A stretch of DNA of 64,000 nucleotides from assembly GCA_016938235.1 (NCBI GenBank), contig JAFGVA010000223.1, positions 406 to 64,405 on the forward strand, written 5' to 3'. Of this stretch, positions 1-64,000 are shown one piece after another (positions within the stretch are counted from its first letter, which is position 1; every line of letters begins with the position of its first letter). Under the pieces are notes generated by a model, which had not been told where the DNA came from, did no database searches, and saw only the letters and a program-made list of their open reading frames with translations. Source of the stretch: Bacteroidales bacterium. GTDB taxonomy: Bacteria; Bacteroidota; Bacteroidia; Bacteroidales; UBA10428. The translations under genes were made by a program, and so were the position numbers.

Positions 1-142
1 GAAGGGTGAAAAGTGAAAAGTGAAGGGTGAAGGGTGAAGAGGGAATTGAGAATTGTGAATTGAGAATTGTGAATTGAGAACCGGGCAAAGCGAGCTCAAG
101 GACTGTAAAGAGTTAATTGTGAATTGAGAATGTTGATTTGTG
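1..142. repeat. Short-period (7-nt register) tandem arrays, cut by the left window edge
   Basis: Read directly: 6-40 GTGAAAA GTGAAAA GTGAAGG GTGAAGG GTGAAGA; 44-78 AATTGAG AATTGTG AATTGAG AATTGTG AATTGAG; 34-nt unique spacer; 115-142 AATTGTG AATTGAG AATGTTG ATTTGTG. Confidence 0.9.
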
Positions 143-203
143 AGTCGTCCGATAACATTCCCATTCAGGGGTCAGTGGTTGCACGTATTATAAAGTTGTT
201 TTC

Positions 204-303
204 AACGTCATCCCTTCGCATGAAGGGATCGGGTCTTTGGGGTACAATGATCGGATTAACTCCGTTGAGCCCTTCGGGGTTCCTGTCTTCACAGGTATGA
301 CGG
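204..303. repeat. CGTCAT-hairpin intergenic element, long copy (about 100 nt)
   Basis: AACGTCATCCCTTCGCATGAAGGGATCGGGTCTTTGGGGTA ... GGTATGACGG. Same ends as the 2898-2950 copy, with about 48 extra nt (246-293) containing a CCC-TTCG-GGG stem-loop. Termini CGTCAT / ATGACG are inverted. Confidence 0.75.
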
Positions 304-366
304 TTTAATATTTTAACGCACTAATACTGAGCCGAAAGACTTCTCGGCCCTAACCCCGAACTCAAT

Positions 367-2712
367 CTACTTACTAATAAAGAAAAATGTTCCATTCTTG
401 TCTTCAAGGCCTGCAATTCGGCCAAATTGGGGTTTTTGGGCGGTGTGTTTGTACATAACAATAGAAATACGCTCGGCAATGGCATCAATGGGTATGCAGT
501 CGGCCGGGTTGTTTGCCAGGGTGTTGGCAAAGGTGCTGGCAAATAATGAGTTGTCCATGGCCGCTTCGGTATTTGACGAGGTAAGCACCAGGGCCGATTT
601 TTGGTTTATCAGGTTCAAATTATCGCAACTTGCCAGGCTGTTGTCGCCTCGCATGGCCACGGTAAAGCTTTCGCCGGCTTCGCAGGCATCGCTAACAACC
701 AGAATATGGGTAAGCGACGAATAGCTGTACAACGAAGCTTTTAAAGCATTGATATTATAAAAGCTGTATTCGTCGTTTAGTCTTCCGTCAACCGGAATCC
801 AGTACCCGGTATTCTGCATGTTTTTTCCGTGTCCGGCATACCAAATCATAAGCGAGTTTACATGGTTCGCCAGGATTAAATCGCGTAAATCAAGAGCAAA
901 GAAACGCTCCATTTCTCTTTTCGACATGTTCTTCTTTACAAGTACTTTACTGATTTTGTACCTGTCAAGCGCCTGCACCAGGCTTTTCACATCATTCTCA
1001 GGATTTTTAAGGTTTGGAAACTGGTTATAATCTGAATTTTCGATAACAACCACCCAGGTTTTACCCATGGGATTATTTTCGTTAAGCATTTTCCCGTCAC
1101 GGGCAAATTCATAAATACTGCTGGCAGTATTACCGAATTTATCGGTGGCCGTAACCGTAATATTCCGGCGGTTACGAATATCAATTGTACCTGTAAACCT
1201 GGGGTTGTAATCACCCGGGGCAAAGCTGGCATTTACTTCGTCAATCTGAATTTTGGTAATGTTGCTTTTATCCTCAACCCGGCCTTCGATGTACAAAGAA
1301 TTATCGCCACTCTCAAGCCTTATAATGTGATTTGCTTCTGCAACCGGAGAAATTAAACTTATTATGGGGCTTTGAGTTTCTATTTTGCTTACAGGGTACG
1401 AAACACTGGATATATTTTCATAAATATCAGAAGCAGAAAAAGTTAAATAATCTGTTTCGCTTGCAGGCAATTCAACTTCGAAGCTGTAGGTTCCGGGGCT
1501 TTCCTGTTTTACTTCAATGCTCAGGTTGTTTATTTTGAAGTCCGATAAGAGGCTCTCTTCCTGCAGGGTGCCTTCAATACGTATAATATCCTCTTCTTCT
1601 TTCACCTGCAATTCCTGATTCTCGTTTAGTACGGGCAGAATAACAGTTATTTCCGGCTTATTGCTTTCTCTGCCAATCTCAAATATTTTTGTTTCAGCAA
1701 AACTTATTTCTCCTGCCGGGCCGTTTTGGTCTGAAAGAAGTTTTCTATAGGCCGAAAAGTCCTGAATGGCGCTTTTTTTATTGTTGAGCTTTTCGTAAGC
1801 AAGTCCACGGCTTTTGAAGGCAGAACTTACGGTGTCATTTATTTTCAATAGCAGGCTATAGTCGTCAACAGCATTGGCATACAGGGCATAATCAAAATTG
1901 TAATCGGCCCGGTATTTATACAATTCCCAGTTGTCTTTATCTATCGAAATAGCCTTGGTGATATCGGCAATGGCCTGCTCATATTCTTTTTGGCCGTGAA
2001 GAGCCATACTTCGGAGCTTAAGAGCTTGCACATTCATAGGGTCAATTAACAAGATAACCATGCTGCAATTATCAATGGCATAATCGTATTTTTTTTGTTC
2101 AAGCTGAATAGCTGCCAGTTCAAGAAACGATAGGGCAATTTTATTATCTCTGATAATAGATTTTTCAAGTTCCTTTATGGCCAGATCGGTTTGTCCCAGT
2201 CGATGGGCCGATGCTCCACTGTAATACCAGGCAATGCCCATATCTTTGGCTTTAACAGCTTCCTGTGCGCGTTCGTAAGCCTGTTGGTATTGTCCGCTTT
2301 CAAACAGAAGTTTGGTTTTAAAAAGCAGGAAATCGAAACTTTTAGGTTTAATGCTTAAGCCCGACTCAATACAGGCATCGGCATCGCCGGTTTGCGAAAG
2401 ATTATAAAACAGGGTGGCAGCTTTATAATAGTTTTCTTCAGGCAGGTAATTCAGAGCGGCAGACTTTTGATACAATACAGCGGCTTCCAGCGAATCATTT
2501 TTTAACAAAGAAACGGAAGCTTTTAACATATAGGCTTCGCCATCTGCAGCGTCGAGTTTTATAGCCTGGTCAAACTCTTCGTATGCAGCTTCAATCATAC
2601 CGTTTCCTAAAAATTGCTGGCCGGCTTTAATATGCTGTTTTGCACTTTGGGCGGAAACAACCAGGGGAAACAGGATTGCCAATACCGATGTTAGTAAAAA
2701 AATCCTCACCAC
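367..2712 (-). CDS. Secreted TPR-repeat protein with C-terminal caspase-like (peptidase C14) domain
   Basis: 781-aa ORF with GTG start. Signal peptide MVRIFLLTSVLAILFPLVVSAQS, then about 300 aa of TPR-like repeats and a beta-rich middle. The C-terminal 231 aa (370-1062) carry VVVIENSDY..NLKNPENDV, catalytic-type His in WYAGHG (codon 829-831) and Cys in VSDACEAG (codon 682-684). Confidence 0.85.
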   Translation of the reverse strand: MVRIFLLTSVLAILFPLVVSAQSAKQHIKAGQQFLGNGMIEAAYEEFDQAIKLDAADGEAYMLKASVSLLKNDSLEAAVLYQKSAALNYLPEENYYKAATLFYNLSQTGDADACIESGLSIKPKSFDFLLFKTKLLFESGQYQQAYERAQEAVKAKDMGIAWYYSGASAHRLGQTDLAIKELEKSIIRDNKIALSFLELAAIQLEQKKYDYAIDNCSMVILLIDPMNVQALKLRSMALHGQKEYEQAIADITKAISIDKDNWELYKYRADYNFDYALYANAVDDYSLLLKINDTVSSAFKSRGLAYEKLNNKKSAIQDFSAYRKLLSDQNGPAGEISFAETKIFEIGRESNKPEITVILPVLNENQELQVKEEEDIIRIEGTLQEESLLSDFKINNLSIEVKQESPGTYSFEVELPASETDYLTFSASDIYENISSVSYPVSKIETQSPIISLISPVAEANHIIRLESGDNSLYIEGRVEDKSNITKIQIDEVNASFAPGDYNPRFTGTIDIRNRRNITVTATDKFGNTASSIYEFARDGKMLNENNPMGKTWVVVIENSDYNQFPNLKNPENDVKSLVQALDRYKISKVLVKKNMSKREMERFFALDLRDLILANHVNSLMIWYAGHGKNMQNTGYWIPVDGRLNDEYSFYNINALKASLYSYSSLTHILVVSDACEAGESFTVAMRGDNSLASCDNLNLINQKSALVLTSSNTEAAMDNSLFASTFANTLANNPADCIPIDAIAERISIVMYKHTAQKPQFGRIAGLEDKNGTFFFISK

Positions 2713-2897
2713 TTAATTGAAAAACAGAAGGTTAATAATGCTAATGGCAAAACTACAAAAACTCTGCCAAAAGCAATTGTTAATTACTTTAAAAATTAAT
2801 TACTGTTTAGAAGGGATGATTAAAGAGGTATAAGAACAGTCACTTTCTTGTAATAAGTACGGAATTATTTGCAAATTGTTGCGTTGAAGCAAATTAT

Positions 2898-2950
2898 AAA
2901 CGTCATCCCTGCGCAGGCAGGGATCGGGTTTTTGGGGTATGGTATGACGG
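2898..2950. repeat. CGTCAT-hairpin intergenic element, short copy (53 nt)
   Basis: AAACGTCATCCCTGCGCAGGCAGGGATCGGGTTTTTGGGGTATGGTATGACGG. Internal stem CCCTGC/GCAGGG, inverted termini CGTCAT/ATGACG, same orientation as the copy at 204-303. Confidence 0.8.
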
Positions 2951-3065
2951 AAAGCAAGAATGGCAGTTCTGACCCAGAATTACAGTGCGAGTGAAAACAC
3001 AAAAAAAATGGGAGCGCCGAAGCACTCCCATTAATCTTAATCCTAACAATTAAAAAAAAATATCA

Positions 3066-4733
3066 CTACCAACCCTCATGTTGAGTAATTTTTCCACTAC
3101 TTGTGGTTATTTCTCTCTGAGGAATAGGCATAAAATCGTTCTTTGGAGATTCCCAAACAATCGGAAAACCTAACGGAGTTTCTGTATTATTCAGAAGATC
3201 ACGGGCAATGTTCCAACGAACCATATCGAAGTATCTTCTGCCTTCAAAAGCAAGTTCCATCCTTCTTTCAGCAATAAGCTGTGCAAGGGTTACAGTACCG
3301 GTTAAATCGGCAGGAACGGTTCCGTTACCACAATTTCTGGCGCGGCTTCTGACCATATTAATATATTCAAGAGCCTTTGCATTGTTGCCCAGCATTATTG
3401 CAGCTTCGCTGGCCATCAATAAGACATCAGCATAACGTAGCAATTTGATATTAGCAGGAGATTTTTGCCATCCGTGTCCACCAGCATTTGCAAATTGTTC
3501 AGCTGACAATTCATATTTCTTCATGTAATATCCTGTTCCTGAATTGTCGAAATTGGTTGGATGGTTAACACCACCCGAAATTTGTATAGAGTCGCCGGGC
3601 ATATTAACATTAGCATGCAATCTTGCATCATCGGCATCGTACTCATCAACCAGGCTTTGAGTTGGCCAGCCTAGTCCCCAGTAACCGGTTGTACCCTGAG
3701 TTCCGTCAGGATTTGAATAATACCTGGCCGAAGTCCATTGTACCAAAGAACCTGCGCGGGTTAAAGTATAGTCTAAGCCATCGTTTATATATTGAATCTC
3801 AAAGATAGACTCAGCGCAGTTTTCACCTTCTATAGTGAACATATACTGGTAGCCATTGGTTTCAGGGCCACGCCATGTGCTATAGGTTTCTCCTTCGGAG
3901 CCTACAAGACTGTATTCGCCTGAATTTCGAATATCTTCGCACACGTCTAATGCTTCCTGCCAGCGTGCTGTCATACCTTCGAAGCGTGCGTCACCAGGGA
4001 AATTGGTTGCATAAGACGATTCGAAGATTAACATACGTGCAAGCAGGGCTTTAGCAGCACCTTTGGTTGCTCTGCCAATATTTTGCGAAGAAAGAGCACT
4101 TTTTTCGGGTAGAACGGCCATAGCTTCTTTTAAATCCTGTTCAACAAGAAGATAAATATCTTTAATAGGAGCTACGTCAAGGTCATATTCACTTGGCAGT
4201 AAAATGTGGTCAGCCAGGGGTACCTGTCCAAAAATATTTGTAAGGTACATGTAATTAAGAGCCCTAAGGAACTTAAGTTCTGCCAGTCTTATATTAATAA
4301 TTTCCGGGTCAGCATTTGGGTCGGTTTCCAGAATATTAGGAATTTTTTCGAGGCCTGTATTACAGAAATGTACGCCTCTGAACATAACTCCGTAACAGTC
4401 TCCAAGAGCTCCACTGGTTGGCAGAAAGGTAAACCTGTTAAAATCCTCGGTACCAGGCACCTCATTTTCAAAATCTCCGCCAGCCTCGGCATCATTAGAG
4501 GTAACATCGCCCATAACAAAATTTATGTCTCTGTCCCAGGCAGTACGTGTACTTAATGTAGAGTATGCAGCAGCAACAGCAAGTTCAGCATGGTTCATGG
4601 TAAGATAGAAAGATGCACTGTTCTCAGCAGCAACCGGGTCAAAATCGAGAAAACTATCACTGCAGCTTTGGATAAGTAATCCAGCCAGAGCGAATAAACA
4701 TATTTTATAAATTTTAGCAATCATTTTTTTCAA
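3066..4733 (-). CDS. SusD/RagB-family nutrient-binding outer-membrane lipoprotein
   Basis: 555 aa. Lipoprotein signal ending LLIQSC, SusD-like length and helical/TPR-like composition. Lies 25 nt downstream of the SusC-like gene on the same strand. Confidence 0.85.
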   Translation of the reverse strand: MKKMIAKIYKICLFALAGLLIQSCSDSFLDFDPVAAENSASFYLTMNHAELAVAAAYSTLSTRTAWDRDINFVMGDVTSNDAEAGGDFENEVPGTEDFNRFTFLPTSGALGDCYGVMFRGVHFCNTGLEKIPNILETDPNADPEIINIRLAELKFLRALNYMYLTNIFGQVPLADHILLPSEYDLDVAPIKDIYLLVEQDLKEAMAVLPEKSALSSQNIGRATKGAAKALLARMLIFESSYATNFPGDARFEGMTARWQEALDVCEDIRNSGEYSLVGSEGETYSTWRGPETNGYQYMFTIEGENCAESIFEIQYINDGLDYTLTRAGSLVQWTSARYYSNPDGTQGTTGYWGLGWPTQSLVDEYDADDARLHANVNMPGDSIQISGGVNHPTNFDNSGTGYYMKKYELSAEQFANAGGHGWQKSPANIKLLRYADVLLMASEAAIMLGNNAKALEYINMVRSRARNCGNGTVPADLTGTVTLAQLIAERRMELAFEGRRYFDMVRWNIARDLLNNTETPLGFPIVWESPKNDFMPIPQREITTSSGKITQHEGW

Positions 4734-4758
4734 ATTAAATGGTTCAAAAATAGTTGAA

Positions 4759-7700
4759 TTAAAAATTCAGGTTAGCACCAAAAAGAAGCATTTTGGTAAC
4801 CGGATAAAATGCAGCATCGATTCCCATTGAGGCGGGACTGAAATTCACATCGGCAACTTCGGGGTTGATTCCGGTATATGAAGTGAAAGTAAACAGGTTT
4901 CTACCGCCTACATATAATCGAAGGCGCTCAATATTAGCAATGCTGGTAACTTTATCAGGAATAGTATATCCCAAGGTGATATTTCTAACTCTCAAATAAG
5001 AAGCATCTTCAATGTAAAAATCGCTGGCCTCCGCATAATTTGCAACATTGTTTCGTGGAACTGTGGTGTTTCTGTTTTCAGCAACAACCACTACTTCCTG
5101 ACCTGTAGCGCGATCTATTTTTTTAATATCATTAACAACATAGCGGTTAGCAAAATCGGTACAATGGTTGGTGTTTTCCTGGTAATAGTATAAATATTGT
5201 TTAGAACCATTAAATAATTTATTGCCAATAGTACCGTTAAACTGTGCCGAGAAATCGAACCCTTTATATTCCAGGTTCAGAGAGAATCCGTAAATAATTT
5301 TAGGCAGCGGGCTTCCAAGGCTTGTTTTATCGTCATCTGTCAGCACCATGTTATCTCCATTTAAATCAACATAGCGAACATCGCCGGGTTGTGCTTTGGG
5401 CTGTGCATATATTGTTTCGCCATTTTCATCAATATAAAAAGGCTGATTTATAACAGTATAGTTGCCGCCACGATCTACAACATACTCTCCATTTGCATCG
5501 GTTAAGCAATCTTCAAGGGTAAAGATACCATCGGTTTCATAACCGAAAAATTCAGACACAGAACCACCTACTCTTGTCAGAGTAATGGGGGCAACAGAGT
5601 GAACGCCTCCTCTTAATAAAGAGTCGGTGGCCAGTTTTAGCACTTCATTTTTAAGCGTTGACAAGTTAGCATCGAAATTGTACTTTAAATCGCCAATCTG
5701 GTTTTTATAGCCCAGGGTAAACTCAAGCCCGGAGTTTTTAATACTTCCGATATTTACCTCCGGCGAAGTGTTATCAATATCAAAGGCAGCACCTAAAGAA
5801 TAAGAACCGGCAACATACGGCACTTCCCTGAACATAAGCATGTCTTCATTCACCTTGCTGTAGTATTCTATTGTCATGCTCAGTTTGTTTTGCATGAATG
5901 AAACATCAGCACCAATGTTTGTCATGTGAATTGTTTCCCAGTGAATTTCGGAGTTTGGTATTTGAACAGGAGCTGCACCCGAAGTTGAAACCATGTTGTC
6001 AAACGGATAGGCGAAAGTTTGAGGGAACCTTACAATACTTAAATATGGAGTATTTGAACGTGCATAGGTACCTACTTCACCGTATCCGAAACGGAGTTTA
6101 CCAAAGCTCAACAGGTTCTGGTTCTGCATGAAACTTTCGTTGGTGAATTTCCAACCGAAAGAGAATGATGGGAATACCCCAAATCTATAATCAGGGCCAA
6201 AAGAACTCCGACCGCTTCGTCTCACATTGGCAGTAAACAGGTAGGTTCCTTTATATGAATAGTTAATTCTTCCCAGGATAGCCAGAGCCCTGTTTTCCGA
6301 TGCACCTCCTTCAATTATCTGACTTATCAGGGTGTCGTTTACCGATTGCGAAAAATACCTGAGGTATTCAGGTGTGTTTGGTGCCAACTGGCGTTCTCCG
6401 CTGTAGTTGTAATCCCAGTTTCTTGAAGCTTCGGTACCTGCTAAAATAGAAATTTCATGATCCGAAAAATTTAAATTATAATTTAGCAGTTGCTGCACAT
6501 TATAATTAAGATCACGACCAATACCAATCGAAGATCTTACTTCGTCAATGCCTCTGTTGTCAAAAACATTGTTATAGTATACGTCTTCAAATTCTTTATT
6601 ATCCCAGAATCCCATTCCGCCAGCAAATCGGCTGGTGAATGACAAGCCTTTGAATAAATCGATTGTAACGGCAGTGTTCAGGTTGAAATTATTTCTTCTA
6701 GCAACGCGATCCACCATGTCGAGGCCTGCAATCGGAGAGGTTCCGCCAAATTCAGAATTACCCCAGATAGTGTCATTCATGTTTTCGTATCCGTCAACAT
6801 ATTCGGGAACATTGGGCTGCATTGTTAAACCATTTCTGATGGGTCCATCGTAATAAGCATTCCACACACTAAGCGGGAAACCAAAACGTTTGGAGTTAGT
6901 ATAATCAAGTTTGTTATCAACTGTAATCCGCTTGGTTAATTTATGTTCAGTGTTTAATCTGAAGGTAAATCTTTCATAATCGCTGTTTCTGATAATACCG
7001 GTTTGATTATTATAACTTGCACTTAACAGAAAAGATGAATTTTCATTACCTCCGGCAGTCGAGAAGTCGTAATTCTGAGTGATTCCTGTACCAAATAAAA
7101 TATCCTGCCAGTCATAGTTCGGAAAAGTATCGGGTCTTGAAGTGATGGCAGTGTCGCTGTTAGTTGCTTCTTCTACTGTAGAAAGCCATTGCTCTGAATT
7201 CATCAGATCAAGTCTGCTTACGGGCGATTCAAAACCATAGTAAAAGTTTAAGCTGGTTTTAATTTTTCCGCTGGAGCCATTCTTTGTAGTGACAATTATA
7301 ACACCGTTTCCACCGGAATCACCATAAATGGCAGCAGACGATGCATCTTTTAGTATCTCTATAGATTCGATATCGTTTGGCGAAATACCGTCAAGACTTC
7401 CGGGAACCCCGTCAACAATAATTAAAGGTTGAATACCATTAATAGAACTGATACCACGAATCTGAATTACTGCAGATGATCCGGGTACACCGGATTGGGG
7501 AATAACATTTACTCCGGCAGCTAAACCCTGAAGTGCCTGATCTACACCGGCAACAGGTATTTCGTTTAATTTTTCGCTACTTACCGATGCAATAGAACCG
7601 GTTACATCACTTTTTTTCTGTACTCCATAACCGGTAACAATTACTTCATCGAGACCGATGATATCTTCTGAAAGAACGATATCAATTTTTGTCTGGTCAC

Positions 7701-8025
7701 CAACGGTTATCTCTTCGGTAAGATAACCAACAAAGCTAAATACAAGAACATCGGTCGAAAGAGCAGTGATGGAATACTCGCCATCAAGATTAGTTGTTGT
7801 TCCTTCTGAAGTTCCTTGAACATAAATAGAAACGCCAGGTAAGCCACTTCCACTTGTACCATCGGTGACAATACCTGTAATAGTTTTAGGTTCCTGCTGT
7901 GGACTGTCTGCAGCCTTCAGCAAACCTTGGTTTGTTCCCATTAATGGGAAAACCATCAAACACATAACCAATACCAGGCTATGTAGTGTTTTTGATTGTT
8001 TAAAATTGGTTAGCATTTTTCTCAT
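4759..8025 (-). CDS. SusC/RagA-family TonB-dependent outer-membrane transporter
   Basis: 1088 aa with signal peptide. Carboxypeptidase-regulatory-like N-domain (ITGIVTDG..GLPGVSIYVQGT), TonB-box-like DEVIVTGYG, plug plus barrel length, C-terminal aromatic ..GANLNF. No STN/anti-sigma N-terminal extension. Confidence 0.9.
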   Translation of the reverse strand: MRKMLTNFKQSKTLHSLVLVMCLMVFPLMGTNQGLLKAADSPQQEPKTITGIVTDGTSGSGLPGVSIYVQGTSEGTTTNLDGEYSITALSTDVLVFSFVGYLTEEITVGDQTKIDIVLSEDIIGLDEVIVTGYGVQKKSDVTGSIASVSSEKLNEIPVAGVDQALQGLAAGVNVIPQSGVPGSSAVIQIRGISSINGIQPLIIVDGVPGSLDGISPNDIESIEILKDASSAAIYGDSGGNGVIIVTTKNGSSGKIKTSLNFYYGFESPVSRLDLMNSEQWLSTVEEATNSDTAITSRPDTFPNYDWQDILFGTGITQNYDFSTAGGNENSSFLLSASYNNQTGIIRNSDYERFTFRLNTEHKLTKRITVDNKLDYTNSKRFGFPLSVWNAYYDGPIRNGLTMQPNVPEYVDGYENMNDTIWGNSEFGGTSPIAGLDMVDRVARRNNFNLNTAVTIDLFKGLSFTSRFAGGMGFWDNKEFEDVYYNNVFDNRGIDEVRSSIGIGRDLNYNVQQLLNYNLNFSDHEISILAGTEASRNWDYNYSGERQLAPNTPEYLRYFSQSVNDTLISQIIEGGASENRALAILGRINYSYKGTYLFTANVRRSGRSSFGPDYRFGVFPSFSFGWKFTNESFMQNQNLLSFGKLRFGYGEVGTYARSNTPYLSIVRFPQTFAYPFDNMVSTSGAAPVQIPNSEIHWETIHMTNIGADVSFMQNKLSMTIEYYSKVNEDMLMFREVPYVAGSYSLGAAFDIDNTSPEVNIGSIKNSGLEFTLGYKNQIGDLKYNFDANLSTLKNEVLKLATDSLLRGGVHSVAPITLTRVGGSVSEFFGYETDGIFTLEDCLTDANGEYVVDRGGNYTVINQPFYIDENGETIYAQPKAQPGDVRYVDLNGDNMVLTDDDKTSLGSPLPKIIYGFSLNLEYKGFDFSAQFNGTIGNKLFNGSKQYLYYYQENTNHCTDFANRYVVNDIKKIDRATGQEVVVVAENRNTTVPRNNVANYAEASDFYIEDASYLRVRNITLGYTIPDKVTSIANIERLRLYVGGRNLFTFTSYTGINPEVADVNFSPASMGIDAAFYPVTKMLLFGANLNF

Positions 8026-8486
8026 AGGTGTTAAGAGTTATTTATAAATTATTAGAAGCATGATTGATATAACAATACCAATCATAATTAATAGTTCAAT
8101 CCAAAAAAGACGTCGTAGTTTTTTTTCCTTATTCAAGATAATGCGCAATGGGTTAATATTTTCAATATCAAAAATAAAACTAATAAGGCAAACAAATGAT
8201 TCTGGCTGTTGCAGATTTATGCTCTATTGTTTCAATTGCTGCCATTCTAATATTATTTATAGTCAAATGTACAATAAGCTATCAAATTAGCCTTATTGAG
8301 CAGGAGTTGTTTTGTATCATAATCATGCTCATATGTTTCAGGATATTTTTACAGATTTTCAGATTTAGCAGACAGATATAGGCAGCGACCTTGTTTAAAG
8401 GTTAAACTTAGTTGCGAATAAAGGGATGGTTAATATTCAAATATCTACCGGCGGTATATTAATAATTAATCGCTTAAAACTGTATG

Positions 8487-8536
8487 ATTCAAGTTTTAAA
8501 CTTGAATCAGTTACTGTTAAAACTTGAATCTGTTAA
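8487..8536. repeat. Perfect palindrome plus a third direct half-site copy
   Basis: 8487-8509 GATTCAAGTTT-t-AAACTTGAATC (11-bp arms). AAACTTGAATC occurs again at 8521-8531 in a similar context (TTAAAC/TTAAAAC..TTGAATC-A/T-GTTA), 22 nt later. Confidence 0.85.
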
Positions 8537-8545
8537 TGTGAAACA

Positions 8546-8575
8546 AAAAAAAAGGGAGAACAATGTCTCCCCCCT
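8546..8575 (-). terminator. Rho-independent terminator after tRNA-Arg
   Basis: Minus-strand read GGGGGGAGA-CATTGT-TCTCCC followed by a T-run of 9, placed 16 nt after the tRNA 3' end. Confidence 0.75.
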
Positions 8576-8590
8576 CATATTCTTTTTTTT

Positions 8591-8663
8591 GTAGCCCCAA
8601 CAAGACTCGAACTTGTATCTACAGTTTAGGAAACTGCTATTCTATCCCTTGAACTATGGGGCC
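8591..8663 (-). tRNA. tRNA-Arg (anticodon CCU)
   Basis: Minus-strand read GGCCCCATAGTTCAAGGGATAGAATAGCAGTTTCCTAAACTGTAGATACAAGTTCGAGTCTTGTTGGGGCTAC. Acceptor GGCCCCA/TGGGGCT, T-arm with GTTCGAGTC, anticodon stem GCAGT/ACTGT with loop TTCCTAA. No encoded CCA. Confidence 0.85.
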
Positions 8664-8776
8664 ATTTTTTATTGGCGTGTGCAAAGATAAATCCTTTTCT
8701 CAGAATGACAAAATATCAAATACCTAAGCCTGTTTTAATGTGCATAACTACTTTTCGGCATCTTGTGTTAAATAGT

Positions 8777-8784
8777 TATTTTTG
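8777..8784 (+). promoter_or_regulatory. Candidate Bacteroidota -7 box (TAnnTTTG)
   Basis: TATTTTTG, 18 nt upstream of the cvpA-like ATG. Confidence 0.4.
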
Positions 8785-8801
8785 AGTTTTCATAACCGAA
8801 A

Positions 8802-9326
8802 ATGACGATAGATATTGCTTTTATTTTAGTATTTGCCTGGGCTTCGTACCGCGGGTTCAGCAAAGGTTTTTTGTTGCAAGTTGCTACTTTGGCAGCATTG
8901 TTCCTTGGCATTTACGGCACAATTTATTTCTCCAGTTTCACTTCAGAATTTCTCATCGATAAATTTGAATTAGCGGGTAAATATTTACCAATCATCTCGT
9001 TTACTGTTACATTTCTAATCATTGTTTTCATGGTGCATTTGGTAGCCCGGTTAATTGAAAAAGTACTCGAAGCGGTTGCTTTAGGTTTTGCAAACAGAAT
9101 TGCCGGTGCTGTATTTAGCATCTTTAAATACGCTATGATTATAAGTGTAATTCTAGTTGTTTTAAATACAATTCAAACTCAAAAACCTTTTCTGCCTGTC
9201 GATAAACTTAACGAATCGAAACTTTACAAGCCACTTTCGAAACTGGCGCCTTCGATTTTTCCCTATCTGAAGTTCGAAAGTACCCGTGAGATTATTGATA
9301 AAGCGAGGAAAGAAATACCGGTTTAA
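8802..9326 (+). CDS. cvpA: CvpA-family membrane protein
   Basis: 174 aa with 4 predicted TM segments. N-terminus MTIDIAFILVFAWASYRGFSKGFLLQV is typical of the CvpA family. Confidence 0.7.
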   Translation: MTIDIAFILVFAWASYRGFSKGFLLQVATLAALFLGIYGTIYFSSFTSEFLIDKFELAGKYLPIISFTVTFLIIVFMVHLVARLIEKVLEAVALGFANRIAGAVFSIFKYAMIISVILVVLNTIQTQKPFLPVDKLNESKLYKPLSKLAPSIFPYLKFESTREIIDKARKEIPV

Positions 9327-9419
9327 GTTTAGCTGAGATTTTAAATTACAATAACAGATTGCTAAGTCATTAAAATGCTATTCTTTGGGCTTTTTATCTT
9401 GATGTTATATCTCAAATGT

Positions 9420-9427
9420 TATCTTTG
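9420..9427 (+). promoter_or_regulatory. Candidate -7 box (TAnnTTTG)
   Basis: TATCTTTG, 34 nt upstream of the tyrS GTG start. Confidence 0.4.
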
Positions 9428-9460
9428 CAAAAATTTTTTTAGCAATTAATACCGAATCTT

Positions 9461-10753
9461 GTGAATTTCATTGAGGATTTGAAATGGAGAGGCATGATAC
9501 ACGATATTATGCCGGGTACCGAGGAGCAACTGAAAAAAGAAATGACTACAGCTTATGTGGGCTTTGATCCCACATCCGATTCGTTGCATGTTGGAAGTTT
9601 CGCGCAAATTATGCTGCTGAAACGGTTTCAAATGGCAGGGCATAAACCGCTTGCTCTTGTTGGCGGTGCAACCGGAATGATAGGAGATCCTTCCGGAAAA
9701 TCGCAGGAGAGAAACCTGCTGAATGAAGAAACTCTGCAAAAAAATCTGAACGGTATCAAGGCACAGTTATCAAAATTTCTTGATTTTGAATCGGACTCCC
9801 CCAACAAAGCCGAATTGGTAAATAATTACGATTGGATGAAGGATTTTTCTTTTCTTGAATTCATTCGTGATATTGGGAAACATATTACCGTTAATTACAT
9901 GATGTCGAAAGACAGTGTAAAAAAACGCCTGGGTGAAGAATCAAAACAGGGGATGTCTTTCACTGAGTTTACCTATCAGCTTGTGCAGGGCTATGATTTT
10001 CTTTTCCTGAATCAGAACAGGATGTGTAAACTACAAATGGGAGGTTCTGACCAGTGGGGAAATATTGTTACCGGCACTGAACTTATCAGAAGAAAAACCG
10101 GAGGTGAAGCTTTTGCATTAACTATTCCCCTGGTTACTAAAGCTGACGGAGGTAAGTTTGGAAAAACAGAAACCGGAAATGTATGGCTTGACCCTGACAA
10201 AACAAGTCCTTATGCTTTTTACCAGTTCTGGTTAAATACATCGGATGATGATGCTGCCAAATACATTAAAATATTTACCTTGCTTAGTCACGATGATATT
10301 GATTCGCTGATTGAAGAGCACAATAAGGAACCGCACCTCAGAGTTCTACAAAAGAAACTTGCCGAAGAACTTACAATAATGGTGCATAGCAGAGAAGAAA
10401 TGGAAAATGCCCTTGAAGCTTCGCAAATATTATTCGGCAAAGGTACTACCGAAAGTCTTACAAAGCTTGACGAGCGTACTTTTTTATCGATTTTCGAAGG
10501 AGTACCTATATTTGAGGTCGAAAGCAGCAAATTAACACAAGGTATCGGAGTGCTTGATTTACTTGCTGAAGAAACAGAAGTATTCCCGTCGAAAGGAGAG
10601 CTTAGAAGAATGATAAAGGGAGGCGGGTTGAGTATAAATAAACAGAAAGTTGAATCTGAGGAGCTAACTCTTACCAACAGCGAGCTACTGAATAATAAGT
10701 ATTTATTGATACAAAAAGGCAAAAAGAACTATTACCTGATTACAGTTAAATAA
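9461..10753 (+). CDS. tyrS: Tyrosine--tRNA ligase
   Basis: 430 aa. Class I HIGH-type motif (DSLHVGS), KMSKS-type KFGKT, C-terminal S4-like domain. GTG start per ORF track. Confidence 0.9.
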
Positions 10754-10761
10754 CTAACCTT

Positions 10762-11796
10762 ATGGGAAAATCACCTAAGAAAAACAAAGTTTATGATGCA
10801 TTTGATTTAATTGCATTTGCATGGGATAAAAAAGGTATCCTGATTGGTGTCACTACGCTTGGAGCCATAGCTTCAATTATTATTTCACTCCTGATGCCCG
10901 AAAAGTTCAAATCAACAGTTGTGTTGTTTCCGGCAGCATCGGTTTCTATTTCAAAGAGCCTTGTAGAAACTTCATCCATATCTATGGATAGCAGGGATAT
11001 TTTATCTTTTGGCAGGGAAGAAGATGCTGAAAGGATGTTACAGATTCTTAATTCAAACAAAATAAAAGAACATATTGTAAGTAAATTTAGCTTATTTACG
11101 CATTACGAAATTGATATGGATCCTAAAAACTTCCCCTATACCAAACTCGACAACAAATATAAATCGAACATAAAATACCGGCGTACCGAATACCAGTCGA
11201 TTGAAATTTCGGTCTTGGATGAAGATCCACAATATGCAGCCAATATGGCCAATGAAATTGCTTCATACATCGACTCAACAATACATGGTATGCAAAAGGA
11301 CAGGGCATTAGAAGCCTATAAAATTGTAAAAAGGGAATATGAGCTAAGTCAGTTACAAATTGATGAATTTAGCGACTCTATCCAAAAAATCAGGAGCCTG
11401 GGAATTATCGATTATGAATCGCAGGCAGCTGCTTTAAACGAGGCATACGCTTCAGCACTTTCGAAAGGCGATAATAATGCAGCAAATTCTATAAAAAGCA
11501 GAATGAATATCCTGGCTCGCTATGGTGGAGTTTATGTAGAATTATCGAAGAAACTGGAATCGGAAATTGAGCGACTGGGGATGCTAAAAGACAAATATGC
11601 GGCTGCAAAAATTAATGTTGAACAAACAGTGCCACAGATATTTATTGTTGACAGTGCTCAGGTATCGGAGCAAAAATCAGAGCCTGTTCGTTCTGTAATT
11701 GTAATGATTAGCACGCTTTCCAGTTTTGCTTTTACCCTGCTGTTATTATTGATTATCGACAACGTAAAAGCCAGAAGTAATTCAAAAAAGAATTAG
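10762..11796 (+). CDS. Wzz-like polysaccharide chain-length determinant protein
   Basis: 344 aa. N-terminal TM after DLIAFAWDKKGILIG, long coiled periplasmic region, C-terminal TM. Directly precedes the O-antigen-ligase-like gene. Confidence 0.6.
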   Translation: MGKSPKKNKVYDAFDLIAFAWDKKGILIGVTTLGAIASIIISLLMPEKFKSTVVLFPAASVSISKSLVETSSISMDSRDILSFGREEDAERMLQILNSNKIKEHIVSKFSLFTHYEIDMDPKNFPYTKLDNKYKSNIKYRRTEYQSIEISVLDEDPQYAANMANEIASYIDSTIHGMQKDRALEAYKIVKREYELSQLQIDEFSDSIQKIRSLGIIDYESQAAALNEAYASALSKGDNNAANSIKSRMNILARYGGVYVELSKKLESEIERLGMLKDKYAAAKINVEQTVPQIFIVDSAQVSEQKSEPVRSVIVMISTLSSFAFTLLLLLIIDNVKARSNSKKN

Positions 11797-11802
11797 TAAA
11801 AA

Positions 11803-13296
11803 GTGCTGGAACTCATCAGGCAATATAGAGCAAACCTGGGTGTTGTATTACTTGTTTTGGCATACATAGTGTCGAACATGATATTTACATTCAAAGGAAT
11901 ATATTTTCTAAATGTATTGCCTGTTGTTGTATTCATTGTATACCTGGCATTTGTAAGGCTCGACATTCTTTATTTTATAATTATTGCATCTACGCCATTA
12001 TCTATTCCGCTGATCGAGTTTTACCGTTCTTCACCCATCGATTTTTATATACCCACAGAACCTTTGTTGTTCGGGGTTATGATAATTGTGATTTTTAAGC
12101 TGGCTAAAAAGAATTTTATAGATCGCCGTATTATCAGTCACCCGGTTTCGCTGGCAATTTTGTTCAATTTATTATGGTTGCTGTTTACGTCCATAACAAG
12201 TACAATGCCGCTGGTATCATTTAAATTTTTATTAGCACGTATTTGGTTTCTAACTACATTTTATTTGGTGGCCATCTATATTTTCAGAGATCCGAGAAAT
12301 ATACCCAAACTTGTGTGGGCCTATACCATACCCTTACTTGTAGTAATAGCGTATGCAATAAATCGTCATTTGGCATGGGGCCTGTTTGACAAGCAGGCTG
12401 CGCATACTGTTATGAATCCTTTTTACAGGGATCACACGTCGTATGGAGCCATACTGGCCATGGTACTATTTGCTTATGCCGGAGTTAACTTAAAAAAGGG
12501 TCAGAGTTTTTTAAGAAAAACAGCTATATGGTCAGTATTTACAATTCTTTTTATCGCTCTTATTTTGTCTTATACACGGGCAGCCTGGATTAGCGTTATT
12601 TGTGGCCTCATGATTATCGGGTTTACAATGGCAAAAATAAAGTTTAAGTACCTGGCAATTGCGGGAATTGTAATACTGGGAGTTCTTTTTAACAACAGAT
12701 ACTCGATTGTACATAAACTGGAAAAGAACAAGCAGGATTCTTCAACAAATATAGCAGAGCATTTTCAGTCGGTTACCAATATTGCCACTGATGAATCGAA
12801 TCTTGAGCGTTTAAACCGGTGGGCAGCAGCAATAAGAATGTTTAAAGAAAGACCTGTATTCGGCTTCGGCCCAGGCACATACATGTTTAACTATGCTCCC
12901 TATCAGCTATCGTACCAAAAAACCAACATAAGCACTAACTTTGGTGACCTTGGAAATGCCCATAGCGAATACATTGGCCCCCTGGCCGAAGCCGGAATTT
13001 TGGGCAGCTTGTCTTTTATTCTGATAGCCGTGGTAAGTATTTATATTGGATATAAAGTTTACAACAGGATAAAGGAACGTCAGTTACGTATTGTTTTATT
13101 AACATCGATGGTAGCACTTATTACCTACCTGATACATGGTTTTCTGAATAACTTTCTTGATACAGACAAGGCATCTTCGTTGTTCTGGGGGTTTATTGCA
13201 ATTATTGTATCGTTAGATATTTATTACAAACCCGGTAAGAAAAGAAACCTTCTCCAGAGTCAGGAGGATCAAAATAAGAAAGAAACAGTTAAGTAA
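11803..13296 (+). CDS. O-antigen ligase / Wzy_C-like polytopic membrane protein
   Basis: 497 aa with at least 10 TM segments. Has the Wzy_C-type loop motif SYTRAAWISVICGL and a periplasmic loop with HSEYIGPLAE. Confidence 0.65.
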   Translation: MLELIRQYRANLGVVLLVLAYIVSNMIFTFKGIYFLNVLPVVVFIVYLAFVRLDILYFIIIASTPLSIPLIEFYRSSPIDFYIPTEPLLFGVMIIVIFKLAKKNFIDRRIISHPVSLAILFNLLWLLFTSITSTMPLVSFKFLLARIWFLTTFYLVAIYIFRDPRNIPKLVWAYTIPLLVVIAYAINRHLAWGLFDKQAAHTVMNPFYRDHTSYGAILAMVLFAYAGVNLKKGQSFLRKTAIWSVFTILFIALILSYTRAAWISVICGLMIIGFTMAKIKFKYLAIAGIVILGVLFNNRYSIVHKLEKNKQDSSTNIAEHFQSVTNIATDESNLERLNRWAAAIRMFKERPVFGFGPGTYMFNYAPYQLSYQKTNISTNFGDLGNAHSEYIGPLAEAGILGSLSFILIAVVSIYIGYKVYNRIKERQLRIVLLTSMVALITYLIHGFLNNFLDTDKASSLFWGFIAIIVSLDIYYKPGKKRNLLQSQEDQNKKETVK

Positions 13297-13340
13297 TAAT
13301 AAAAGGCGAAGCCGGATTAAACAACTCTTTACAAACTTTA

Positions 13341-15221
13341 TTAATTGTTTTTCTGGTAGCAACGAACCCAGTCAATTTCCATAGAGTCAGGTAACCCGAG
13401 GTTTGTTTCTTTATAAAGGCCTGCACTTAAATTCAGATACATTTCTTCCGATGGTACCTTACCCTTAATGGTTTTTACATCCAACCCGTTAATTCGCCAG
13501 ACAATTGTATTTTCGTCCCATTCCAAGCTGAAAACATGGAAATCTGCAGAATATCTGCTACGGCTGATGCTTTTCTTAATTTTCACATTATCGTCATAGC
13601 GTATACCGAAATTGCATTTATTTGTTGCTTCTACAACATTAATATGTGGGGTGTTTTGTTCACCAACCATCCAGAAAGCATTAATAAGGTTACTGTTTTT
13701 AGCGAATTTTATTTTTGCTTCAAAGTACCCGTATTTCTGTCGGAAACTTTTGCCGCTATTAATAATACCTGAGGAATAATTATATTCTCGCGGAATAAAG
13801 CCGTGTTCCATAGTCCAGGCTTTACCCATATTTTTTTCCGATTTTGTTACTATTTTTAATACAGTTCCGTTAAGCTCCAGATTTTTCCCTTCTGAGATAA
13901 AATGTTTTTCATTTTCCAAAGAGTATGTATCACCAATAGTTTCTTCGCCCCAATAATACTTTGTCAGCCATTTTTTGCTATCTACCGAACCTTTATCAAA
14001 ATCATCCTCGAAGGTAACCGACCAGTTTTGAATCCAGTCAAATTTCTTGTGGCCCCTGGTTTTAAAGTACCAAACAATTTTTTCCGATTTCTTAAGTTTT
14101 TCAAATTCTGCTAACTGCTTATAAACCTCAGACTGCTGCCAACGCGTTACGGGTTTTAGTTCAAGATACTTTTTCTTTTCAAGAAATTCTTCGGTTTTAA
14201 TGTATTCCGAAAGGGCTTCAAACTTCAGGAGTTTATCGGAGTTACTAATATTGTTGTAGTTGGCCAGTTCTTTTGATTTTCCGAATTTAAAATAGTGTTT
14301 AATATCGGCATCTTTTTGTAATGCTTCAAAATCTTTTAACTTTTTAAATTCGGCTGTACTTTCGAACTTTGCCTTTTCAATTTTGTTTTTTTCACTCTTA
14401 AATTCTTCCGATAGAATATACGTTTCAAGTTCTGTATATACCGACAATTCTTTAGAACCCTCAAGCTTTTGGTAGTGTGTATATATAGCGGAATTTTTAA
14501 GTTTATTATAAGCCTTTATATTTTTAGATTTAGCAAGTGTGGTATATTCTAAAAGCTGTTTACCTTCATCGGACTCCTGGAATTCAGCTTTTTTCATTGA
14601 AGATTTTTTCTTTGCAAATTCAGCAGAAGAGGTGATTTTTTTAAGTTCTTCGTAACGTTTTATTGTATCGCTGTTATCTAATTCTTTAAATGCCGGGAAT
14701 AACTTATCAGAAGTAAATTTTAAATAAGCTTTAAATTGTTGCGAATTTTTTAGTTTCTGGTATTCAAAAAGTTTTTTGCCTGGTTCAGATTGCTCAAATC
14801 TTTTCTTTCCAGGGGTCTTATAGTAAAGTTTTACCTTATTATATTCGTCGGACTGTAAGTATTGCTCAAGCGACTTATAATTCTCAGGTTTATCGGATGC
14901 TTTTGTTTCGTTATAGCTTTTTAAAGCTGCAGATGATAAGGTTTTATAATAGAGTTTGAGTGAAGAATCTTTCTTTAATTGCTTGTATTCCTGTTCTTTT
15001 TTATATTCTTCCGAATCCTTGTATTTCAAGGACAACAATTCGTTTTTTTGTTTTGTAAACTCTTCAGAATTTACATACTTTTCCAGTTCCCTGTATCTGG
15101 TAAGCTCATCAGAAGATTCAAAATCTCCAAGCGCTTTATATTCATCTTCGAGTTCTTTACGTTTTTGCTCGTACACACTGGTTTTAGGGAAAAGCCCAAG
15201 TAATGTTTTAAGTCCGGCCAT
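13341..15221 (-). CDS. K/E/Y-rich repeat protein with C-terminal GH16-fold (concanavalin-like) domain lacking the canonical catalytic motif
   Basis: 626 aa with no signal peptide. About 390 aa of degenerate helical repeats (..EYxxLKxSxxIKxY..). The C-terminal ~230 aa carry GH16-like SGIINSGKSF..YGYFEAKIKF..NAFWMVG and EIDWVRCYQ, but the ExDxxE position reads HINVVE (13629-13646). Confidence 0.7.
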   Translation of the reverse strand: MAGLKTLLGLFPKTSVYEQKRKELEDEYKALGDFESSDELTRYRELEKYVNSEEFTKQKNELLSLKYKDSEEYKKEQEYKQLKKDSSLKLYYKTLSSAALKSYNETKASDKPENYKSLEQYLQSDEYNKVKLYYKTPGKKRFEQSEPGKKLFEYQKLKNSQQFKAYLKFTSDKLFPAFKELDNSDTIKRYEELKKITSSAEFAKKKSSMKKAEFQESDEGKQLLEYTTLAKSKNIKAYNKLKNSAIYTHYQKLEGSKELSVYTELETYILSEEFKSEKNKIEKAKFESTAEFKKLKDFEALQKDADIKHYFKFGKSKELANYNNISNSDKLLKFEALSEYIKTEEFLEKKKYLELKPVTRWQQSEVYKQLAEFEKLKKSEKIVWYFKTRGHKKFDWIQNWSVTFEDDFDKGSVDSKKWLTKYYWGEETIGDTYSLENEKHFISEGKNLELNGTVLKIVTKSEKNMGKAWTMEHGFIPREYNYSSGIINSGKSFRQKYGYFEAKIKFAKNSNLINAFWMVGEQNTPHINVVEATNKCNFGIRYDDNVKIKKSISRSRYSADFHVFSLEWDENTIVWRINGLDVKTIKGKVPSEEMYLNLSAGLYKETNLGLPDSMEIDWVRCYQKNN

Positions 15222-15515
15222 TTAAGCGTTAGTTTTTGCTATATTAAAATAACTCAAAATCGTGTTATTGATTGTGTGAATTTGCATTTATTCAGCTAAA
15301 GATAAAAAAAAAATCCATGTCTGGTGTCATATTTAGCGTATAACAAAATCGTTTACGAATGAACAAAGAATAAGTTACTTATAGCTTTAATTTACATAGA
15401 ATATAAAGTTGATAAAATCTCTGTTTCAAAAATCAAGAAATCCTGTTTTTTTTTGAACAGATAGCAAAAAGCCTGTAACCGCAATTGTAAATTGGGGGGG
15501 GTATTATTGCCGGAA

Positions 15516-16397
15516 TTAAGTTTTAAGTGCTTCTGCACCTCCCACAATTTCCAGTATTTCATTAGTTATTGCTGCTTGTCGGGCTTTATTATATTCCAAC
15601 TGAAGTTCTTTAATTAATTCAGAAGCATTATCTGTTGCCTTATGCATAGCAGTCATTCTGGCCCCCTGTTCTGAAGCGTTTGAATCCAGAACAGCTTTAT
15701 ACAGTTTAATTTTAAGTGACTTTGGAATTAACCAGCCAACTATAGATTCTTTTGAAGGTTCGAGTATATAATCAAAGTGCACCTCAGCATAAGCTTTCTG
15801 CTCCGGTAATTCAAAAGGAAGATATTGATCGGCAATAACCTCCTGATTGGCAGCATTTTTAAACTGGTTGTAATAGATTTTTATCAGATCAAATTTACCA
15901 TTGAGGTATTTATTATTTAGATCAAGCGCAATATTCTTTATTTCTGAGTATTGAATATCTTCTAACAGGTCGTGGTAATCGTAAGTTGATTTATACCCTT
16001 TCGATTTTAAAAGTTCGGCACCTTTTTTACCGACACAAAAAATTTCAATGCCTCCTTTTTTTGCTAATTCAGCATACTCTTCCTGAATATCAGCAATCAC
16101 ATTTTTCACAACATTTGAATTAAATGCCCCACATAATCCCTTATTAGAGGTAATTACTATAAACAAAGCTTTATTAACTTCTCTTTTGTTCAGGTAAAGA
16201 TTAACTTCGTGGCTGTCCACATTTTTAGCAACATCATCAAGCAGCATCTCCAGTTTAGACGCATAGGGGCGAAGTTGAATTATAGCATCCTGGGCTTTAC
16301 GAAGCTTTGCGGCAGATACCATTTTCATAGCACTGGTTATTTGCCTTGTAGATTTAACCGAAGTAATACGTGTTCTTATTTCTTTAAGATTTGCCAT
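15516..16397 (-). CDS. atpG: F1 ATP synthase subunit gamma
   Basis: 293 aa. N-terminus MANLKEIRTRITSVKSTRQITSAMKMVSAAKLRKAQ and C-terminal ITNEILEIVGGAEAL are gamma hallmarks. Confidence 0.95.
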   Translation of the reverse strand: MANLKEIRTRITSVKSTRQITSAMKMVSAAKLRKAQDAIIQLRPYASKLEMLLDDVAKNVDSHEVNLYLNKREVNKALFIVITSNKGLCGAFNSNVVKNVIADIQEEYAELAKKGGIEIFCVGKKGAELLKSKGYKSTYDYHDLLEDIQYSEIKNIALDLNNKYLNGKFDLIKIYYNQFKNAANQEVIADQYLPFELPEQKAYAEVHFDYILEPSKESIVGWLIPKSLKIKLYKAVLDSNASEQGARMTAMHKATDNASELIKELQLEYNKARQAAITNEILEIVGGAEALKT

Positions 16398-16403
16398 AAA
16401 GAA

Positions 16404-17981
16404 TTAGTTAAAACGTTCTGAAACTTCCGATGCAACAGCCTTTAGGGTATCCTCGATTTGCGAATCAAACTTTCCTTCTTTTAGTGCTTCTAATACATTT
16501 TTGTGTTTCAAATCAAGGTAATCGAGAAATTCTTTTTCAAATTCACCTATTTTTTCAATCGGAACACTTGTAAGCAGTCCACGGGTACCACAGAAAATAA
16601 TTGCAATTTGTTTTTCAACGGTAAGAGGAGAGTATTGCGGTTGTTTCAGGATTTCAACATTCTTTGAACCTTTGTCCAAAACAGCAAGTGTTGTAGAATC
16701 AAGGTCAGAACCAAACTTGGCAAAAGCTTCAAGTTCGCGGTATTGTGCCTGGTCAAGTTTTAATGTACCGGCAATTTTTTTCATCGATTTAATCTGAGCA
16801 TTACCTCCAACACGCGATACCGAAATACCTACATTTATGGCAGGGCGAATACCGGCATTGAATAAGTTGGACTCCAGGAAAATTTGTCCGTCGGTAATTG
16901 AGATTACGTTTGTTGGTATGTATGCTGAAACATCACCCGCCTGTGTTTCAATAATTGGCAGGGCAGTTAAGGAGCCACCTCCTTTTACCAAAGGCTTAAG
17001 GGCATCGGGCAGGTCGTTCATGGTTGCTGCTATTTCGTCGTTATTAATAACTTTTGCAGCTCTTTCGAGTAAGCGTGAGTGCAGGTAGAAAACATCGCCC
17101 GGATAAGCTTCTCTTCCCGGGGGCCGACGTAAAAGCAAGGATACTTCGCGATATGAAACGGCCTGTTTCGAAAGGTCGTCGTAAACAATAAGTGCGGAGC
17201 GTCCGGTGTCACGGAAAAATTCTCCGATACAAACGCCGGCAAAAGGTGCATAAAACTGAAGAGCAGCCGGGTCAGAAGCATTGGCGGCCACAATTACGGT
17301 ATAGCTCATGGCTCCATTTGCTTCAAGGGTACGTGCAATGTTGGCTACTGTAGATCCTTTTTGTCCGATGGCAACATATATACAATATACAGGCTCACCT
17401 TTATCGTAAAATTCTTTTTGGTTTATAATGGTATCGATAGCAATAGCGGTTTTACCGGTTTGCCTGTCGCCAATAATAAGTTCACGCTGGCCGCGTCCAA
17501 TGGGTATCATTGCATCAATGGCCTTAATACCAGTCTGTAAAGGCTCTTTTACAGGCTGGCGATATATAACTCCCGGAGCTTTACGCTCAAAAGGCAATTC
17601 ATAGGTCTTTCCCAAAACAGCTCCCTTACCGTCAATAGGTTCTCCGATGGTATTAACAATACGGCCAAGTAAGCCCTCGCCAACCTGAATCGAAGCAATT
17701 TTCTCGGTACGCTTTACAGTATCTCCTTCTTTAACTTTTTCTGATGAACCCAGCAAAACAGCTCCAACATTGTCTTCTTCGAGGTTGAGAACAATACCTT
17801 TAACACCGGAATCGAATTCGATCATTTCGTTTGCTCTCACATTAGTTAAGCCATGAATACGGGCAATACCATCACCCACCTGTAATACAGTTCCAACCTC
17901 TTCCAGTTCTACATCGGTACTAATACCTTTAAGCTGTTGTCTTAGTATTTTCGATACTTCTGAAGGTTTTAATGTTGACAT
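16404..17981 (-). CDS. atpA: F1 ATP synthase subunit alpha
   Basis: 525 aa with Walker A GDRQTGKT and typical alpha sequence throughout. Confidence 0.97.
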
Positions 17982-17992
17982 ATTGGTTTTCT

Positions 17993-18535
17993 TTAATACG
18001 AATTATTCAGTTCTGTTTTTATCTTTTTAAGTTTGCTTGAAATACTGGCATCAATCTGCCGATCATCAATTTTAAGCTTGAAACCTCCAATCAGTGAAGG
18101 ATCAATCTGCTTGTTCAATTCAAGCTCAAGCTTAAATTTCTTCTTAATAAAACTTTTAATTTCTTCATGAAAATCTTCATGAATCGGGAAAGCTGTAATA
18201 ATGGATCCTTCTGTAATTCCTTTATCTTTTTTATAGTATTGCAGAAAGCTTAAGCAGATTGAATAGAGGTATAGTTCCCTTTTGTTCTTAAAGAGCAGCT
18301 TTAAAAACGAAAGGCTTAAATCATGCACTTTACCGTTGAAAATTTCATCAATAATTTTAATTTTCTGACTCTCTTTCAAAATCGGGCTGTTCAGGAAACT
18401 TTTAAATTCAGGTGATTCATTTATTGTTTCTATCAACGAAAGAATATCTTTTCTGACAGATTCTGAAGCTTTATCTTCTTCAGCTGTCTGATAAAGTGCC
18501 TTTGCATATCTTGAAGTTATTATACCTTCGTTCAT
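17993..18535 (-). CDS. atpH: F1 ATP synthase subunit delta (OSCP)
   Basis: 180 aa. N-terminal RYAKALY motif and position between atpF and atpA. Confidence 0.85.
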
Positions 18536-18548
18536 AAATAATAGCGGG

Positions 18549-19043
18549 CTAATTAATTTTAATTTCGTGCAAATACTTATTTATTAAGTCTTTTTGCTGT
18601 GTATCCTGCTCAAGTTTTTCCTGCAACAATTTCTCGGCAATAAGCACAGAAAATTCTGCTATTTGTTCTTTTATTTCTCTGATGGCAGCAGTTTTTTCAT
18701 TCTTTATGCTTTCACGTGCACTTGCAATGAGCTTGTCGGCTTCTTCAACAGCTTTATTTTTAGCCTCGCCTATTATTTCTTCCTTAAGGTCTCTTGCTTC
18801 CTTAATAATCTTGTCGCGTTCAAGCCTGGCTTCAGCTAATATATTTTCATTATCAGCCTGAAGTCTTGCCATATCTTCCCTGGCACGATCAGCTGATTTC
18901 AAGGCCTCGCCTATCGATTCATCTCTGGTTTTTAATGCATTTAGAATAGGCTTCCATGCAAACTTTTTTAATACCAGAAATACCACCAGAAAGGCGATCG
19001 TCATCCATATTATCGTACCCGTATGTGGAGTTAAAAGTTCCAT
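18549..19043 (-). CDS. atpF: F0 ATP synthase subunit b
   Basis: 164 aa with a single N-terminal TM then a long charged helix. Position between atpE and atpH. Confidence 0.85.
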   Translation of the reverse strand: MELLTPHTGTIIWMTIAFLVVFLVLKKFAWKPILNALKTRDESIGEALKSADRAREDMARLQADNENILAEARLERDKIIKEARDLKEEIIGEAKNKAVEEADKLIASARESIKNEKTAAIREIKEQIAEFSVLIAEKLLQEKLEQDTQQKDLINKYLHEIKIN

Positions 19044-19059
19044 ATTTTTTTTGTTTAAA

Positions 19060-19094
19060 AGAGGGAAAATCAGCCAACCGCTGATTTTCCCTCT
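19060..19094 (-). promoter_or_regulatory. Strong intra-operon stem-loop between atpE and atpF
   Basis: AGAGGGAAAATCAG (19060-19073) / CTGATTTTCCCTCT (19081-19094): a perfect 14-bp stem with a 7-nt loop. On the minus-strand transcript it is followed by TTTTAAACAAAAAAAA, which is not a clean U-run. Confidence 0.7.
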
Positions 19095-19100
19095 TATGTT

Positions 19101-19367
19101 TTACTTAAGTGCCGCAAGTAAGCAAACGATTACTGCAAAAAGAGCAACACCTTCAATAAGTGCTGCAGCAACAATCATATTTGAACGTACATCACCGGCA
19201 GCTTCTGGTTGACGGGCAATAGCTTCCATGGCGTTTCCACCAATTTTACCAATACCCAAACCTGCACCGATTGCAGCAACACCAGCTCCAATAGCAGCTA
19301 CACCTGCACCAAGTGTTGATGGGTTGGCAGCAGCTTCTGCAGCTTGTTGAATAAGTCCTAATAACAT
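19101..19367 (-). CDS. atpE: F0 ATP synthase subunit c
   Basis: 88 aa. Glycine-zipper TM1, ARQPE loop, and the ion-binding carboxylate in AAALIEGVALF. Confidence 0.93.
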   Translation of the reverse strand: MLLGLIQQAAEAAANPSTLGAGVAAIGAGVAAIGAGLGIGKIGGNAMEAIARQPEAAGDVRSNMIVAAALIEGVALFAVIVCLLAALK

Positions 19368-19388
19368 AATTTTATTTTTTAGTTATTA

Positions 19389-20555
19389 TTAATGATGTTC
19401 TTCAACAGCCATTCCGAAATAAATAGCTGATAAGAACGTGAATACATAAGCTTGAATAAAAGCAACAAGTAGCTCCAGAAAGGTCATAAAAATTATAAAA
19501 CCTACAGAAACTATCGAGATACCATATCCTTGTATTTTACCCATTTCGCCAAATAAGAAAACCAGAGATAGAAAGCCCAGGGCAATAATATGCCCGGCTG
19601 TTATGTTGGCAAAAAGTCGTACCATTAAAACAAACGGCTTTGTTAATACGCCTAAAAATTCAACAAATGGCATTAAGGGTATTGGAACTTTTAACCACCA
19701 GGGCACTCCTGGAGTGTTGAAAATATGTTTCCAATATGTTTTATTTCCACTAATTGTTGTAATAAAGAATGTAAACAGAGCAAGAACAAGTGTAACAGAT
19801 ATATTACCCGTAAGATTTGCACCTCCTGGGAAAAACGGAACAAGTCCGAGCATGTTGTTTATCCAGATGAAGAAGAATACAGTAAGGAGAAAGGGAAGAA
19901 ATTTTTCATACTTCTTTATTCCTATTGAGGGTATTGCAATTTCATCGCGAACAAAAATAATCATGGGTTCAACCCACGACTGAAGGCCACTGGGCGCTTT
20001 TATAGGTTTTTTTTGATATGCTTTTCCAACAGAAATAAAAATCCATAGAATAAGGATGATTCCAATAAAAAGAGAAGCAATATTTTTTGTAAAAGAAATA
20101 TCAAAAGGGATCACTTTTGTTCCGTCTGAAAGTGTTTCAATAATCTTACCTTTTACTTCTTTATGGTTTACAGTTTCTCCTTCAGCTGCTATATGAAAGT
20201 TACGAAATGAAGCATGGCCATGATGGAATTTTGATGACATAAAAACATTTAAGCCAGACTCTGAACTATAAAGAATGATGGGTAAAGGTATGCTTACACT
20301 TTTTTTGCCTATATCAATAATATGCCAGTCATAAGCATCGCTGATATGATCAAACATAAACTTCCCGGGTTCAAAAGCTTCATGTGTATTGTGTTCTTCA
20401 GTTTGATGCTCTGAGTTATCTGTATAATGGTCAGTTTGTTGTTCGGTATGGTCTTGATGATTCTGCTTCGGTTCTTCTGAAGCATTTATTGGTTTAAGAA
20501 TGTATAACAGTATAACAAAAACGGGGATTATCCGAAAAGCTTTACCTTCTGTCAT
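19389..20555 (-). CDS. atpB: F0 ATP synthase subunit a, with His/Glu/Thr-rich N-terminal region
   Basis: 388 aa. Essential-Arg motif VRLFANITAGH near the C-terminus. Residues about 25-60 read EEPKQNHQDHTEQQTDHYTDNSEHQTEEHNTHE. Confidence 0.9.
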   Translation of the reverse strand: MTEGKAFRIIPVFVILLYILKPINASEEPKQNHQDHTEQQTDHYTDNSEHQTEEHNTHEAFEPGKFMFDHISDAYDWHIIDIGKKSVSIPLPIILYSSESGLNVFMSSKFHHGHASFRNFHIAAEGETVNHKEVKGKIIETLSDGTKVIPFDISFTKNIASLFIGIILILWIFISVGKAYQKKPIKAPSGLQSWVEPMIIFVRDEIAIPSIGIKKYEKFLPFLLTVFFFIWINNMLGLVPFFPGGANLTGNISVTLVLALFTFFITTISGNKTYWKHIFNTPGVPWWLKVPIPLMPFVEFLGVLTKPFVLMVRLFANITAGHIIALGFLSLVFLFGEMGKIQGYGISIVSVGFIIFMTFLELLVAFIQAYVFTFLSAIYFGMAVEEHH

Positions 20556-20606
20556 TTGAATATTTTTGTCATTTTATACTAAAGTTATAAAAAACTGTTT
20601 AGAATT

Positions 20607-20996
20607 TTACTTCTTATTTGATATAGTTTTTAAAAATTTCAATATTTCAGAAAGCAAAACAAGGGTATTGGCTACATAGATGAGGAATAAGTACAGGATA
20701 AATATTAATCTTGGCTGTGTTTCTTTTGTGAGAACCAGGTATATCATTGCCAGAATGATATAGGAGAAAAACTTAATTCCTAAAAGAGCGGAGATCATTG
20801 TGCTGAAATTTCTGGCAATACGTGTTGAAGTGCAGGCTGTAAAGGCTAAAATATTAATAAGAAAAGCACTTAAAGGCACCATAAACAAGTACCAGGCATT
20901 AGGAAGAACAATATTTTTTGTAAGGATATAGGATGAAAAAACGCCAAGAGCCAGAATGATTATTGATTTTGTGAGGATGTTTTTTGTTGCCTTCAT
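20607..20996 (-). CDS. Small 4-TM membrane protein encoded within the atp operon (function unknown)
   Basis: 129 aa, hydrophobic. Has a 4-nt ATGA overlap with the upstream AtpZ-like gene and lies 51 nt upstream of atpB. Confidence 0.6.
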   Translation of the reverse strand: MKATKNILTKSIIILALGVFSSYILTKNIVLPNAWYLFMVPLSAFLINILAFTACTSTRIARNFSTMISALLGIKFFSYIILAMIYLVLTKETQPRLIFILYLFLIYVANTLVLLSEILKFLKTISNKK

Positions 20997-21253
20997 TTGC
21001 TTTCAGGTTTTTTAAATTCTTTTCGAAGTGCAAAATAGATGGCAAGTACAACTCCTAAAACAGATAATATTGCAGTTAATAAAGGTTTTGTGCCGAATAA
21101 ATTATCGAGCTTAATACCCAAAAATACTCCCCCAAGCATTAAAAAAAGCATTTCAAATGCAAGTCCGGAATATTGTGCAACAAAATTGAGTTTACTTTTT
21201 ATCTGTTCCGGCGATTTCTTTATCTGCTTCGGTTTTCGGGGCTGTTGAACCAT
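20993..21253 (-). CDS. AtpZ/AtpI-family small membrane protein
   Basis: 86 aa. K-rich N-terminus followed by YSGLAFEMLFLMLGGVFLGIKLD, in the position classically occupied by atpI. The start is uncertain: the only ATG overlaps the bactofilin gene by 62 nt. Confidence 0.65.
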   Translation of the reverse strand: MVQQPRKPKQIKKSPEQIKSKLNFVAQYSGLAFEMLFLMLGGVFLGIKLDNLFGTKPLLTAILSVLGVVLAIYFALRKEFKKPESK

Positions 21254-21590
21254 TCATATTGCAGTTTCCGGTAAATTTAGCACCTGGCTCAATGGCAAGT
21301 CTTTTGGCCATAAGATCACCTTCGACCAGCGATGTACTTTTCAGCGTAAGAAGTTCCTGGGCAACTACACGTCCTTCAATCTTTCCCTCAATATCAGAGT
21401 TTTTACAATAAACTTCTCCTTTCACCTGACCGGTAGGTCCAATTATGAGTTTCCCGCTTGTCTTAAGATTACCAACAAGGTTTCCATCGAAACGTATATC
21501 GTTCGATGATTCGATATTTCCTTTAATAACTGTTCCTGCAACAATCATGTTTACAGAATTACTGGTTTCCGGTTCGTATGTTTTAGCCAT
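21192..21590 (-). CDS. Bactofilin-family (CcmA-like) polymer-forming protein
   Basis: 132 aa. Repetitive beta-helix pattern: IKGNIESSNDIRFDGNLVGNLKTSGKLIIGPTGQVKGEVYCKNSDIEGKIEGRV. Confidence 0.8.
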   Translation of the reverse strand: MAKTYEPETSNSVNMIVAGTVIKGNIESSNDIRFDGNLVGNLKTSGKLIIGPTGQVKGEVYCKNSDIEGKIEGRVVAQELLTLKSTSLVEGDLMAKRLAIEPGAKFTGNCNMNGSTAPKTEADKEIAGTDKK

Positions 21591-21660
21591 GAGTCTACTT
21601 TTTTTAATAATTAGTTAGTAAGTTTTGGTAAAGATAATATTTTGTGAAATTAATATTTTA

Positions 21661-21668
21661 CAAAGATA
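21661..21668 (-). promoter_or_regulatory. Candidate -7 box for the bactofilin-atp operon
   Basis: Plus-strand CAAAGATA equals minus-strand TATCTTTG. It sits just past the fabH terminator and 71 nt upstream of the bactofilin ATG. Confidence 0.4.
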
Positions 21669-21673
21669 TCAAC

Positions 21674-21702
21674 GAAAAAAAACCCGGAAAATTTTCCGGG
21701 TT
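21674..21702 (-). terminator. Rho-independent terminator after fabH
   Basis: Minus-strand AACCCGGAAAATTTTCCGGGTT followed by TTTTTTCG, placed 10 nt after the fabH stop. Confidence 0.8.
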
Positions 21703-21711
21703 CGAATATTA

Positions 21712-22710
21712 TTAGGCTGGGTCGTAAGCCCATTTCAGAAATACACTCCCAAAAGTGAACCCTGCTCCAAAGGCGGTTAAGATAAGATTATCGCCTTTTT
21801 TGAGTTTTTTCTCAAAATCCCAGAAGCACAAAGGAATGGTTGCTGAGGTAGTATTACCGTATCTTTCGATATTGACCAGTACTTGTTCAGGATTAATACC
21901 CATTCGTCGGCCAACTGCTTCAATAATTCTTTTATTTGCCTGGTGTGGAACTAAATATGCTAAATCGTTTGGCCCAATATTATTACGTTCCATAATTTCT
22001 ACCGACAAATCCGACATTTTTGAAACTGCAGCTTTAAAAACCACCTGGCCTTCCTGGTAAACAAAATGTTCCAGGTTATCCACTGTTTCATGCGACGAAG
22101 GTCTCAATGAACCCCCGGCTTTTATATGCAGATTGGCAGCACCTGCTCCGTCAGAACCAAGTATCCTGTCCATAACACCAACTTCTTCTTCGGTGGGCTC
22201 AATTAATACAGCGCCGGCTCCATCTCCGAAAAGAGGGCAGGTTGTACGATCGGCGTAATTTGTAATCGACGACATCATATCGGCACCAACAAGAATGGCT
22301 TTTTTATAGGCGCCGCTTTCGATCATTCTTGAAACAATTTCAAGTCCATAAATGAAACCCGAACATGCTGCGCTGATATCGTAATTAAAGGCATTTTTTA
22401 ATCCGAGCTTGTGTGTAATTATATTTGATGTTGCCGGAAATGGCATATCAGAAGTAATTGTCGGGCAAACCAACAGATCAATAGCTGAAGGATCAGTATT
22501 TGTTTTCTCCAGAAGTTCGGTTATAGCTCTTACAGCTAAATCGGAAGTAGCTTTACCTTTTTCCTTTAGAATTCTTCTCTCTTTAATGCCGATGCGCTGC
22601 ATAATCCATTCATCGGATGTATCAACCATCTGACTAAGTTCGTCGTTATCTAACCTGTAATCCGGCACATAGCCCCCAACACCGGTAATGGCGGCTCTTA
22701 TTTTACTCAT
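21712..22710 (-). CDS. fabH: 3-oxoacyl-ACP synthase III
   Basis: 332 aa with active-site Cys in SAACSGF and a typical KAS III sequence (VPHQANKRII, GNTTSATIPL). Confidence 0.95.
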   Translation of the reverse strand: MSKIRAAITGVGGYVPDYRLDNDELSQMVDTSDEWIMQRIGIKERRILKEKGKATSDLAVRAITELLEKTNTDPSAIDLLVCPTITSDMPFPATSNIITHKLGLKNAFNYDISAACSGFIYGLEIVSRMIESGAYKKAILVGADMMSSITNYADRTTCPLFGDGAGAVLIEPTEEEVGVMDRILGSDGAGAANLHIKAGGSLRPSSHETVDNLEHFVYQEGQVVFKAAVSKMSDLSVEIMERNNIGPNDLAYLVPHQANKRIIEAVGRRMGINPEQVLVNIERYGNTTSATIPLCFWDFEKKLKKGDNLILTAFGAGFTFGSVFLKWAYDPA

Positions 22711-23648
22711 TATTCGAATGCTTGTTTGATTTTCTCTGATAGATTCGATTTAACAACATCGGTTGTATGCAGGATCATGTTTTTTATAGCTACATCATTG
22801 GATATACCATGAGCAATAATAGCCGGAGCATTAATGCCTAGTACCGGGGTTCCGCCATACCTGGTAAAATCCCATTTATCAAAGAAAGGATCCTTAATAT
22901 TTCTTTTACGGATAAGCTTATAGAAAGCTTCGGCTTCTTTTAAAATAGTGTTGCCTACAAATCCATCACAAACAATAACATCAACATCGTTACTAAAGAG
23001 ATCGGTTCCCTCAACATTTCCAACAAAATTGAAATCTTTTGTTCCCTTCATTGCCTGGAATGCTGCTTTTGTTTGCAGGTTCCCTTTTTCTTCTTCCGAA
23101 CCAATATTAAACAAAGCTACGCGCGGGTTTTCTATATTATATACCCATTCGGCATAGAGCGAACCCAAAATGCCATATTGATAGAGCACATCTGGTTTAC
23201 AATCGGGATTAATTCCTGCATCAAGAACCAAGGTTGGCTTATCAGAGTCTTTTGGGATAGGAGCAGCGATACACGGACGAATTATACCCGGAATTGATTT
23301 CACGATATGCATAGCACCTACAAGCATAGCACCTGTATTACCTGCACTTCCAAAACCTTCAATTTTACCTGCCTGTAAATACTTAAATCCCAACACAATA
23401 CTGGCATTGGGTTTTTCTTTAAAAGCTTTGGCAGGGTACTCGTCCATTCCAATGCTTTCGGTTGTGTGTATAATCTCGAATACGGAAGGATCGAAATTCT
23501 GTTCAGCACAAACCTCTTCAATTTTAGCCTGATCGCCAAAAAGGACAAGTGTTGCTTTGTCCTTAAGATCATAATAAGCTAAAATTGCTCCCTGGATGGT
23601 AGCTTCCGGAGCGTAATCGCCGCCAAGAATGTCAACACCTATTCTCAT
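22710..23648 (-). CDS. plsX: Phosphate acyltransferase PlsX
   Basis: 312 aa starting MRIGVDILGGDYAPE, with GFVGNTILK. 1-nt overlap with the fabH start. Confidence 0.93.
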   Translation of the reverse strand: MRIGVDILGGDYAPEATIQGAILAYYDLKDKATLVLFGDQAKIEEVCAEQNFDPSVFEIIHTTESIGMDEYPAKAFKEKPNASIVLGFKYLQAGKIEGFGSAGNTGAMLVGAMHIVKSIPGIIRPCIAAPIPKDSDKPTLVLDAGINPDCKPDVLYQYGILGSLYAEWVYNIENPRVALFNIGSEEEKGNLQTKAAFQAMKGTKDFNFVGNVEGTDLFSNDVDVIVCDGFVGNTILKEAEAFYKLIRKRNIKDPFFDKWDFTRYGGTPVLGINAPAIIAHGISNDVAIKNMILHTTDVVKSNLSEKIKQAFE

Positions 23649-23673
23649 ACCTTATTATTAAAGGATTCGAATA

Positions 23674-23859
23674 CTAAAGCGCTGATTCTTTTTCGATAGC
23701 TAATTTTCCTTTGTAGTGTCCACACTCAGGACAAACGCGGTGGTACAGAATTGTTGCTCCGCAATTTTGACAAGATGCCAAAGTAGGAGCTTCGGCTTTG
23801 TAATGGGTCCTTCTTTTGTCTCTTCTGGTTTTAGAAATTTTTCTCTTCGGATGTGCCAT
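23674..23859 (-). CDS. rpmF: 50S ribosomal protein L32
   Basis: 61 aa. [21 protein letters not shown] plus a CxxC..CxxC zinc ribbon. Confidence 0.93.
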
Positions 23860-23861
23860 TT

Positions 23862-24410
23862 TTATTCGTTTTTATTTCCTTCGTCTAATAAGTCTTTTAA
23901 TTTAGACCACCTGGGATCTATATTATTGTCTTCTATACTGTCTTTGATTGAATGCGACTGAATTATATTTATCATTTTTTCATCACAACCGATATTTCCA
24001 AACTCATCATCAGGATGAAATTTTTGAAGAGGAATACTTAATCCGATACAATCATAAAAGTATTGATTCAAATCGAGCATATCTTCACTAGGATGCAGGT
24101 AAATCATTTCATTATCTGGTTCTTCAGCCTCCTCTTTAAATTTAACAAACAGTTTTCCCGAGTAATTAAGGTTATAATCAAAATTTTCGAGACATCTGTC
24201 GCACTGAATTTTTATAACTCCGCTAATAGTTGTGCGGAGTTCAAGAAAACTCGATTTTTTAGTTAAAATCACCTGTGCTGACAAGTTACCATCTGTTACT
24301 TCTAAAGCACTATTCAATTCAAAGAACTCTTTTTCGAACGTAAAATCAAAATAATGAGACTCTTCTTTAAGACCTTTGAAAGGGATAATATACTGGTATT
24401 CAACTTTCAA
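23862..24410 (-). CDS. YceD/DUF177-family protein
   Basis: 182 aa, acidic, with CDRC motif. Conserved position immediately upstream of rpmF-plsX-fabH. Confidence 0.75.
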
Positions 24411-24432
24411 ATTACGTCCGTTTTAAGTCGTG

Positions 24433-24440
24433 CAAAAGTA
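24433..24440 (-). promoter_or_regulatory. Candidate -7 box for the yceD-like-rpmF-plsX-fabH operon
   Basis: Plus-strand CAAAAGTA equals minus-strand TACTTTTG, 23 nt upstream of the ATG at 24410. Confidence 0.4.
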
Positions 24441-24511
24441 GAAATATTATTGAAAATAAAAAAGAAAAAAAAAGATTTGAATAAATTATCGCGCCAATAG
24501 CACCTTACGAC

Positions 24512-24901
24512 TTATTTTTTAAGCTCTTCAAAGTGTTTTTCGATGGTCTCAATTAAGGTGTCAATGAAGTAATCGTCTTTAACAACGTATTTTTGAGCGC
24601 CATACTTCATAAACTCCGAGATTGTGTCCTCACTTTTTTCGCGACTTAAAATTATAACAGGGGTATCTTTCCCGGCTTCCCTGATTTGTTTCAGGGTATC
24701 AAGACCCGAAAGTGAATTATCTTCATGTCCGCCCATATAGTAGTCCAGCACAATAAGGTTTGGATCGAGGTTGATATTTTTAATACAATCTTCGCCCGAC
24801 ATAAATGATTTAACCTGGAAGCCTTCTCTGCAATTAAAGGTATACTCCATTAAATTGAGCATCATTTTGTCATCATCAACAAAAAAAACAAGCTTCTCCA
24901 T
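24512..24901 (-). CDS. Stand-alone response-regulator receiver domain protein
   Basis: 129 aa. Acidic pocket VDDD, phospho-acceptor-type Asp in LIVLDYYM, then ILS and VVKD. No output domain. Confidence 0.8.
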   Translation of the reverse strand: MEKLVFFVDDDKMMLNLMEYTFNCREGFQVKSFMSGEDCIKNINLDPNLIVLDYYMGGHEDNSLSGLDTLKQIREAGKDTPVIILSREKSEDTISEFMKYGAQKYVVKDDYFIDTLIETIEKHFEELKK

Positions 24902-24948
24902 TTAAGAATTTTCAGATAAAGATAAGGGCGATTATTTTGTATTGGTTG

Positions 24949-24956
24949 CAAATATA
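24949..24956 (-). promoter_or_regulatory. Candidate -7 box for the receiver-domain gene
   Basis: Plus-strand CAAATATA equals minus-strand TATATTTG, 48 nt upstream of the ATG at 24901. Confidence 0.35.
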
Positions 24957-25112
24957 AAACCTTAGTTCTTTTATACAAAGATTTTTTTCTACAGAATTCG
25001 AGGAAATAAATTCAGCAGGTAAGACGAATATGTTTGCAGATATATAATCGTTAGTATAAATTCTTTTTAGTTTTTTTATTCGTGGAAAATCAATAACTTT
25101 ATTGTTAAGTGA

Positions 25113-25120
25113 TACATTTG
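25113..25120 (+). promoter_or_regulatory. Candidate -7 box for atpDC
   Basis: TACATTTG, 26 nt upstream of the atpD ATG. Confidence 0.45.
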
Positions 25121-25139
25121 TGCAATTATTAAACGATAA

Positions 25140-26660
<1,521 letters not shown>

Positions 26661-26671
26661 AACTCATAATT

Positions 26672-26911
26672 GTGAAACTTGAAATACTTACACCTGATAA
26701 AAGCTTATTTAAAGGCGAGGTTAAATCGGTTTATGTTCCCGGGGAAAAAGGAGCTTTTATGATTTTGAATAATCATGCCCCGATAATTTCAACCTTATTA
26801 AAAGGAACAATTAATGTGTTAACCAAAGATTTCAAGGAAGAGCACTTCGAGATAAACAGTGGAGTGATCGATGTTAAATCTAATGAGATAGTAATTCTTG
26901 CCGATATGTAA
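26672..26911 (+). CDS. atpC: F1 ATP synthase subunit epsilon (short form, beta-sandwich only)
   Basis: 79 aa with GTG start, directly after atpD. Lacks the C-terminal helical hairpin found in longer epsilons. Confidence 0.85.
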   Translation: MKLEILTPDKSLFKGEVKSVYVPGEKGAFMILNNHAPIISTLLKGTINVLTKDFKEEHFEINSGVIDVKSNEIVILADM

Positions 26912-26926
26912 TTTTCAAAAATTAGT

Positions 26927-27652
26927 ATGAAGGCTTTTTTCATCTTTTCTTTCTTTTTGCTTAGCCTTGTCTCTTTTTCTCAGGAGAAAGTTAGTTTTTA
27001 TGCAGAAGACAGCCTGAAAATCACGGCTGATTTATACCTGTTGGAAAATCGTAAACCCTTTATTGTTTTATTGCATCAGGCAGGTTCAGGCAGGGGAGAA
27101 TACAACGAGATTGCCCCAAAACTAAATAAACTGGGATACAATTGCCTGGCTGTAGATTTACGTTCGGGACAAAAATCTAACTCGAAACAGAATGAAACTG
27201 CCGAAAGGGCCAAAGAAGGCAAATACCCGAATAAATACCTCGACGCTGTTCGGGATATTGATGCTTCAATAAACTATGTTCGAAAATTTAATAAGTTGCC
27301 TGTGGTACTTTTTGGCAGCAGCTATTCGGCTTCACTCGCTCTTCTTCAGGCGGCTAAGTCTGACGAAATAAGTGCTGTTATAGCTTTTAGTCCGGGCGAA
27401 TATTTTCAGCCGGAACTTGAAGTGAGAGAGGAAATTTCTTCTTTAAATAAACCTTTGTTTATTGCCTCAACAAAAAGAGAATACAACTATGTTAAAGAAC
27501 TAGTTGCCGACACAAATTCGGAAATAAGTTTTTTTAAACCTTCCGAAGGTGACGGAGTTCATGGTGCAAGTGCATTATGGGAAAAAAGTAACGCGAGTGA
27601 GGAATGCTGGTTGAATTTATCGTTTTTCTTCAGGAAGTTGAAAGAAATATAG
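26927..27652 (+). CDS. Secreted alpha/beta-hydrolase-fold protein
   Basis: 241 aa with signal peptide. Nucleophile-elbow-like GSSYSA, dienelactone-hydrolase-like size, late DGVHG. Confidence 0.6.
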   Translation: MKAFFIFSFFLLSLVSFSQEKVSFYAEDSLKITADLYLLENRKPFIVLLHQAGSGRGEYNEIAPKLNKLGYNCLAVDLRSGQKSNSKQNETAERAKEGKYPNKYLDAVRDIDASINYVRKFNKLPVVLFGSSYSASLALLQAAKSDEISAVIAFSPGEYFQPELEVREEISSLNKPLFIASTKREYNYVKELVADTNSEISFFKPSEGDGVHGASALWEKSNASEECWLNLSFFFRKLKEI

Positions 27653-27718
27653 ATTAAACTAAATAAGCTACTTTTACCAAAACAGAATTATGAATCGAGC
27701 ATAATAAAATAAATTCAA

Positions 27719-28090
27719 GTGAAAATAGAAGTATCAAACGGAGAGATTATTGACAAGCTTACCATTATAGAGATTAAGCTTGAACGCATTGAGAATAAGG
27801 ATAAGATACAAAATCTGAAAAAAGAACACAATGTTTTAAACCAGGCTGCAGAGCAAATTATTTCAAAAGACGATGAACTTTACAAAGCACTATATGAAAT
27901 AAACTGCAAACTCTGGGATATTGAAGATACAATAAGAGATCTGGAGCGAAATAAAGATTTTGGACAGCATTTTATTGAGACTGCGCGTGCTGTATATTTC
28001 AGCAACGATAAACGTTCTGAAATAAAACGACAAATAAACATTAAAACAGGGAGCAACCTGGTTGAAGAAAAATCGTACGAAAAATATTAA
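27719..28090 (+). CDS. Small helical hypothetical protein coupled to the GT9 gene
   Basis: 123 aa with GTG start, charged and helical. 29-nt overlap with the downstream GT9 ORF. No motif I can name. Confidence 0.5.
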   Translation: MKIEVSNGEIIDKLTIIEIKLERIENKDKIQNLKKEHNVLNQAAEQIISKDDELYKALYEINCKLWDIEDTIRDLERNKDFGQHFIETARAVYFSNDKRSEIKRQINIKTGSNLVEEKSYEKY

Positions 28091-29153
28091 TTCTGAACAG
28101 AAGCATCTTCTGGTTTTCAGGTTCTCTGCTATGGGCGATGTTGTTTTAACATTACCTGTGGTTCGTGGTGTTTTAAACTCTAACCCAAACATAAAAATCA
28201 CAATTGTAACAAGGGATTTTTTCGCACCTTTTTTCCGGGGAATTGACAGACTTGACACCTTTCCGGCTGAATTTTCCGGGAAGCACAAAGGGTTAATGGG
28301 TTTAATTAACTTATATAGAGAACTTAAGAAACTTGGTAGTTATGATGCAATTGTTGATTTGCATGCAGTAATAAGAACAGAGGTTTTAAAGTTTCTGTTT
28401 AGCTTTAATAAACTTAGGGCCTATACCCTTGTTAAGGACAGGCATATAAAGGAAAAGTACCTTCATTTAAAAAATGAACCAAAGCTTAAGCATTCCATAG
28501 AAAGATACAGAGACGTTTTTAAAAGATTGGGAATTGACACCAGTATAGCCGAATTGCCTTCTTTCATATTAAAAAAGGAAGTGAAGGATAAAGCTCAGAC
28601 CTTTCTGGATGAGGAAAACACTTCGGGAAAAACGGTTATTGGAATTGCCCCTTTTGCTAAACACAAACTTAAAATGTGGCCAATTAAGCGAATACGAAAT
28701 TTTATTGCTGAGTTGGAGAAGAAGGAAAACATACATATCCTGCTATTTGGTGGTGGCCGGCATGAAAAAGAACAATTAAAGTTGCTTGCTGACAGGTATA
28801 AGAATTGTTCGATGGTGGATCTTGAACTTGAAAGCGAGCTTGCTCTTATGCCAAAGCTCGATTGTATGATAAGCATGGACTCGGCGAATATGCATATTGC
28901 AGCTCTATCGGGTATTCCGGTTTTCTCGGTTTGGGGCGCCACGCATCCCGGTTTGGGTTTCGAGGCCTGGCAGCAGCCAAAAGAAAACACCATTCAAATT
29001 ACGAAAGAAGAGTTACCCTGCAGGCCTTGTACTATATACGGTAAAGGAATATGCCATCGCGGAGATTTTGCCTGTATGGAACGCATAACACCAGCAATGG
29101 TTATCAACAGATTGGTTCAATCGGGAATAATTGAAAGAGAAAAGGCACATTGA
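28062..29153 (+). CDS. Glycosyltransferase family 9 (heptosyltransferase-like)
   Basis: 363 aa. N-terminal LLVFRFSAMGDVVLTLPVV (the GT9 signature region) and C-terminal DSANMHIAAL..PVFSVWG. Confidence 0.8.
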   Translation: MKKNRTKNINSEQKHLLVFRFSAMGDVVLTLPVVRGVLNSNPNIKITIVTRDFFAPFFRGIDRLDTFPAEFSGKHKGLMGLINLYRELKKLGSYDAIVDLHAVIRTEVLKFLFSFNKLRAYTLVKDRHIKEKYLHLKNEPKLKHSIERYRDVFKRLGIDTSIAELPSFILKKEVKDKAQTFLDEENTSGKTVIGIAPFAKHKLKMWPIKRIRNFIAELEKKENIHILLFGGGRHEKEQLKLLADRYKNCSMVDLELESELALMPKLDCMISMDSANMHIAALSGIPVFSVWGATHPGLGFEAWQQPKENTIQITKEELPCRPCTIYGKGICHRGDFACMERITPAMVINRLVQSGIIEREKAH

Positions 29154-29158
29154 CAAAA

Positions 29159-30382
29159 CTACTTACCAATATAATATCGATATATCTGGTCTGCAGCATG
29201 ATTTCCAGACCTGTTCGAAACAAAAAAACCTTCTTTCTCCGTAGCCTGAATGAAATAAAAATCATCAAATGAACTGTTAACAGGCAATCCAAGATTCTCT
29301 ATTTGGGTAGTTTCAAAGTTAAGTCTGAAAACATCAAGCCCCCCATATCCGGGCTTTCCATCAGACGAAAAATAAAGGAAGTCATCCGTTAAAAAGGGAT
29401 AGCCTTCGTTAAGAAAACTATTTACAGTTGGCCCCATATTTTGAGGTAAGTCCCATCCGCTTTCTGTTTTAATGGTATAGTAAATATCGAATCCTCCGTA
29501 ACCACCCAGCATATTCGACGAGAAGTACAAAGTTTTGCCATCTTTTGAAATACATGGATGGGTACAACTAAAATCGATATGATTGAATGGGAGCGCTGCT
29601 GGAGAAGTTTTTTCCTGCGAAAGGTTTGCAGTATAAATGAAAAGGTTATTGACATCTCCGGCTCCAATCTTTTTTCTGTTTCTTCCTGAATTTGAATAAG
29701 CAACTAAATCAACTGCGCTTGCACTAAAATACAGAATATTGTTTTTTATATCGAAGGAAGGGGAGTTTGTATTCAGCGGAAATTCAATATTAGCTAAATT
29801 TCCTAGCAGTTCGTCTTGCCTGCCGCTATAGGCAAAAGTCAGGTTTTGAGTTCTTTGTTCCGATAGATTTAACACAAAAAATAAAATATCGCGGTACAGG
29901 GAAATTCCAAAACTACTGTTAGCCGGGAGGTCATTTAAAAGAGTGATAGAAACAGATTTGTCTGTTGTATTGTTACTTAAGGCATATGTGCATTTTTGCA
30001 GAAGAATATCTTCCATAAATAGTCCGGCATCTGAAGACTGTAAGAGTTGTTGTGCATCTTTATAGTTGCCCGATTCAATCAGGGCATTTGAATATTCAAT
30101 TAGCTGTTCGGGTTCCAGAACATAGCCTGAAGAAGCTGTTTTTTTGAAATAATCAACCGCTTTAAATGGTTGGTGCAGACAATAATAACAAGAAGCTATT
30201 TTAAGGTTATTTTGTGCTATCTCAATAATGTCTGTCAGATTCACTTCCAGCTGAAGATAAATGGCTAATGCTTCGTTATAACGACCTTTGTCATAATAAT
30301 TATTAGCCTGGGATATTTTTTTTGACTGAGCCAGGCAGATTACAGGAACAAAAGCAAGTATTAAAAGCAAGCTTCTCAACAC
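29159..30382 (-). CDS. TPR plus PD40 (TolB-like beta-propeller repeat) protein, T9SS-cluster associated, with no OmpA domain
   Basis: 407 aa with signal peptide and N-terminal TPR-like repeats. PD40-type repeats LYFSSNMLGGYGGFDIYY and LYFSSDGKPGYGGLDVFR. The ORF ends without an OmpA/peptidoglycan-binding segment. Confidence 0.7.
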   Translation of the reverse strand: MLRSLLLILAFVPVICLAQSKKISQANNYYDKGRYNEALAIYLQLEVNLTDIIEIAQNNLKIASCYYCLHQPFKAVDYFKKTASSGYVLEPEQLIEYSNALIESGNYKDAQQLLQSSDAGLFMEDILLQKCTYALSNNTTDKSVSITLLNDLPANSSFGISLYRDILFFVLNLSEQRTQNLTFAYSGRQDELLGNLANIEFPLNTNSPSFDIKNNILYFSASAVDLVAYSNSGRNRKKIGAGDVNNLFIYTANLSQEKTSPAALPFNHIDFSCTHPCISKDGKTLYFSSNMLGGYGGFDIYYTIKTESGWDLPQNMGPTVNSFLNEGYPFLTDDFLYFSSDGKPGYGGLDVFRLNFETTQIENLGLPVNSSFDDFYFIQATEKEGFFVSNRSGNHAADQIYRYYIGK

Positions 30383-30420
30383 AAATCCTTTTTACTAACT
30401 GTTTCTAATAATCACACTTT

Positions 30421-31389
30421 TTAAAATCTGGGCGATTGAATATTCAGTGGTCTCATTATAGCATGAGAGTATTGAACATACAATTCATGACCTGCAAGAT
30501 AGGCATTATTCAGATTAAAATTGCTATGGTAGCAATAACCGGCTTTCAGGCGTTCGTTTATTTGCAACTGACCAAAATACAATATTTCACGTTTGGTTCT
30601 GTAGGAAATGCCCATGCTGAAATATTTGTTGTGAGAATATAGCATATTCAGATCTGCATCAACAGGTGAGTTGACATCAATTTTTACCAGGCTTGAAATC
30701 TGAAGGTACTGCTCGTAGTATTTAAAATTATATTTATAACCTCCGTGCAAATAATATATCCAGTTTTGGGGCATAGCATGGTAACTTGCAGTGTACTCCG
30801 ATTCGTATGCAACAATTTCAGTTGATATCAGACTTGGGATAGCAATACCTACATAATAATCTTTATGCTTTAATTTCATACCGAAACTGAAATCGGGGCT
30901 TACAACTGATTTTGAATAGCCAAATTGTTCATCATCGGGATCAAAGGGTTTGATTTTAGTAAAATTACTGCTTATAATCTGAGCACCACCTCCTAATCCA
31001 AAACTTAAAGTATGGTATCGCATTAATTTAACACGGTGTGAATAATTGGCCAGTATTCTTTGTTTATTATGCACTCCATATGACTCCTGTGAAATTGACA
31101 GTCCGGCTGAATTATTCTGAAAGGGCTGAATAAGTTCAAGCCCCGTTTTTAAGGGAGCTCCATTTATTGATACCCATTGCCGGCGGCCATACAAAAAGGC
31201 TGTGAAGTAATCGTAATCGTTAATTGCGGCCGTGTTAATGAGTGGATTAAAGGCCATGTAGTGAGCCAGATCTGGCTGAGTCTGGCAGTATATATTTTGC
31301 TTTTGGGGCAACAGGAATACATAAAATAATATCAGCAATCGGAATAGATTCTGAGCTGTTAAGTTTGTATGTTTCCTGTATTGACACAT
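30421..31389 (-). CDS. PorP/SprF-family type IX secretion membrane protein
   Basis: 322 aa. QPDLAHYMAFNPLINTAAIN.. and RRQWVSINGAPLT-type motifs, beta-barrel-like alternation, C-terminal aromatic. Immediately downstream of the type-B cargo gene. Confidence 0.8.
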   Translation of the reverse strand: MCQYRKHTNLTAQNLFRLLILFYVFLLPQKQNIYCQTQPDLAHYMAFNPLINTAAINDYDYFTAFLYGRRQWVSINGAPLKTGLELIQPFQNNSAGLSISQESYGVHNKQRILANYSHRVKLMRYHTLSFGLGGGAQIISSNFTKIKPFDPDDEQFGYSKSVVSPDFSFGMKLKHKDYYVGIAIPSLISTEIVAYESEYTASYHAMPQNWIYYLHGGYKYNFKYYEQYLQISSLVKIDVNSPVDADLNMLYSHNKYFSMGISYRTKREILYFGQLQINERLKAGYCYHSNFNLNNAYLAGHELYVQYSHAIMRPLNIQSPRF

Positions 31390-31398
31390 TATTCTCAG

Positions 31399-32487
31399 TT
31401 ATTTTCCGGCTTTTATTTCGATATAACCACTTATTACTGATGTTTTTTCGTTCTTGTCTTTAAAAAAGAGATAATAGTAAGTTCCATCGGGCAGTATGGA
31501 GCTGTTTGCAATTCCATACCCCGGAACATTTTCTCCACCCCAGCTATTGTCGTATGGTTCAGCTTCGTAAATAACATCGCTCCATTTGTTAAAGACAACA
31601 AATCGATTGTTAGGGTATGCCTCCAGACCTCCAATAATTAAGATATCGTTATGTTGATCATTGTTAGGAGATATTCCATTTGGAATAGTTATATCCGACG
31701 ATGACTCGTATTCAAACAGGGTTAAAAAATGTTTTCCTTCGGTAAGCAAGGCTTTTATGTTGGTATTTTCTTCTGAGAACTCCGAACTGAGCAGTGGAAC
31801 CCAGCTGTTATCGGTATTATTCCAGATTACTAATTTTTCTATATCCAGGTTATTTTGCTCTGGCTCCAGAAAACTAAACTCAACAACAGCAGGGGCAGAT
31901 AGCTCGTTAATTACATAATATCTTTCTACACTTGATTTATCCAGAGTATTATTAATCTGATGACCCCGGCGAATTTCAACATTTGATTCATTTGCATCGC
32001 TGGTAATTGTAATTCCGATATTGCCCGGATTAGATGAAATTCCTGCGATTAAATCTGCTCTTTCCATTATTTCTCCGGTTCCTGAAGAAAAAATTCTGTT
32101 GTCGTCCGATTCATTTAAAATGTGACCATTCATCAACCACAGCTGGTTACTCTTTATATCGAGCAGGCTGTTTTCCAAGTTAATACGCTCATCGATGTAA
32201 ATCGTTGTTTCTAAAGACCAATTTCCCTTTAGAGTAAGATTTGATAAAAAGTAATTTGTATTACCACCAATTATTTTTTCTTCTTCAACAGTATTAGAAA
32301 GAACAAGAGTGCTGCTTTTATTCATTGAAATATTTCCATCAATAATAAGCGATTGATTCTCTAATGACAATACAGTTCCTGAATCTACTGATAGCACACC
32401 GGAGTTAACAACAAGCTGTGAATATAAATTGCTTATTGCAAATGCCAGTACAAAATTGGAAATGAGTATTTTAAACTTCATTTTCAA
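31399..32487 (-). CDS. Secreted protein with T9SS type-B (gliding-motility-associated) C-terminal sorting domain
   Basis: 362 aa with signal peptide. C-terminal IPNGISPNNDQHNDILIIGGLEAYPNNRFVVFNKWSDVIYE..LPDGTYYYLF matches the type-B CTD pattern (PNxFSPNxDGxND..F..GL..YP.N...IFNRWG..GTYFY). Confidence 0.85.
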   Translation of the reverse strand: MKMKFKILISNFVLAFAISNLYSQLVVNSGVLSVDSGTVLSLENQSLIIDGNISMNKSSTLVLSNTVEEEKIIGGNTNYFLSNLTLKGNWSLETTIYIDERINLENSLLDIKSNQLWLMNGHILNESDDNRIFSSGTGEIMERADLIAGISSNPGNIGITITSDANESNVEIRRGHQINNTLDKSSVERYYVINELSAPAVVEFSFLEPEQNNLDIEKLVIWNNTDNSWVPLLSSEFSEENTNIKALLTEGKHFLTLFEYESSSDITIPNGISPNNDQHNDILIIGGLEAYPNNRFVVFNKWSDVIYEAEPYDNSWGGENVPGYGIANSSILPDGTYYYLFFKDKNEKTSVISGYIEIKAGK

Positions 32488-32507
32488 GGGCTTTTAAATT
32501 TCCAGGT

Positions 32508-35252
32508 TTAGTTTTGATTTTGCAGCGACTGAACAATTTTCTCAAGTTCTTCTAAACGTTTTTCCAGTTCTTCCTGCTCAGAAAGTTTAGTATTTAATTG
32601 TTCAATGGTTTTTTCCAGTTCCTGGTTTTGCATTTCTAACGAATCAACTTTTGCATTTAATTCCTGTACTGATTTGGTTATTAGGGGGGTAAGCTTGCCG
32701 TAATCAACTCCCCAGGGATCAGTAATTGGGTTCTCACCACCAATAGAAACGGCACCTGGAAAAACACTAAATAATTCCTGTGCAGCAAAACCTGTTTCAA
32801 GTTTATCAGAATTTATAAAGTTGAAGTCATAAACTTTTATTTCCAATAGTTTTTCTAGGCCATAGGATGTTGGCGTCAGGTTTTCTTTAAGCCTTATATC
32901 AGATGTAGTTGTGTAAGCAATAGTGCTACCATTTGGCTCTATTTGTCCTATTTTAGCATTATTTCCATCAAGAAATTGGATATAATCATTAACAATCGTG
33001 GGAGAAACTAGAGCGTTCATTCTTAATTGAATTAATCCATCTGGTGCAATAGAAGTGCACTCAATTCTAAAAGGAGAATTAGCAGAACTTATAATATGCA
33101 GTGGTCTTGTTGGTAGATTATGTCCAATACCAACATTACCAGTAGCTGAAACAAAAATCCCTTCATCATCACCATCGTTGGAAAGGTAGTGACCAGATAG
33201 CTGAATATTTTCCGTTGCAGTATGATCACCCAAATCGTCTCCTGCAGCAGTTATTTCAACAGAACCTCCATTTGTTAAGCTTAAGGTGGTGCCGCTAAGT
33301 GATAATTGCTGTGCATCTGTATTATCAAGGTAAGCACTTAAATCAACAGGTGTAGCATCGTTGCTTAGACTGAGAGTATTATCCGTTAAAGTAAGATCCT
33401 GATTATCGGTATTATCCAGGTAACCTGACAAGTCAACTGTTGTTCCATCGTTTGTGAGACTTAGCTCATCATTTGTCAGGCTGAGATCCTGGTTGTCGGT
33501 ATTATCAAGATATGTTCCCAGGAAAACCTTGTTAGCATTAGCAATATAAAGCGTGTCATCCAATAGCAAGAGGGTTTGCGCATCTGTATTATCAAGGTAA
33601 GGTGTTAAATCAACATTGTTTCCATCTGAAATAGTCAAACGGTTTGTGGGATTAATACTTAATGTCTGGCTGTCAGTATTATCTAAGTATGCTCCAAGAT
33701 AAACCCAGTTACCATCAACAATATACAATGTATCGTTTGAAAAAGAAAGCGTCTGATCATCGGTATCGACACCTGACAGGGTGCTTAAATCAACAAAATT
33801 ACCATCTTCTATGGTAAGAATTGAGCCTGTTAAATCGAGGGTCTGATCATCTGTATTATCAAGATAGCTGCTTAAATCTACAGTAGTTGCATCACCCGAA
33901 AGGCTTAGTGTGTTTCCGGTCCGCGATAAATCCTGAATTTCGTTAAGAATACTTGCATCGCCTTCAATGGAACTGATTAATACCTCTTCCCAGTCTGTAC
34001 CGTTCCACCGCAAAATAGTATTTGCTGTACCAGTGGCATCTTGTAACTTAGAGTATTCAACTGCATTATTATTGATTTGCACGATTCCTGTTTCCGCCAG
34101 TGTTATATCTCCCGAAATTGACTGGGCCGACCAGGATGAGCCATCACCAATAAGCAGACTACCCGAAGTTGGGCTTGAAGCTTGTACATCGGTTATGTCA
34201 TCGATACTGGAATTTGTTTTATCAATAAGCCCCCAGGTGTAATCGCCATATTGGGCAACAATAGATCCTGTTCTTCCAAAAACTGAATTTACATCGTTTG
34301 AATTATTTATTTTTTGCCAGGAAGTACCGTTGTGAATTGCCCAATCGCCCGGTTCAAAAGTAATATCTCCGGATCCCAGGTTCTGGGTTCCTGCAGCAGA
34401 AACAATATAATATTCTCCGTTTTCGCCTCCGGCATTACTTAAAAAAGGATTATTCTGATTAGCATCCCAGGTACCCATGTATGTTAATCCGCTGGATATT
34501 GAAGCCGGTGCCCAATTAGCGCCATTGTATCTTAGAAACTGGTCAACACTTGCACCCATAGGATGTAGTTTTGCCGAAGTGATTTGTGCATCCTGAATTT
34601 TTGAAGTAGAAATAGCGTTATCGGCAAGTTTAGCATTGGTAACAGCAGCATCCTCAATTTCTGAGGACTGAATCGCATCATCTCCAAGGTTTACAGTACC
34701 GTTTGTATTCAGGTTTTCAAGGTTGGCAGTTCCATTAACTGCCAGATTGCCAGAGAAATCTGCGTTTCCGCTGGTTGTTATCCGCAATCCCTCGTTATCA
34801 CCATCGGCCGACAGGTAGTAGGTGTTTAAAGCAATGTTCTGACTTGCGCTATGGTTACCTAAATTGTCACTAATTGCTGACAATAAAATATAGCCTCCCT
34901 GGCTTAAAAACAAAGTATCACCAACTCGGCTTAAAAACTGGATTTCATTGGTGGGATCAGCATCATTATCAACTGCTGAACTTCCAATATTTTCCCACGA
35001 TTGTCCGTTGAAGTAATAAAATCCTGCAGCATTATCAGTTTGGTAAATAAGTAATCCTTCGGCAGGATTTATGATGTTCATTTTTTCGGAGAAGCTCATT
35101 CGGGGGATTAATAACCCTTTGGCTGTTGAACGAATTTCAAGGGCTGCGCTTGAATGGGGTGAGAATTCATGATCCGCAATTCCGACACTCTGACTGAAAA
35201 CACCTTGGAGTGAAAGGATTGCAAGGTTTAAGAACAATAAAATTTTTTTCAT
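32508..35252 (-). CDS. Tail-fibre-like secreted repeat protein with C-terminal peptidase-S74 (intramolecular chaperone) domain
   Basis: About 914 aa from the ATG at 35252 (MKKILLFLNLAILSLQGVFSQ). The ORF-track GTG at 35276 overlaps a -7 box. N-terminal GLLIPRMS..GLLIYQTDN..FYYFNGQSW module; seven ~30-aa YLDNTDxQ repeats (33252-33930); C-terminal SDIRLKEN..GFAAQEL..DYGKLTPL plus coiled coil (32511-32903). Confidence 0.8.
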   Translation of the reverse strand: MKKILLFLNLAILSLQGVFSQSVGIADHEFSPHSSAALEIRSTAKGLLIPRMSFSEKMNIINPAEGLLIYQTDNAAGFYYFNGQSWENIGSSAVDNDADPTNEIQFLSRVGDTLFLSQGGYILLSAISDNLGNHSASQNIALNTYYLSADGDNEGLRITTSGNADFSGNLAVNGTANLENLNTNGTVNLGDDAIQSSEIEDAAVTNAKLADNAISTSKIQDAQITSAKLHPMGASVDQFLRYNGANWAPASISSGLTYMGTWDANQNNPFLSNAGGENGEYYIVSAAGTQNLGSGDITFEPGDWAIHNGTSWQKINNSNDVNSVFGRTGSIVAQYGDYTWGLIDKTNSSIDDITDVQASSPTSGSLLIGDGSSWSAQSISGDITLAETGIVQINNNAVEYSKLQDATGTANTILRWNGTDWEEVLISSIEGDASILNEIQDLSRTGNTLSLSGDATTVDLSSYLDNTDDQTLDLTGSILTIEDGNFVDLSTLSGVDTDDQTLSFSNDTLYIVDGNWVYLGAYLDNTDSQTLSINPTNRLTISDGNNVDLTPYLDNTDAQTLLLLDDTLYIANANKVFLGTYLDNTDNQDLSLTNDELSLTNDGTTVDLSGYLDNTDNQDLTLTDNTLSLSNDATPVDLSAYLDNTDAQQLSLSGTTLSLTNGGSVEITAAGDDLGDHTATENIQLSGHYLSNDGDDEGIFVSATGNVGIGHNLPTRPLHIISSANSPFRIECTSIAPDGLIQLRMNALVSPTIVNDYIQFLDGNNAKIGQIEPNGSTIAYTTTSDIRLKENLTPTSYGLEKLLEIKVYDFNFINSDKLETGFAAQELFSVFPGAVSIGGENPITDPWGVDYGKLTPLITKSVQELNAKVDSLEMQNQELEKTIEQLNTKLSEQEELEKRLEELEKIVQSLQNQN

Positions 35253-35275
35253 ACGTATAGCTTGGGTTTGCGGCA

Positions 35276-35283
35276 CAAATATA
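35276..35283 (-). promoter_or_regulatory. Candidate -7 box for the tail-fibre-like / T9SS operon
   Basis: Plus-strand CAAATATA equals minus-strand TATATTTG, 24 nt upstream of the ATG at 35252. Confidence 0.4.
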
Positions 35284-35419
35284 AAACAAACAAGGAGTTA
35301 ATAGTTTATTTTTGTTCGGTATTGATGTATAGTATTGGGTTATTAGCCAAAAAAATCAGTATTCATAAAACTGGCTGGTGAATACCATTTCAGCTTTTGG
35401 ATATAACTGCTTTTTGGTT

Positions 35420-35427
35420 TACTTTTG
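35420..35427 (+). promoter_or_regulatory. Candidate -7 box for glyQS
   Basis: TACTTTTG, 35 nt upstream of the ATG. Confidence 0.4.
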
Positions 35428-35461
35428 CCCCTCATATTAAAAAGGATTAATAATAGGGTAT

Positions 35462-37006
35462 ATGGCGAATAACGAGGATATTTTCAGGAAGATTATTGCA
35501 CACTGCAAGGAATATGGTTTCATTTTTCAATCAAGTGAAATTTATGATGGTTTAAGTGCTGTTTACGATTATGGCCAAAATGGTTCAGAGTTAAAAAATA
35601 ATATAAAGAAATATTGGTGGGATGCAATGACCAAATTGCATGAGAATATAGTTGGAATTGATGCTGCTATATTTATGCACCCCAGAACCTGGGAAGCTTC
35701 GGGGCATGTTGGCGCTTTTAACGATCCGCTTATTGACAATAAAGATTCAAAGAAAAGATATAGGGCCGACGTTCTGATTGAAGAATACCTTGAGAAAATA
35801 GAGGAAAAAATTAATAAAGAAATTGAAAAGGCGGCTAACCGTTTTGGAGATGCTTTTGATGAGAAACAGTTCAGGGAAACAAATCAGAGAGTTTTAGACA
35901 ATCAGAAGAAAATTGATGAAACAAAAGCCGCTTTTGTTAAGGCGTTAGAAGATAACGATCTGGCAGCTATAAAGCAGGTAATTGTTGATGCAGATATAAC
36001 TTGTCCGGTATCCGGTTCAAAAAACTGGACAGATGTGCGTCAGTTTAACCTGATGTTCAGTACCCAGTTAGGTTCGGTAAGTGATGAATCCAGTACCATT
36101 TACCTTCGTCCGGAGACAGCTCAGGGAATTTTTGTAAACTTCCTGAATGTACAAAAGACCGGCAGGATGAAAATCCCCTTCGGTATTGCCCAGATTGGTA
36201 AAGCTTTCAGAAATGAAATTGTGGCTCGGCAGTTTATTTTCAGAATGCGGGAATTTGAACAGATGGAAATGCAGTTTTTTGTTCGCCCCGGCACCGAAAT
36301 GGAGTGGTACAAATACTGGAAGGATGTGCGTATGAAGTGGCACAAAGCCCTGGGTCTGGGCGACGAAAAATATCGCTTCCACGATCATGATAAACTTGCC
36401 CATTATGCAAATGCAGCAGCCGATATCGAATTCAACCTTCCAATGGGATTCCGCGAAGTGGAAGGAATACATTCGAGAACAGATTTCGATCTGGGTAATC
36501 ATGAGAAATTCAGCGGTAAGAAAATTCAATATTTCGATACAGAAATTAACAAGAATTACGTACCCTACGTGGTTGAAACCTCAATTGGTGTCGACAGGAT
36601 GTTTTTATCAATAATCTCGAACGCTTATACCGAAGAAACTGTTGAAGCTACTGGCGAACAGAGGGTTGTATTGAAGATTCCACCTGTATTGGCACCGGTA
36701 AAATTAGCTGTTTTACCACTGACTAAAAAAGACGGCTTGCCAGAGAAAGCAAGAGAAATTATGGATGTTTTGAAGTTTGATTACAATTGCCAATACGAGG
36801 AAAAGGATTCGATAGGTAAACGTTACAGAAGACAGGATGCCATTGGAACGCCATTTTGTATTACTATAGATCATCAAACCTTGCAGGATGATACTGTCAC
36901 TATACGTTACCGTGATACCATGGATCAGGAAAGGGTAGCAACTGATAAGCTCGAAGACATTATGGAAGACATGGTAAGTTTGAAGAATTTATTAAAAACA
37001 TTATAG
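35462..37006 (+). CDS. glyQS: Glycine--tRNA ligase (dimeric class II type)
   Basis: 514 aa. Typical N-terminus (IIAHCKEYGFIFQSSEIYDG), class II motifs (FRNEIVARQFIFRMREFEQME, GVDR), C-terminal anticodon-binding domain. Confidence 0.93.
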   Translation: MANNEDIFRKIIAHCKEYGFIFQSSEIYDGLSAVYDYGQNGSELKNNIKKYWWDAMTKLHENIVGIDAAIFMHPRTWEASGHVGAFNDPLIDNKDSKKRYRADVLIEEYLEKIEEKINKEIEKAANRFGDAFDEKQFRETNQRVLDNQKKIDETKAAFVKALEDNDLAAIKQVIVDADITCPVSGSKNWTDVRQFNLMFSTQLGSVSDESSTIYLRPETAQGIFVNFLNVQKTGRMKIPFGIAQIGKAFRNEIVARQFIFRMREFEQMEMQFFVRPGTEMEWYKYWKDVRMKWHKALGLGDEKYRFHDHDKLAHYANAAADIEFNLPMGFREVEGIHSRTDFDLGNHEKFSGKKIQYFDTEINKNYVPYVVETSIGVDRMFLSIISNAYTEETVEATGEQRVVLKIPPVLAPVKLAVLPLTKKDGLPEKAREIMDVLKFDYNCQYEEKDSIGKRYRRQDAIGTPFCITIDHQTLQDDTVTIRYRDTMDQERVATDKLEDIMEDMVSLKNLLKTL

Positions 37007-37033
37007 AAACTGTAAAACAGTTTAAACAGATTG

Positions 37034-37041
37034 TATTTTTG
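37034..37041 (+). promoter_or_regulatory. Candidate -7 box for the YfhO-family gene
   Basis: TATTTTTG, 40 nt upstream of the ATG. Confidence 0.35.
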
Positions 37042-37080
37042 ATATTCTCAGAAATTTGTATCAGGTAAACTAAATTAAAA

Positions 37081-39582
37081 ATGATGAAAAATCAATTTCT
37101 ATTCAGCAGACTTATACCCTATGGAGCTGCAATCATTATTTTTTTACTATTGGCTCTGGCCTATTGTTCTCCGGTAATTCAGGGGAAAGTGGTTCAACAG
37201 TCGGATGTGGCAATGGCTACCGGGATGCAGAAAGAAATGAAGGAATATCATGATAAAACAGGCGATTATACTTTGTGGACCAATTCGATGTTTGGTGGAA
37301 TGCCCACATACCATATTGGGGGGGCAGGGCTACCCAAATACAATGTTTTTGGACATCTGGGTAAATTCTTCAGATTAAATTTGCCTGCGTATAGTGTAGA
37401 CATAATTTTTGTCTACCTGATATGTTTTTTTGTGCTGTTACTCGCCCTGGGTGTTAATCCCTGGTTAAGCATTGTTGGTGCTTTGGCTTTTGGTTTTTCA
37501 TCTTATAATTTTATTATCATAGCTGTCGGGCACGTAAATAAGGCGCTTGTTATCGGATTCATGCCTGCTGTTTTAGGGGGAATTTTACTGATTTATAAGC
37601 AACGGTATATTGTGGGATCAATACTTACCATCATAGCATTGGGAGTGCATTTGTATTTTAATCACCTTCAAATGACCTATTACCTGGTGCTGGCATTGGG
37701 AGTTTTTTTTGTTGTAGAACTCATTTATCATTTAAAGGAAAAGAAGATAAAAGTTTTCCTAATCTCATCACTTATTGCCGGTGGCGCAGCCATTTTAGCT
37801 GTGGCACCCAATGTTTCAAACCTGATTGCAACATACGAATACAGTAAAGATACCAATCGCGGCCCTTCGGAACTTACCAGCCATAATACCGAGAATGACA
37901 CTCAAGGGATCGACAAAGAATATGCATTAAGGTGGAGTTATGGAAAGGCTGAAACGTTTACTTTTCTGATTCCAAATTTATACGGTGGCGAATCAACCCA
38001 GAATTTTTCCGAAGACTCAAAAGTTTATGAAGCTTTAATTGAAAATGGGATCGATCGCAACCAGGCCCGGCAATTTGTCAAAAGTGTGCCAACAACTCTG
38101 TATTGGGGAGACCAGCCTTTTACTTCAGGGCCGGTATACTTGGGGGCAATAATATGCTTTTTATTTGTTCTTGGACTATTTCTGGTAGATCCCAAAACTA
38201 GAATATGGATTTTGATAGCAACGGTTATTACCATATTTTTGTCGTGGGGAAGAAATTTTATGTTTTTCTCCGATTTGTTCTTCGACTACATGCCTTTATA
38301 CAATAAATTCAGGGCTGTGTCATCCATACTGGTTATCCCATCCTTATTATTCCCTCTGGTTGCTATTCTTGGTTTGAAGGGTATAATGGAAAATAAAATT
38401 GCTAAAAAGGAGATGACCAGATACCTAAAGATATCACTCGCCATTACAGGCGGATTTGCTTTGTTCTTTTTTCTTTTTGGTAAGTCAGTATTCAGCTTCT
38501 ACAATCCTCTGGACGAGAACCTGGTAAAGGCCGGTTACCCTGACTGGTTGATTAATTCAGTTACCGATGAACGGATCAGACTATTGAAAAAAGATGCCTT
38601 CAGAGCTTTGGTATACATTCTCCTGGCAGCCGGAATACTTTATGCATTCTTTTTGAAAAAGCTGAAATTTGAATATTTCGTTGCTCTGCTTGGATTATTT
38701 ATCCTGATGGATATGTGGCCGGTGAACAAACGATTTTTAAACGATGATAATTTTGAATCAAAGCGCAAAGCAAATCAGGTAACACCAAGTCAGGCCGATT
38801 TACAAATTTTACAGGATAAGGATCCCGATTTCAGGGTTTTCAATTTAACCATGAATCCGTTTAACGAAGCTTACACTTCATTCTACCACAAATCTATCGG
38901 TGGATATCATGGAGCAAAACTCAGACGATATGATGATTTAATTACCTACCATCTCTCGAAACAAAATATGCAGGTGATTAACATGCTCAATACAAAATAT
39001 TTTATTGTACCAGATAAGGATAACCAACCGATGGCCCAATACAATCCAGGAGCGCTTGGTAATGCCTGGTTTGTGCGCAATTTGAGGATTGTAAATAATG
39101 CCGACGAAGAAATTGATGCCCTGAATAATTTTAGTGCACGGCATTCAGCTATTATGGACAAAAGATTTCTTGAATCGGTACCCGAATTGGCAGCCTTTAA
39201 ATTCGACAGTCTTGAACAGGGAAGCATATCACTTAAAAGTTATGCCCCAAATCACTTAATTTATGATTCAGAATCGCCGGTTGATGAATTTGCTGTGTTC
39301 TCCGAAATCTACTACAACTCAGGTAAAGGATGGAATGCCTATATCGATGGAAATAAGACAGAACATGTTCGTGTTAACTATGTATTGCGCGGGATGATTG
39401 TTCCGGCTGGGAAGCATTCTGTCGAATTTAAATTTGAACCCCAGAAGTTTTATTTCGGCTTAAAGGTTGAGCTGTTAAGTTCTCTGTTAGTTGTTCTGAC
39501 GCTTCTTTTTCTGGCCTACCTTTGGTTCCGGAATAATAAATCAGAACCTGCGGTGCCTGAAGTAGAATCGAAAAAACCTTAA
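37081..39582 (+). CDS. YfhO-family polytopic membrane protein (GT-C-like)
   Basis: 833 aa with many TM segments and a C-terminal extracytoplasmic domain. N-terminal QSDVAMATGMQKEMKEYHDKTGDYTLWTNSMFGGMPTY resembles Bacteroidota YfhO proteins. Confidence 0.7.
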   Translation: MMKNQFLFSRLIPYGAAIIIFLLLALAYCSPVIQGKVVQQSDVAMATGMQKEMKEYHDKTGDYTLWTNSMFGGMPTYHIGGAGLPKYNVFGHLGKFFRLNLPAYSVDIIFVYLICFFVLLLALGVNPWLSIVGALAFGFSSYNFIIIAVGHVNKALVIGFMPAVLGGILLIYKQRYIVGSILTIIALGVHLYFNHLQMTYYLVLALGVFFVVELIYHLKEKKIKVFLISSLIAGGAAILAVAPNVSNLIATYEYSKDTNRGPSELTSHNTENDTQGIDKEYALRWSYGKAETFTFLIPNLYGGESTQNFSEDSKVYEALIENGIDRNQARQFVKSVPTTLYWGDQPFTSGPVYLGAIICFLFVLGLFLVDPKTRIWILIATVITIFLSWGRNFMFFSDLFFDYMPLYNKFRAVSSILVIPSLLFPLVAILGLKGIMENKIAKKEMTRYLKISLAITGGFALFFFLFGKSVFSFYNPLDENLVKAGYPDWLINSVTDERIRLLKKDAFRALVYILLAAGILYAFFLKKLKFEYFVALLGLFILMDMWPVNKRFLNDDNFESKRKANQVTPSQADLQILQDKDPDFRVFNLTMNPFNEAYTSFYHKSIGGYHGAKLRRYDDLITYHLSKQNMQVINMLNTKYFIVPDKDNQPMAQYNPGALGNAWFVRNLRIVNNADEEIDALNNFSARHSAIMDKRFLESVPELAAFKFDSLEQGSISLKSYAPNHLIYDSESPVDEFAVFSEIYYNSGKGWNAYIDGNKTEHVRVNYVLRGMIVPAGKHSVEFKFEPQKFYFGLKVELLSSLLVVLTLLFLAYLWFRNNKSEPAVPEVESKKP

Positions 39583-40284
39583 TGCAATACTGATGTGGTT
39601 CAATAGGGTTATTATAAATCCATAATTGGTAACCATAATTCTAAAACGTTCTTTAATGGAAGGGAAAATTGTTTTTTTCGATCGGCCACCATCCAGGAAT
39701 TGGGATAGTATAAGTTTGGAATTTACAATATTGTCAGCTTTTTTAAGGCATTTTATTACCCAGTCGATATCCGAAGAGCAGGAATAATTTAAATCGTACA
39801 GAGGAGCAATACGACGTGCCGGAATAAAGGACTGATGACACACCACCATTCCCAGTTTAAGGCTTGTCCATGTAAGATTCTCTGGAGCCGGTTGTCTGCG
39901 CATTCCTATGGGGTTGCCCTTTTCATTAATTACAAGCGTTTCGCCATAAAGCAGGTCTGCCTCTGTTTTTTTCGCCAGAGCGATTAGTTTCCCGACAGTC
40001 TCAGCATCATATACTTTATCGCCTGCATTAATAAACCAGACAAAATCACCACTTGCCCTTTTAAGTCCTTTATTCATCGCATCGTAAAGACCCTTATCGG
40101 GTTCAGTAATCCAATAATCGATTTTTGATTCATATTTTTTAATGATATCCAGTGTCCCATCTGTCGATCCGCCATCGATTACCAGGTATTCAAAATCTTT
40201 CGATGTTTGCCCTGCAATACTTTGAATAGTAGATTCAAGGTATTTTACTCCGTTATAAACAACTGTAATTATACTTATTTTCAC
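39541..40284 (-). CDS. Glycosyltransferase family 2
   Basis: 247 aa. ISIITVVYNG..., LVIDGGSTDGT, YDAMNKG, FINAGD. The 3' end overlaps the convergent YfhO gene by 42 nt. Confidence 0.85.
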   Translation of the reverse strand: MKISIITVVYNGVKYLESTIQSIAGQTSKDFEYLVIDGGSTDGTLDIIKKYESKIDYWITEPDKGLYDAMNKGLKRASGDFVWFINAGDKVYDAETVGKLIALAKKTEADLLYGETLVINEKGNPIGMRRQPAPENLTWTSLKLGMVVCHQSFIPARRIAPLYDLNYSCSSDIDWVIKCLKKADNIVNSKLILSQFLDGGRSKKTIFPSIKERFRIMVTNYGFIITLLNHISIALRFFRFYFRHRRF

Positions 40285-40296
40285 GATGCGATAGTT

Positions 40297-41559
40297 TTAT
40301 TCTTTGCTTATAACCGACTGATATAATTTATAGTACTTATTGCCCACAACTTCTTCGGAATAATTTTCAACCGCAAATTTACGGGCATTTACAGATAACT
40401 TATTCATGTCCTGCTGAAAAGCCCAGAGAATTCCATTTGCCAGATCTGTGTCAGATTTATACTCGGCCAGATAGCCGGTTGATAAATGCTCAATCATTTC
40501 AGGAATACCGCCTGTTTTAAAGGCAATACAAGGAGTTCCGCACGATAAGGCTTCCATGATTGTATTGGGTAGATTATCTTCGAGAGAGGGCAACAGAAAC
40601 AAATCGGCAGCATTATATACCTGTACTAATTGTTCCCGGGTAGTTAAATACCCCAGGTACTTGGTTTCGACAGGTATATTCTTTTCGATTGCAGTTGTAT
40701 TTTTACCCGCTAACAATAATACAAGATTATCCGCAAGTTCAGGAGAGTCTGTATGTATTTTATTAAGTGCCCTCAACAGGTAATTTAATCCTTTTCTGGG
40801 GTCAGCAACATTTCCGGCTGTAAATAACAGGTATTTTTTATGCTGATTTAAGCCAAGTTTTTCTCTTGCAAGGGTTTTATCATTTACACAAAAAATATTT
40901 GTATCTATCGGATTTGGAATAACTTCAATTCTTTTATCTGAAAGCAAATTACTTGTTACAGCCTGTTCACGCAACCAATTACTGCAGGTTACAAAAGTGA
41001 CAGCAGAAGTATTATAAATTTTACGTTTTTTAGATAACTGCCTGTAAGATAAGTCCTTGCCGGATGGCTTATGCAATAAAGGACAATTTCCGCAATTTTC
41101 CCGGTAGCGATGACAGCTTCCCGAATAATGACATCCACCTGTAAATGCCCACATATCATGCAAGGTCCATACAATTGGCTTATTGGCTTTTATTAATTTT
41201 GAAAATCCATTTAGCGAAAAAAACCCTTGATTAAACCAATGAATATGGATTATATCAGGGCACCACTTTTTTAAGATGTTTTGAGGTCTTATCCCTGTAC
41301 TTGCCGTTGAAAAAGCAAATCTTTCTTTTTTACTTTTCTCGGAAGGAAGAAAAAAGAGCTTCTCAAGCGAAAGATTAAAAAGCCATACAAATTTATTTAT
41401 TCGCGTAGGGAAGGCTTTAATAACAGGTTTTTCGATGTTCTCATCAAGTAATGTTCCGAATTGGGTTTCGCACTTTCCTGCGAGAGAATTATATATCCTC
41501 CAGGCAGCAACTGCAGCTCCACCGCGATTGTCATAAGTATTCAGAAACAGTATTTTCAA
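40297..41559 (-). CDS. Glycosyltransferase family 4 (GT-B)
   Basis: 420 aa. C-terminal EDNLPNTIMEALSCGTPCIAFKTGGIPEMIE (the E-x7-E region). Confidence 0.85.
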   Translation of the reverse strand: MKILFLNTYDNRGGAAVAAWRIYNSLAGKCETQFGTLLDENIEKPVIKAFPTRINKFVWLFNLSLEKLFFLPSEKSKKERFAFSTASTGIRPQNILKKWCPDIIHIHWFNQGFFSLNGFSKLIKANKPIVWTLHDMWAFTGGCHYSGSCHRYRENCGNCPLLHKPSGKDLSYRQLSKKRKIYNTSAVTFVTCSNWLREQAVTSNLLSDKRIEVIPNPIDTNIFCVNDKTLAREKLGLNQHKKYLLFTAGNVADPRKGLNYLLRALNKIHTDSPELADNLVLLLAGKNTTAIEKNIPVETKYLGYLTTREQLVQVYNAADLFLLPSLEDNLPNTIMEALSCGTPCIAFKTGGIPEMIEHLSTGYLAEYKSDTDLANGILWAFQQDMNKLSVNARKFAVENYSEEVVGNKYYKLYQSVISKE

Positions 41560-41605
41560 AGTATAAAAATTGAAAAACGATAAAATTATGGTTTATCAGT
41601 ATATA

Positions 41606-41613
41606 CAAATTTA
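41606..41613 (-). promoter_or_regulatory. Candidate -7 box for the GT4-GT2 genes
   Basis: Plus-strand CAAATTTA equals minus-strand TAAATTTG, 47 nt upstream of the ATG at 41559. Confidence 0.3.
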
Positions 41614-41745
41614 AGAAACTATTGTTAACAGCCATTAAACCCGTCAGAATCCGATTATTATTTTGAAATTGGATTATTAATAGGGAACCGGATAGCCAAC
41701 ATTCAATCAAAAAACTTTATTTTCGGGGCTTGATAAATATTATTT

Positions 41746-42453
41746 ATGACAGGTTTTTTAGAAAAAGCGCTTAGAATTCGGAAAGTACTTATTGGAAAAG
41801 ATGTTTATATTTCCCGCCAGATAAAGCAAAAAACACTTACATTAGGTAATAGAGATGCCAGATGGACTTTTATTCCTGAATTGGTAAGCGAAAAAAGCAT
41901 TGTTTATTCCATCGGAATTGGAACTGATATTTCTTTTGATACAGCGCTGATAGAAAAAATTGGCTGTGAGGTACATGCATTTGATCCCACTCCAAAAACA
42001 ATTGATTGGTTGAAAAGCAGGCCGGCAACGAATAAATTTAAATTCTCTCCTTTTGGTCTGGCTCATTTTGATGGGATCATGGATTTTTTCCTGCCAAATA
42101 AAACCGACCATGTATCAGGGAGCCTTGTTTCCAACGAGGCTGCAAATTCAAAAACCATAGCTGTTCAAATGAAACGGCTAAAAACCATTATGAATGAATT
42201 TAATCACCGCAGGCTGGATATTCTGAAAATGGATGTCGAAGGAAGTGAATACCGTATTATTGATGATATTTTAGAAAACCAAATCGTAGCAGGACAGCTG
42301 TTGATTGAATTTCATCACCGCTTTAGGGAAATAGGAATTGCAAGAACAAAAGATGCTGTCAGGAAATTAAATCGTGCAGGGTATAAAATTTTTTATGTTT
42401 CACCAAACGGAGAGGAAATTTCATTTGTCAATCAGAAGTTTTATAGAGAATAG
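41746..42453 (+). CDS. FkbM-family methyltransferase
   Basis: 235 aa. VYSIGIGTDISFD, HAFDPTP, LKMDVEGSEY motifs. Confidence 0.8.
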   Translation: MTGFLEKALRIRKVLIGKDVYISRQIKQKTLTLGNRDARWTFIPELVSEKSIVYSIGIGTDISFDTALIEKIGCEVHAFDPTPKTIDWLKSRPATNKFKFSPFGLAHFDGIMDFFLPNKTDHVSGSLVSNEAANSKTIAVQMKRLKTIMNEFNHRRLDILKMDVEGSEYRIIDDILENQIVAGQLLIEFHHRFREIGIARTKDAVRKLNRAGYKIFYVSPNGEEISFVNQKFYRE

Positions 42454-42457
42454 CCGT

Positions 42458-43726
42458 TTACTCTTTCAATGAACGAAAACATGCAACAAATTTTTCGGCC
42501 ACTGTATGTAAATTGATTTCATTCCGGATAATGGATTCGGAATGCGCTCCCATTTTTTGCAAAAGGTCCGGATTGCTAATTATCGCATCAATTTTGTCAG
42601 CCAGATCAGCAACATTATCTTCCTTAAAATAAAAACCATTGTATCCATCCCTTACCAATTCCTTTTCTGTTCCATCGCATCTTGAACAAATAATGGGTTT
42701 ACCGAAGGCCATCGCTTCGTTGATGGATAATCCACCCATTCCTGCAAGGACATAAACAGCCGATGATAGTGTTTCTTTTGCCAGAATGCGGGCATCGTAT
42801 ATGGCACCTGAAAATATTATTTGTTTATCCAAACCAAGAGATTCTGCTTTTTTCTTTAAAAAATCTTCCTCCGGACCCTTGCCAATAATATGTAATTCAA
42901 TTAAAGGATGTTTTTCTATCAACAGATGGATTGCATCAATAAGCACATCCACTTTTTTCCACTTCACAAGTCGGCCTACGTGCAATATTCTAAAGGGGTT
43001 GAGCATTGGCATAGTTCCATTTTGTTTAAATTCCTGCTTTATTTTAAACAATTGATCAGTATCGGGAGAATTATAGGTCACAAAAATTTTTTCTTTCTTA
43101 ATGCCAAAACTTTGGTGAATTGAATATGCTGAGGATGTATATGCCAGCGTTGCATCAACCCGGCTGAAATAATAGATCCTGATCAGATTAAGTAAACAGG
43201 CCCATGGAAAAAGTCTCAAACCGGTTGGATTCTCAATCTGAAGATCCTCATTAAAGACAGGATTTTTTCTATAAAACCGTATGGCTTTGTTTTTTGGAGC
43301 GACCATAAAAGGGATTTCACGAAAAACCAGCGACATGCCTCTTTTCCGCGCCATACGCCGTGTTTTAAAATCAAAGATATAGGGCACAATATACGGCCAG
43401 CCAACAACCAGAATATCAGGCTTGAGTCCGCTTAATGTTTTCGAAATATTTTTAAAATAGGGTTTGCCAAATATTCCGTTATATTCATCAAGTCTGATAG
43501 TTTTAAAAAGCTGCGAATTATCCGATTCTTCGAGCCTGACACCTTTGCCAATTGATTTTCCTTTACCCTTGGGGATAATTACCGATACATCCAGATTATT
43601 ATCTTCAGCAATCTTGTTTAACAAAGCTGTCAGATAATGCGGCATACCTCCAAAAATGAAAATTATTTTCATATATGTAATCAAATTAATAGTCAGAATT
43701 ATTGAGTAATATTTCTGAACATTCAA
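42458..43726 (-). CDS. Glycosyltransferase family 4 (GT-B)
   Basis: 422-aa ORF. The more likely start is MKIIFIFGG at 43672. C-terminal GGLSINEAMAFGKPIICSRCDGTEKELV. Confidence 0.8.
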   Translation of the reverse strand: MNVQKYYSIILTINLITYMKIIFIFGGMPHYLTALLNKIAEDNNLDVSVIIPKGKGKSIGKGVRLEESDNSQLFKTIRLDEYNGIFGKPYFKNISKTLSGLKPDILVVGWPYIVPYIFDFKTRRMARKRGMSLVFREIPFMVAPKNKAIRFYRKNPVFNEDLQIENPTGLRLFPWACLLNLIRIYYFSRVDATLAYTSSAYSIHQSFGIKKEKIFVTYNSPDTDQLFKIKQEFKQNGTMPMLNPFRILHVGRLVKWKKVDVLIDAIHLLIEKHPLIELHIIGKGPEEDFLKKKAESLGLDKQIIFSGAIYDARILAKETLSSAVYVLAGMGGLSINEAMAFGKPIICSRCDGTEKELVRDGYNGFYFKEDNVADLADKIDAIISNPDLLQKMGAHSESIIRNEINLHTVAEKFVACFRSLKE

Positions 43727-45238
43727 TTATTTAGGTTTTTTAGAAAAATAATGCATTAATATTCCTTTACTAAATAGTTTGCCAGCTACCCGGTTTATAT
43801 CTTCTGAAAGTTTGAATATTATTACAAAAGCTATGCAATATATCGAAATAATAGTCGATCGATACAGTGCATCGATAAAACAGTTTTTAAGCGCAGGCAA
43901 AAAATAATTTATGATAAAACCTGATACAATTAAAATCAGCACATATATAAAACCCTTGGTGAAAGGTTGAATGTGCAATTTATTATACAGAAAAATTATA
44001 ACTGTAAGGTTTAGAAGTATAAATGATATCATGGATGCAAGCGCAGCGCCTGTAATACCATATATTGGAATAAGAAAATAATTTCCGGCAATGGTAATTA
44101 TTCCGAGCAGGACGACAAATAGCAGCTGGTATCGGTGGTATTTTGAATAAATAAGAATTTGATTATTAAGTCCTGTTATAACATCTATAAATTTTCCCAG
44201 GCCGATAAATAATACCACATATTTCCCCGTTGCATAAATTTCTCCTTTTGGCATAAGGGCAAATATATTATTAATATTGGCCCAAAGGAGCAGCAATATT
44301 ACGCCTCCTATAACTGACTGATTCAGAGTGTAACGGGTATAAATATTTTTAAGCTTTTCACTTTCACCCTTTTCCAGGTATTCAGACACAAAAGGTGAGC
44401 TTATTTGAATTGCAGCCCTGGAGGGTATTTCAATCATAGCAGCCATAAAAAAACTGATGGAATAAATACCTGTCCCACTTAAGCCAATCATGGCTGAAAT
44501 CATAAAAGTATCGACACGCAAAACTATATTTGATCCAATTCCGGCTATAAGCATAAAACCCATATAGGAAAATATTTTCGCATATATGCCTTTATTAATT
44601 TGATTATTCTGCCCGACCGGTTCTTTTGATTTGAAAAGTATGTAAAAATATACAGCAAGTACAAGAGCCGAAAATCCATAAGATGCGATAATCAATATTA
44701 CATAAACGTCTACCGACAGGCCGAACAGGAAAAAAACCACAGCAGCAAGTATAAGTAAAACACGGATTATTACTTCGCGAACCAGCTTTGGAACTGTAAT
44801 TCTTAAGTAATAGGTCGAAAAATTTTCAATAATATTCAGGTAAATGCATATCAGTCCGAAGGGAATCACTAAAACGATATAATGTGTAAAGAGCTCCGAC
44901 TTTTGAATGAATATTTCCTGGAAGGTTTCCTTTCCAATCAAAATTAATAGTCCAAAAAACATAAAACTAAAAAGAGGCAGAATTAATGCGTATTTATAGG
45001 CAGTTTTTATCTGACCATTTTGCCTGAGCAAGGGACTGAACCTGATAACCGCATTTGGAATTCCAATCTGGGCAAAAAAAGCAAAAAGGAAAGCTGAGTC
45101 AACCAGAATCCGGTTAAGACCTATAATTTCAGGACTAAGAAAATAAGGGTAGATAAAAACGGTAGATATTGCGCCTAAAATGGCTCCGAAATATCCGGCC
45201 GCTGAAGCCTTAATACTTTGACGGATTACTATTCCCAT
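43727..45238 (-). CDS. Wzx-like polysaccharide flippase (MOP superfamily)
   Basis: 503 aa with about 12-14 TM segments, in a polysaccharide-locus context. Confidence 0.75.
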   Translation of the reverse strand: MGIVIRQSIKASAAGYFGAILGAISTVFIYPYFLSPEIIGLNRILVDSAFLFAFFAQIGIPNAVIRFSPLLRQNGQIKTAYKYALILPLFSFMFFGLLILIGKETFQEIFIQKSELFTHYIVLVIPFGLICIYLNIIENFSTYYLRITVPKLVREVIIRVLLILAAVVFFLFGLSVDVYVILIIASYGFSALVLAVYFYILFKSKEPVGQNNQINKGIYAKIFSYMGFMLIAGIGSNIVLRVDTFMISAMIGLSGTGIYSISFFMAAMIEIPSRAAIQISSPFVSEYLEKGESEKLKNIYTRYTLNQSVIGGVILLLLWANINNIFALMPKGEIYATGKYVVLFIGLGKFIDVITGLNNQILIYSKYHRYQLLFVVLLGIITIAGNYFLIPIYGITGAALASMISFILLNLTVIIFLYNKLHIQPFTKGFIYVLILIVSGFIINYFLPALKNCFIDALYRSTIISIYCIAFVIIFKLSEDINRVAGKLFSKGILMHYFSKKPK

Positions 45239-45272
45239 GTTTATTGTAATAATTAATCAAAGAATTGTTTTT

Positions 45273-45280
45273 CAAAGATA
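45273..45280 (-). promoter_or_regulatory. Candidate -7 box for the Wzx-GT4 genes
   Basis: Plus-strand CAAAGATA equals minus-strand TATCTTTG, 35 nt upstream of the ATG at 45238. Confidence 0.4.
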
Positions 45281-45505
45281 CAAGTTGACATAGGAAAAAA
45301 CATGAATAAACCAATCAAATGATGAACAAGCAAAGGATAGCTTTAACTGGACAATATCTTTTTACTATTTCAATACCAGGGAGTTCAAATAATCTGTGTT
45401 TTTTACTTTTTTGTTTCATTTTAAGAAGAAAAAGTTCAAATTTGCAAGCCCTGAAATGTTTTCAGCAATTTTTTTATCGTTTTAAACTTCGCAAAAAATA
45501 ATCTT

Positions 45506-46144
45506 ATGAGAAAGTTTGTTTGGTATATCTTACATTTTTTCGGAATCGATGGGTTTATTCAGCTCTCTTACAAAGGCATTCTTGATGAATATGGCTGGAT
45601 GAAATCTTTTCATGCCAGACAATCAATAAACAAAAATGGAGAGCCCATTCCCTGGATGACATATTCATTAATTAACTTTTTGGAACCCAGGCTTACAAAA
45701 GAGATGCTGGTTTTTGAATTTGGTGCAGGAAATTCTACACTTTGGTTCTCCTCGAGAGTAGGAAAAGTAAAGAGTGTTGAGAATAATCTGGAATGGTATA
45801 CCATGCTTAAAAGAATGCATAAAAATAATGTAGAATTAGTTTACAAAGAATTGGAACCAAATGGAGAATACAGCCATATTTTACAATCTACTGCCGAAAA
45901 ATTTGATATCATTGTTATTGACGGACGGGACAGAAATAATTGTGTGTACAATTCAGTTGAGCATTTAAAAATTGATGGTATAATCCTTTTTGATAATTCT
46001 CAACTGAAGGAATATGTACCGAGTCAAAACTATTTAAGAGACAGGGGTTTTAAAAGAATAGATTTCGAAGGCTTATGCCCAGGAGTTGCCCATAGTAATA
46101 CAACCACAATTTTTTATCGCAGCGATAATGTATTGGGGATTTAA
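45506..46144 (+). CDS. Class I SAM-dependent methyltransferase-like protein
   Basis: 212 aa with a Rossmann-type VFEFGAGNSTLWF and a downstream acidic IVIDGRDR. Assignment is by motif only. Confidence 0.5.
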   Translation: MRKFVWYILHFFGIDGFIQLSYKGILDEYGWMKSFHARQSINKNGEPIPWMTYSLINFLEPRLTKEMLVFEFGAGNSTLWFSSRVGKVKSVENNLEWYTMLKRMHKNNVELVYKELEPNGEYSHILQSTAEKFDIIVIDGRDRNNCVYNSVEHLKIDGIILFDNSQLKEYVPSQNYLRDRGFKRIDFEGLCPGVAHSNTTTIFYRSDNVLGI

Positions 46145-46250
46145 TTTTTCTCTGTAATTGTTTTAAATCATCTCATTTGGTTCAGTATAATCTATCCCGG
46201 ACTGCTTTTTAATTATTAAATTGCATCCCAAAATCTTAATTCTTTTTCAT

Positions 46251-46655
46251 ATGAAAGTTTTATATACAGTACTTTTTATGTTCATATTGTCCGTGAGTGT
46301 GAATGCTCAAACTAAAAGTCAAATTAAAGAACTGAATATTAAATCAACTTCGGTTTGGTCATACGATTATTCAACCGGTAAAGAAGTAAAAAAACTCGAC
46401 CAGGTTGAAAAGTTTAATAATCGGGGCCAGGTAATTCAGCTGATTGATTACGATAAAAACGGAAAACAAAAAGAAAGAATTACTTATTCCTACAACGATA
46501 ATGGTGATATTACCGAGGAAAAGTATTACGACGAAACAGATAAAATTGCAAAAGCATATAAATATACCTACGAAGATCAACTGAAAAAAACCAAGGAAAA
46601 GTACGACGATAAGGGAAATCTCATATGGAAGAAGGTGTATGTATATGAAATGTAA
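46251..46655 (+). CDS. Small secreted repeat protein (hypothetical)
   Basis: Starts at the ATG at 46251 (MKVLYTVLFMFILSVSVNAQ); the track TTG at 46221 is less likely. Repetitive YD..GK / KY..K beta-hairpin-like pattern. Confidence 0.55.
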   Translation: MKVLYTVLFMFILSVSVNAQTKSQIKELNIKSTSVWSYDYSTGKEVKKLDQVEKFNNRGQVIQLIDYDKNGKQKERITYSYNDNGDITEEKYYDETDKIAKAYKYTYEDQLKKTKEKYDDKGNLIWKKVYVYEM

Positions 46656-46700
46656 TGCGACGAACAATTCTTCAGTTGTACGACAGGAAAGTTACTTTCT

Positions 46701-46761
46701 TACCATTTCACCCATTCAAGCATTCATTAATTCACTAATTCACTAATTCACTAATTCACCC
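46701..46761. repeat. 8-nt-period tandem array abutting the CDF transporter start codon
   Basis: Plus strand ..CATTCATTAATTCA CTAATTCA CTAATTCA CTAATTCA CCC-ATG. The minus-strand read is GTGAATTA x4 followed by ATGAATGC TTGAATGG GTGAAATGG. Confidence 0.9.
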
Positions 46762-47667
46762 ATGTCACACGCGGGATCAGTTAAATCAATCGTATATGCA
46801 TTACTGGCAAATTTCGGAATTGCCATTGCTAAATCCGGCGCAGCAATATACACAGGCTCCGGGGCCATGCTTGCCGAAGCAATTCATTCCTTTGCCGATT
46901 GTGGAAATCAGGGTTTATTATTTCTTGGTTTACGCAGAGCAAAAATTGGTCCTTCGAAAAATTACCCGCTTGGACACGGGAAAGCTATATTTTTTTGGTC
47001 GTTTGTAGTTGCACTTATACTTTTTAGTATGGGTGGCGTTTTCTCAATTTACGAGGGAATTCATAAACTACATGCTTATGAACCCATTAATTCTCCCCTT
47101 GTAGCTATTGTAGTACTTTTACTGGGAGTTATTATGGAAGGAGCATCGCTATTTGGTTGTATCAGGCAGATTAACAAAATAAAAGGAAATCAGAATTTGT
47201 GGCAATGGGCTAAAGACAGCCGGCAAAGTGAACTGATTGTTATTCTTGGTGAGGACTTGGCTGCAATCACCGGGCTAATTTTTGCTCTACTATCTATCAT
47301 ACTTGCCGTGGTTACAGGCAATATGGTTTTCGATGCGATTGGAAGTATTGGAATTGGAATATTATTAGTAATTGTCTCATTTTTTTTGGCAACCAAGATA
47401 AAAGGATTACTTATCGGCCAAAGTGTAGAGAAAGATGTTGCCGAAGATATTGAACATTTTATTGAAAAGCAGGAAAGTGTCAGGGAAGTTCTGAATCTTA
47501 TTACCTTGCAGTTAGGGGCTCAGGTAATGGTTGCTGTAAAAGCAAAAATGAATCCGACATCAACAGCCGGTGAAATGATAAACAACATCAATGTCTGCGA
47601 AGCCGCTTTAAAGAAGCATAACCCAAATATTCAATGGGTTTTTTTTGAACCGGATTTAAAAGATTAA
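46762..47667 (+). CDS. Cation diffusion facilitator family transporter
   Basis: 301 aa with 6 TM segments. HSFADCGNQ in TM2 and a C-terminal cytoplasmic domain. Confidence 0.8.
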   Translation: MSHAGSVKSIVYALLANFGIAIAKSGAAIYTGSGAMLAEAIHSFADCGNQGLLFLGLRRAKIGPSKNYPLGHGKAIFFWSFVVALILFSMGGVFSIYEGIHKLHAYEPINSPLVAIVVLLLGVIMEGASLFGCIRQINKIKGNQNLWQWAKDSRQSELIVILGEDLAAITGLIFALLSIILAVVTGNMVFDAIGSIGIGILLVIVSFFLATKIKGLLIGQSVEKDVAEDIEHFIEKQESVREVLNLITLQLGAQVMVAVKAKMNPTSTAGEMINNINVCEAALKKHNPNIQWVFFEPDLKD

Positions 47668-47672
47668 AAAAA

Positions 47673-47705
47673 GCAGGTCGCTTTTAAACGCCTGCCCTCT
47701 TTTTC
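47673..47705 (+). terminator. Possible terminator after the CDF gene
   Basis: GCAGGTCG-CTTTTAAA-CGCCTGC (bulged stem), then CCTCTTTTT. Confidence 0.4.
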
Positions 47706-47716
47706 GGTAATACTTA

Positions 47717-47863
47717 TCAATCAGTTGAGATCAGTTTTGTTCTTGATTTCCTGGCATGATGCAATTCTTCATGTTTTGCTTTCTTTTCTGCCCGTTTTTC
47801 CTTTAATGTTTTAGTGGCTTCTTTTTTCTTTTTGCCATCGTGTAAACTTCTATCGTGTGACAT
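47717..47863 (-). CDS. Possible 48-aa lysine-rich small protein
   Basis: My minus-strand translation is MSHDRSLHDGKKKKEATKTLKEKRAEKKAKHEELHHARKSRTKLISTD-stop. It falls below the ORF-track length cut-off and has no homology evidence. Confidence 0.3.
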   Translation of the reverse strand: MSHDRSLHDGKKKKEATKTLKEKRAEKKAKHEELHHARKSRTKLISTD

Positions 47864-47981
47864 AGCTTATGATTTAAAGGTTTAACATCACAAAAAAACG
47901 AATTTCTATAATTATAAAATTACAATGAAATTAAAACAATGTCAAGCCGTAAATAATATGCTTTAAGAAGTCTGTTTATTA

Positions 47982-48671
47982 TTATTCTTTAATCGATGTA
48001 AGCTCCATGTAACTATCCAGCTTTCCGCTTTTGTCATAGGTTTCACTGCGTATAGTCCCAACTCCCAAAGAATACCAGGTTATTGCTGAAGTAGAAGTTT
48101 TAATGAATCCAAATTCGCCATTAACCGTCTCAGTTATTTTCACACAGTCAAATGTTCCGGCAGGAGTGGTTAATTTCTCAACAGCAAGAACTTTTCTGTC
48201 AACAACATGTACCTTCATGGTCATTGGCATCGGACCGGCACTTATTTGCATTGTCACTGTACCGTCTTTAAGCTTTTGTCCGGGTTGGGCATTTGTTGAA
48301 GGAAGATCAATTTCATCGGCAGTTACTTTAATGTCCATACCTTCATAAGCCTGCATTGTTTCCTGGCTGAAATACATCTCCATATCAAGAATAAAAACAC
48401 CATCTTTACACTTAAACTGGTATTCATTTTCCATCGGGTTCTCGCCTTTTTCATCGGTTAAAACCTGTTTCATTAAATAGGAAGTAACGCCATCGGAAGT
48501 TTGAATGTCTTGTAAAGTTTGTGTTGCTTTTCCGGTAATTTTGTCTTTTTTATTGTAATGAGTATGTTCAAGAACAGTTCCCACCTTGCCCGGAAGGAAT
48601 ACTTCACAATCCTGTGCATTAAGTGAAAAAACAATAATCAGAAGGGATAAGATTGAACTAAAGGTTTTCAT
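47982..48671 (-). CDS. Secreted hypothetical beta-rich protein
   Basis: The likely start is the MKTFSSILSLLIIVFSLNAQ signal peptide at 48671, not the track start at 48737. Confidence 0.55.
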   Translation of the reverse strand: MKTFSSILSLLIIVFSLNAQDCEVFLPGKVGTVLEHTHYNKKDKITGKATQTLQDIQTSDGVTSYLMKQVLTDEKGENPMENEYQFKCKDGVFILDMEMYFSQETMQAYEGMDIKVTADEIDLPSTNAQPGQKLKDGTVTMQISAGPMPMTMKVHVVDRKVLAVEKLTTPAGTFDCVKITETVNGEFGFIKTSTSAITWYSLGVGTIRSETYDKSGKLDSYMELTSIKE

Positions 48672-49007
48672 TTCGATTTGTTTTTGGTGTAATACGAATA
48701 TATTAAAACCTGCTGAATGCAGTATACAGATAAACAAGAATTAATTATAAATAATTTAGCCTGTTTCTGTTTTGACAGATAAAAATACACATAATAATTT
48801 AACCACGAACCAATCCCCGATTAATTAGGGTGAGCTCAACGGAAGTTCTTTCACAAATAAAAAATATGCAAAAAACACAAAGTATTTTTACAGTATTTAG
48901 TGTAAATCTCTTTCAATAATAACGAATAAATTAATTGAACATGAATGAGTTAATTCGTGGCTGTATTTTCTTAACTAAGGGGCTGAATACCTGAAATGTT
49001 TACCCAA

Positions 49008-49409
49008 TTACCCAAGTGTTGCTTTAATAAAGGGCCAGAAACAAAAAATAAACAGGCCCGTTGAGATAATAATATCGGAGTATACGATTGCTTTCATATT
49101 TAGCCGATTGGCTTTTATAATTTGGTTAAGCACAACTCGCATAATGAGTTGAAAAGCGAAAAATAGAAACACTTTAATTCCATACGGATTGTATTGTCTG
49201 GCAGAACTAAAATCAAACTCCATAATAGCCATAAAACATCTGGTCAAGCCAGTACTAATAGAATCTTCACCAATTATAATTTTATTAAACGAGGGCAAAA
49301 TGGGATTGATACCTGTATACGCAAAAAAGCCGGAATACGTGAAAATACTCACAAATACCCCGGCCAAAATAAGGTTAATTAATTTGTAATTCTTTTGTTC
49401 TTGTGTCAA
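49008..49409 (-). CDS. DUF2752-like small membrane protein
   Basis: 133 aa with 4 TM segments and a GLTR motif after TM1. 4-nt overlap with the upstream gene. Family call is from memory of the motif, so low certainty. Confidence 0.45.
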   Translation of the reverse strand: MTQEQKNYKLINLILAGVFVSIFTYSGFFAYTGINPILPSFNKIIIGEDSISTGLTRCFMAIMEFDFSSARQYNPYGIKVFLFFAFQLIMRVVLNQIIKANRLNMKAIVYSDIIISTGLFIFCFWPFIKATLG

Positions 49410-49999
49410 TCTGTATCGATATCTATTTCGATGTGTCCGGAAGAGTCAGCAAGTTCGTCTACAAACCCTTTTAAGGCTTTGCCGGCAGCTTTCCCCAGTT
49501 TACGAGCTTTTTCTTCGTCACTTAACTTGTTAAAGCTTTTTTCCAATTCATCTGCTGAATCTTTCAATTCCTGTTCTGCTTCTTCAAGTTCATTTTCCAG
49601 TTGTTTTAAAACATCCTCCATATCACCTCCGAATTCTTTTTCAAATTCCTCCTCAAAGGCCTTCTCAAATTTCTCGGATTTCTTGTCAATATTATTTTCA
49701 AGTTCATGTGTAATTCTTTCAAACGGGATTTTGCTTACCTTGAAAATAGAATTGGTCAATCTCAGGGCGGCAAGGCTTGTACCTATAATGGAGACAATGA
49801 GAGCTGCCATTATCAGGTTGTTTTGAATATTTGCCTTTTTGGCCTGGGTTAGCCCTACAGTGCTTAACGACACGCCTAGAATTCCCAAAACCAGTCCTAA
49901 CATCGATAAGCAGGGTATGAAAGCTATCATTACTGCAATTATCCCAAGAACCAGTCCGGCAACTCCTAATCCTGAACCACTGTTTGGTTTATTGTCCAT
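49406..49999 (-). CDS. Membrane protein with Gly/Leu-rich TM hairpins and an acidic coiled C-terminus
   Basis: 197 aa. N-terminal GLGVAGLVLGIIAVMIAFIPC.. (DUF4190-like) and a C-terminal E/K-rich helix. Confidence 0.5.
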   Translation of the reverse strand: MDNKPNSGSGLGVAGLVLGIIAVMIAFIPCLSMLGLVLGILGVSLSTVGLTQAKKANIQNNLIMAALIVSIIGTSLAALRLTNSIFKVSKIPFERITHELENNIDKKSEKFEKAFEEEFEKEFGGDMEDVLKQLENELEEAEQELKDSADELEKSFNKLSDEEKARKLGKAAGKALKGFVDELADSSGHIEIDIDTD

Positions 50000-50021
50000 T
50001 TGTTCAATAATATGCTAATAA

Positions 50022-50029
50022 CAAATATA
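50022..50029 (-). promoter_or_regulatory. Candidate -7 box for the 49999-49008 gene pair
   Basis: Plus-strand CAAATATA equals minus-strand TATATTTG, 23 nt upstream of the ATG at 49999. Confidence 0.4.
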
Positions 50030-50149
50030 ATAAAATCAACAAATATTTTATTATAAGACGGGGAAATACAAAAGAAAGTTACACAGAAATAAAAATTATA
50101 CGTAGTATAACAAAACAATAAAGATTAGTTGGTTTTCTGGAAAATGCAA

Positions 50150-50157
50150 TATATTTG
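50150..50157 (+). promoter_or_regulatory. Candidate -7 box for the PadR operon
   Basis: TATATTTG, 24 nt upstream of the ATG. Confidence 0.45.
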
Positions 50158-50180
50158 TAATATATAAGTTAGTTATATAT

Positions 50181-50540
50181 ATGAAAAACAAAATATCATC
50201 AGAATTGCTTAAAGGTTCTTTGAAACCAATTATTCTAAAACTGCTGAAAGAGCAGGGCAGGATGTATGGCTACGAAATAACTCAACAGGTTGAGGAACTG
50301 AGCAAGGGTAAAATAGTGCTTACCTACGGGGCTCTTTATCCCATATTACACAAACTCGAAAACGATGAAATTGTAATTACCGAACAGGAAATTGTAAACA
50401 ACCGAACACGTGTTTACTATAAACTTACTCCAAAAGGTTCTGAAAAGTCGGTTGAGAAAATCAGAGAGATGGAGGCTTTTTTACAAACCTTGGGAATATT
50501 GTTTAAACCCAGTCCAAATGTTGGTCTATGCAATACCTGA
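50181..50540 (+). CDS. PadR-family transcriptional regulator
   Basis: 119 aa. LKGSLKPIILKLLKEQGRMYGYEITQQV.. and GALYPILHKLE are winged-helix PadR signatures. Confidence 0.88.
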   Translation: MKNKISSELLKGSLKPIILKLLKEQGRMYGYEITQQVEELSKGKIVLTYGALYPILHKLENDEIVITEQEIVNNRTRVYYKLTPKGSEKSVEKIREMEAFLQTLGILFKPSPNVGLCNT

Positions 50541-51739
50541 CAAGTGAACAGATAGATGCAATTGATGCAGAACTGAAAAATGCTGAAATAAATTATTCGC
50601 ATTTACCCGAAGATTTATTGGATCATATCTGCTGCGATATTGAAAAATACCTGAACGATGGGCTCAATTTCAATGAGGCCTACCAATCGGTATTTGATAA
50701 GATTGGAATTAACGGATTAAAGGAAATTCAGGAGGCAACTATCTTTTATGTTAAACTAAATCTTATGAAAATGAAAAAATTGATGAATTTTATGGCTTTG
50801 ATCGGAGGCATTTCGGTTACTGCAGGAATGTTCTTTAAACTTATGCACTGGCCGGGTGGGGGGATTGTACTTACCTTTGGATTCTTATTTTTGTTCCTGG
50901 GTTTTTTCCCGGCTGCACTTATGAACCTTCGAAAAGAATTGGAGCAAAAATTCTTTTCAGCAGGTTTTTTAATCTATTTAGTAGGTTTCTTAACCTTTGT
51001 AATTACAGGGGCAGCAATGATCTTTAAAATGATGCATTGGCCTGGCGGTGGACTTCTTGTTTCAGCCAGCATGATCTTATTGTTTCTCATTTTTTTCCCG
51101 GTTTTGTTTTTTAAAATAGTCAGAACAGAGAAAAACAGGATCGTTAATCTCTCATTGGTTTTATTTGCCTTCCTTTTTGCTGGTTTTATTACCGTTTCTA
51201 ACCTGAATAGCGCACGCAACGTTTCAAACGTTTTCCAATATGAAGATCTGACAGCAGAATTAGCTTATTACAAAGAGGCAATGAAAACTCAAGCCAGCAG
51301 CACGGTATTCAGTGAAGCAGAGTACACTGCAAGTTTAAAACTTTTTAATACCTTGAATACAGACATAGAGGATCTCAAATCCCTGATTCTTAATGACAGG
51401 AAGGATATTTATGAACTAAACTTCAGGCTAAACCATTTCTCTTTATTAGAAGATGTATATGATTCACGCCTGATTGCTTTAAAAGAAGAAATTGAAGCAT
51501 ATAAGCAGCAAATGCTCAAACTTGCCGGGAATAGTAAAGATTTATCAATTTTGATAAATGCATTATTCAATACAGAAGATTACCAATTGGAATATTATCA
51601 CAGGCCATGGATAGAGAGAAAATTTGATAGGTCATACGTGGGAAAACTAACAAGTTTGCAGCAATTACAAAAGTATATTTACCAGACACAATATGAAGTT
51701 TTAAGGTACCAGGTACTTAATTCATCGACTCCTGAATAA
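50528..51739 (+). CDS. PadR-coupled membrane protein with a duplicated FK(L/M)MHWPGGG TM hairpin
   Basis: 403 aa with a 13-nt overlap with padR. Soluble N-domain, two homologous modules (GMFFKLMHWPGGGIVLTFGFLFLFLGFFP and AAMIFKMMHWPGGGLLVSASMILLFLIFFP), and a C-terminal ~190-aa helical domain. Confidence 0.6.
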   Translation: MQYLTSEQIDAIDAELKNAEINYSHLPEDLLDHICCDIEKYLNDGLNFNEAYQSVFDKIGINGLKEIQEATIFYVKLNLMKMKKLMNFMALIGGISVTAGMFFKLMHWPGGGIVLTFGFLFLFLGFFPAALMNLRKELEQKFFSAGFLIYLVGFLTFVITGAAMIFKMMHWPGGGLLVSASMILLFLIFFPVLFFKIVRTEKNRIVNLSLVLFAFLFAGFITVSNLNSARNVSNVFQYEDLTAELAYYKEAMKTQASSTVFSEAEYTASLKLFNTLNTDIEDLKSLILNDRKDIYELNFRLNHFSLLEDVYDSRLIALKEEIEAYKQQMLKLAGNSKDLSILINALFNTEDYQLEYYHRPWIERKFDRSYVGKLTSLQQLQKYIYQTQYEVLRYQVLNSSTPE

Positions 51740-51764
51740 CAATTCGTTATATTCAATTATGCAG

Positions 51765-51792
51765 GGCTGTCAATTGTTTGACAGCCTTTTTT
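51765..51792 (+). terminator. Rho-independent terminator
   Basis: GGCTGTCAA-TTGT-TTGACAGCC followed by TTTTTT. Confidence 0.8.
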
Positions 51793-51858
51793 ACTTTAAT
51801 ATTATAACAGGCATATAAAAAAAATACGATTTTTCTTGACAAAGCTTTTTGAATTATT

Positions 51859-51866
51859 TATATTTG
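51859..51866 (+). promoter_or_regulatory. Candidate -7 box for the TetR operon
   Basis: TATATTTG, directly abutting operator-like site 1. Confidence 0.45.
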
Positions 51867-51882
51867 AACAAACGTTCAGTCA
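51865..51882. promoter_or_regulatory. Operator-like site 1 (imperfect copy)
   Basis: TGAACAAACGTTCAGTCA shares AACGTTCAGTC with the perfect palindrome at 51927-51942. Confidence 0.5.
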
Positions 51883-51887
51883 AAAAC

Positions 51888-51910
51888 AAAGCGGCTAACC
51901 TCCGCTTTTT
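51888..51910 (+). promoter_or_regulatory. Small hairpin plus T-run in the TetR leader
   Basis: AAAGCGG-CTAACCT-CCGCTTT followed by TT, between the two operator-like sites. Confidence 0.45.
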
Positions 51911-51926
51911 AAAAGACCTATTCAAT

Positions 51927-51942
51927 GACTGAACGTTCAGTC
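51927..51942. promoter_or_regulatory. Operator-like site 2 (perfect 16-bp palindrome)
   Basis: GACTGAACGTTCAGTC is its own reverse complement. It lies 16 nt upstream of the likely TetR start at 51958. Confidence 0.6.
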
Positions 51943-51957
51943 TTAAAATTTATCACT

Positions 51958-52533
51958 ATGGCACCACGCACCGAACAACAATTTGAAATTATCAGGGAAG
52001 AAAGAAAAGAGCAAATTATGAAAGTTGCTCTGGAACTAATAGCACAGGATGGCTTTGCAAATGTATCAATTTCGAAGATTGCAGCAAAGGCAAAGATTTC
52101 CAAAGGACTAATGTATAACTACTTCGACAGTAAGGAGAAAATGATTACAGAGATCATGATTGGAGGTTTTGAGGAATTGGAACGAGTTTTTGACCCCAAT
52201 AAAGATGGCATTCTCACCGACGATGAATTGCATTTTTTAATCGAAGAAACCTTTCGCATACTACAGTCAAATATAAAATTCTGGAGGCTTTATTTCATGA
52301 TTATGTTTCAACCCGAAGTGTATAAACTGATTGAAAAGCAGCTTCAAAAAGCATTAAAACCTTTTATGAATATCACTTACAATTATTTTGTGAAACGAGG
52401 TTATGAAGATCCCGCAGCAGAAGTATCATTATTCGGTGCTATTCTCGATGGCGTGAGCCTGAACTTCGTAATGAATCCGCGGATTTTTCCACTCGAAGGA
52501 ATTAAATCTAAATTACATAGCATGTATAAATAA
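51958..52533 (+). CDS. TetR/AcrR-family transcriptional regulator
   Basis: The start MAPRTEQQFEIIREERKEQIMKVALELIAQDGF..VSISKIAAKAKISKGLMYNYF carries an HTH. The ORF-track start at 51925 would place the palindrome inside the coding sequence. Confidence 0.85.
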   Translation: MAPRTEQQFEIIREERKEQIMKVALELIAQDGFANVSISKIAAKAKISKGLMYNYFDSKEKMITEIMIGGFEELERVFDPNKDGILTDDELHFLIEETFRILQSNIKFWRLYFMIMFQPEVYKLIEKQLQKALKPFMNITYNYFVKRGYEDPAAEVSLFGAILDGVSLNFVMNPRIFPLEGIKSKLHSMYK

Positions 52534-52534
52534 T

Positions 52535-53008
52535 ATGGTTATGGGAACATTAGTAATAAACCGATTCGATAAGTCTTTTGGACCTGTGGGTTCATTTGCC
52601 GGCTTGTTCATTTTCCTGGCTGGCCTGATTCTCATTTTCTATAGCTACTCAGCAATAATTCTCATCTTGTTGGGAGCCTTTGTAGGATTTACTCATTCTT
52701 CAGCTTCTATCGATTTTGGTGATAGTAAAATACGATTGACAAACAACATTTGCGGAATTTTTAAATTTGGTAAATGGATACAGGTACATCCCGAAATGGT
52801 AATATCCATTAAATCAAACCGGCAAATTTACCGTAACTTCAGTCGCAGCAACCGTGTGTTGGATATAAAAACCCATAAATACCAGGTACTGCTTTGCGAT
52901 GAAAAACTAAATCCACTAATACCACTTAAGTATATTAAGGATCTTGATGATGGTAAAAAGATAGCTAAAGAATATGCTACCCGACTAAACATAAAAACGA
53001 ATTATTAA
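52535..53008 (+). CDS. Hypothetical small membrane protein
   Basis: 157 aa with two TM segments near the N-terminus. Starts 1 nt after the TetR stop. Confidence 0.5.
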   Translation: MVMGTLVINRFDKSFGPVGSFAGLFIFLAGLILIFYSYSAIILILLGAFVGFTHSSASIDFGDSKIRLTNNICGIFKFGKWIQVHPEMVISIKSNRQIYRNFSRSNRVLDIKTHKYQVLLCDEKLNPLIPLKYIKDLDDGKKIAKEYATRLNIKTNY

Positions 53009-53037
53009 AACATTCAATAACATTAAAGATTATTCAC

Positions 53038-53799
53038 ATGAAGACAAAAGTTAAATTAATTATTGCATCAGCCCTTTTATCCGGAGTCTTTCAGATTGCT
53101 GTAAGAGCCCAGGATGCTACCGAGCTTATCAGAAAAGCAGACGCCAAAATGCGTGGAGAGAAATCGAGTTACAGCGTAATGAGCATGACCATTGTAAGGC
53201 CTACCTGGAACCGCACCATCAGCTTTAAAAGCTGGACAAAAGGAACCGAAAACTCTTTGGTGTACATTACTGCTCCTGCAAAAGAAAAGGGACTGGTTTT
53301 CCTTAAGCTTGACCGTGATATGTGGAGCTGGAATCCACAAATTAACCGTATGATTAAGCTGCCAACTTCTATGCTTTCGCAAGGTTGGATGGGTTCCGAT
53401 TTCACAAACGACGATTTGCTTAACCAAAGTTCGATAGTGGTTGATTATACCCATAAAATTCTTGCTGAAGAGACAGTTTCTGGCGAGGATTGCTACAAAA
53501 TTGAACTTATGCCAAAACCCGATGCACCGGTCGTATGGGGTAAAATAATTATGTGGGTCTCAAAAGCCCATATTACTGGAGTAAAAACTGAGTATTATGA
53601 CGAAGACGGGTACCTGGTAAAATCGGAGATTGGCATGGACTTCAAAGACATGAGTGGTCGTTATATCCCTACAAAATTTGAACTTATTCCTGCCGATGAA
53701 GAAGACAACAAAACCATTGTGGTAATGGAAAATATACAGTTCAATATTGCTATTGAAGATTCATTTTTCTCTCAACAGAATATGAAGAGGGTGAGATAA
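53038..53799 (+). CDS. LolA-like outer-membrane lipoprotein-sorting family protein
   Basis: 253 aa with signal peptide. MWSWNPQINRMIKLPTSMLSQGWMGSDFTNDDL is typical of the LolA-like family found next to FtsX-type permeases. Confidence 0.7.
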   Translation: MKTKVKLIIASALLSGVFQIAVRAQDATELIRKADAKMRGEKSSYSVMSMTIVRPTWNRTISFKSWTKGTENSLVYITAPAKEKGLVFLKLDRDMWSWNPQINRMIKLPTSMLSQGWMGSDFTNDDLLNQSSIVVDYTHKILAEETVSGEDCYKIELMPKPDAPVVWGKIIMWVSKAHITGVKTEYYDEDGYLVKSEIGMDFKDMSGRYIPTKFELIPADEEDNKTIVVMENIQFNIAIEDSFFSQQNMKRVR

Positions 53800-53832
53800 T
53801 TAATAATGTTGAATGAAAAATGTATAATGATT
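53798..53832 (+). repeat. Left heptamer array of the four-helix-bundle cassette
   Basis: AATTAAT AATGTTG AATGAAA AATGTAT AATGATT. Begins inside the stop codon of the upstream gene and ends 15 nt before the ATG. Confidence 0.85.
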
Positions 53833-53847
53833 TAACACCTAGATTAA

Positions 53848-54207
53848 ATGAAAACCGACAATGTCATTTTGGATAAAACTTATGCTTTTGCACTCAAAAT
53901 TGTAAAACTGTATTTACAACTTAAAAAAGATAATGAGTTTATTCTTTCCAGACAATTAGTGAAAAGTTCTACTTCAATAGGTGCTAATAGTGAGGAGGGT
54001 GCTGCTGCGCAATCTAAAAATGATTTTATTTCAAAATTTTCAATTGCTTTAAAAGAAGCAAGAGAATCAAGGTATTGGTTAAGATTACTTAGAGATAGTG
54101 AGTTGATTGACATTAACTACGCTGATATATTAATTGAAGAATGTAATGAGATAATCAGAATAATAACTTCAATTATTAAAACTGCTCGAAATAATACTAA
54201 AAGCTGA
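53848..54207 (+). CDS. Four-helix-bundle protein (23S rRNA intervening-sequence protein family; Avd-like)
   Basis: 119 aa. Core SIGANSEEGAAAQSKNDFISKFSIALKEARESRYWLRLL matches the family signature (..SI..N..EG......DF..K..IA.KEA.E..YWL.LL). Confidence 0.85.
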   Translation: MKTDNVILDKTYAFALKIVKLYLQLKKDNEFILSRQLVKSSTSIGANSEEGAAAQSKNDFISKFSIALKEARESRYWLRLLRDSELIDINYADILIEECNEIIRIITSIIKTARNNTKS

Positions 54208-54208
54208 A

Positions 54209-54243
54209 ACACATTATACATTATTCATTTTCAATTATTCATT
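54209..54243 (-). repeat. Right heptamer array of the four-helix-bundle cassette (inverted)
   Basis: The minus-strand read is AATGAAT AATTGAA AATGAAT AATGTAT AATGTGT. Begins 1 nt after the stop codon. Confidence 0.85.
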
Positions 54244-54258
54244 TTTAAACTGATTATT

Positions 54259-55677
54259 ATGAAATTATACAAAATAGCCTGGCGAAACCTTTGGAGGAAC
54301 AGAAAACGAACTGCTATTACTTCTGCTTCAATACTTTTTGCCGTTTTCTTTGCCGTTGTTATGAGGTCGTTAGAGCTCGGATTCTACGACCACATGATTA
54401 AAAATGCGATTGAATCCTATTCCGGATTTTTGCAAATCCAACATGTTGATTACCAAACCGATCCCTCTTTGGAAAATACCATTGAGCTCGATGAAGGATT
54501 CATTGCTCAGCTAGAAAATGCCGAAGGTGTAAAAGCTGTAGTACCAAGAGTGCAGACTTTTGCTTTAGCCTCCAGCGGAGAACAAACAAAAGGAGCTCTA
54601 ATTGTGGGGATAGATCCGGTTAAAGAGAAAAAATTGTCCAATCCAGAAATACGGTTAGTTAGACACCAATTTACTAAAGAGAATATTGAACGGCTTAATG
54701 AGAATTCCGGAATACCCGAATCTGTAAAAGAGAAACTAAACGGTCTGTTGTATAAATCTTATACAAACACAGGTACAATTGCTATGGACCTTGACCTTGA
54801 TGAGGAAGCTGAATCATTCTTACTCAGTATTCTCGGACAAGAAACAGCTTTTCCCGGAGAATACCTTCAAGCTAACGACGATGGAGTTTTGGTTTCAGAA
54901 CGTTTATCGAAGTACCTTAAACTTAAGGTTGGAGATACTCTTATTCTTTACGGACAGGGCTACCAGGGAGCAACCGCAGCAGATCTTTTCCCGGTGCGTG
55001 GCATTGTTAGTATTCCAAATCCGGAACTTGACAATAAACTGGTATATGCAAGCCTTGAGAAGGCTCAGTATTTTTCAAACCTTGGAAACCGTATTTCAAA
55101 TCTGGCAATCAACCTCGATGATAACAGCGATAAGAATTTAAAGTATATGGAAAAGAAACTTTCAGACATGTTAAATTCTGAAACTGTTACAGTTGAGAAC
55201 TGGAAAGTATTCAACAAAGTGCTCTGGCAGCAGATTGAGAGCGATAATAACAGCGGAATAATATTCCTTGGGCTGCTTTACTTCATTATTTTCTTCGGAA
55301 TATTTGGAACAGTGCTTATGATGATACATGAGCGTTATCGTGAATTCGGTGTAATGGTCTCCATTGGAATGCAAAAAACACGTCTTTCGGTTATTATGAT
55401 ATATGAGATGATATTGATGGGAATTCTGGGCGTTCTTTCCGGCATTATTTTAAGTCTTCCTTTAATTCTGACCATGCATTATAATCCGGTGCATCTGACA
55501 GGAGATATGGCACAAATGATGGAGGACATGGGATTCGAAGCTGTTATGCCCCTGGCAAGTCCCGGGATGTATATGGTTTGGCAGGCTGTAATTGTTGCAA
55601 TTATGGTGGCGCTTTCAAGTATATACCCCATACGCAAAATATTCGCTCTTAAAGAGATAGATGCACTCAGAGCTTAA
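54259..55677 (+). CDS. FtsX/MacB-type ABC transporter permease
   Basis: 472 aa. N-terminal AWRNLWRNRKRT, a large extracytoplasmic domain between TM1 and TM2, and a C-terminal FtsX 3-TM bundle. Confidence 0.85.
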   Translation: MKLYKIAWRNLWRNRKRTAITSASILFAVFFAVVMRSLELGFYDHMIKNAIESYSGFLQIQHVDYQTDPSLENTIELDEGFIAQLENAEGVKAVVPRVQTFALASSGEQTKGALIVGIDPVKEKKLSNPEIRLVRHQFTKENIERLNENSGIPESVKEKLNGLLYKSYTNTGTIAMDLDLDEEAESFLLSILGQETAFPGEYLQANDDGVLVSERLSKYLKLKVGDTLILYGQGYQGATAADLFPVRGIVSIPNPELDNKLVYASLEKAQYFSNLGNRISNLAINLDDNSDKNLKYMEKKLSDMLNSETVTVENWKVFNKVLWQQIESDNNSGIIFLGLLYFIIFFGIFGTVLMMIHERYREFGVMVSIGMQKTRLSVIMIYEMILMGILGVLSGIILSLPLILTMHYNPVHLTGDMAQMMEDMGFEAVMPLASPGMYMVWQAVIVAIMVALSSIYPIRKIFALKEIDALRA

Positions 55678-55701
55678 TTACTAACGAGAAAATCAATACA
55701 A

Positions 55702-57123
55702 ATGATACTATCAATTGGTTGGAAAAATGTTTGGCGAAATAAAACCCGGAGTATGGTTGTTATTGTCGCCGTTATGCTGGGAATTTTCGGAGGAGTAATG
55801 GCTTCCGGAATAATGAAAGGCTGGATAGCACAGCGCATTCATGCCAGTATTTACAACGAAATATCTCACGTTCAGATTCACAATCCTGAGTTCATGTTGA
55901 ATGAGGATATGAATCTGACTATTGAAAATGCTGAACAAATACTGAATGTTCTGGATACAATACCAGAGGTGGTAGCATATAGCCCAAGAGTTAAGCTCTT
56001 TGCCATGGTAAAAAGCGACTGGTCGACCTCGGGCTTATATGTTAAAGGTGTTGACAGGGATAAAGAAATTGAAGTTTCTGAAATCTATAAACATCTTTTG
56101 GAGGGTGATTTTCTGGAAGGAAAACACAGAATTCCTTCCATTGTAATAGGAAGTGATGCAGCGAAGGCACTCAAGCTGTTAAATTACCAGGTTACCCCGG
56201 AAAAAATCGATTCATTGAATGTTGAAGAGTACCCTGTTGAGATAATATCGAAATTGGGGGATATTGGTGACAAACGATTCAGAAAAGAAAAAGATTTCAG
56301 GGAAGCTTTAACCGAAAATCTGACTAAACACGAATACAAAGAATACGGAGACAAACTTGTTGAATATTTCTCATTTTACAGGTTGGGAGCAAAACTTGAG
56401 CTTACTCTTCAGGATACAAGCGGACAGATAATCAATCCGGTCTTTAAAATAAGGGGAATATACAAAACCAGCAATACCATGTTTGACGGACTAACCGCTT
56501 TTGTTGATCGCCAAAAACTTAATACCTATACAAAGCTTGGAGAAAATGATATTCATGAAATTGCAATAATCTCTACCGGGAACGATGAGGGAAAAGAATT
56601 AGGCATAACACTGGAAGAATATTTTGCAGGTAGCAGTGTGATGGGCTGGGATAAAATTTCTCCCGAAATAGCTATGTATACCCAGTTCACCAGTCTTATG
56701 GGGATAATTTTTGTAGGTATTATTCTGTTTGCACTGGCATTCGGTATTATTAATACCATGTTGATGTCTGTTTTGGAAAGAGTAAAGGAATTAGGTATGT
56801 TAATGGCAATTGGCATGAACAGGAAAAGAGTGTTTTACATGATAATGGCCGAATCAATTTTTCTTACGATAACCGGTGCAATTGCAGGAATGATCTTCAG
56901 TGGGATCATTCTTGAGATTACCGGCAGAACGGGCATTAATTTCAATATGTATGCCGAAGGCTTTGAAGCACTTGGATATTCATCTGTTGTTTATCCAACT
57001 GTCTCGTGGTTCGATTATATTTCTATAATAATTCTGGTAATAATTACAGGTATTATTTCATCTATCTGGCCGGCCAGAAAGGCATTGAAGCTTAATCCTG
57101 TGGAAGCACTTAGGACGGATTAA
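55702..57123 (+). CDS. FtsX/MacB-type ABC transporter permease (paralog)
   Basis: 473 aa. GWKNVWRNKTRS and the same architecture as the preceding gene. Confidence 0.85.
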   Translation: MILSIGWKNVWRNKTRSMVVIVAVMLGIFGGVMASGIMKGWIAQRIHASIYNEISHVQIHNPEFMLNEDMNLTIENAEQILNVLDTIPEVVAYSPRVKLFAMVKSDWSTSGLYVKGVDRDKEIEVSEIYKHLLEGDFLEGKHRIPSIVIGSDAAKALKLLNYQVTPEKIDSLNVEEYPVEIISKLGDIGDKRFRKEKDFREALTENLTKHEYKEYGDKLVEYFSFYRLGAKLELTLQDTSGQIINPVFKIRGIYKTSNTMFDGLTAFVDRQKLNTYTKLGENDIHEIAIISTGNDEGKELGITLEEYFAGSSVMGWDKISPEIAMYTQFTSLMGIIFVGIILFALAFGIINTMLMSVLERVKELGMLMAIGMNRKRVFYMIMAESIFLTITGAIAGMIFSGIILEITGRTGINFNMYAEGFEALGYSSVVYPTVSWFDYISIIILVIITGIISSIWPARKALKLNPVEALRTD

Positions 57124-57217
57124 TGATTAATGTATAATGAAGAATGTATAATGAAGAATGTATAATGAAGAATGTATAATGAAGAATGTATAATGAAGAA
57201 TGCATAATTTATAATTG
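57122..57217 (+). repeat. Tandem array of the 14-mer AATGTATAATGAAG (5 perfect copies plus degenerate ends)
   Basis: AATGATT, then 57129-57198 as 5 x AATGTATAATGAAG, then AATGCATAATTTAT AATTG. Starts inside the permease stop codon. Confidence 0.95.
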
Positions 57218-57315
57218 TTGAACTAGAAACATTGAACTAGGAACATTGAACTAGAAACATTGAACTAGAAACATTGAACTAGAAACATTGAACTAGAAAC
57301 ATTGAACTAGAAACT
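57218..57315 (+). repeat. Tandem array of the 14-mer TTGAACTAGAAACA (7 copies)
   Basis: Seven contiguous units. Unit 2 has A to G (TTGAACTAGGAACA) and unit 7 ends ..AAACT. The array ends 15 nt before the ATPase ATG. Confidence 0.95.
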
Positions 57316-57330
57316 TTAAACTTAACAATC

Positions 57331-58014
57331 ATGAAAGTAATAGAACTAAAAAAAGTAGAAAAAATATATAACGACTCAGAAGTAAAAGTACATGCGGTGC
57401 GTGGTATTGATCTTGAGTTCGAAGAAGGCGAATTTGCAGCCATCGTTGGCCCCTCAGGTTCAGGAAAAACAACTCTGTTGAATATGCTTGGCGGGTTAGA
57501 TAAACCTACAGTTGGCGATATCTACATTGGAGGCACACACATTAACGATCTGTCAGGTTCGAAACTTATAGATTTTCGTTTGTTCAACATCGGCTTCGTA
57601 TTTCAGTCCTATAACCTCATACCGGTTTTAACTGCGAAAGAAAACGTTGAGTTTATCATGCAGATGCAGGGTATTTCGCAGGAGGAACGTTACCAGCGAA
57701 CCAAAGCTTTATTGGAGGAAGTAGGACTGGGAGACAGACTCGATAGTCGGCCCAAGCAACTTTCAGGCGGTCAGCAACAGCGAGTGGCAGTGGCAAGAGC
57801 ATTAGCATCTAAGCCAAAATTTGTTCTTGCCGACGAACCAACAGCAAACCTCGATTCAAAATCGACAGAGAATCTGCTGGAAATAATGGAAAAACTGAAT
57901 AAGGAAGAAAACATAACTTTCATCTTTTCTACACACGATCAGCGGGTTGTTAAAAAAGCACGCAGGGTTATTACCGTTGAAGATGGTAAGGTGTTGAGCG
58001 ATGAGCGAAAGTAG
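57331..58014 (+). CDS. ABC transporter ATP-binding protein (MacB/LolD-like)
   Basis: 227 aa. Walker A GPSGSGKTT, signature LSGGQQQRVAVARAL, Walker B FVLADEPT. Confidence 0.93.
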   Translation: MKVIELKKVEKIYNDSEVKVHAVRGIDLEFEEGEFAAIVGPSGSGKTTLLNMLGGLDKPTVGDIYIGGTHINDLSGSKLIDFRLFNIGFVFQSYNLIPVLTAKENVEFIMQMQGISQEERYQRTKALLEEVGLGDRLDSRPKQLSGGQQQRVAVARALASKPKFVLADEPTANLDSKSTENLLEIMEKLNKEENITFIFSTHDQRVVKKARRVITVEDGKVLSDERK

Positions 58015-58038
58015 GTTTGACTATCCTACTTTCAATCA

Positions 58039-58065
58039 GCGTCATTCCGGGCTTGACCCGGAATC
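58039..58065. repeat. CGTCAT-hairpin element (third variant)
   Basis: GCGTCATTCCGGGCTTGACCCGGAATC has the same layout (CGTCAT + 6-bp stem + ATC) as the copies at 204 and 2898. A possible distal end CGTAATGAGG lies at about 58126-58135. Confidence 0.6.
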
Positions 58066-58146
58066 TCCTGAATTTATTTGAATAAAAAGCTGAACTTAAC
58101 ATTTAAAAGATTACTTCGATGTGCTCGTAATGAGGTTTTTTATTTT

Positions 58147-58180
58147 CGTCATTGCGAAATTGAGGAACGAAATTGAAGCA
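58147..58180. repeat. CGTCAT-type element (fourth, divergent)
   Basis: CGTCATTGCGAAATTGAGGAACGAAATTGAAGCA shares the CGTCAT head and has an internal GAAATTGA duplication. Confidence 0.45.
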
Positions 58181-58206
58181 TTCTGTTTCTTAAAAATAAG
58201 GAAATC

Positions 58207-59394
58207 ATGAAAAAAACATTTATAATATTATTTTTAGGACTAAGTCTCTCAGCCCACTCCCAATCCAAATTCGATTACTACGGGTACCTTTCAGGCATGC
58301 CTCAATACATGCATATCGATAGTATAAATTATTACCAGGGTATTCTGCATAACCGGATGAACTTTTTCTATTATCCAAATAATAATTTTAGTTTTTCTGT
58401 ACAGTTGCGAAATCAACTTTTGTATGGTGATCTAGTAGAAATGTCGGCTTATGAAGATGGGTTTGTAAGCGAAAGCTATTTTCTGCCATTAACTTTTCAG
58501 CAGACATTTAACGACAAAGGCTTCCTGAGTTTATCGGCCGACAGGTTTTATGGACAATACACCAAGGGTAATTTCGACATAAAAGTGGGAAGACAGAGGA
58601 TAAACTGGGGGCAGACCTTTGCCTGGAATCCAAACGATATTTTTAATACCTATAATTTCTTCGATTTCGACTATTTAGAGAGACCGGGAGCCGATGCTAT
58701 CCGCATTCAGTATTTTACTGGCGCAACTTCACAGCTCGATTTCGCTGCTAAAATCGATAGTGCCAACAATATAACTGCTGCCGCATTATACAGATTTAAT
58801 AAATGGAGAACCGATTTTCAGGTAATTGGCGGATATTACAGTCAGTCTTATATCGATACTGTTACTTTTCATACCGATACGGAATCGGATTATGTTTTGG
58901 GACTGAGCTTTACCACCGATTTAAAAGGTGTGAGTTTAAGAACAGAAAGTTCATATATGATTCCAACAGACGATTCACCCTTTCAGAAGGATTTGTTGCT
59001 TATAAGTGTGGGGCTTGATTATACCCTTCCGGTTAATCTTTCATTTGTTACAGAATTTTTCTACACAAACCAAGTACAGCCAATGACCTCGGGTCTGTTA
59101 TCGATGTATTCAAGGCCTATGACTGTTAAAAGCATGGTTTTTACACACTATAATTTGTTTGCACAGGCGAGTTATCCTGTTACACCATTAATTAATGCTT
59201 CATTCGGAGGAATGGTTTTCACTGATGAAAACCTCGATGGGTTTTATGTTGGTCCATCTATAGATTATTCTTTGAACGATAATCTTGTGCTTGCTGTTTA
59301 CGGGCAAATTTTTGGATTTCGGACTGTATATCTGGGTGAAGTAACCGAAACACTCATTTCTATGGGATTTCTTAGGCTTAAATGGAGTTTTTAA
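58207..59394 (+). CDS. Predicted outer-membrane beta-barrel protein (hypothetical)
   Basis: 395 aa with signal peptide, alternating aromatic/polar beta-strand pattern, and a C-terminal ..LRLKWSF ending in Phe. Confidence 0.6.
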   Translation: MKKTFIILFLGLSLSAHSQSKFDYYGYLSGMPQYMHIDSINYYQGILHNRMNFFYYPNNNFSFSVQLRNQLLYGDLVEMSAYEDGFVSESYFLPLTFQQTFNDKGFLSLSADRFYGQYTKGNFDIKVGRQRINWGQTFAWNPNDIFNTYNFFDFDYLERPGADAIRIQYFTGATSQLDFAAKIDSANNITAAALYRFNKWRTDFQVIGGYYSQSYIDTVTFHTDTESDYVLGLSFTTDLKGVSLRTESSYMIPTDDSPFQKDLLLISVGLDYTLPVNLSFVTEFFYTNQVQPMTSGLLSMYSRPMTVKSMVFTHYNLFAQASYPVTPLINASFGGMVFTDENLDGFYVGPSIDYSLNDNLVLAVYGQIFGFRTVYLGEVTETLISMGFLRLKWSF

Positions 59395-59400
59395 TTAAAA

Positions 59401-59709
59401 CTGAACAAGGAAGTCATTCAGACCCGGCTCGATAATGAGGAGTTTGAAGCATCATATCAAAAGGGCTATAATTTGTTCAGGCAAAAAAAATATACCGAAG
59501 CAATTCCGTTTTTTGAAGATGCTGTAAGAATTAAACCAGAACACTACCCGGCAAATCTGGGACTTGTTTCATGTTATGTGAACAAATGCGCCGGCAACAA
59601 TGATTATTGCACAGAAGCAGTTAATCATCTTAATTATATCGTTCAAAAGTACGGGATGAATTATAAATTAACCGAACTTAAAATTCTTTTAGATTCAAAA
59701 TTGGAATAA
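59401..59709 (+). pseudogene. TPR-motif ORF without an ATG start (fragment or non-canonical start)
   Basis: The open frame after the barrel-gene TAA reads ..EASYQKGYNLFRQKKYTEAIPFFEDAVRIKPEHYPANLGLVSCY.. The TPR-like helix pair begins upstream of the track's TTG start at 59473. No ATG is present; the only candidate start is CTG at 59401. Confidence 0.35.
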
Positions 59710-59982
59710 TAATTCATTTCAAATTCCGAATAGTAAGCAAATAAAACACATAGCTTTCAAAATGAAAGATATATATGAATATAAATTGAATTAGCGTTTG
59801 ATTAACCCCGTTTTTAATTCGAATACACCTAATTTAAAATAAAACTAAATAACAAACTCACCTCAATTTAAAACGCACGTAATCAGCAAAATATAAAAAC
59901 AGAATTATTTACGTTAATTTTGGTTCAGCTATGAATTTCCAAGTGCTTAACCTTACCTTAAAGCCTGTCTCAGCAAAATGAT

Positions 59983-59990
59983 TATATTTG
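59983..59990 (+). promoter_or_regulatory. Candidate -7 box for hppA
   Basis: TATATTTG, 74 nt upstream of the ATG. Confidence 0.35.
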
Positions 59991-60063
59991 TTATCTCCTT
60001 GAATAAATATAAATAAATAATCGGGGAAATTGATGGATCAATTAATAACAAAAACCTTGTATT

Positions 60064-62313
60064 ATGGATAAAATATTTTCTGCAGTACCATTTTTGGCAA
60101 TGATAGGGTCATTACTTGCCCTTGTTTTTGCTTTCTTCTTTTATAGGAATATGATGAAAAATTCTGAAGGTACAGACCGGATGAAAGAAATTGCCCAGTA
60201 TGTTCGTGAGGGCGCAATGGCATATCTCGCCAGACAATATAGTGTTGTTGGAAAAGTTTTCATTGTATTGGTAATTTTACTTGCAATTTTAGCCTACATG
60301 GGAATACAAAACCCATTTGTACCGATTGCTTTCCTAACCGGAGGTTTCTTTTCCGGACTTTGCGGTTACCTTGGAATGAAAACAGCGACCAATGCTTCAG
60401 CTCGTACAGCACACGGTGCATCAAAATCCTTAAATAAAGGATTACAGATTGCTTTTCGTAGTGGTGCTGTAATGGGACTTGTTGTTGTTGGTTTTGGTTT
60501 GCTGGATATCTCATTGTGGTATTTATTACTCGACAGAGTTATTTTTACCCCTGATCATATGGCAACTGGAGTTAAATTTCTGGGCCTTCATTTTGTAAAT
60601 GCTGGTATAGGTGAAACCGAAAAATATATCGAGATAACTGCTACTATGCTTACATTTGGTATGGGTGCTTCTACGCAGGCACTTTTTGCCCGCGTTGGTG
60701 GTGGTATTTATACAAAAGCAGCCGATGTTGGAGCTGACCTTGTTGGTAAAGTGGAAGCTGGTATTCCTGAGGATGATCCTCGTAATCCTGCTACTATTGC
60801 TGATAATGTTGGCGATAATGTAGGGGATGTTGCCGGTATGGGCGCTGATTTATACGAATCCTATGCAGGTTCAATTTTAGCAACTGCCGCTCTTGGTGCT
60901 GCTTTAGCCGTTTCAAATATTCAGGAAACAATAAAAGCCGTTACTGCCCCGATGTTGGTTGCAGCAATCGGTATAATACTTTCCATTATAGGTATTTTTA
61001 TGGTTCGTACAAAAGAATCGGCTACTCAGAAAAATCTTCTTCGTGCATTATTTATAGGAACTTTTGGGAGTTCAATTTTAATACTGATTGCTGTGGCCGG
61101 TATGGCTGCCCTTGATATTATTACCTGGGGAGTTTTTGGATCGGTTGTAGCAGGTTTACTTGCCGGTGTTATTATCGGACAAGGAACAGAATATTATACT
61201 TCGGATGAATATGCTCCTACAAAAGGTATTGCCTCTCAGGCGCAACAAGGTCCGGCAACAACCATTATTGATGGTATTGCGGTTGGGATGTACTCTACCT
61301 GGATTCCGGTTGTTACTATTGTTGCTGGAATTATTGCTGCGTATGGATTTGCCGGTGGATTCCAGAATTTTTCACAAGGAGTTTACGGTATTGGCTTTGC
61401 AGCGGTTGGTATGCTTTCCACTCTAGGTATAACATTGGCTACCGATGCTTTTGGCCCTATTGCGGATAATGCTGGTGGAAATGCTGAAATGAGCGAATTA
61501 CCTAAAGAGGTACGTGAAAGAACAGATGCATTGGATATGCTTGGAAATACAACTGCAGCTACCGGAAAAGGATTTGCAATTGGCTCTGCTGCACTTACAG
61601 CAATGGCACTTTTAGCCGCCTATATGGAAGAAATAAAGTTATGGCTAAGCAAATATCCTTTGAAAGGAGATGCATTTCTTGCAGCCACAGGATTAGATAG
61701 CTTTGCAAATGCTGACATAACTGATTTTGTTTCTTATTATAACCTTTCTCTTTTTAATCCAATGGTTTTGGGAGGGTTATTTATTGGAGCTATGATGGCC
61801 TTTGTTTTTTGCGCAATGACTATGAAAGCTGTTGGCCGTGCTGCTGGTGCAATGGTTGATGAGGTTCGTCGTCAGTTTAAAGAAATTCCCGGAATTATGG
61901 AAGGTAAAGCTACCCCTGAATATGCCAAATGTGTTGCAATATCAACAAAAGGTGCTCAACGTGAAATGTTAGTACCATCGCTTTTGGCAATTGCTGTACC
62001 GGTAGTTGTGGGTATTGTTCTTGGTGTAGCTGGTGTAGTTGGTTTGCTTGCCGGAGGTCTTACTGCAGGGTTCACACTTGCCAGTATGTTAAACAACTCA
62101 GGTGGTGCATGGGATAATGCTAAAAAATATATTGAAAAAGGAAATTTTGGCGGAAAAGGAAGCGATGCTCACAAAGCTGGTGTTGTTGGTGATACTGTTG
62201 GTGATCCATTTAAAGATACTTCCGGACCATCATTAAACATCCTTATTAAGCTTATGACAATGGTTTCTGTTGTAATGGCAGGTTTAACTGTTGGATTCAG
62301 TATTTTCGGATAA
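60064..62313 (+). CDS. hppA: Membrane-integral ion-translocating pyrophosphatase (K+-dependent subtype signature)
   Basis: 749 aa. [20 protein letters not shown] and DNVGDNVGD motifs. [10 protein letters not shown] has Ala rather than Lys at the position that distinguishes K+-dependent from K+-independent enzymes. Confidence 0.95.
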
Positions 62314-62343
62314 ACGTTTATCACACACATAAAATCTCTAATA

Positions 62344-62371
62344 AACCACCCTGTTTTGGGGTGGTTTTTTT
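62344..62371. terminator. Rho-independent terminator, potentially bidirectional (hppA / ribD converge)
   Basis: ACCACCC-TGTTTTG-GGGTGGT followed by TTTTTT, with an A-rich run on the other side. Confidence 0.8.
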
Positions 62372-62653
62372 ATGCCTGTTCGTTTTATACGTCCTGTTTG
62401 TTTTTATTTAGTGGCCCAATGTCGGTTAGTTCCCGCTATTACTCAAGGTTTACCCATTGCCTTCCTTTAGGGTACTTCGTGCCAGGAAAATCAAGAGATG
62501 AACAGAGGCATGAAGTTTTTTTTCATTTTCTTCTTATCTAAACGCCCTTGTATATAGTCTTTTAAGATTTGGCAGGTATATTTTAATAAGACCAAGATTC
62601 CAAAACAATTACCTTTATTATCGGAAAGGAAGGTTTAAGTGGGGTTATAAATT

Positions 62654-63697
62654 TTATCTGTTCTGACAAATCACCAACGAATCGTTCAAAATTTGTTTGA
62701 ATGATTTTGAATTTGCATGAATTTCCGGTGCTTTAATACCATTTTTAAAATCTTTATTTCCCATAAAAATCCGTGCTTCATCCCAAAGGCCATTATTAAT
62801 AAAAGATTGAAGCAGTTTTCTTCCGCCTTCAACCATTAATGAAAGAATTTCTCTGGTGTATAATTCTTCTAAAACAGCATCCAGAATGGGCTCATCGAAA
62901 TTCAGCCTGATGTATGTAAGCTTGGGTTTATTCTGAATATGTTTTTCAGTGAAAACCAGCGTGTCTGTTTCTCCATTGAATAGCTTAGCGTTCTCAGGTA
63001 TTCTGGCTTTACGGTCAACCGTAATTCTTAAGGGAGATTTTCCGGGCCAGTAACGTGTATCTAGTCCGGGATTATCATACACAACGCTATTTGTACCTAC
63101 CATAATAGCATTTTCAACCGAGCGCCATTTGTGTACCAAAGTCCTCGATATCGGATTCGAAATCCAGTTTGGGCCTATGGGAGTTCCCGGAGTGCGATCG
63201 ATATCAATATATCCATCGCGCGATTGAGCCCATTTTAAAATAATGTATGGTCGTTTCTTTGCATGAAAAGTAAAAAACCGCTTGTTTAGTTCAAAACATT
63301 CTTCTTCCAAAACTCCGAGTACCACCTCAAGTCCTGCATTTTTTAGTTTTTCAATACCTTTCCCGGCAACAATTGAGTTGGGGTCTGTAGTTCCGATTAC
63401 AAGCTTTTTAAGGCCTTTTTCAATAATTAAATCGGAACAGGGAGGGGTTTTGCCCATGTGTGAGCAGGGTTCCAGATTAACATACAAAGTACTTTCCGGA
63501 AGTAATTGGGTTTCTTTTACTGAATTAATAGCATTTACTTCGGCATGTGGACCTCCAAAAACCCTGTGATATCCTTCACCAATAATTTTATTGTTGTGAA
63601 CAATTACTGAACCTACCATGGGATTAGGTGCGACCATTCCTTTACCGTTTCTGGCCAGATCAATGCAACGATGCATGTATTTTATGTAGTTTTGCAT
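62654..63697 (-). CDS. ribD: Bifunctional riboflavin biosynthesis deaminase/reductase RibD
   Basis: 347 aa. Deaminase zinc motifs HAEVNA and PCSHMGKTPPC, plus a C-terminal reductase domain. Confidence 0.93.
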   Translation of the reverse strand: MQNYIKYMHRCIDLARNGKGMVAPNPMVGSVIVHNNKIIGEGYHRVFGGPHAEVNAINSVKETQLLPESTLYVNLEPCSHMGKTPPCSDLIIEKGLKKLVIGTTDPNSIVAGKGIEKLKNAGLEVVLGVLEEECFELNKRFFTFHAKKRPYIILKWAQSRDGYIDIDRTPGTPIGPNWISNPISRTLVHKWRSVENAIMVGTNSVVYDNPGLDTRYWPGKSPLRITVDRKARIPENAKLFNGETDTLVFTEKHIQNKPKLTYIRLNFDEPILDAVLEELYTREILSLMVEGGRKLLQSFINNGLWDEARIFMGNKDFKNGIKAPEIHANSKSFKQILNDSLVICQNR

Positions 63698-63729
63698 AAA
63701 GCTGTTTATCCTTTGAAAGAATATGTATG

Positions 63730-63737
63730 CAAAAATA
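63730..63737 (-). promoter_or_regulatory. Candidate -7 box for ribD
   Basis: Plus-strand CAAAAATA equals minus-strand TATTTTTG, 33 nt upstream of the ATG at 63697. Confidence 0.4.
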
Positions 63738-63784
63738 GGATACCAAAATTAAGCTTTGTTATAATTGACTAAAAACTTTAATAC

Positions 63785-64000
63785 TTGCAAACAATAACCG
63801 ACATTAAAGCTCTTTATCTGAAAGTATTAATAAAAGTTTATGATCAGAACGAATCGGAAGCAATATTCTGGATAGTTGCCGAAAGTATACTCAAAGAAAA
63901 CCGAATGGTACTTTTGTCTGAATTACATAAAGCCATTTCTGATGATGAAGCTAATCAATTCAACAACTACCTGAAAAGGCTTGAAAAGGCCGAACCGGTG
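63785..64000 (+). CDS. prmC: Release-factor glutamine methyltransferase PrmC/HemK, N-terminal part (runs off the window)
   Basis: My translation from the TTG at 63785 is (M)QTITDIKALYLKVLIKVYDQNESEAIFWIVAESILKENRMVLLSELHKAISDDEANQFNNYLKRLEKAEPV. This is a HemK N-domain pattern ending in the ..EP(xQYI) region. The start codon is uncertain. Confidence 0.6.
   Translation, partial: MQTITDIKALYLKVLIKVYDQNESEAIFWIVAESILKENRMVLLSELHKAISDDEANQFNNYLKRLEKAEPV

Follow-up and report, generated by a model that had tools for sequence, protein, structure and literature searches.

The chromosome of an uncultured Bacteroidales bacterium, so placed by its AtpD matches, carries, in one minus-strand operon (29159-35252 of the window, that is, of the whole 64,000-nt stretch of DNA that was analysed), the genes for a fibre built of phage-type modules and lacking a T9SS sorting domain, a small type-B T9SS cargo, a PorP/SprF-family protein and a short PorE-like protein. 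Judged from sequence comparison, the chances are about even that the fibre trimer docks on the cargo encoded by gene 2 and is exported and anchored through it via the T9SS. One part of this arrangement has been described before: the trio of type-B cargo, PorP-like and PorE-like protein is a published T9SS module, known both as a surface-anchoring complex and as an operon type (PMC12618676, PMC9143113). It is the pairing with a fibre that is new, and a search of the literature for an S74 domain, an intramolecular chaperone or a tail fibre tied to the T9SS returned nothing relevant beyond the papers on type-B cargo, PorP and PorE.

The four genes are co-directional and closely packed (Table 1), as the earlier note had stated: the ORF coordinates confirm gaps of 20, 9 and 38 nt between genes 1 and 2, 2 and 3, and 3 and 4, respectively. 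(A technical point: gene 2 has an alternative start at the ATG at 32481, two codons in, which yields a protein of 360 aa, the form in which it appears as a database gene call (P0121), and makes the gap to gene 1 26 nt.) The single candidate -7 box is also borne out: TATATTTG, ~23 nt 5' of the gene 1 ATG, is the sole intergenic match to TAnnTTTG upstream of the operon; the remaining five matches between 29100 and 35480 lie within coding sequence or at its end. No -33 TTG is found at the proper spacing from this box. N-terminal signal peptides can be read from the sequence of all four gene products.

Table 1. Features of the fibre-cargo operon (positions in the window; all on the minus strand)
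Feature	Position	Strand	Residues	Basis or remark
Candidate Bacteroidota -7 promoter box, TATATTTG	35276..35283	-		Consensus match only
Gene 1, fibre	32508..35252	-	914 aa	ORF 32508-35276, ATG at 35252
Gene 1, Sec signal peptide, MKKILLFLNLAILSLQGVFSQ followed by S	35193..35252	-	aa 1-20	Read from sequence
Gene 1, PTL_trimer-type N-terminal domain	34968..35192	-	aa 21-95	Proposed docking end
Gene 1, shaft	33249..33932	-	aa 441-668	Eight ~30-aa repeats ending YLDNTD.Q.L
Gene 1, variable tip	32904..33107	-	aa 716-783	Mature C-terminus after predicted self-cleavage
Gene 1, S74 intramolecular chaperone and C-terminal coiled coil	32511..32903	-	aa 784-914	
Gene 2, type-B T9SS cargo	31399..32487	-	362 aa	
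Gene 2, N-domain (g2N), all-beta	31693..32418	-	aa 24-265	Profile search, structure model
Gene 2, type-B T9SS C-terminal sorting domain	31402..31692	-	aa 266-362	CHU_C, TIGR04131
Gene 3, PorP/SprF-family outer-membrane protein	30421..31389	-	322 aa	
Gene 4, short PorE-like periplasmic protein	29159..30382	-	407 aa	

Gene 1 had been read as a signal-peptide protein of ~914 aa ending in an S74 domain, and so it is: aa 784-835 match Peptidase_S74 (PF13884) at 41.2 bits (cut-off 22, E=2e-10) over all but the last of the 58 profile positions (1-57), and the motifs first quoted for it, SDIRLKEN, GFAAQEL and DYGKLTPL, are found at aa 784, 821 and 850. The profile of the gene 1 family matches the solved S74 domains 6f45, 8jov, 7dc3, 3gud and 8hqz. 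SD.RLK is in register with 6f45, 8jov and 7dc3 (the last being the structure of a cleavage-site mutant of MYRF), the three whose alignments were inspected. A catalytic pair with +5 spacing is a feature of endosialidase and of MYRF. S784, D785 and K789 of gene 1 are invariant among 22 full-length relatives and in 19 aligned S74 regions, and Ser784, acting through a Ser784/Lys789 pair, is inferred to be the self-cleavage site. The S74 domain and coiled coil occupy the last 131 aa, and the PDB alignments reach into the helical part, for which the monomer model has one long helix (aa 851-913, pLDDT ~78).

In PHROGs, gene 1 matches tail fibre and minor tail proteins, and its full-length orthologues (43-53% identity) retain both PTL_trimer and Peptidase_S74. 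The YLDNTD of the shaft repeats recurs at aa 463, 522, 552, 581, 611 and 641, with a regular beta-hairpin periodicity in the model. As a whole, the AF2 monomer model is poor (mean pLDDT 52.7), as is to be expected if the shaft belongs to an obligate trimer; aa 50-90, in the head, do better (pLDDT 75-85). Conservation is distributed very unevenly: among 13 orthologues the tip just ahead of the S74 domain is the most variable part (mean pairwise identity 28%, versus 54-59% elsewhere), while the PTL_trimer-type head stands at 59%. In all fibre partners examined, the PTL domain begins directly after the signal peptide, and an otherwise unrelated PTL_trimer protein of 559 aa (locus L088) resembles gene 1 over aa 1-80 alone, where identity is 50%. 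PTL_trimer domains are abundant among IMG/VR contigs; neither the PTL_trimer alignment nor the whole of gene 1, used as queries in a PDB sequence search, returned a match. What gene 1 does not have is a T9SS sorting domain of type A or type B: neither Pfam nor NCBIfam gives a sorting-domain family at E<=0.01, which upholds the previous reading of a fibre without a recognizable T9SS C-terminal domain.

The sorting domain is found instead on the product of gene 2, which follows its own signal peptide (MKMKFKILISNFVLAFAISNLYSQ) with two domains, confidently modelled by AF2 (pLDDT 91). Its C-terminal domain is of type B, as had been proposed, clearly so by CHU_C (PF13585: 71.1 bits against a cut-off of 27, E=8.7e-20) and just so by TIGR04131 (35.1 bits against 35, a marginal pass), and the profile of the gene 2 family hits the GhpA C-terminal sorting domain (PDB 9flp, E=1.9e-12). 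The N-terminal domain, here called g2N, has no Pfam model for its 240 aa. A word-indexed homologue search with g2N recovers 2 proteins only, and it takes an exhaustive profile search to expose the family, which has 1228 or more cluster representatives at E<=1e-3. Members of this family are not wedded to one kind of sorting domain: among 44 aligned members, 19 have CHU_C and 20 have Por_Secre_tail. Some large T9SS proteins of adhesin-like make-up, with SdrD_B, Calx-beta and HYR domains, contain g2N too. Foldseek comparison of the gene 2 model with the PDB yields nothing significant, and its matches to predicted viral structures are confined to the sorting domain.

Gene 3, previously placed in the PorP/SprF family, belongs there without difficulty (TIGR03519: 140.7 bits against 90.55, aa 19-308 covering positions 5-291 of 292; PorP_SprF, PF11751: 128.5 bits, E=4.5e-37). 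Starting 9 nt downstream of gene 2, it is presumed to be the cognate shuttle and anchor of the gene 2 product, and its position is kept in five other loci (L001, L003, L004, L085 and L178). The description of gene 4 as a TPR plus PD40 protein stands (PD40, 24.2 bits against 20.9; TPR_2, 26.8 bits against 27, just under the cut-off), with one refinement, that it is a PorE-like protein minus the peptidoglycan-binding OmpA_C half. Its matches to the PorE and CHU_0125 models are partial, covering the N-terminal ~410 of ~640 positions only: against the PorE model NF052230 it scores 136.4 bits (cut-off 600) with a match that stops at position 417 of 648, and it spans only positions 5-409 of 639 of NF053607. 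Of the four domains of PorE (TPR, beta-propeller, CRD and OmpA_C), the CRD and OmpA_C are absent, no OmpA family being found in gene 4 with Pfam or NCBIfam. This truncation is kept in three orthologues, which have the same end point and lengths of 407-429 aa, as against a median of 718 aa for the PorE-like ORFs beside other type-B cargo. By sequence, it is the N-terminal half of PorE that gene 4 resembles, and gene 4 is not a PorE equivalent. The idea that it is a PorE-like lipoprotein finds no support, there being no conserved lipobox cysteine among the orthologues.

How constant is the company that the fibre keeps? The four-gene cassette recurs in three other genomes, in one with the same flanks (L001) and in two with unrelated flanks (L003 and L004), with fibre identities of 43-51%. 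Orthologues of gene 2 come after the fibre gene in these three and in a fourth (L085), in which a Collar domain takes the place of S74 and genes for a type-B cargo and a PorP are still found downstream: the C-terminal module of the fibre is swappable while the partnership is kept. Other loci were found without using the fibre as bait. In five of five such independently seeded cases (a small sample: L074, P0142, P0159, P0199 and P0253), g2N comes after a PTL_trimer or S74 fibre gene, either immediately or with one gene in between; the four P-numbered cases are arbitrary g2N picks, and each has a PTL_trimer gene directly or one gene upstream. Indeed, g2N stands beside a fibre gene in every locus examined. 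A background is provided by 80 loci from a contig scan with gene 2 orthologues, which match almost only in the generic type-B sorting domain: a PorP-like gene is present in 54 of these and a PorE-like gene in 45, and g2N occurs in just one (L074), likewise the sole locus with an upstream fibre gene.

The pairing is seen with partners whose sorting domain is of type A or of type B, which makes the link of fibre to g2N the constant element. On the side of the fibre, the PTL_trimer head is the sole region common to all upstream partners; their C-terminal ends vary (S74, Collar, Gly_rich_2 or none). Conversely, the two fibres that have a sorting domain of their own (L174 and L175) both lack a g2N gene within 6 kb. 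The earlier suggestion that the small type-B protein carries or anchors the fibre thus gains comparative backing from the five-of-five adjacency, from the indifference of the pairing to the type of sorting domain and from the partner's absence beside both of these fibres; it is still an inference. The link is one-directional and not universal: g2N adjoins ~8 of 40 informative PTL_trimer loci in metagenomes (from a scan with a narrower alignment, biased towards gene 1 relatives), and many PTL_trimer fibres accordingly work without it. Screening 149 g2N representatives and 120 fibre homologues for a fusion of fibre and g2N turned up none.

The proposed course of events is as follows: 1) Signal peptides would take all four products into the periplasm. 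2) Gene 1 would trimerize from its C-terminal S74 chaperone, which would then cut itself off at Ser784 and bare the hypervariable tip, as S74 domains do elsewhere. 3) The conserved PTL_trimer head of the fibre would bind g2N, as the pairing of the genes suggests. 4) The T9SS translocon and the cognate PorP/SprF protein of gene 3 would recognize the type-B sorting domain of gene 2. On the surface, type-B cargo remains attached to its PorP-like protein, as PG1035 does to PorP and SprB to SprF, and the fibre, either exported together with gene 2 or captured by it, would consequently be retained by the cell, its variable tip facing outward, to act in adhesion or receptor binding. 5) Gene 4 would probably bind gene 3 on the periplasmic side in a complex that is not tied to the cell wall. 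It should be noted that a trimer of ~760-aa chains would need to pass the translocon. No precedent was found in the literature for a T9SS that carries cargo devoid of a sorting domain by way of a partner.

Genes 2-4 have the gene order and domain families of Fjoh_3952-3951-3950 of F. johnsoniae and of PG1035-PorP-PorE of P. gingivalis, systems in which the cargo requires its cognate PorP-like protein for secretion and stays bound to it on the surface, and in which PorP binds PorE (PMC12618676, PMC9143113). The present operon departs from that plan in three respects: its cargo is small and carries the uncharacterized g2N; an extra gene upstream encodes a fibre without a sorting domain; and its PorE-like protein is without CRD and OmpA_C (407 aa versus the median of 718). 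PorE of P. gingivalis reportedly cannot function without its OmpA_C-like domain (PMC12773672), and the conserved loss of the peptidoglycan-binding half in gene 4 bears on the current view of PorE-like proteins as what renders type-B complexes static.

The likeness of gene 1 to the S74 fibres and spikes of phages (K1F endosialidase, T5 pb1, the S16 long tail fibre, the GA-1 neck appendage) extends to the C-terminal SD.RLK S74 domain with its helical coiled coil, to the variable region just before the cleavage site and to the repetitive shaft. In contrast to these, gene 1 is chromosomal, begins with a Sec signal peptide and lies away from any virion genes, and the partner of its N-terminus is a T9SS cargo in place of a baseplate or tail. 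A trimerize-then-cleave S74 domain has likewise been recruited by a cellular protein in the case of MYRF, the eukaryotic myelin regulatory factor (7dc3, E=3.8e-13), which differs in being a membrane-bound transcription factor with no role in secretion or as a fibre. The SprB gliding adhesin (operon sprC-sprD-sprB-sprF) and the GhpA grappling hook of Aureispira are long extracellular filaments that need a type-B sorting domain and a PorP/SprF-like protein, and in both the sorting domain is on the filament protein itself, whereas here filament and sorting domain are separate polypeptides. The sprB operon has accessory genes upstream as well.

Might the four genes be merely co-regulated? Genes 2-4 would then be an ordinary type-B module, and the fibre, never in complex with it, would stay in the periplasm or outer membrane or leave by vesicles, by lysis or on an unrecognized signal. 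This is the strongest of the competing accounts, and an improbable one all the same. It sits well with the missing sorting domain of gene 1, with the lack of fibre-g2N fusions and of a precedent for partner-carried export, and with the majority of metagenome PTL_trimer proteins that have no g2N neighbour. It leaves unexplained why g2N, unlike the 79 other type-B cargo sampled, adjoins fibres, why the pairing outlasts a swap of sorting-domain type, and why the partner is missing beside fibres with a sorting domain of their own; nor has a ~760-aa periplasmic fibre with a hypervariable tip any obvious role.

A real complex with the opposite geometry or role, in which gene 2 is not an anchor and serves as a secreted tip protein, an assembly factor or a binding subunit, is less probable again. 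The order of genes, fibre and then small partner, does mirror that of phage tail-fibre loci, and the presence of g2N in adhesin-like proteins alongside SdrD_B, Calx-beta and HYR would suit a binding module. The upstream partners are, however, alike in the N-terminal head only and differ at their C-terminal ends, type-B sorting domains remain PorP-bound at the membrane (PMC9143113), and the fibre would still need an export route.

Docking of the fibre head on g2N would have a wider reach than this one operon. A bolder proposition, tentative and somewhat less probable than not, is that the T9SS can export a hetero-oligomer, a phage-derived trimeric fibre without a sorting domain, riding by its PTL_trimer head on g2N as a dedicated adaptor, with the adaptor's type-A or type-B sorting domain setting its delivery and anchoring; that such export is widespread in Bacteroidota; and that phages carry it as a secreted two-gene module. 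The last element refers to two phage-like IMG/VR contigs (L092 and L094), on which a PTL_trimer protein and a g2N protein, both with signal peptides, are encoded among genes for a T4-like RNA ligase, polynucleotide kinase and topoisomerase; one of these g2N proteins has a Por_Secre_tail domain. In phages, the pair would possibly serve to alter the surface of the host cell during infection. These contigs, together with the fact that all of the fibre's modules are shared with phages, also lend some color to the notion of a device of phage-host conflict: on the surface, the fibre would mask receptors, trap virions or exclude superinfection. In the Pfam scans of the window, no defence genes surround the cassette, and the notion, rated slightly below that of the opposite geometry, concerns purpose and not mechanism, and is compatible with docking and export on gene 2.

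T9SS cargo are currently viewed as single polypeptides, each with its own C-terminal sorting domain. Placing fibre and sorting domain on two chains would provide a testable case of partner-mediated export or capture, and would separate what is displayed from how it is anchored. If hetero-oligomer export is real, it amounts to an undescribed and widespread surface-fibre system of Bacteroidota, with at least 1228 g2N cluster representatives. Fibre docking on g2N offers a working hypothesis for the large uncharacterized g2N family and for the many Bacteroidota proteins annotated as "tail fiber domain-containing". The operon also illustrates clearly how fibre modules of phages (PTL_trimer head, shaft repeats, S74 chaperone) may be domesticated by a cell for its surface.

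The immediate neighbours of the operon are genes for a GT9 glycosyltransferase and glycyl-tRNA synthetase, as the earlier note had it when it reported no phage context; 40 flanking ORFs, scanned with Pfam over the whole 64 kb, show housekeeping and envelope functions only (ATP synthase, fatty-acid synthesis, tRNA synthetase, polysaccharide genes) and no capsid, terminase, sheath, tube, baseplate, tape-measure or integrase gene, so that the lack of phage context extends to the entire window. Core T9SS genes are likewise not found within it. The earlier note had named the edge of a prophage or tailocin as something that would undo its reading. The idea that gene 1 is the remnant or edge of a prophage, a tailocin or a contractile injection system has in its favor the matches to tail-fibre and minor-tail PHROGs and to solved phage S74 domains, and is rejected as most improbable on the housekeeping flanks without virion or integrase genes, the unremarkable GC content, the Sec signal peptide of the fibre and the intact four-gene cassette at different chromosomal sites of other genomes.

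The operon had been described as four tightly spaced, co-directional genes, and the ORFs confirm the arrangement, with successive gaps of 20, 9 and 38 nt (the database annotation, P0121, begins gene 2 two codons further in, for 360 aa and a 26-nt gap). Upstream of the operon, TATATTTG alone among intergenic sequences fits the Bacteroidota -7 consensus; this candidate box has no well-spaced -33 element, and a generic σ70 and terminator scan yielded nothing beyond chance expectation.

Features of the operon, of the fibre protein and of three other ORFs in the window
Feature	Position	Strand	Description
Candidate -7 box	35283-35276		upstream of operon
Gene 1	32508-35252	minus	fibre; 914 aa counted from ATG
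Gene 2	31399-32487	minus	T9SS cargo; 362 aa
Gene 3	30421-31389	minus	PorP/SprF; 322 aa
Gene 4	29159-30382	minus	PorE-like; 407 aa
Gene 1 signal peptide	aa 1-20
Gene 1 head	aa 21-95		~75 aa; precomputed family PF26696 (PTL_trimer)
Within gene 1 middle region	aa 249-348		matches phage PHROGs "minor tail protein" and "tail protein"
Gene 1 shaft	aa 441-668		eight repeats of ~30 aa; YLDNTD at six positions
Gene 1 pre-tip and tip	aa 669-783
Gene 1 C-terminus	aa 784-914		S74 domain and long C-terminal helix
Caspase-like protein	367-2712	minus	781 aa; N-terminal TPR repeats, C-terminal Peptidase_C14
GH16 protein	13341-15221	minus	626 aa; C-terminal glycoside hydrolase domain
GldL-like ORF	50528-51739	plus	403 aa; weak match to GldL N-terminal domain

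The S74 assignment of gene 1 has held up: the Pfam Peptidase_S74 model scores 41.2 bits (cut-off 22), S784, D785 and K789 are invariant among its relatives, and a profile of the family's C-termini matches solved S74 domains (phage S16, tail fibre 8jov, MYRF, GA-1 neck appendage and T5 pb1), with the SD.RLK motif in register in the three printed alignments (S16, 8jov and MYRF). Membership of the S74 family is thus well supported at the sequence level; cleavage itself is predicted. It is established for the family that the S74 domain seeds trimer folding and afterwards releases itself by self-cleavage. Across 13 orthologues no other part varies nearly as much as the 68 residues preceding the predicted cleavage site (28% mean identity, versus 54-59% elsewhere), a pattern typical of receptor-binding tips. 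The poor AF2 monomer model (pLDDT 52.7) is what one expects of an obligate trimer. The head is the only part that gene 1 has in common with an otherwise unrelated 559-aa PTL_trimer protein (locus L088), and in other homologues it also occurs internally or in tandem copies. Some close fibre relatives (P0008, P0010 and P0014-P0016; e.g., L085:7001-10474) carry a phage tail Collar domain (PF07484) instead of the S74 C-terminus, and others combine PTL_trimer with YadA_head; C-terminal modules are exchanged on a conserved head and shaft.

Pfam and NCBIfam searches detect no sorting domain in gene 1, as the earlier note had remarked. The type-B domain that it placed in gene 2 is there (CHU_C, 71.1 bits; TIGR04131, 35.1 bits against a cut-off of 35). 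The N-domain of gene 2, here called g2N (aa 24-265), is all-beta, uncharacterised and confidently modelled (pLDDT 91); Foldseek with the gene 2 model finds no significant PDB match, and among predicted viral structures matches the sorting domain only. An exhaustive profile search yields 1228 cluster representatives of the g2N family at E<=1e-3, of which 680 reach E<=1e-10; 19 of 44 aligned members carry a type-B and 20 a type-A sorting domain, and g2N also occurs within large adhesin-like T9SS proteins.

How faithfully does g2N keep company with the fibre? A PTL_trimer gene lies upstream of all four g2N family members picked without regard to context (directly for P0142, P0159 and P0253, one gene away for P0199); exactly one of 80 generic type-B loci, L074, contains g2N and it is also the only one with an upstream fibre gene; and a PTL_trimer or S74 ORF adjoins g2N in 19/19 loci examined that contain it. 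The whole cassette recurs at L001/L002, with the same flanks, and at L003 (in a 6.7-Mb genome) and L004, with unrelated flanks. At L085, whose fibre has a Collar domain at its C-terminal end in place of S74, a g2N type-B cargo gene and a PorP gene come next all the same; at L087 three tandem S74 fibres precede the g2N protein. As a prediction test, g2N genes were sought near two relatives, P0076 and P0104, each of which has a Por_Secre_tail domain itself, and none was found within 6 kb of either. In the other direction the implication is weak: at 40 informative PTL_trimer-seeded metagenome loci, g2N is next in 8, another sorting-domain ORF in 2 and neither in 30. No fusion of fibre and g2N was seen among homologues of either protein.

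Tandem arrays of 2-4 fibre paralogues with both PTL_trimer and S74 occur at L086 and L087 (Lewinellaceae/Saprospiraceae-type MAG contigs), L216 and L254; the first two are flanked by large hybrid sensor kinase/AraC-type regulators (Reg_prop, Y_Y_Y, HisKA, HTH_18), a setting that suggests sets of fibres under regulation or open to exchange. A 461-aa protein (L171:7698-9083), whose gene cluster also encodes a PTL_trimer protein and a g2N protein bearing MopE and Calx-beta domains, has Peptidase_S74 (aa 236-297) ahead of a C-terminal Por_Secre_tail, so that self-cleavage would shed the T9SS sorting signal along with the chaperone.

Genes 3 and 4 are what they were taken for: gene 3 matches PorP_SprF and TIGR03519 (140.7 bits versus 90.55), and gene 4 has Pfam TPR and PD40 matches. 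Gene 4 covers positions 5-409/639 and up to 417/648 of NCBIfam PorE-like models with scores far under the cut-offs, and does not qualify as a PorE; Pfam and NCBIfam find no OmpA domain in it. By sequence it is the N-terminal half only of a PorE-like protein, a form retained in orthologues (407-429 aa), among which no lipobox cysteine is conserved. Type-B cargo, PorP/SprF-like and PorE-like proteins form a published operon type, with five in F. johnsoniae, of which Fjoh_3952/3951/3950 has been proposed as a static, wall-anchored complex (PMC12618676); physical association has been shown for P. gingivalis PG1035-PorP-PorE and F. johnsoniae SprB-SprF (PMC9143113). Our own background sample agrees: of 80 generic type-B loci, 54 have a PorP-like gene downstream and 45 a PorE-like one (median ORF, 718 aa). 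The window operon differs in its halved gene 4, in the fibre gene ahead of the cargo gene and in the uncharacterised g2N as cargo N-domain. Short PorE-like ORFs (475-508 aa, versus the usual 650-870) at three generic loci (L017, L056 and L062) hint that loss of the OmpA half may recur outside the fibre cassette.

How might a fibre devoid of a detectable sorting domain be exported? Type-B cargo is known to depend on its cognate PorP-like protein, with which it remains associated. The conserved head of the fibre trimer would dock onto g2N; the complex would be exported or captured through gene 3 and the sorting domain of gene 2, with the variable tip facing outward; and gene 4 would support gene 3 without binding peptidoglycan. 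Domain identities, signal peptides and conserved synteny are shown; the scheme as a whole we regard as an even bet. Its main rival, in which the genes share regulation but gene 2 does not carry the fibre, seems unlikely. Each component belongs to a known family, and the T9SS trio has already been published; in literature coverage too incomplete for proof, we found nothing that describes g2N, the pairing of T9SS cargo with an S74 or PTL_trimer fibre, or partner-carried T9SS export.

A prophage or tailocin origin of the fibre gene, for all its phage-type matches, is effectively excluded: Pfam scans of 40 further ORFs spanning the 64-kb window found no phage, integrase or injection-system genes, bearing out the earlier note. 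They identified SusC/SusD, tyrosyl- and glycyl-tRNA synthetases, a complete F-type ATP synthase, PlsX, FabH, glycosyltransferases, a Wzy-type protein, a flippase, an ABC transporter and a proton pyrophosphatase; there is one tRNA gene (tRNA-Arg), and GC content is uniform. AtpD has its best named relatives, at 82-90% identity, in Bacteroidales MAGs (further hits go up to 92%), which makes the source an uncultured member of Bacteroidota, of the order Bacteroidales in NCBI usage. The GH16 gene is flanked on one side by a Wzy-type O-antigen ligase-like gene and on the other by the ATP synthase operon. The GldL-like ORF (29.2 bits, cut-off 24, no single stretch passing alone) might be related to a T9SS or gliding motor, or be a chance match.

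PTL_trimer heads are common in IMG/VR contigs (at least 293 confirmed matches). Among 80 retained contigs, 76 have PTL_trimer without g2N and four (L090, L092, L094 and L097) carry the pair, in which the g2N gene comes after the PTL_trimer gene (L092:7947-10187; L094:3546-6397). Other genes on L092 and L094 specify T4-like RNA ligases, polynucleotide kinase, homing endonucleases or topoisomerase II. Since both proteins of the pair have Sec signal peptides on these contigs, and the L094 g2N protein ends in a Por_Secre_tail (type-A) sorting domain, the module looks to travel on phages too, as a secreted pair and not as part of the virion, and might act in phage-host conflict.

Follow-up and report, generated by a model that had tools for sequence, protein, structure and literature searches.

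Open reading frames (ORFs) of the S23p type are known from intervening sequences (IVSs) in the 23S and 16S rRNA genes of Leptospira, Coxiella, Xanthomonas, Brucella and CPR bacteria. The IVS in the Coxiella 23S gene carries an S23p ORF, is closed by a 28-bp terminal stem that is cut by RNase III, and has two to three tandem heptamers (GACAGAT, variable in copy number) just upstream of the ORF (PMC4990558). Tandem 7-nt units are also known from the STRR (short tandemly repeated repetitive sequences) of cyanobacteria, 7-bp repeats that form hairpins between hupS and hupL (PMC2670836) and also lie inside the RNase P RNA gene (Vioque 1997), and as the TAACTGA heptamer repeats of Beggiatoaceae, Cyanobacteria and some Bacteroidetes (PMC4679880). 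Roles proposed for such repeats are transcript stability and translational coupling or regulation (PMC2670836, PMC4679880). Heptamer arrays of this kind, and the origin of ORF-bearing rRNA IVSs, have remained unexplained for decades.

The protein family concerned, PF05635/TIGR02436, ranks, in Bacteroidota, Cyanobacteria and many further phyla, with the most frequent small families that lack a known function, and its genes have been found wedged in cas operons (PMC3936711). To our knowledge it has no studied relatives other than Avd, a factor of diversity-generating retroelements (DGRs). Here we describe a free-standing member in a 64-kb stretch of a Bacteroidales contig (the window, meaning the whole stretch that was analysed), and a survey of its homologues.

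A 446-bp unit inserted in an exporter operon

The gene lies between two host genes of an exporter operon and is bounded on both sides by short tandem repeats, the arms. The features are as follows.

53038..53799, + strand: LolA_like (PF17131) gene, lipoprotein-sorting-like, the upstream host gene (profile match)
53798..54243, + strand: whole cassette (arm, ORF, arm), 446 bp, missing from the orthologous spacer of the closest relatives
53798..53832, + strand: 5′ arm, five heptamers AATTAAT AATGTTG AATGAAA AATGTAT AATGATT, of which 53798-53829 pairs with the 3′ arm
53848..54207, + strand: PF05635/TIGR02436 four-helix-bundle gene, 119 aa, closest solved structure 2RLD (BT_0352)
54209..54243, − strand: 3′ arm, minus-strand heptamers AATGAAT AATTGAA AATGAAT AATGTAT AATGTGT, of which 54212-54243 pairs with the 5′ arm
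54259..55677, + strand: first FtsX/MacB-type permease (FtsX1), the downstream host gene, starting 16 nt after the 3′ arm

Direct reading gives two five-unit AATKNNN arrays in inverted orientation. The first heptamer of the 5′ arm overlaps the TAA stop (53797-53799) of the LolA_like gene, and the 3′ arm begins 1 nt past the TGA (54205-54207) of the cassette ORF. A first-pass annotation, made from sequence alone, had reported both arrays, and their heptamers, coordinates and positions relative to the two stop codons all held exactly. It had also proposed composite terminal inverted repeats of 35 nt around a 446-bp unit; this held, a repeat search giving an inverted repeat of 32 nt (53798-53829 with 54212-54243) that is 81% complementary. 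The cassette is reproduced base for base in an independent assembly from another read set.

The ORF is sense-oriented within the operon TetR-LolA_like-FtsX-FtsX-ABC, and the neighbours within ±10 kb are PadR, TetR, LolA_like, two FtsX, ABC, DUF1302, H+-PPase and similar genes. This conserved operon received the unit in its LolA_like|FtsX spacer, which is empty and 25–40 nt long in the four closest orthologous operons. The GC content of the ORF dips to 28%, against 38–42% in the flanking operon genes, which fits insertion. One relative (locus L097) has a 37%-identical PF05635 copy at the same LolA|FtsX1 junction, and this copy was independently acquired. Another (L087) has a PF05635 cassette at the FtsX2|ABC junction, where its close relative L094 has only an expanded 5′ array, and ORF-less inverted arrays were found in L092, L087 and L090. 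The first-pass annotation held that a gene fixed at this site in all relatives would refute the cassette reading; there is instead clear presence/absence polymorphism. No direct repeat abuts the arms and no target-site duplication is visible at the cassette, with the caveat that the empty-site relatives are too diverged (65% amino acid identity) for base-level comparison of junctions.

The simplest alternative is chance periodicity of AT-rich spacers beside an ordinary small gene. In its favor, the genome is AT-rich (37% GC) and the 5′ arm is only moderately periodic, with a period-7 autocorrelation of 0.61 (0.71 for the 3′ arm; neighbouring periods, 14 excepted, give 0.2–0.45). Against it, only 0.13% of AT-matched 35-mers (at least 80% AT, five array regions excluded) reach the score of the left arm and none (0%) that of the right. 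Composition shuffles gave p = 0.008 for the left arm and p < 5e-5 for the right, and autocorrelation of at least 0.6 at period 7 was seen in only 11 segments of the 64 kb. Only four to five of 40 intergenic regions are periodic, strong 7/8-nt periodicity being confined to 1-142, 46701-46761, the cassette flanks and 57121-57322. Across the family, moreover, arrays occur in GC-rich and AT-rich hosts alike, with arms that co-vary. The arms are not chance AT-rich low complexity, an outcome that the first-pass annotation had also named as fatal to its reading, and this alternative is all but excluded.

The predicted RNA fold of the cassette has the arms as its closing stem in both the minimum free energy (MFE) and centroid structures (z = -3.16; 0 of 100 shuffles equally stable). 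Terminator prediction found none at the cassette, and the spacing leaves hardly any room for a promoter of its own. Sigma-70 hits in the arms (TATAAT within AATGTATAATG) were discounted, being little above shuffle expectation and in a group, Bacteroidales, whose promoters differ. An Rfam scan of 53500-57500 in E-value mode returned no relevant family and no rRNA.

The cassette protein scores 89.8 bits with PF05635 (cut-off 33.8) and 104.8 bits with TIGR02436 (cut-off 24), so the earlier assignment to this family held above both curated cut-offs. Its AF2 model (pLDDT 93.9) has helices at 6-27, 32-52, 57-83 and 89-115, with Foldseek TM values of 0.85–0.94 to 2RLD, about 0.72 to Xcc0516 (2GSC) and 0.7–0.8 to bAvd; phmmer against 2RLD gave E = 6e-26. 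The family motif GxxRxxxSxxxNxxE (Lin 2006; Zhang & Ye 2013) is present, with S43, N47 and E50 invariant across the alignment and K39 at the R position. PADLOC found no defence-system match for the protein. A PadR gene at 50181-50540, also of 119 aa, is unrelated. We infer, without binding data, that the cassette protein most likely binds nucleic acid, and its targets may plausibly include the arms that flank it and gene-less arrays with matching heptamers.

The locus might alternatively be a remnant or component of a DGR, with the cassette gene as Avd. This is favored by low-scoring matches to two Avd models (PF22296 with 20 bits, NF033474 with 24 bits) and by the fold similarity to bAvd. Both matches, however, fall far below their cut-offs (40 and 80 bits, respectively), no reverse transcriptase and no template/variable repeat pair were found within ±10 kb, and most of the 80 loci surveyed are ordinary operons. 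We consider a DGR origin very unlikely.

Further arrays without an ORF lie in four regions of the window.

1..142, + strand: ORF-less heptamer arrays, GAAGGGT/GAAAAGT, then GAATTGA/GAATTGT, with a 32-nt unique core between
46701..46761, + strand: ORF-less 8-nt-period array, ATTCACTA x4.8, reaching the ATG of a cation-efflux gene
57121..57208, + strand: ORF-less direct array, TAATGAAGAATGTA x6.3, between FtsX2 and the ABC ATPase
57218..57322, + strand: second ORF-less direct array, TTGAACTAGAAACA x7.5, not complementary to the array at 57121-57208

The first-pass annotation had stated that the cassette's heptamer vocabulary recurs without a gene at 1-142, 46701-46761 and 57122-57217. This held in part. 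It is good for 57121-57208, about 3 kb downstream in the same operon, which shares heptamers of the 5′ arm (AATGAAG AATGTAT; 19 of 21 nt identical), and only loose for 1-142, with its GAAGGGT/GAATTGA units, and for 46701-46761, with its 8-nt period. The arrays at 1-142 extend about 35 nt past the window start, in a 748-nt spacer between two minus-strand genes. A fold of the arrays in 57100-57335 was not significant (z = -0.78); the arrays at 57121-57322 are direct, not inverted, and lack a fold, so not every array is a hairpin. A side observation is that short-read assemblies are broken by the arrays.

Inverted arrays across the PF05635 family

We surveyed 77 intact loci of PF05635 homologues from more than 10 phyla. 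Period-7 arrays were found upstream in 59, downstream in 62, on both sides in 49 (64%) and on neither side in five, so that 94% have at least one; among random segments from the same loci, 7 of 750 have such arrays. The heptamer sequence varies by locus, but both arms of a locus agree: the upstream heptamer is the reverse complement of the downstream one with at most one mismatch in 43 of the 49 two-armed loci, against 27% of cross-locus pairs and 24% in same-strand comparison. The median arm-to-arm local score is 38 versus 20 across loci, and MFE folds of the family loci have a median of 23 end-to-end pairs versus 6 in controls. Distant PF05635 subfamilies and a copy on a Nostoc plasmid have a matching layout with other repeat units. 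The inverted-array layout around PF05635 genes is thus general across many bacterial phyla, and family members without periodic flanks, which would have counted against the original reading, are not the rule. No published description of this general link was found in the literature searched.

The number of units per arm is most often 4–5 but ranges from 3 to 19, so the 'exactly five heptamers' of the first-pass annotation is true here and is not a fixed family number. The unit is usually 7 nt and sometimes 8. A core of AAT[T/G] is kept across phyla, including in GC-rich hosts (L016, L018, L039), while other positions vary. In about a third of loci the array runs into the ATG or the stop codon. 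Arrays keep no fixed register relative to the ATG, and we therefore abandoned the notion that every start codon is an array unit in phase. The genes are co-directional with the upstream gene in 68 of 73 cases (93%; p = 3e-15) and with the downstream gene in 61 of 74, at median gaps of 56 and 48 nt. ORF-less arrays in the same 6-kb loci match the local cassette heptamer with at most one mismatch in 36 of 57 cases, against 27% across loci.

We looked for RNA-specific wobble in 1923 arm columns. Of the mismatches, 50 would read as G:U in the sense RNA and 49 as A:C. With no excess of G:U over A:C, complementarity of the arms could be kept at the DNA level or by copying from arm to arm.

Orthologous cassettes held downstream of a thiolase gene across Flavobacteriales genera have dN/dS of 0.05–0.11; the protein is under strong purifying selection. 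Such selection and the retention across genera are as compatible with a gene that benefits the host as with a selfish one. PF05635 genes are also reported among strain-unique genes. No second copy of the cassette exists in the 64-kb window or the 74-kb contig, and no near-identical copies at different sites, as recent transposition would leave, were found in the contig or the collection loci read. Two cases of identical copies were uninformative on mobility: an identical protein (P0060) indexed in 323 collection blocks was, in the 24 contigs read, always at one HicAB-adjacent site, and three identical Nostoc flagelliforme plasmid copies belong to a larger segmental or backbone duplication. Phages are not an obvious vehicle, because homologues occur in only 2 of 50 697 records of a phage collection. 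The earlier description of a small non-autonomous cassette with composite inverted ends therefore stands, with the caveat that there is no sign of recent transposition; its alternative, a protein encoded beside its own iteron-like sites, has been neither demonstrated nor ruled out and can hold together with the cassette reading.

These data bear on a third alternative, a MITE-like DNA transposon whose inverted arrays are terminal inverted repeats or hairpin ends for a transposase or recombinase encoded elsewhere, the ORF being passenger or accessory. Such an element would have its inverted arrays exactly at the insert boundaries, as here; the ORF-less inverted-array derivatives resemble MITEs, one operon has received independent insertions, constraint at the DNA level would predict the observed lack of asymmetry between G:U and A:C, and older hypotheses regard IVSs as transposition remnants (PMC4990558). 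On the other side, no target-site duplication was seen (within the limit set by the diverged empty-site relatives), multiple near-identical copies were not found in the contig or the collection loci read, and there is no linked transposase. The 93% sense orientation and the tight fit between co-directional genes would be unexpected without very strong selection, and the ORF is strongly conserved, unlike a passenger. Tandem 7-nt units are, moreover, unlike known transposase end sites. We regard this alternative as unlikely.

Proposed stem-loop cassettes and other readings

The explanation we favor, with moderate confidence, is that the 446-bp unit belongs to a widespread class of promoterless, operon-riding stem-loop cassettes. 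In such a cassette a PF05635 gene would sit in the loop of a hairpin whose arms are inverted short tandem arrays, typically of 4–5 units. Read-through from the host operon would transcribe the cassette, and the arrays would pair in the transcript into a duplex of 28–35 bp with the insert looped out. ORF-bearing 23S rRNA IVSs, with stems cut by RNase III, and the STRR hairpins found between operon genes in cyanobacteria are built in this way. Looping-out would let the host tolerate the insertion and would govern access to the start and stop codons of the cassette; in many members these codons fall within the arms. The Avd-like protein, putatively forming pentamers, would bind nucleic acid, plausibly the arrays around its gene as well as gene-less arrays with matching heptamers. 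Spread would be rare, probably through host functions or recombination at pre-existing arrays, and a cassette once inserted may persist at one site across genera. Processing by RNase III and binding of the protein to the arrays are inferred, not shown, the former by analogy with IVSs.

Two observations stand apart from this scheme. In the cassettes of L043, L058 and L071 the 5′ arm is followed, ahead of the ATG, by a terminator-like hairpin, which fits poorly with simple read-through expression. The stem-loop cassette model also leaves the 7-nt period without explanation.

A rival that overlaps the cassette model is a cognate protein-site module, in which each PF05635 paralogue binds its own heptamer as a pentamer, one unit per subunit. 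The gene would be autoregulated by its cognate arrays, and same-vocabulary ORF-less arrays would be targets in trans, forming a post-transcriptional or DNA-level regulon. What sets it apart from the cassette model is a benefit to the host and a primary role of the arrays as binding sites. Several findings favor it. The AAT[T/G] core, kept across phyla even in GC-rich hosts, points to recognition beyond mere pairing; ORF-less arrays match the local cassette heptamer (36/57 versus 27%); and the array at 57121-57208 repeats left-arm units 3 kb downstream in the same operon. The low dN/dS (0.05–0.11) and one-site retention across genera agree with it, the modal 4–5 units per arm match the pentamers of 2RLD, Xcc0516 and bAvd, and a role in translational regulation has been proposed for intergenic heptamer repeats (MacGregor 2015, PMC4679880). 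Against it, there are no binding data, the number of units runs from 3 to 19, and local spread or gene conversion within a single element family would lead one just as much to expect a vocabulary common to one genome. Insertion sites are scattered irrespective of context and are cleanly empty in close relatives, a pattern more usual for an accessory or selfish element than for a regulator. The reports of PF05635 genes among strain-unique genes also count against it. The module remains possible.

Returning to the stem-loop cassettes, the survey ties together three puzzles, namely the function of PF05635, intergenic heptamer arrays and ORF-bearing rRNA IVSs, through co-varying inverted arrays, sense placement in operons, ORF-less counterparts and empty sites. 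A practical consequence is that operons taken as contiguous by annotation pipelines are interrupted by cassettes. A bolder reading, which we hold to be less likely than not, is that PF05635 proteins and short tandem (7–8 nt) intergenic arrays form one phylum-spanning system. Its arrays would include STRR, TAACTGA-type repeats, the stems of ORF-bearing rRNA IVSs and the RNase P RNA arrays. The pentamer would recognise cognate heptamers and perhaps help to generate, homogenise or propagate arrays, and the cassettes would be the autonomous form, with the far more numerous ORF-less arrays as non-autonomous derivatives or targets in trans. If true, a very large protein family whose function is unknown would gain its first one, and repeat arrays known since 1990 a hint of mechanism.

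Comparison with known systems

Integron cassettes resemble the present unit as promoterless single ORFs placed in sense behind host transcription, with a hairpin-forming recombination site. They differ in that a single attC follows the ORF on its 3′ side, an integrase with attI lies next to them, and the cassettes form arrays; our locus has arrays on both sides, not an attC layout, and no integrase in its neighbourhood. The Correia/NEMIS (of Neisseria), ERIC, BOX and REP elements are likewise small non-autonomous inserts with inverted ends in operon spacers. Elements of the Correia/NEMIS type are co-transcribed with their neighbours and fold into hairpins, and Correia hairpins are RNase III substrates. 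Correia and MITE-like elements are, however, non-coding, high-copy and near-identical, with non-periodic inverted repeats and target duplications, whereas the cassette encodes a conserved protein and is low-copy and divergent, with periodic arms.

Avd (bAvd, 4DWL; DGR RNP, 8UBE) is a homologous four-helix bundle that forms a pentamer and binds nucleic acid and protein in an RNP. The cassette protein differs in falling below the Avd cut-offs and in having no reverse transcriptase and no TR/VR near the cassette, and Avd genes have not been described between inverted heptamer arrays.

Closer are the STRR and TAACTGA repeats, which are intergenic tandem 7-nt units, often within one operon, with possible hairpins and with presence/absence between close relatives. 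The cassette arrays meet the STRR-type criterion of tandem 7-nt intergenic units and a predicted hairpin between operon genes. In those reports, in contrast, the arrays are gene-less and S23p/PF05635 goes unmentioned (0 occurrences in PMC4679880), whereas the cassette arrays flank one particular protein gene as its two arms, in Bacteroidales and in more than 10 further phyla.

The ORF-bearing rRNA IVSs differ from the cassette in several respects. The cassette lies in a protein-operon spacer (LolA_like/FtsX) rather than an rRNA helix, both of its arms are built wholly of tandem 7-nt units, and RNase III excision, shown for IVSs, is only inferred for it. The Coxiella ORF is decaying, whereas free-standing copies are under strong purifying selection. 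The likeness is nevertheless extensive: the same family (S23p is PF05635), a similar size (about 430–450 nt in Coxiella), inverted repeats at the termini whose stem encloses the ORF, embedding in a host transcript, and ORF-less counterparts in both (PMC4990558; bioRxiv 10.1101/2024.02.27.582315).

Inverted arrays at the locus and across the family

The 446-bp cassette (53798-54243) lies between the LolA_like and first FtsX (FtsX1) genes and consists of a PF05635/TIGR02436 open reading frame (ORF) enclosed by two five-heptamer arms:

53798-53832, + strand, left array: AATTAAT AATGTTG AATGAAA AATGTAT AATGATT
54209-54243, reverse complement, right array: AATGAAT AATTGAA AATGAAT AATGTAT AATGTGT

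Direct reading reproduced exactly the heptamers that the first-pass annotation had given for both arrays. The upstream gene (53038-53799) ends in a TAA stop within which the left array begins; the right array begins 1 nt past the TGA of the 119-codon ORF (53848-54207), and the next gene starts at 54259. A repeat search recovers the pair as a 32-nt inverted repeat of 81% complementarity. At period 7 the left array has a self-similarity of 0.61 and the right one of 0.71, compared with 0.2-0.45 at adjacent periods except 14; values of 0.6 or more occur in only 11 segments of the 64-kb window. The rival reading is plain AT-rich low complexity. Among equally AT-rich 35-mers (five array regions excluded), 0.13% score as high as the left arm and none as high as the right, and strong periodicity among 40 intergenic regions is confined to 1-142, 46701-46761, both cassette flanks and 57121-57322. 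Because these controls are so rarely periodic, the cassette arrays are not generic low complexity. An independent Logan assembly (SRR13394436) shows no mismatches to the cassette region, and breaks in a 14-mer array at 57158. When RNA of 53790-54252 is folded, the arrays form the closing stem of both the MFE and centroid structures (z-score -3.16; 0 of 100 shuffles equally stable). A search against Rfam gave no match.

With each species represented by a single genome, the family survey yielded 80 loci, in Bacteroidota, Verrucomicrobiota, Planctomycetota, Pseudomonadota, Ignavibacteriota, Cloacimonadota, Chloroflexota, Patescibacteria, Cyanobacteria and others. Counting period-7 arrays of at least 21 nt around 77 intact genes, the window's included, we found them upstream of 59, downstream of 62, on both sides of 49 and on neither side of five. 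Under a stricter test 60% and 68% of flanks still qualified, whereas only 0.9% of 750 segments drawn at random from these loci did. The first-pass annotation would have been refuted by low-complexity arrays or by family members lacking periodic flanks; neither is borne out, the latter in view of arrays at 72 of the 77 genes.

The heptamer varies by locus (AATTAGG, AATTAAG, AATTACG, AATTTTA, AATGTTG, GTTTTGA and others), yet within a locus the upstream and downstream consensus units are reverse complements of each other, with at most one mismatch, in 43 of 49 loci, against 27% of cross-locus pairs and 24% on the same strand (median arm-to-arm alignment scores 38 vs 20). This is covariation at large scale. 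MFE folds of the ORF with 70 nt on either side have a median of 23 end-to-end pairs, compared with 6 in control segments. Arms most often carry 4-5 units (range 3-19); the array extends into the ATG in roughly one third of loci, and the downstream array starts in the last codons or stop in about 40%. More distant PF05635 subfamilies keep this layout but use different units (second copies in L052, L056, L066 and L072; also L087 and L097), as does a Nostoc plasmid copy with arms (AATTCAA)x4 ... (TTGAATT)x4. The upstream neighbour runs in the same direction as the PF05635 gene in 68 of 73 cases (p = 3e-15), the downstream neighbour in 61 of 74. With median gaps to these neighbours of just 56 and 48 nt, the arms take up practically all of the spacers. 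Where the loci contain further arrays, without an ORF, these carry the local cassette's heptamer in 36 of 57 cases (27% cross-locus).

Some loci are more crowded. In an Opitutales MAG (L016, 1300-3750), seven AATTAGG/CCTAATT arrays lie within 2.5 kb around a tRNA-Ser gene. One intact cassette begins 43 nt past the tRNA, and an ORF at 2190-2408 is what is left, truncated to its N-terminal part, of a PF05635 gene from a second subfamily; cassettes and fragments of arrays have accumulated at this spot. At another locus (L048) a tRNA-Thr gene lies 32 nt downstream of the cassette. In three Weeksellaceae/Flavobacteriaceae loci (L052, L066, L072) a thiolase gene sits between two cassettes of different subfamilies (~1350-1740 and 2995-3351), each with its own inverted arms of differing units.

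The ORF product is a bona fide PF05635/TIGR02436 protein whose nearest solved structure is BT_0352 (2RLD, E = 6e-26). Its AF2 model is a clean four-helix bundle (pLDDT 94) superposing on 2RLD at TM 0.85-0.94, on Xcc0516 at ~0.72 and on Avd of diversity-generating retroelements at 0.7-0.8. A role as a component of such a retroelement was considered and is ruled out, because its scores fall far under the Avd-specific cut-offs and no reverse transcriptase lies near the cassette.

Insertion into operon spacers

The host cluster is coherent (TetR, small membrane protein, LolA_like, FtsX, FtsX, ABC ATPase, DUF1302), and the cassette has 28% GC against 38-42% in its neighbours. We compared 16 orthologous operons from metagenomes. 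In the four closest (L083-L086, 64-65% LolA_like identity) FtsX1 follows LolA_like directly, across a 25-40-nt spacer without an ORF, and most more distant operons (L091-L093, L095, L098) also lack an inserted ORF there. The empty spacer is therefore ancestral and the window's cassette a gain; the empty sites that the first-pass annotation proposed to look for do exist.

The operon's spacers have been hit independently, several times, by such elements, gene-bearing or gene-less. L097 carries a PF05635 gene of a different lineage (37% identical), with its own inverted arrays, at LolA_like-FtsX1. L087 has one at FtsX2-ABC with arms AATGNNNN of 8-nt period, where its close relative L094 has no ORF, just a solo array, long and of the 5' type. 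Inverted arrays without an ORF occupy FtsX1-FtsX2 in L092 and L087 (cores 70-110 nt), and L090 has a short ORF-less pair at LolA-FtsX1.

Other repeats occur in these spacers. At LolA-FtsX1, L088 (1727-1815) has in place of the cassette a GC-rich palindromic, REP-like element of another kind, ccttcgactccgctcaggctgac...gtcacgctgagcggagtcgaagc. Directly after the LolA_like stop, L094 (4750-5087) and L087 (4592-4806) have heptamer arrays of (CTGAGAG)n and related AGAG-rich types, beyond which 200-300 nt have no PF05635 match.

The window itself holds gene-less arrays:

57121-57322, FtsX2-ABC spacer: two adjacent 14-nt tandem arrays, TAATGAAGAATGTA x6.3 and TTGAACTAGAAACA x7.5 (TRF, 95% matches each)
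46701-46761, cation-efflux array: ATTCACTA x4.8, 8-nt period (96% matches)

Both FtsX2-ABC arrays lack an ORF, and the first uses heptamers of the cassette's left arm (19/21 nt). They are mutually non-complementary and fill a spacer that is ~46 nt in relatives L086 and L098. The independent assembly of the same population stops within the first, at 57158, so copy number may be variable or unresolvable by short reads. The array at 46701-46761 ends directly at the start codon, ATG, of a gene for cation efflux (PF01545). Arms of 8-nt period also surround the PF05635 genes of L087 and L081; the period is thus not strictly 7. Window 1-366, continuing in L099 (17660-18407), belongs to a 748-nt spacer between TPR/Peptidase_C14 and DUF2341 genes, with ~160 nt of heptamer arrays surrounding a 32-nt unique core. 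Beside these, at ~195-235, is a separate imperfect palindrome (...cgtcatcccttcgcatgaagggatc...) resembling a different small repeat element.

Stability and a putative RNA mechanism

The cassette downstream of thiolase in Flavobacteriales is kept in Flavobacterium, Chryseobacterium, Elizabethkingia and Epilithonimonas. Thiolase-linked cassettes retain arm complementarity (32/32 in L046, for example) and have dN/dS of 0.05-0.11; with the cross-genus retention, this indicates that the protein is functional and that a cassette can be very stable. We found no evidence of recent transposition in the window, its contig, or the Marinimicrobia and Nostoc copies. Window and contig hold one copy; an abundant Marinimicrobia variant (L101-L110; one protein sequence, 323 indexed blocks) occupies a single site in the 24 contigs read; the Nostoc plasmid copies, identical to one another, are part of a segmental duplication. 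No target-site duplication was seen at the cassette. The Marinimicrobia gene directly follows a HicA/HicB toxin-antitoxin pair and precedes a convergent NAD kinase gene.

The cassette is a sense-oriented insertion in an operon spacer with almost no promoter space; no intrinsic terminator is predicted. The arms are periodic, complementary to each other and built of units specific to the locus; there are also forms without an ORF, and the protein is conserved. What follows is inferred. Expression would be by read-through; in the transcript the arrays would pair into a 28-35-bp duplex, looping out the insert, and this duplex would be a natural RNase III substrate, for which we have no cleavage data. 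The pentamer-forming Avd-like protein would bind nucleic acid, plausibly its own arrays, for which there are no binding data. A 7-nt unit may be favoured since, with a period that is coprime with 3, every frame receives stop codons (and, where units are AATG, start codons), since tandem units may pair in several registers and quickly re-homogenise via slippage, or since each subunit may bind one unit. We saw no signal of RNA-specific constraint on the arms, would-be G:U mismatches in sense RNA numbering 50 and A:C 49; complementarity may therefore be upheld in the DNA itself or by copying of one arm onto the other.

Three Chitinophagaceae loci (L043, L058, L071) have, inside the arms between the 5' array and the ATG, a GC-stem and T-run hairpin (e.g. 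aagcatttgctactttggtggcaaatgctttttt) ~40 nt upstream of the ORF. It resembles an attenuator or intrinsic terminator and is at odds with expression by read-through alone.

The first-pass observation is confirmed and its cassette interpretation supported. The 446-bp unit is very likely a member of a conserved arm-ORF-arm class, inserted into an operon. The specific RNA-stem/RNase III mechanism is slightly more likely to prove wrong than right. For class and mechanism stated jointly our confidence is modest, tipping towards acceptance, because class membership is the stronger part and mechanism the weaker. The bolder reading, that protein and arrays form one system, we regard as possible but lean against.

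Relation to known systems

The family's general layout is a more interesting result than the single locus. The protein family, rRNA intervening sequences (IVSs) and short tandemly repeated repetitive (STRR) arrays are each already known, and PF05635 genes wedged in cas operons were noted in 2013 (PMC3936711). In the literature searched, which included few subscription journals, we found no statement that inverted short-tandem-repeat arrays generally enclose PF05635 genes when these are free-standing, that such genes ride operons in sense orientation, or that ORF-less counterparts exist at cassette sites; with coverage of such journals thin, earlier mention is not excluded. Counterparts of the arrays are the STRR hairpins that cyanobacteria have between genes of an operon (PMC2670836) and MacGregor's intergenic heptamer repeats of Beggiatoaceae, Cyanobacteria and Bacteroidetes (PMC4679880), a paper that does not mention S23p. 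The closest documented precedent for the cassette is the Coxiella 23S IVS, which has an S23p ORF, a terminal stem of 28 bp that RNase III cleaves and, ahead of the ORF, 2-3 tandem GACAGAT heptamers whose copy number differs among strains (PMC4990558). We regard the cassette as an element that resembles an IVS but lies outside rRNA and has arms of the STRR type.

Follow-up and report, generated by a model that had tools for sequence, protein, structure and literature searches.

This locus raises the question of how two different tandem arrays came to fill the space between two genes of an ABC transporter operon, and whether they serve any function there. In the window, by which we mean the whole 64-kb stretch of DNA analysed, the gene for a second FtsX/MacB-type permease (55702–57123; Pfam FtsX 5e-17; gene call on the source contig) is the upstream cistron and an ABC transporter ATPase gene (57331–58014; Pfam ABC_tran 3.1e-35) is the downstream cistron; these and all other features named here are given on the forward (+) strand. 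The gap between the permease stop codon (57121–57123) and the ATPase ATG at 57331 is exactly 207 nt long and consists almost entirely of repeats, as an earlier note on this DNA had claimed, and both the sequence and Tandem Repeats Finder (TRF) confirmed that claim with two small corrections. TRF reported two arrays with a period of 14 and 95% matches each: array A at 57121–57208 (6.3 copies, score 155) and array B at 57218–57322 (7.5 copies, score 189).

Array A is made of the pair AATGTAT AATGAAG, with five perfect AATGTATAATGAAG units at 57129–57198 and degenerate ends. When read from the G, each heptamer terminates in AAT, and in that register the array extends over 57118–57215 as two GATTAAT heptamers, five GTATAAT–GAAGAAT pairs, one GCATAAT and one TTATAAT. 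The first of these heptamers includes the last codon of the permease gene (GAT) and the TAA stop; array A begins within the stop codon. Array B (57218–57329) comprises seven TTGAACT–AGAAACA units at 57218–57315 and a degenerate eighth unit, TTAAACTTAACAAT, that adjoins the ATPase ATG; it contains no ATG. Five of the seven units are perfect, unit 2 carries the A-to-G change that the earlier note had taken for the single variant among its seven copies, and unit 7 ends in T instead of A, which had been overlooked. The 19-nt junction at 57199–57217 consists of decayed A units (AATGCAT AATTTAT AATTG), thus the description of array B as following immediately after array A was slightly loose. The heptamer sub-period proposed for both 14-mers is clear in array A but weak in array B, where the two heptamers agree at 3/7 positions.

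The longest exact 14-periodic run measured 60 nt, against a maximum of 12 nt in 200 block shuffles, and each 14-mer was far commoner than in dinucleotide shuffles. The sense strand of array A has zero C, and the spacer RNA is A-rich on its sense strand and unstructured (fold z = -0.6). We found no promoter-like or terminator-like site and no Rfam match within the spacer, and by eye the Bacteroidetes-type TAnnTTTG motif was absent from both of its strands; explanations of the spacer as a terminator, a promoter or an Rfam element were therefore rejected, as none falls there. A CRISPR array was also rejected, because the 14-mers are contiguous and without spacers, while CRISPR needs repeats of at least 23 nt and unique spacers.

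Arrays A and B belong to the known intergenic heptanucleotide tandem repeats, a class that takes in the STRR, the LSSR of Mrazek and the heptamer direct repeats of MacGregor. Both are built head to tail and at high identity from units that are a multiple of 7 nt (period 14, 95% matches), and both lie in non-coding intergenic DNA, given that stop codons close all sense frames between the stop at 57123 and the ATG at 57331. Several arrays with differing units occur in the 64–74 kb examined. In particular, TRF found two heptamer arrays back to back at positions 1–80, (GAAGGGT/GAAAAGT)n and then (GAATTGA GAATTGT)n, which indicates that this genome forms such arrays elsewhere too, and an octamer array at 46707–46763 (ATTCANNN; ATTCACTA x4.8) that adjoins the start codon of a cation-efflux gene; the arms of a gene cassette in the same operon, described below, add further ones. 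A degenerate 31-mer scan of public genome contigs, meant for both A and B, returned (AATGAAC/T)n arrays in at least 120 stretches (Bacteroidota, Cyanobacteria, Chloroflexota and others), often back to back with other heptamers, and neither the exact A nor the exact B array was among the matches listed. The other arrays in the 64 kb and these public genome stretches together place A and B in the known class. Among the matches listed, the sense-oriented (AATGAAC/T)n arrays start at a median of 4 nt past the upstream stop. Solo AATGAAC arrays between co-directional genes were oriented 30:16 among the matches listed, a bias that hints at transcript-level selection and counts against a passive spacer.

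The STRR (short tandemly repeated repetitive) heptanucleotide sequences of cyanobacteria were reportedly described by Mazel et al. in 1990. They are tandem non-coding heptamers, such as CCCCAGT, of heterocystous cyanobacteria, with many arrays per genome and no established function. Arrays A and B are like them in being tandem heptamers in non-coding DNA, but they are not STRR in the strict sense, since the nearest homologues here are named Bacteroidales/Bacteroidota and the units are different and AT-rich. Heptamer direct repeats are also known in Beggiatoaceae, Cyanobacteria and Bacteroidetes, where their function is unknown (MacGregor 2015, PMC4679880). Like these, and like the long simple sequence repeats of Mrazek et al. 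(2007), the arrays described here consist of head-to-tail units of 7 nt or a multiple of it, and are intergenic and near a stop or start codon. Multiple heptamer arrays per spacer, shorter repeat-free spacers in relatives and Bacteroidetes carriers are further points in common with the MacGregor repeats: in Gramella and Aequorivita, several heptamer arrays share one spacer and the spacers of close relatives are repeat-free (PMC4679880). They differ from those repeats in their words (AATGTAT/AATGAAG and TTGAACT/AGAAACA, not TAACTGA), in an effective period of 14 formed by two alternating heptamers, and in their position within an operon, where they separate two cistrons of a single transporter. 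Moreover, the words of array A are common to the arms of PF05635 cassettes, a link unmentioned in PMC4679880. Taken alone, arrays A and B are one further case of a long-known, unexplained repeat class.

The spacers between the second FtsX permease and the ATPase in five related operons measure 95, 84, 42, 38 and 53 nt (loci L004, L005, L144, L145 and L138, respectively), and TRF found no repeats in any of the five; the closest relatives in the databases have about 70% protein identity, with none closer. Because these spacers of 38–95 nt are repeat-free, the arrays are lineage-specific expansions. Recent expansion by slippage, which the earlier note had suspected, gains support from the near-identical units, the degenerate array edges and the repeat-free orthologous spacers, and slippage is also what Mrazek proposed, as relayed in PMC4679880. 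Slipped-strand mispairing would have grown both arrays in place. At an equal distance from the ATG, the array B unit matches the native ATPase leader of L144 at 10 of 14 positions (AACTAACGAAATTG against AACTAGAAACATTG), a likeness between low-complexity, AT-rich sequences that is not statistically rigorous. The resemblance suggests that array B was amplified in place from the native ATPase leader. For array A, the starting sequence would have been the TAATGATTAATG at the permease stop; the related native spacer of L145 starts with TAAtatgattaat. Under such local growth, (TTGAACTAGAAACA)n arrays would not be expected at other loci of the genome.

A 24-mer of array B had zero matches in JGI metagenome contigs or viral contigs, and array B as a dispersed family was rejected on that account. 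The exact 25-mer of array A was also present, amid unrelated surroundings, in 9 metagenome stretches and 3 viral ones. This shared vocabulary exceeds what independent local slippage alone would predict, and counts against the explanation that we prefer.

We consider it somewhat more probable than all else that the two arrays are a slippage-generated, passively transcribed spacer, composed of two lineage-specific heptamer-pair minisatellites of the intergenic heptanucleotide repeat class. The arrays would be transcribed within the operon mRNA and mainly tolerated as a spacer of variable length. Bacteroidetes initiate translation without Shine-Dalgarno sequences, tuned by mRNA structure and an A at -3, and AUG is depleted near their start codons (PMC6847099). 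Since Bacteroidia initiate without Shine-Dalgarno pairing and on unstructured leaders, the AUG-free array B would be an acceptable leader for independent initiation at the ATPase cistron. Of the 12 ATGs in array A, ten have A at -3, and a predicted chain of mini-ORFs, in which each stop overlaps the next start as UAAUG, runs from the permease stop through 57123–57207 (MINV, MKNV four times, MKNA). This chain arises automatically, because TAATG sits in the 14-nt unit, and it ends 124 nt short of the ATPase ATG; at most, the AUG-rich array A may divert ribosomes into mini-ORFs of 4 and 11 codons. The suggestion that copy-number change would alter spacing or coupling between the two cistrons proved weakly founded: the related spacers, of 38–95 nt, are already non-overlapping, so there is no tight permease-ATPase stop/start coupling to lose.

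The main competitor to a passive spacer comes from a gene upstream in the same operon. A four-helix-bundle gene (53848–54207; PF05635, 23S_rRNA_IVP, Avd-like; Pfam 1.6e-25) is inserted between a LolA-like gene and FtsX permease 1, a position for which the cassette-free orthologous spacer measures 10–156 nt in L004, L005, L144 and L145. It is preceded by a 5' arm (53798–53829; AATGTTG AATGAAA AATGTAT AATG), which in the RNA fold is base-paired to the 3' arm, and followed by a CATT-type 3' arm (54212–54243) that is complementary to both the 5' arm and array A. The cassette lies 2.9 kb upstream of array A. Array A does have words in common with the flanks of this gene, as had been claimed: within the 64-kb window, phased AATGNNNAATGNNNAATG is confined to the two cassette arms and array A (13 matches versus 0.04 expected). 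Over 32 nt and in four registers, the 3' arm is 84% complementary to array A, compared with 81% to its own 5' arm, and the duplex energies are -23.2 and -22.1 kcal/mol, respectively (shuffles about -12 +/- 3). Array A is the sole other AATG-phased array in the 64 kb, shares the operon with the cassette and pairs with its 3' arm; these points hint that the two are specifically related, and not close together by coincidence.

Inverted heptamer arms bracket 15 of the 16 PF05635 genes that we examined (Bacteroidota, one Firmicute, putative sulfate reducers with the gene in an apr-qmo operon, and viral contigs), mostly with (AATGNNN)n upstream and (NNNCATT)n downstream. All ten PF05635 genes picked independently of repeats have such arms, and so do both of the only two viral-contig loci that were found. 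In L131/L134 the exact array A 25-mer stands directly 5' of the IVP gene, Thermohalobacter berrensis (L140) and L143 carry solo arrays of the same words or empty hairpins one to two spacers from the cassette, and the cassettes of related operons occupy different spacers (L005, L138). A limited literature search found no report on PF05635 genes and flanking repeats, which does not in itself make the link new. Intervening sequences with a PF05635 ORF are found in the 23S rRNA of Leptospira and Coxiella. The cassette resembles them in having a PF05635 ORF inside an RNA stem-loop of inverted arms, whose words array A shares, but it is located in an operon spacer of mRNA rather than in rRNA, and arrays A and B enclose no ORF. 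The Avd proteins of DGRs were another PF05635 comparison system (PMC10053308); among the ten annotated ORFs from 50528 to 62313, neither a reverse transcriptase nor any other part of a DGR was found.

The earlier note had offered the arrays as the footprint or landing site of this cassette. Array B lends this no support, as it is not of that word family. For array A it is partly supported: the AATGNNN arm words, the 84% pairing with the 3' arm over 32 nt and the solo arrays of L140/L143 speak for it, but the spacer has no gene remnant and no inverted partner. Array A could thus be a third arm, a relic or a landing pad of a PF05635 hairpin cassette system (i.e. the leftover of a former insertion, a copy of the neighbouring 5' arm, or the target of cassette insertion), and in the transcript it could act as an alternative partner for the 3' arm, in a loop that would hold the two permease genes and not the IVP gene. 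The frequent arms around PF05635 genes, the slightly better match and duplex energy of the 3' arm with array A than with its own 5' arm, the lack of any other AATG-phased array in the window, the extra arrays or empty hairpins with arm vocabulary near the cassettes of L140/L143, the 25-mer upstream of the IVP gene in L131/L134 and the shifting cassette positions in related operons all favour this idea. Nevertheless, we regard it as unlikely. An IVP arm has its inverted partner about 0.4 kb away with the PF05635 ORF between, whereas arrays A and B are separated by 9 nt that hold no ORF, the permease-ATPase spacer retains no IVP remnant, and array B is not the complement of array A. AATG-type arrays elsewhere are mostly solo and without an IVP gene nearby (96 of 110 (AATGAAC/T)n arrays had no inverted partner among the matches listed), so the proximity of array A to the cassette may be coincidence. 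In relatives, the empty orthologous spacers have no arrays already in place, which speaks against a conserved landing pad, and a 2.9-kb loop closed by an AU-rich duplex of about 30 bp is unlikely to outcompete local pairing. A hairpin between arrays A and B themselves, as in an empty cassette, was rejected, since they pair over about 5–7 bp per 14 nt and the fold z is -0.6.

A bolder extension of the same idea, to which we give little credence, is that AATGNNN arrays and PF05635 genes form an intervening-sequence-like hairpin cassette system that colonises co-directional operon spacers in many phyla. Solo arrays would then be orphan arms or landing pads, and the 3' arm would pair with either the 5' arm or array A, moving a double-stranded RNase III target, with copy number setting the balance; if true, either the IVP mRNA or the permease segment would be excised from the transcript, depending on the pairing chosen. 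The occurrence of PF05635 genes (Avd-like, "23S rRNA IVS protein") in operons between inverted arrays of the array A word family is the more useful outcome of this analysis. Should the link hold genome-wide, the heptamer repeats would have a first concrete genetic partner, and for the stand-alone four-helix-bundle genes, which are abundant, there would be a way of spreading and of being expressed that can be put to the test.

Returning to the arrays as a spacer, a regulatory role would make them a hypermutable rheostat, or contingency locus, in which the number of units tunes translation of the ATPase relative to the permeases, with array A as a source of decoy starts and of mini-ORFs linked by UAAUG, and array B as an AUG-free adjustable leader. 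The near-perfect units are prone to slippage, and the arrays make up the whole leader of the ATPase cistron, as befits a contingency locus, whose repeat sits in the regulated gene's promoter, leader or ORF. The 12 ATGs of array A, ten with A at -3, lie in unstructured RNA of a lineage without Shine-Dalgarno sequences, as a chain from the permease stop, and AUG triplets are usually scarce around the start codons of Bacteroidetes (PMC6847099). Closest among known systems is the 7-nt (ATCTTTC)n repeat of Haemophilus influenzae hmw1A/hmw2A (PMC12721329, PMC8262952), which is likewise a heptamer array transcribed in a gene leader; the more heptamers hmw1A carries, the lower its expression, in inverse proportion (PMC12721329), and copy number could in principle scale expression here too. 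However, the hmw repeat is the left arm of a long 5'-UTR hairpin that is cut by RNase III, and its target is a surface adhesin (PMC12721329, PMC8262952), whereas here no hairpin is predicted and the gene encodes an ABC ATPase. An ABC exporter ATPase is an atypical phase-variable target, and the mini-ORF chain, automatic as it is, stops well before the ATPase ATG. A rheostat is therefore improbable.

We find it very unlikely that the arrays are a platform for a sequence-specific protein, either iteron-like on the DNA or, on the transcript, as sites for a heptamer-binding single-stranded RNA protein (cold-shock, S1-type or IVP). The regular 7/14-nt phasing, a vocabulary common to distant taxa and an IVP gene with matching arm words in the same operon would suit such a role, and heptamer-binding post-transcriptional regulators have been proposed in PMC4679880, where it is noted that CspB binds one heptamer per protein. 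Against this, the units of A and B are unrelated and the other arrays of the window use yet other units, which makes a single binder unlikely; array B occurs nowhere else in the collections searched, and the arrays are not conserved in relatives. The iteron-like platform raised in the earlier note was not supported. Arrays A and B are like iterons in being short direct repeats in non-coding DNA, but plasmid and phage iterons go with an initiator gene or origin and have units of about 17–22 bp, whereas here we find a transporter operon among chromosomal housekeeping genes with no replication gene, 14-bp units that differ between A and B and are absent from relatives, and a monotonic cumulative GC skew without a turning point.

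Finally, the arrays or their copy numbers are hardly a short-read assembly artefact: the source is a MAG, the only independent assembly (a Logan unitig of SRR13394436) ends 35 nt into array A and IVP-gene contigs are typically very short, which indicates that such arrays disrupt assembly, but that unitig independently agrees with the entry into array A at every base, the 88- and 105-nt arrays (longest perfect run about 70 nt) are shorter than a typical read and should be resolvable, and both arrays have the degenerate edge units and internal variants of natural arrays. Besides breaking assemblies, arrays of this kind inflate intergenic distances and may seed spurious start codons or gene calls. 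Equivalent arrays are present in the isolate genomes of Salinimicrobium, Cesiribacter and Fibrella.

The 207-nt spacer between the second FtsX permease gene and the ABC ATPase gene is made up almost wholly of two 14-bp repeat arrays, as an earlier note had described and as the sequence and a TRF search confirmed. Array A (57121-57208; TRF score 155) contains five perfect AATGTATAATGAAG units with decayed units on either side; read from G, its register is GATTAAT GATTAAT (GTATAAT GAAGAAT)x5 GCATAAT TTATAAT, and the last sense codon and TAA stop of permease 2 lie inside its first heptamer. Array B (57218-57322; TRF score 189) contains seven TTGAACTAGAAACA units, two with single-base variants in all, and a decayed eighth unit that extends to the ATPase ATG. 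An exact 14-nt period persisted for 60 nt at its longest, whereas none of 200 shuffles exceeded 12 nt. The operon starts with a TetR regulator (51925), an unknown gene (52535) and a LolA-like gene (53038), followed by a PF05635 four-helix-bundle "IVP" gene (53848-54207), FtsX permeases 1 (54259) and 2 (55702-57123), the ATPase (57331-58014) and, last listed, a DUF1302-like gene (58207). The nearest homologues carry the names Bacteroidales or Bacteroidota.

Apart from its own counterpart in a second assembly of this organism, permease 2 had no database match above ~70% identity. We compared five related operons, L004, L005, L144 and L145 (66-70% identity) and L138 (41%), whose permease-ATPase spacers measure 95, 84, 42, 38 and 53 nt, respectively. 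None of these five spacers contains tandem repeats, so the expansion into arrays A and B is derived and specific to this lineage. The native leader of L144 aligns with the end of array B at equal distance from the ATG (AACTAACGAAATTG vs AACTAGAAACATTG), and the L145 spacer begins TAAtatgattaat, resembling TAAtgattaat of the window; from the look of these AT-rich sequences, both arrays may have been seeded from native sequence at opposite ends of the old spacer. The related spacers never show a stop/start overlap, thus no tight translational coupling existed that could be disturbed.

Intergenic heptamer direct repeats are known from MacGregor's work on Beggiatoaceae, Cyanobacteria and five Bacteroidetes (PMC4679880). 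In that account, Gramella and Aequorivita have several heptamer arrays within one spacer, and the spacers of close relatives are shorter and repeat-free. This is exactly the situation of arrays A and B, which therefore belong to an already known kind of repeat. Mrazek's finding, as relayed in PMC4679880, is that no other long simple repeats are as common as heptamers, which probably derive from polymerase slippage. Short arrays also lie on both sides of the IVP gene, and an octamer array (46707-46763; ATTCACCC ATTCAAGC ATTCATTA ATTCACTA x3 ATTCACCC) runs right up to the ATG of a cation-efflux gene. Positions 1-80 hold two more heptamer arrays set back to back, (GAAGGGT/GAAAAGT)n and after it (GAATTGA GAATTGT)n, which are partially echoed at 117-140; position 1 falls inside the first of these arrays, and the contig extends ~3.2 kb beyond. 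When one genome per species was scanned with a degenerate pattern, at least 120 stretches came up, nearly all (AATGAAC/T)n arrays, in many different species of Bacteroidota, Cyanobacteria, Chloroflexota, Ignavibacteria, Planctomycetota, some Firmicutes and others. Among the matches listed, these often adjoined arrays of other heptamers, 96 out of 110 had no inverted partner within 900 nt, and, on crude ORF calls, those between co-directional genes were sense in 30 cases and antisense in 16, the sense-oriented ones starting at a median of 4 nt past the upstream stop. IVP genes, too, usually start in an AATGAAN context (A-ATG-AAA).

On balance, we read both arrays as heptamer-pair minisatellites of STRR/LSSR type that slippage would generate in the spacer and that would be transcribed as passive, unstructured sequence, the words of array A being drawn from the family of IVP-cassette arms. 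Slippage predicts, above all, heterogeneity in copy number. The spacer RNA folded no better than shuffles (z -0.6), and we found no sigma-70-like promoter, intrinsic-terminator-like site or Rfam match in it; its sense strand, rich in A, has every frame closed.

The words that array A has in common with the flanks of the IVP gene, also pointed out in the earlier note, are real and general beyond the window. Inverted heptamer arrays, in most cases (AATGNNN)n on the upstream side and (NNNCATT)n on the downstream side, bracketed 15 of the 16 PF05635 (23S_rRNA_IVP, Avd-like) genes examined (window 53798-54243; L005 8200-8750; L138 6809-7340 and 10904-11400; L140 2925-3394; L141, L142 and L143 ~2950-3460; L087, L096, L100, L104, L105, L147 and L148), and all ten genes chosen without regard to repeats (window, L005, two in L138, L140, L141, L142, L143, L147, L148) were so bracketed. 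The literature searched yielded no description of PF05635 genes inside such arms. The cassettes lie in unrelated operons of several phyla, between co-directional genes for all eight IVP genes with called neighbours (LolA-like/FtsX, ATPase/next gene, flgK/flgL, aprA/qmoA, RND pump/OEP), and occupy other spacers in the related transporter operons L005 and L138. Between the window and L138, identity was 69% for the IVP proteins, 56% for the LolA-like and 41% for the FtsX2 neighbours, a difference that would fit either mobility or strong constraint. One gene downstream of the cassette, L140 carries a duplicate of the 5'-arm array and L143 (4680-4795) an empty inverted-array hairpin; such hairpins, an AATG-type array with an inverted copy tens of nt on and no gene between, also occur in the metagenome loci L132, L133 and L135. 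Logan unitigs stop inside heptamer arrays (that of the second assembly, L003, ends within array A at window 57158, and L139 starts in one), and contigs with IVP homologues are mostly 0.6-4 kb; the arrays thus break short-read assemblies systematically, so that metagenome data under-represent IVP genes and their context.

Array A could alternatively be an orphan arm or landing pad of the IVP cassette, with alternative RNA pairing possible, a reading we consider unlikely. Phased AATGNNN x3 gave 13 matches in the window against 0.04 expected, all in array A and the two IVP arms (5', 53798-53829; 3', 54212-54243). The arms pair with each other in the RNA fold, and the best inverted repeats of the 3.7-kb region have the 3' arm and array A as partners (84% over 32 nt in four registers, 94% over 18 nt, vs 81% with its own 5' arm), with duplex energies of -23.2 kcal/mol for 3' arm and array A, -22.1 for the two arms and ~-12 +/- 3 for shuffles. 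An exact 25-mer of array A was present in nine metagenome and three viral stretches, directly 5' of an IVP gene in one independent case (L131/L134, identical sequence in two stretches) and followed by its inverted copy in three. However, AATG-type arrays are mostly solo, with no IVP gene nearby, the spacer contains neither a gene remnant nor an inverted arm, and array B falls outside the arm vocabulary and was unique in the metagenome and viral contigs searched. The cassette footprint or landing site suggested earlier finds partial support, in array A alone.

In Bacteroidetes, translation initiates without Shine-Dalgarno pairing; mRNA structure and an A at -3 tune it, and AUG is under-represented around start codons (PMC6847099). 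There are 12 ATGs in array A and none in array B; the former make a mini-ORF chain via UAAUG overlaps from the permease stop (MINV, MKNV x4, MKNA), which follows automatically from TAATG in the 14-nt unit and to which we attach no functional claim. Since array B is unstructured and AUG-free, and initiation is SD-less, it is a plausible leader of the ATPase cistron; array A is a plausible field of decoy starts. As an account of the arrays, a copy-number rheostat or decoy-AUG leader is improbable. A protein-binding platform is more doubtful still, and the iteron reading is rejected, as the arrays lack the defining features of iterons. That they are an assembly artefact is very improbable.

Back-to-back arrays were also seen in other collections. 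In a Prevotellaceae MAG (L018, 181-330), a gene whose C-terminal tail looks FtsX-like (...IESLRYE*), as judged by eye in the translated 3' end rather than by family search, has (AATGAAC/T)8 within a few nt of its end and an (AACGTGA)n array after that; this genome is unrelated, yet its layout parallels the window locus. In three IMG/VR contigs (L126 9280-9520, L127 6600-6840, L128 9650-9900), an AATGTAT/AATGAAG/AATGAAA heptamer array comes directly after a long array whose units measure 11 nt (AGCAAACCAGG and variants); this arrangement may mark an origin-like region of a mobile element.
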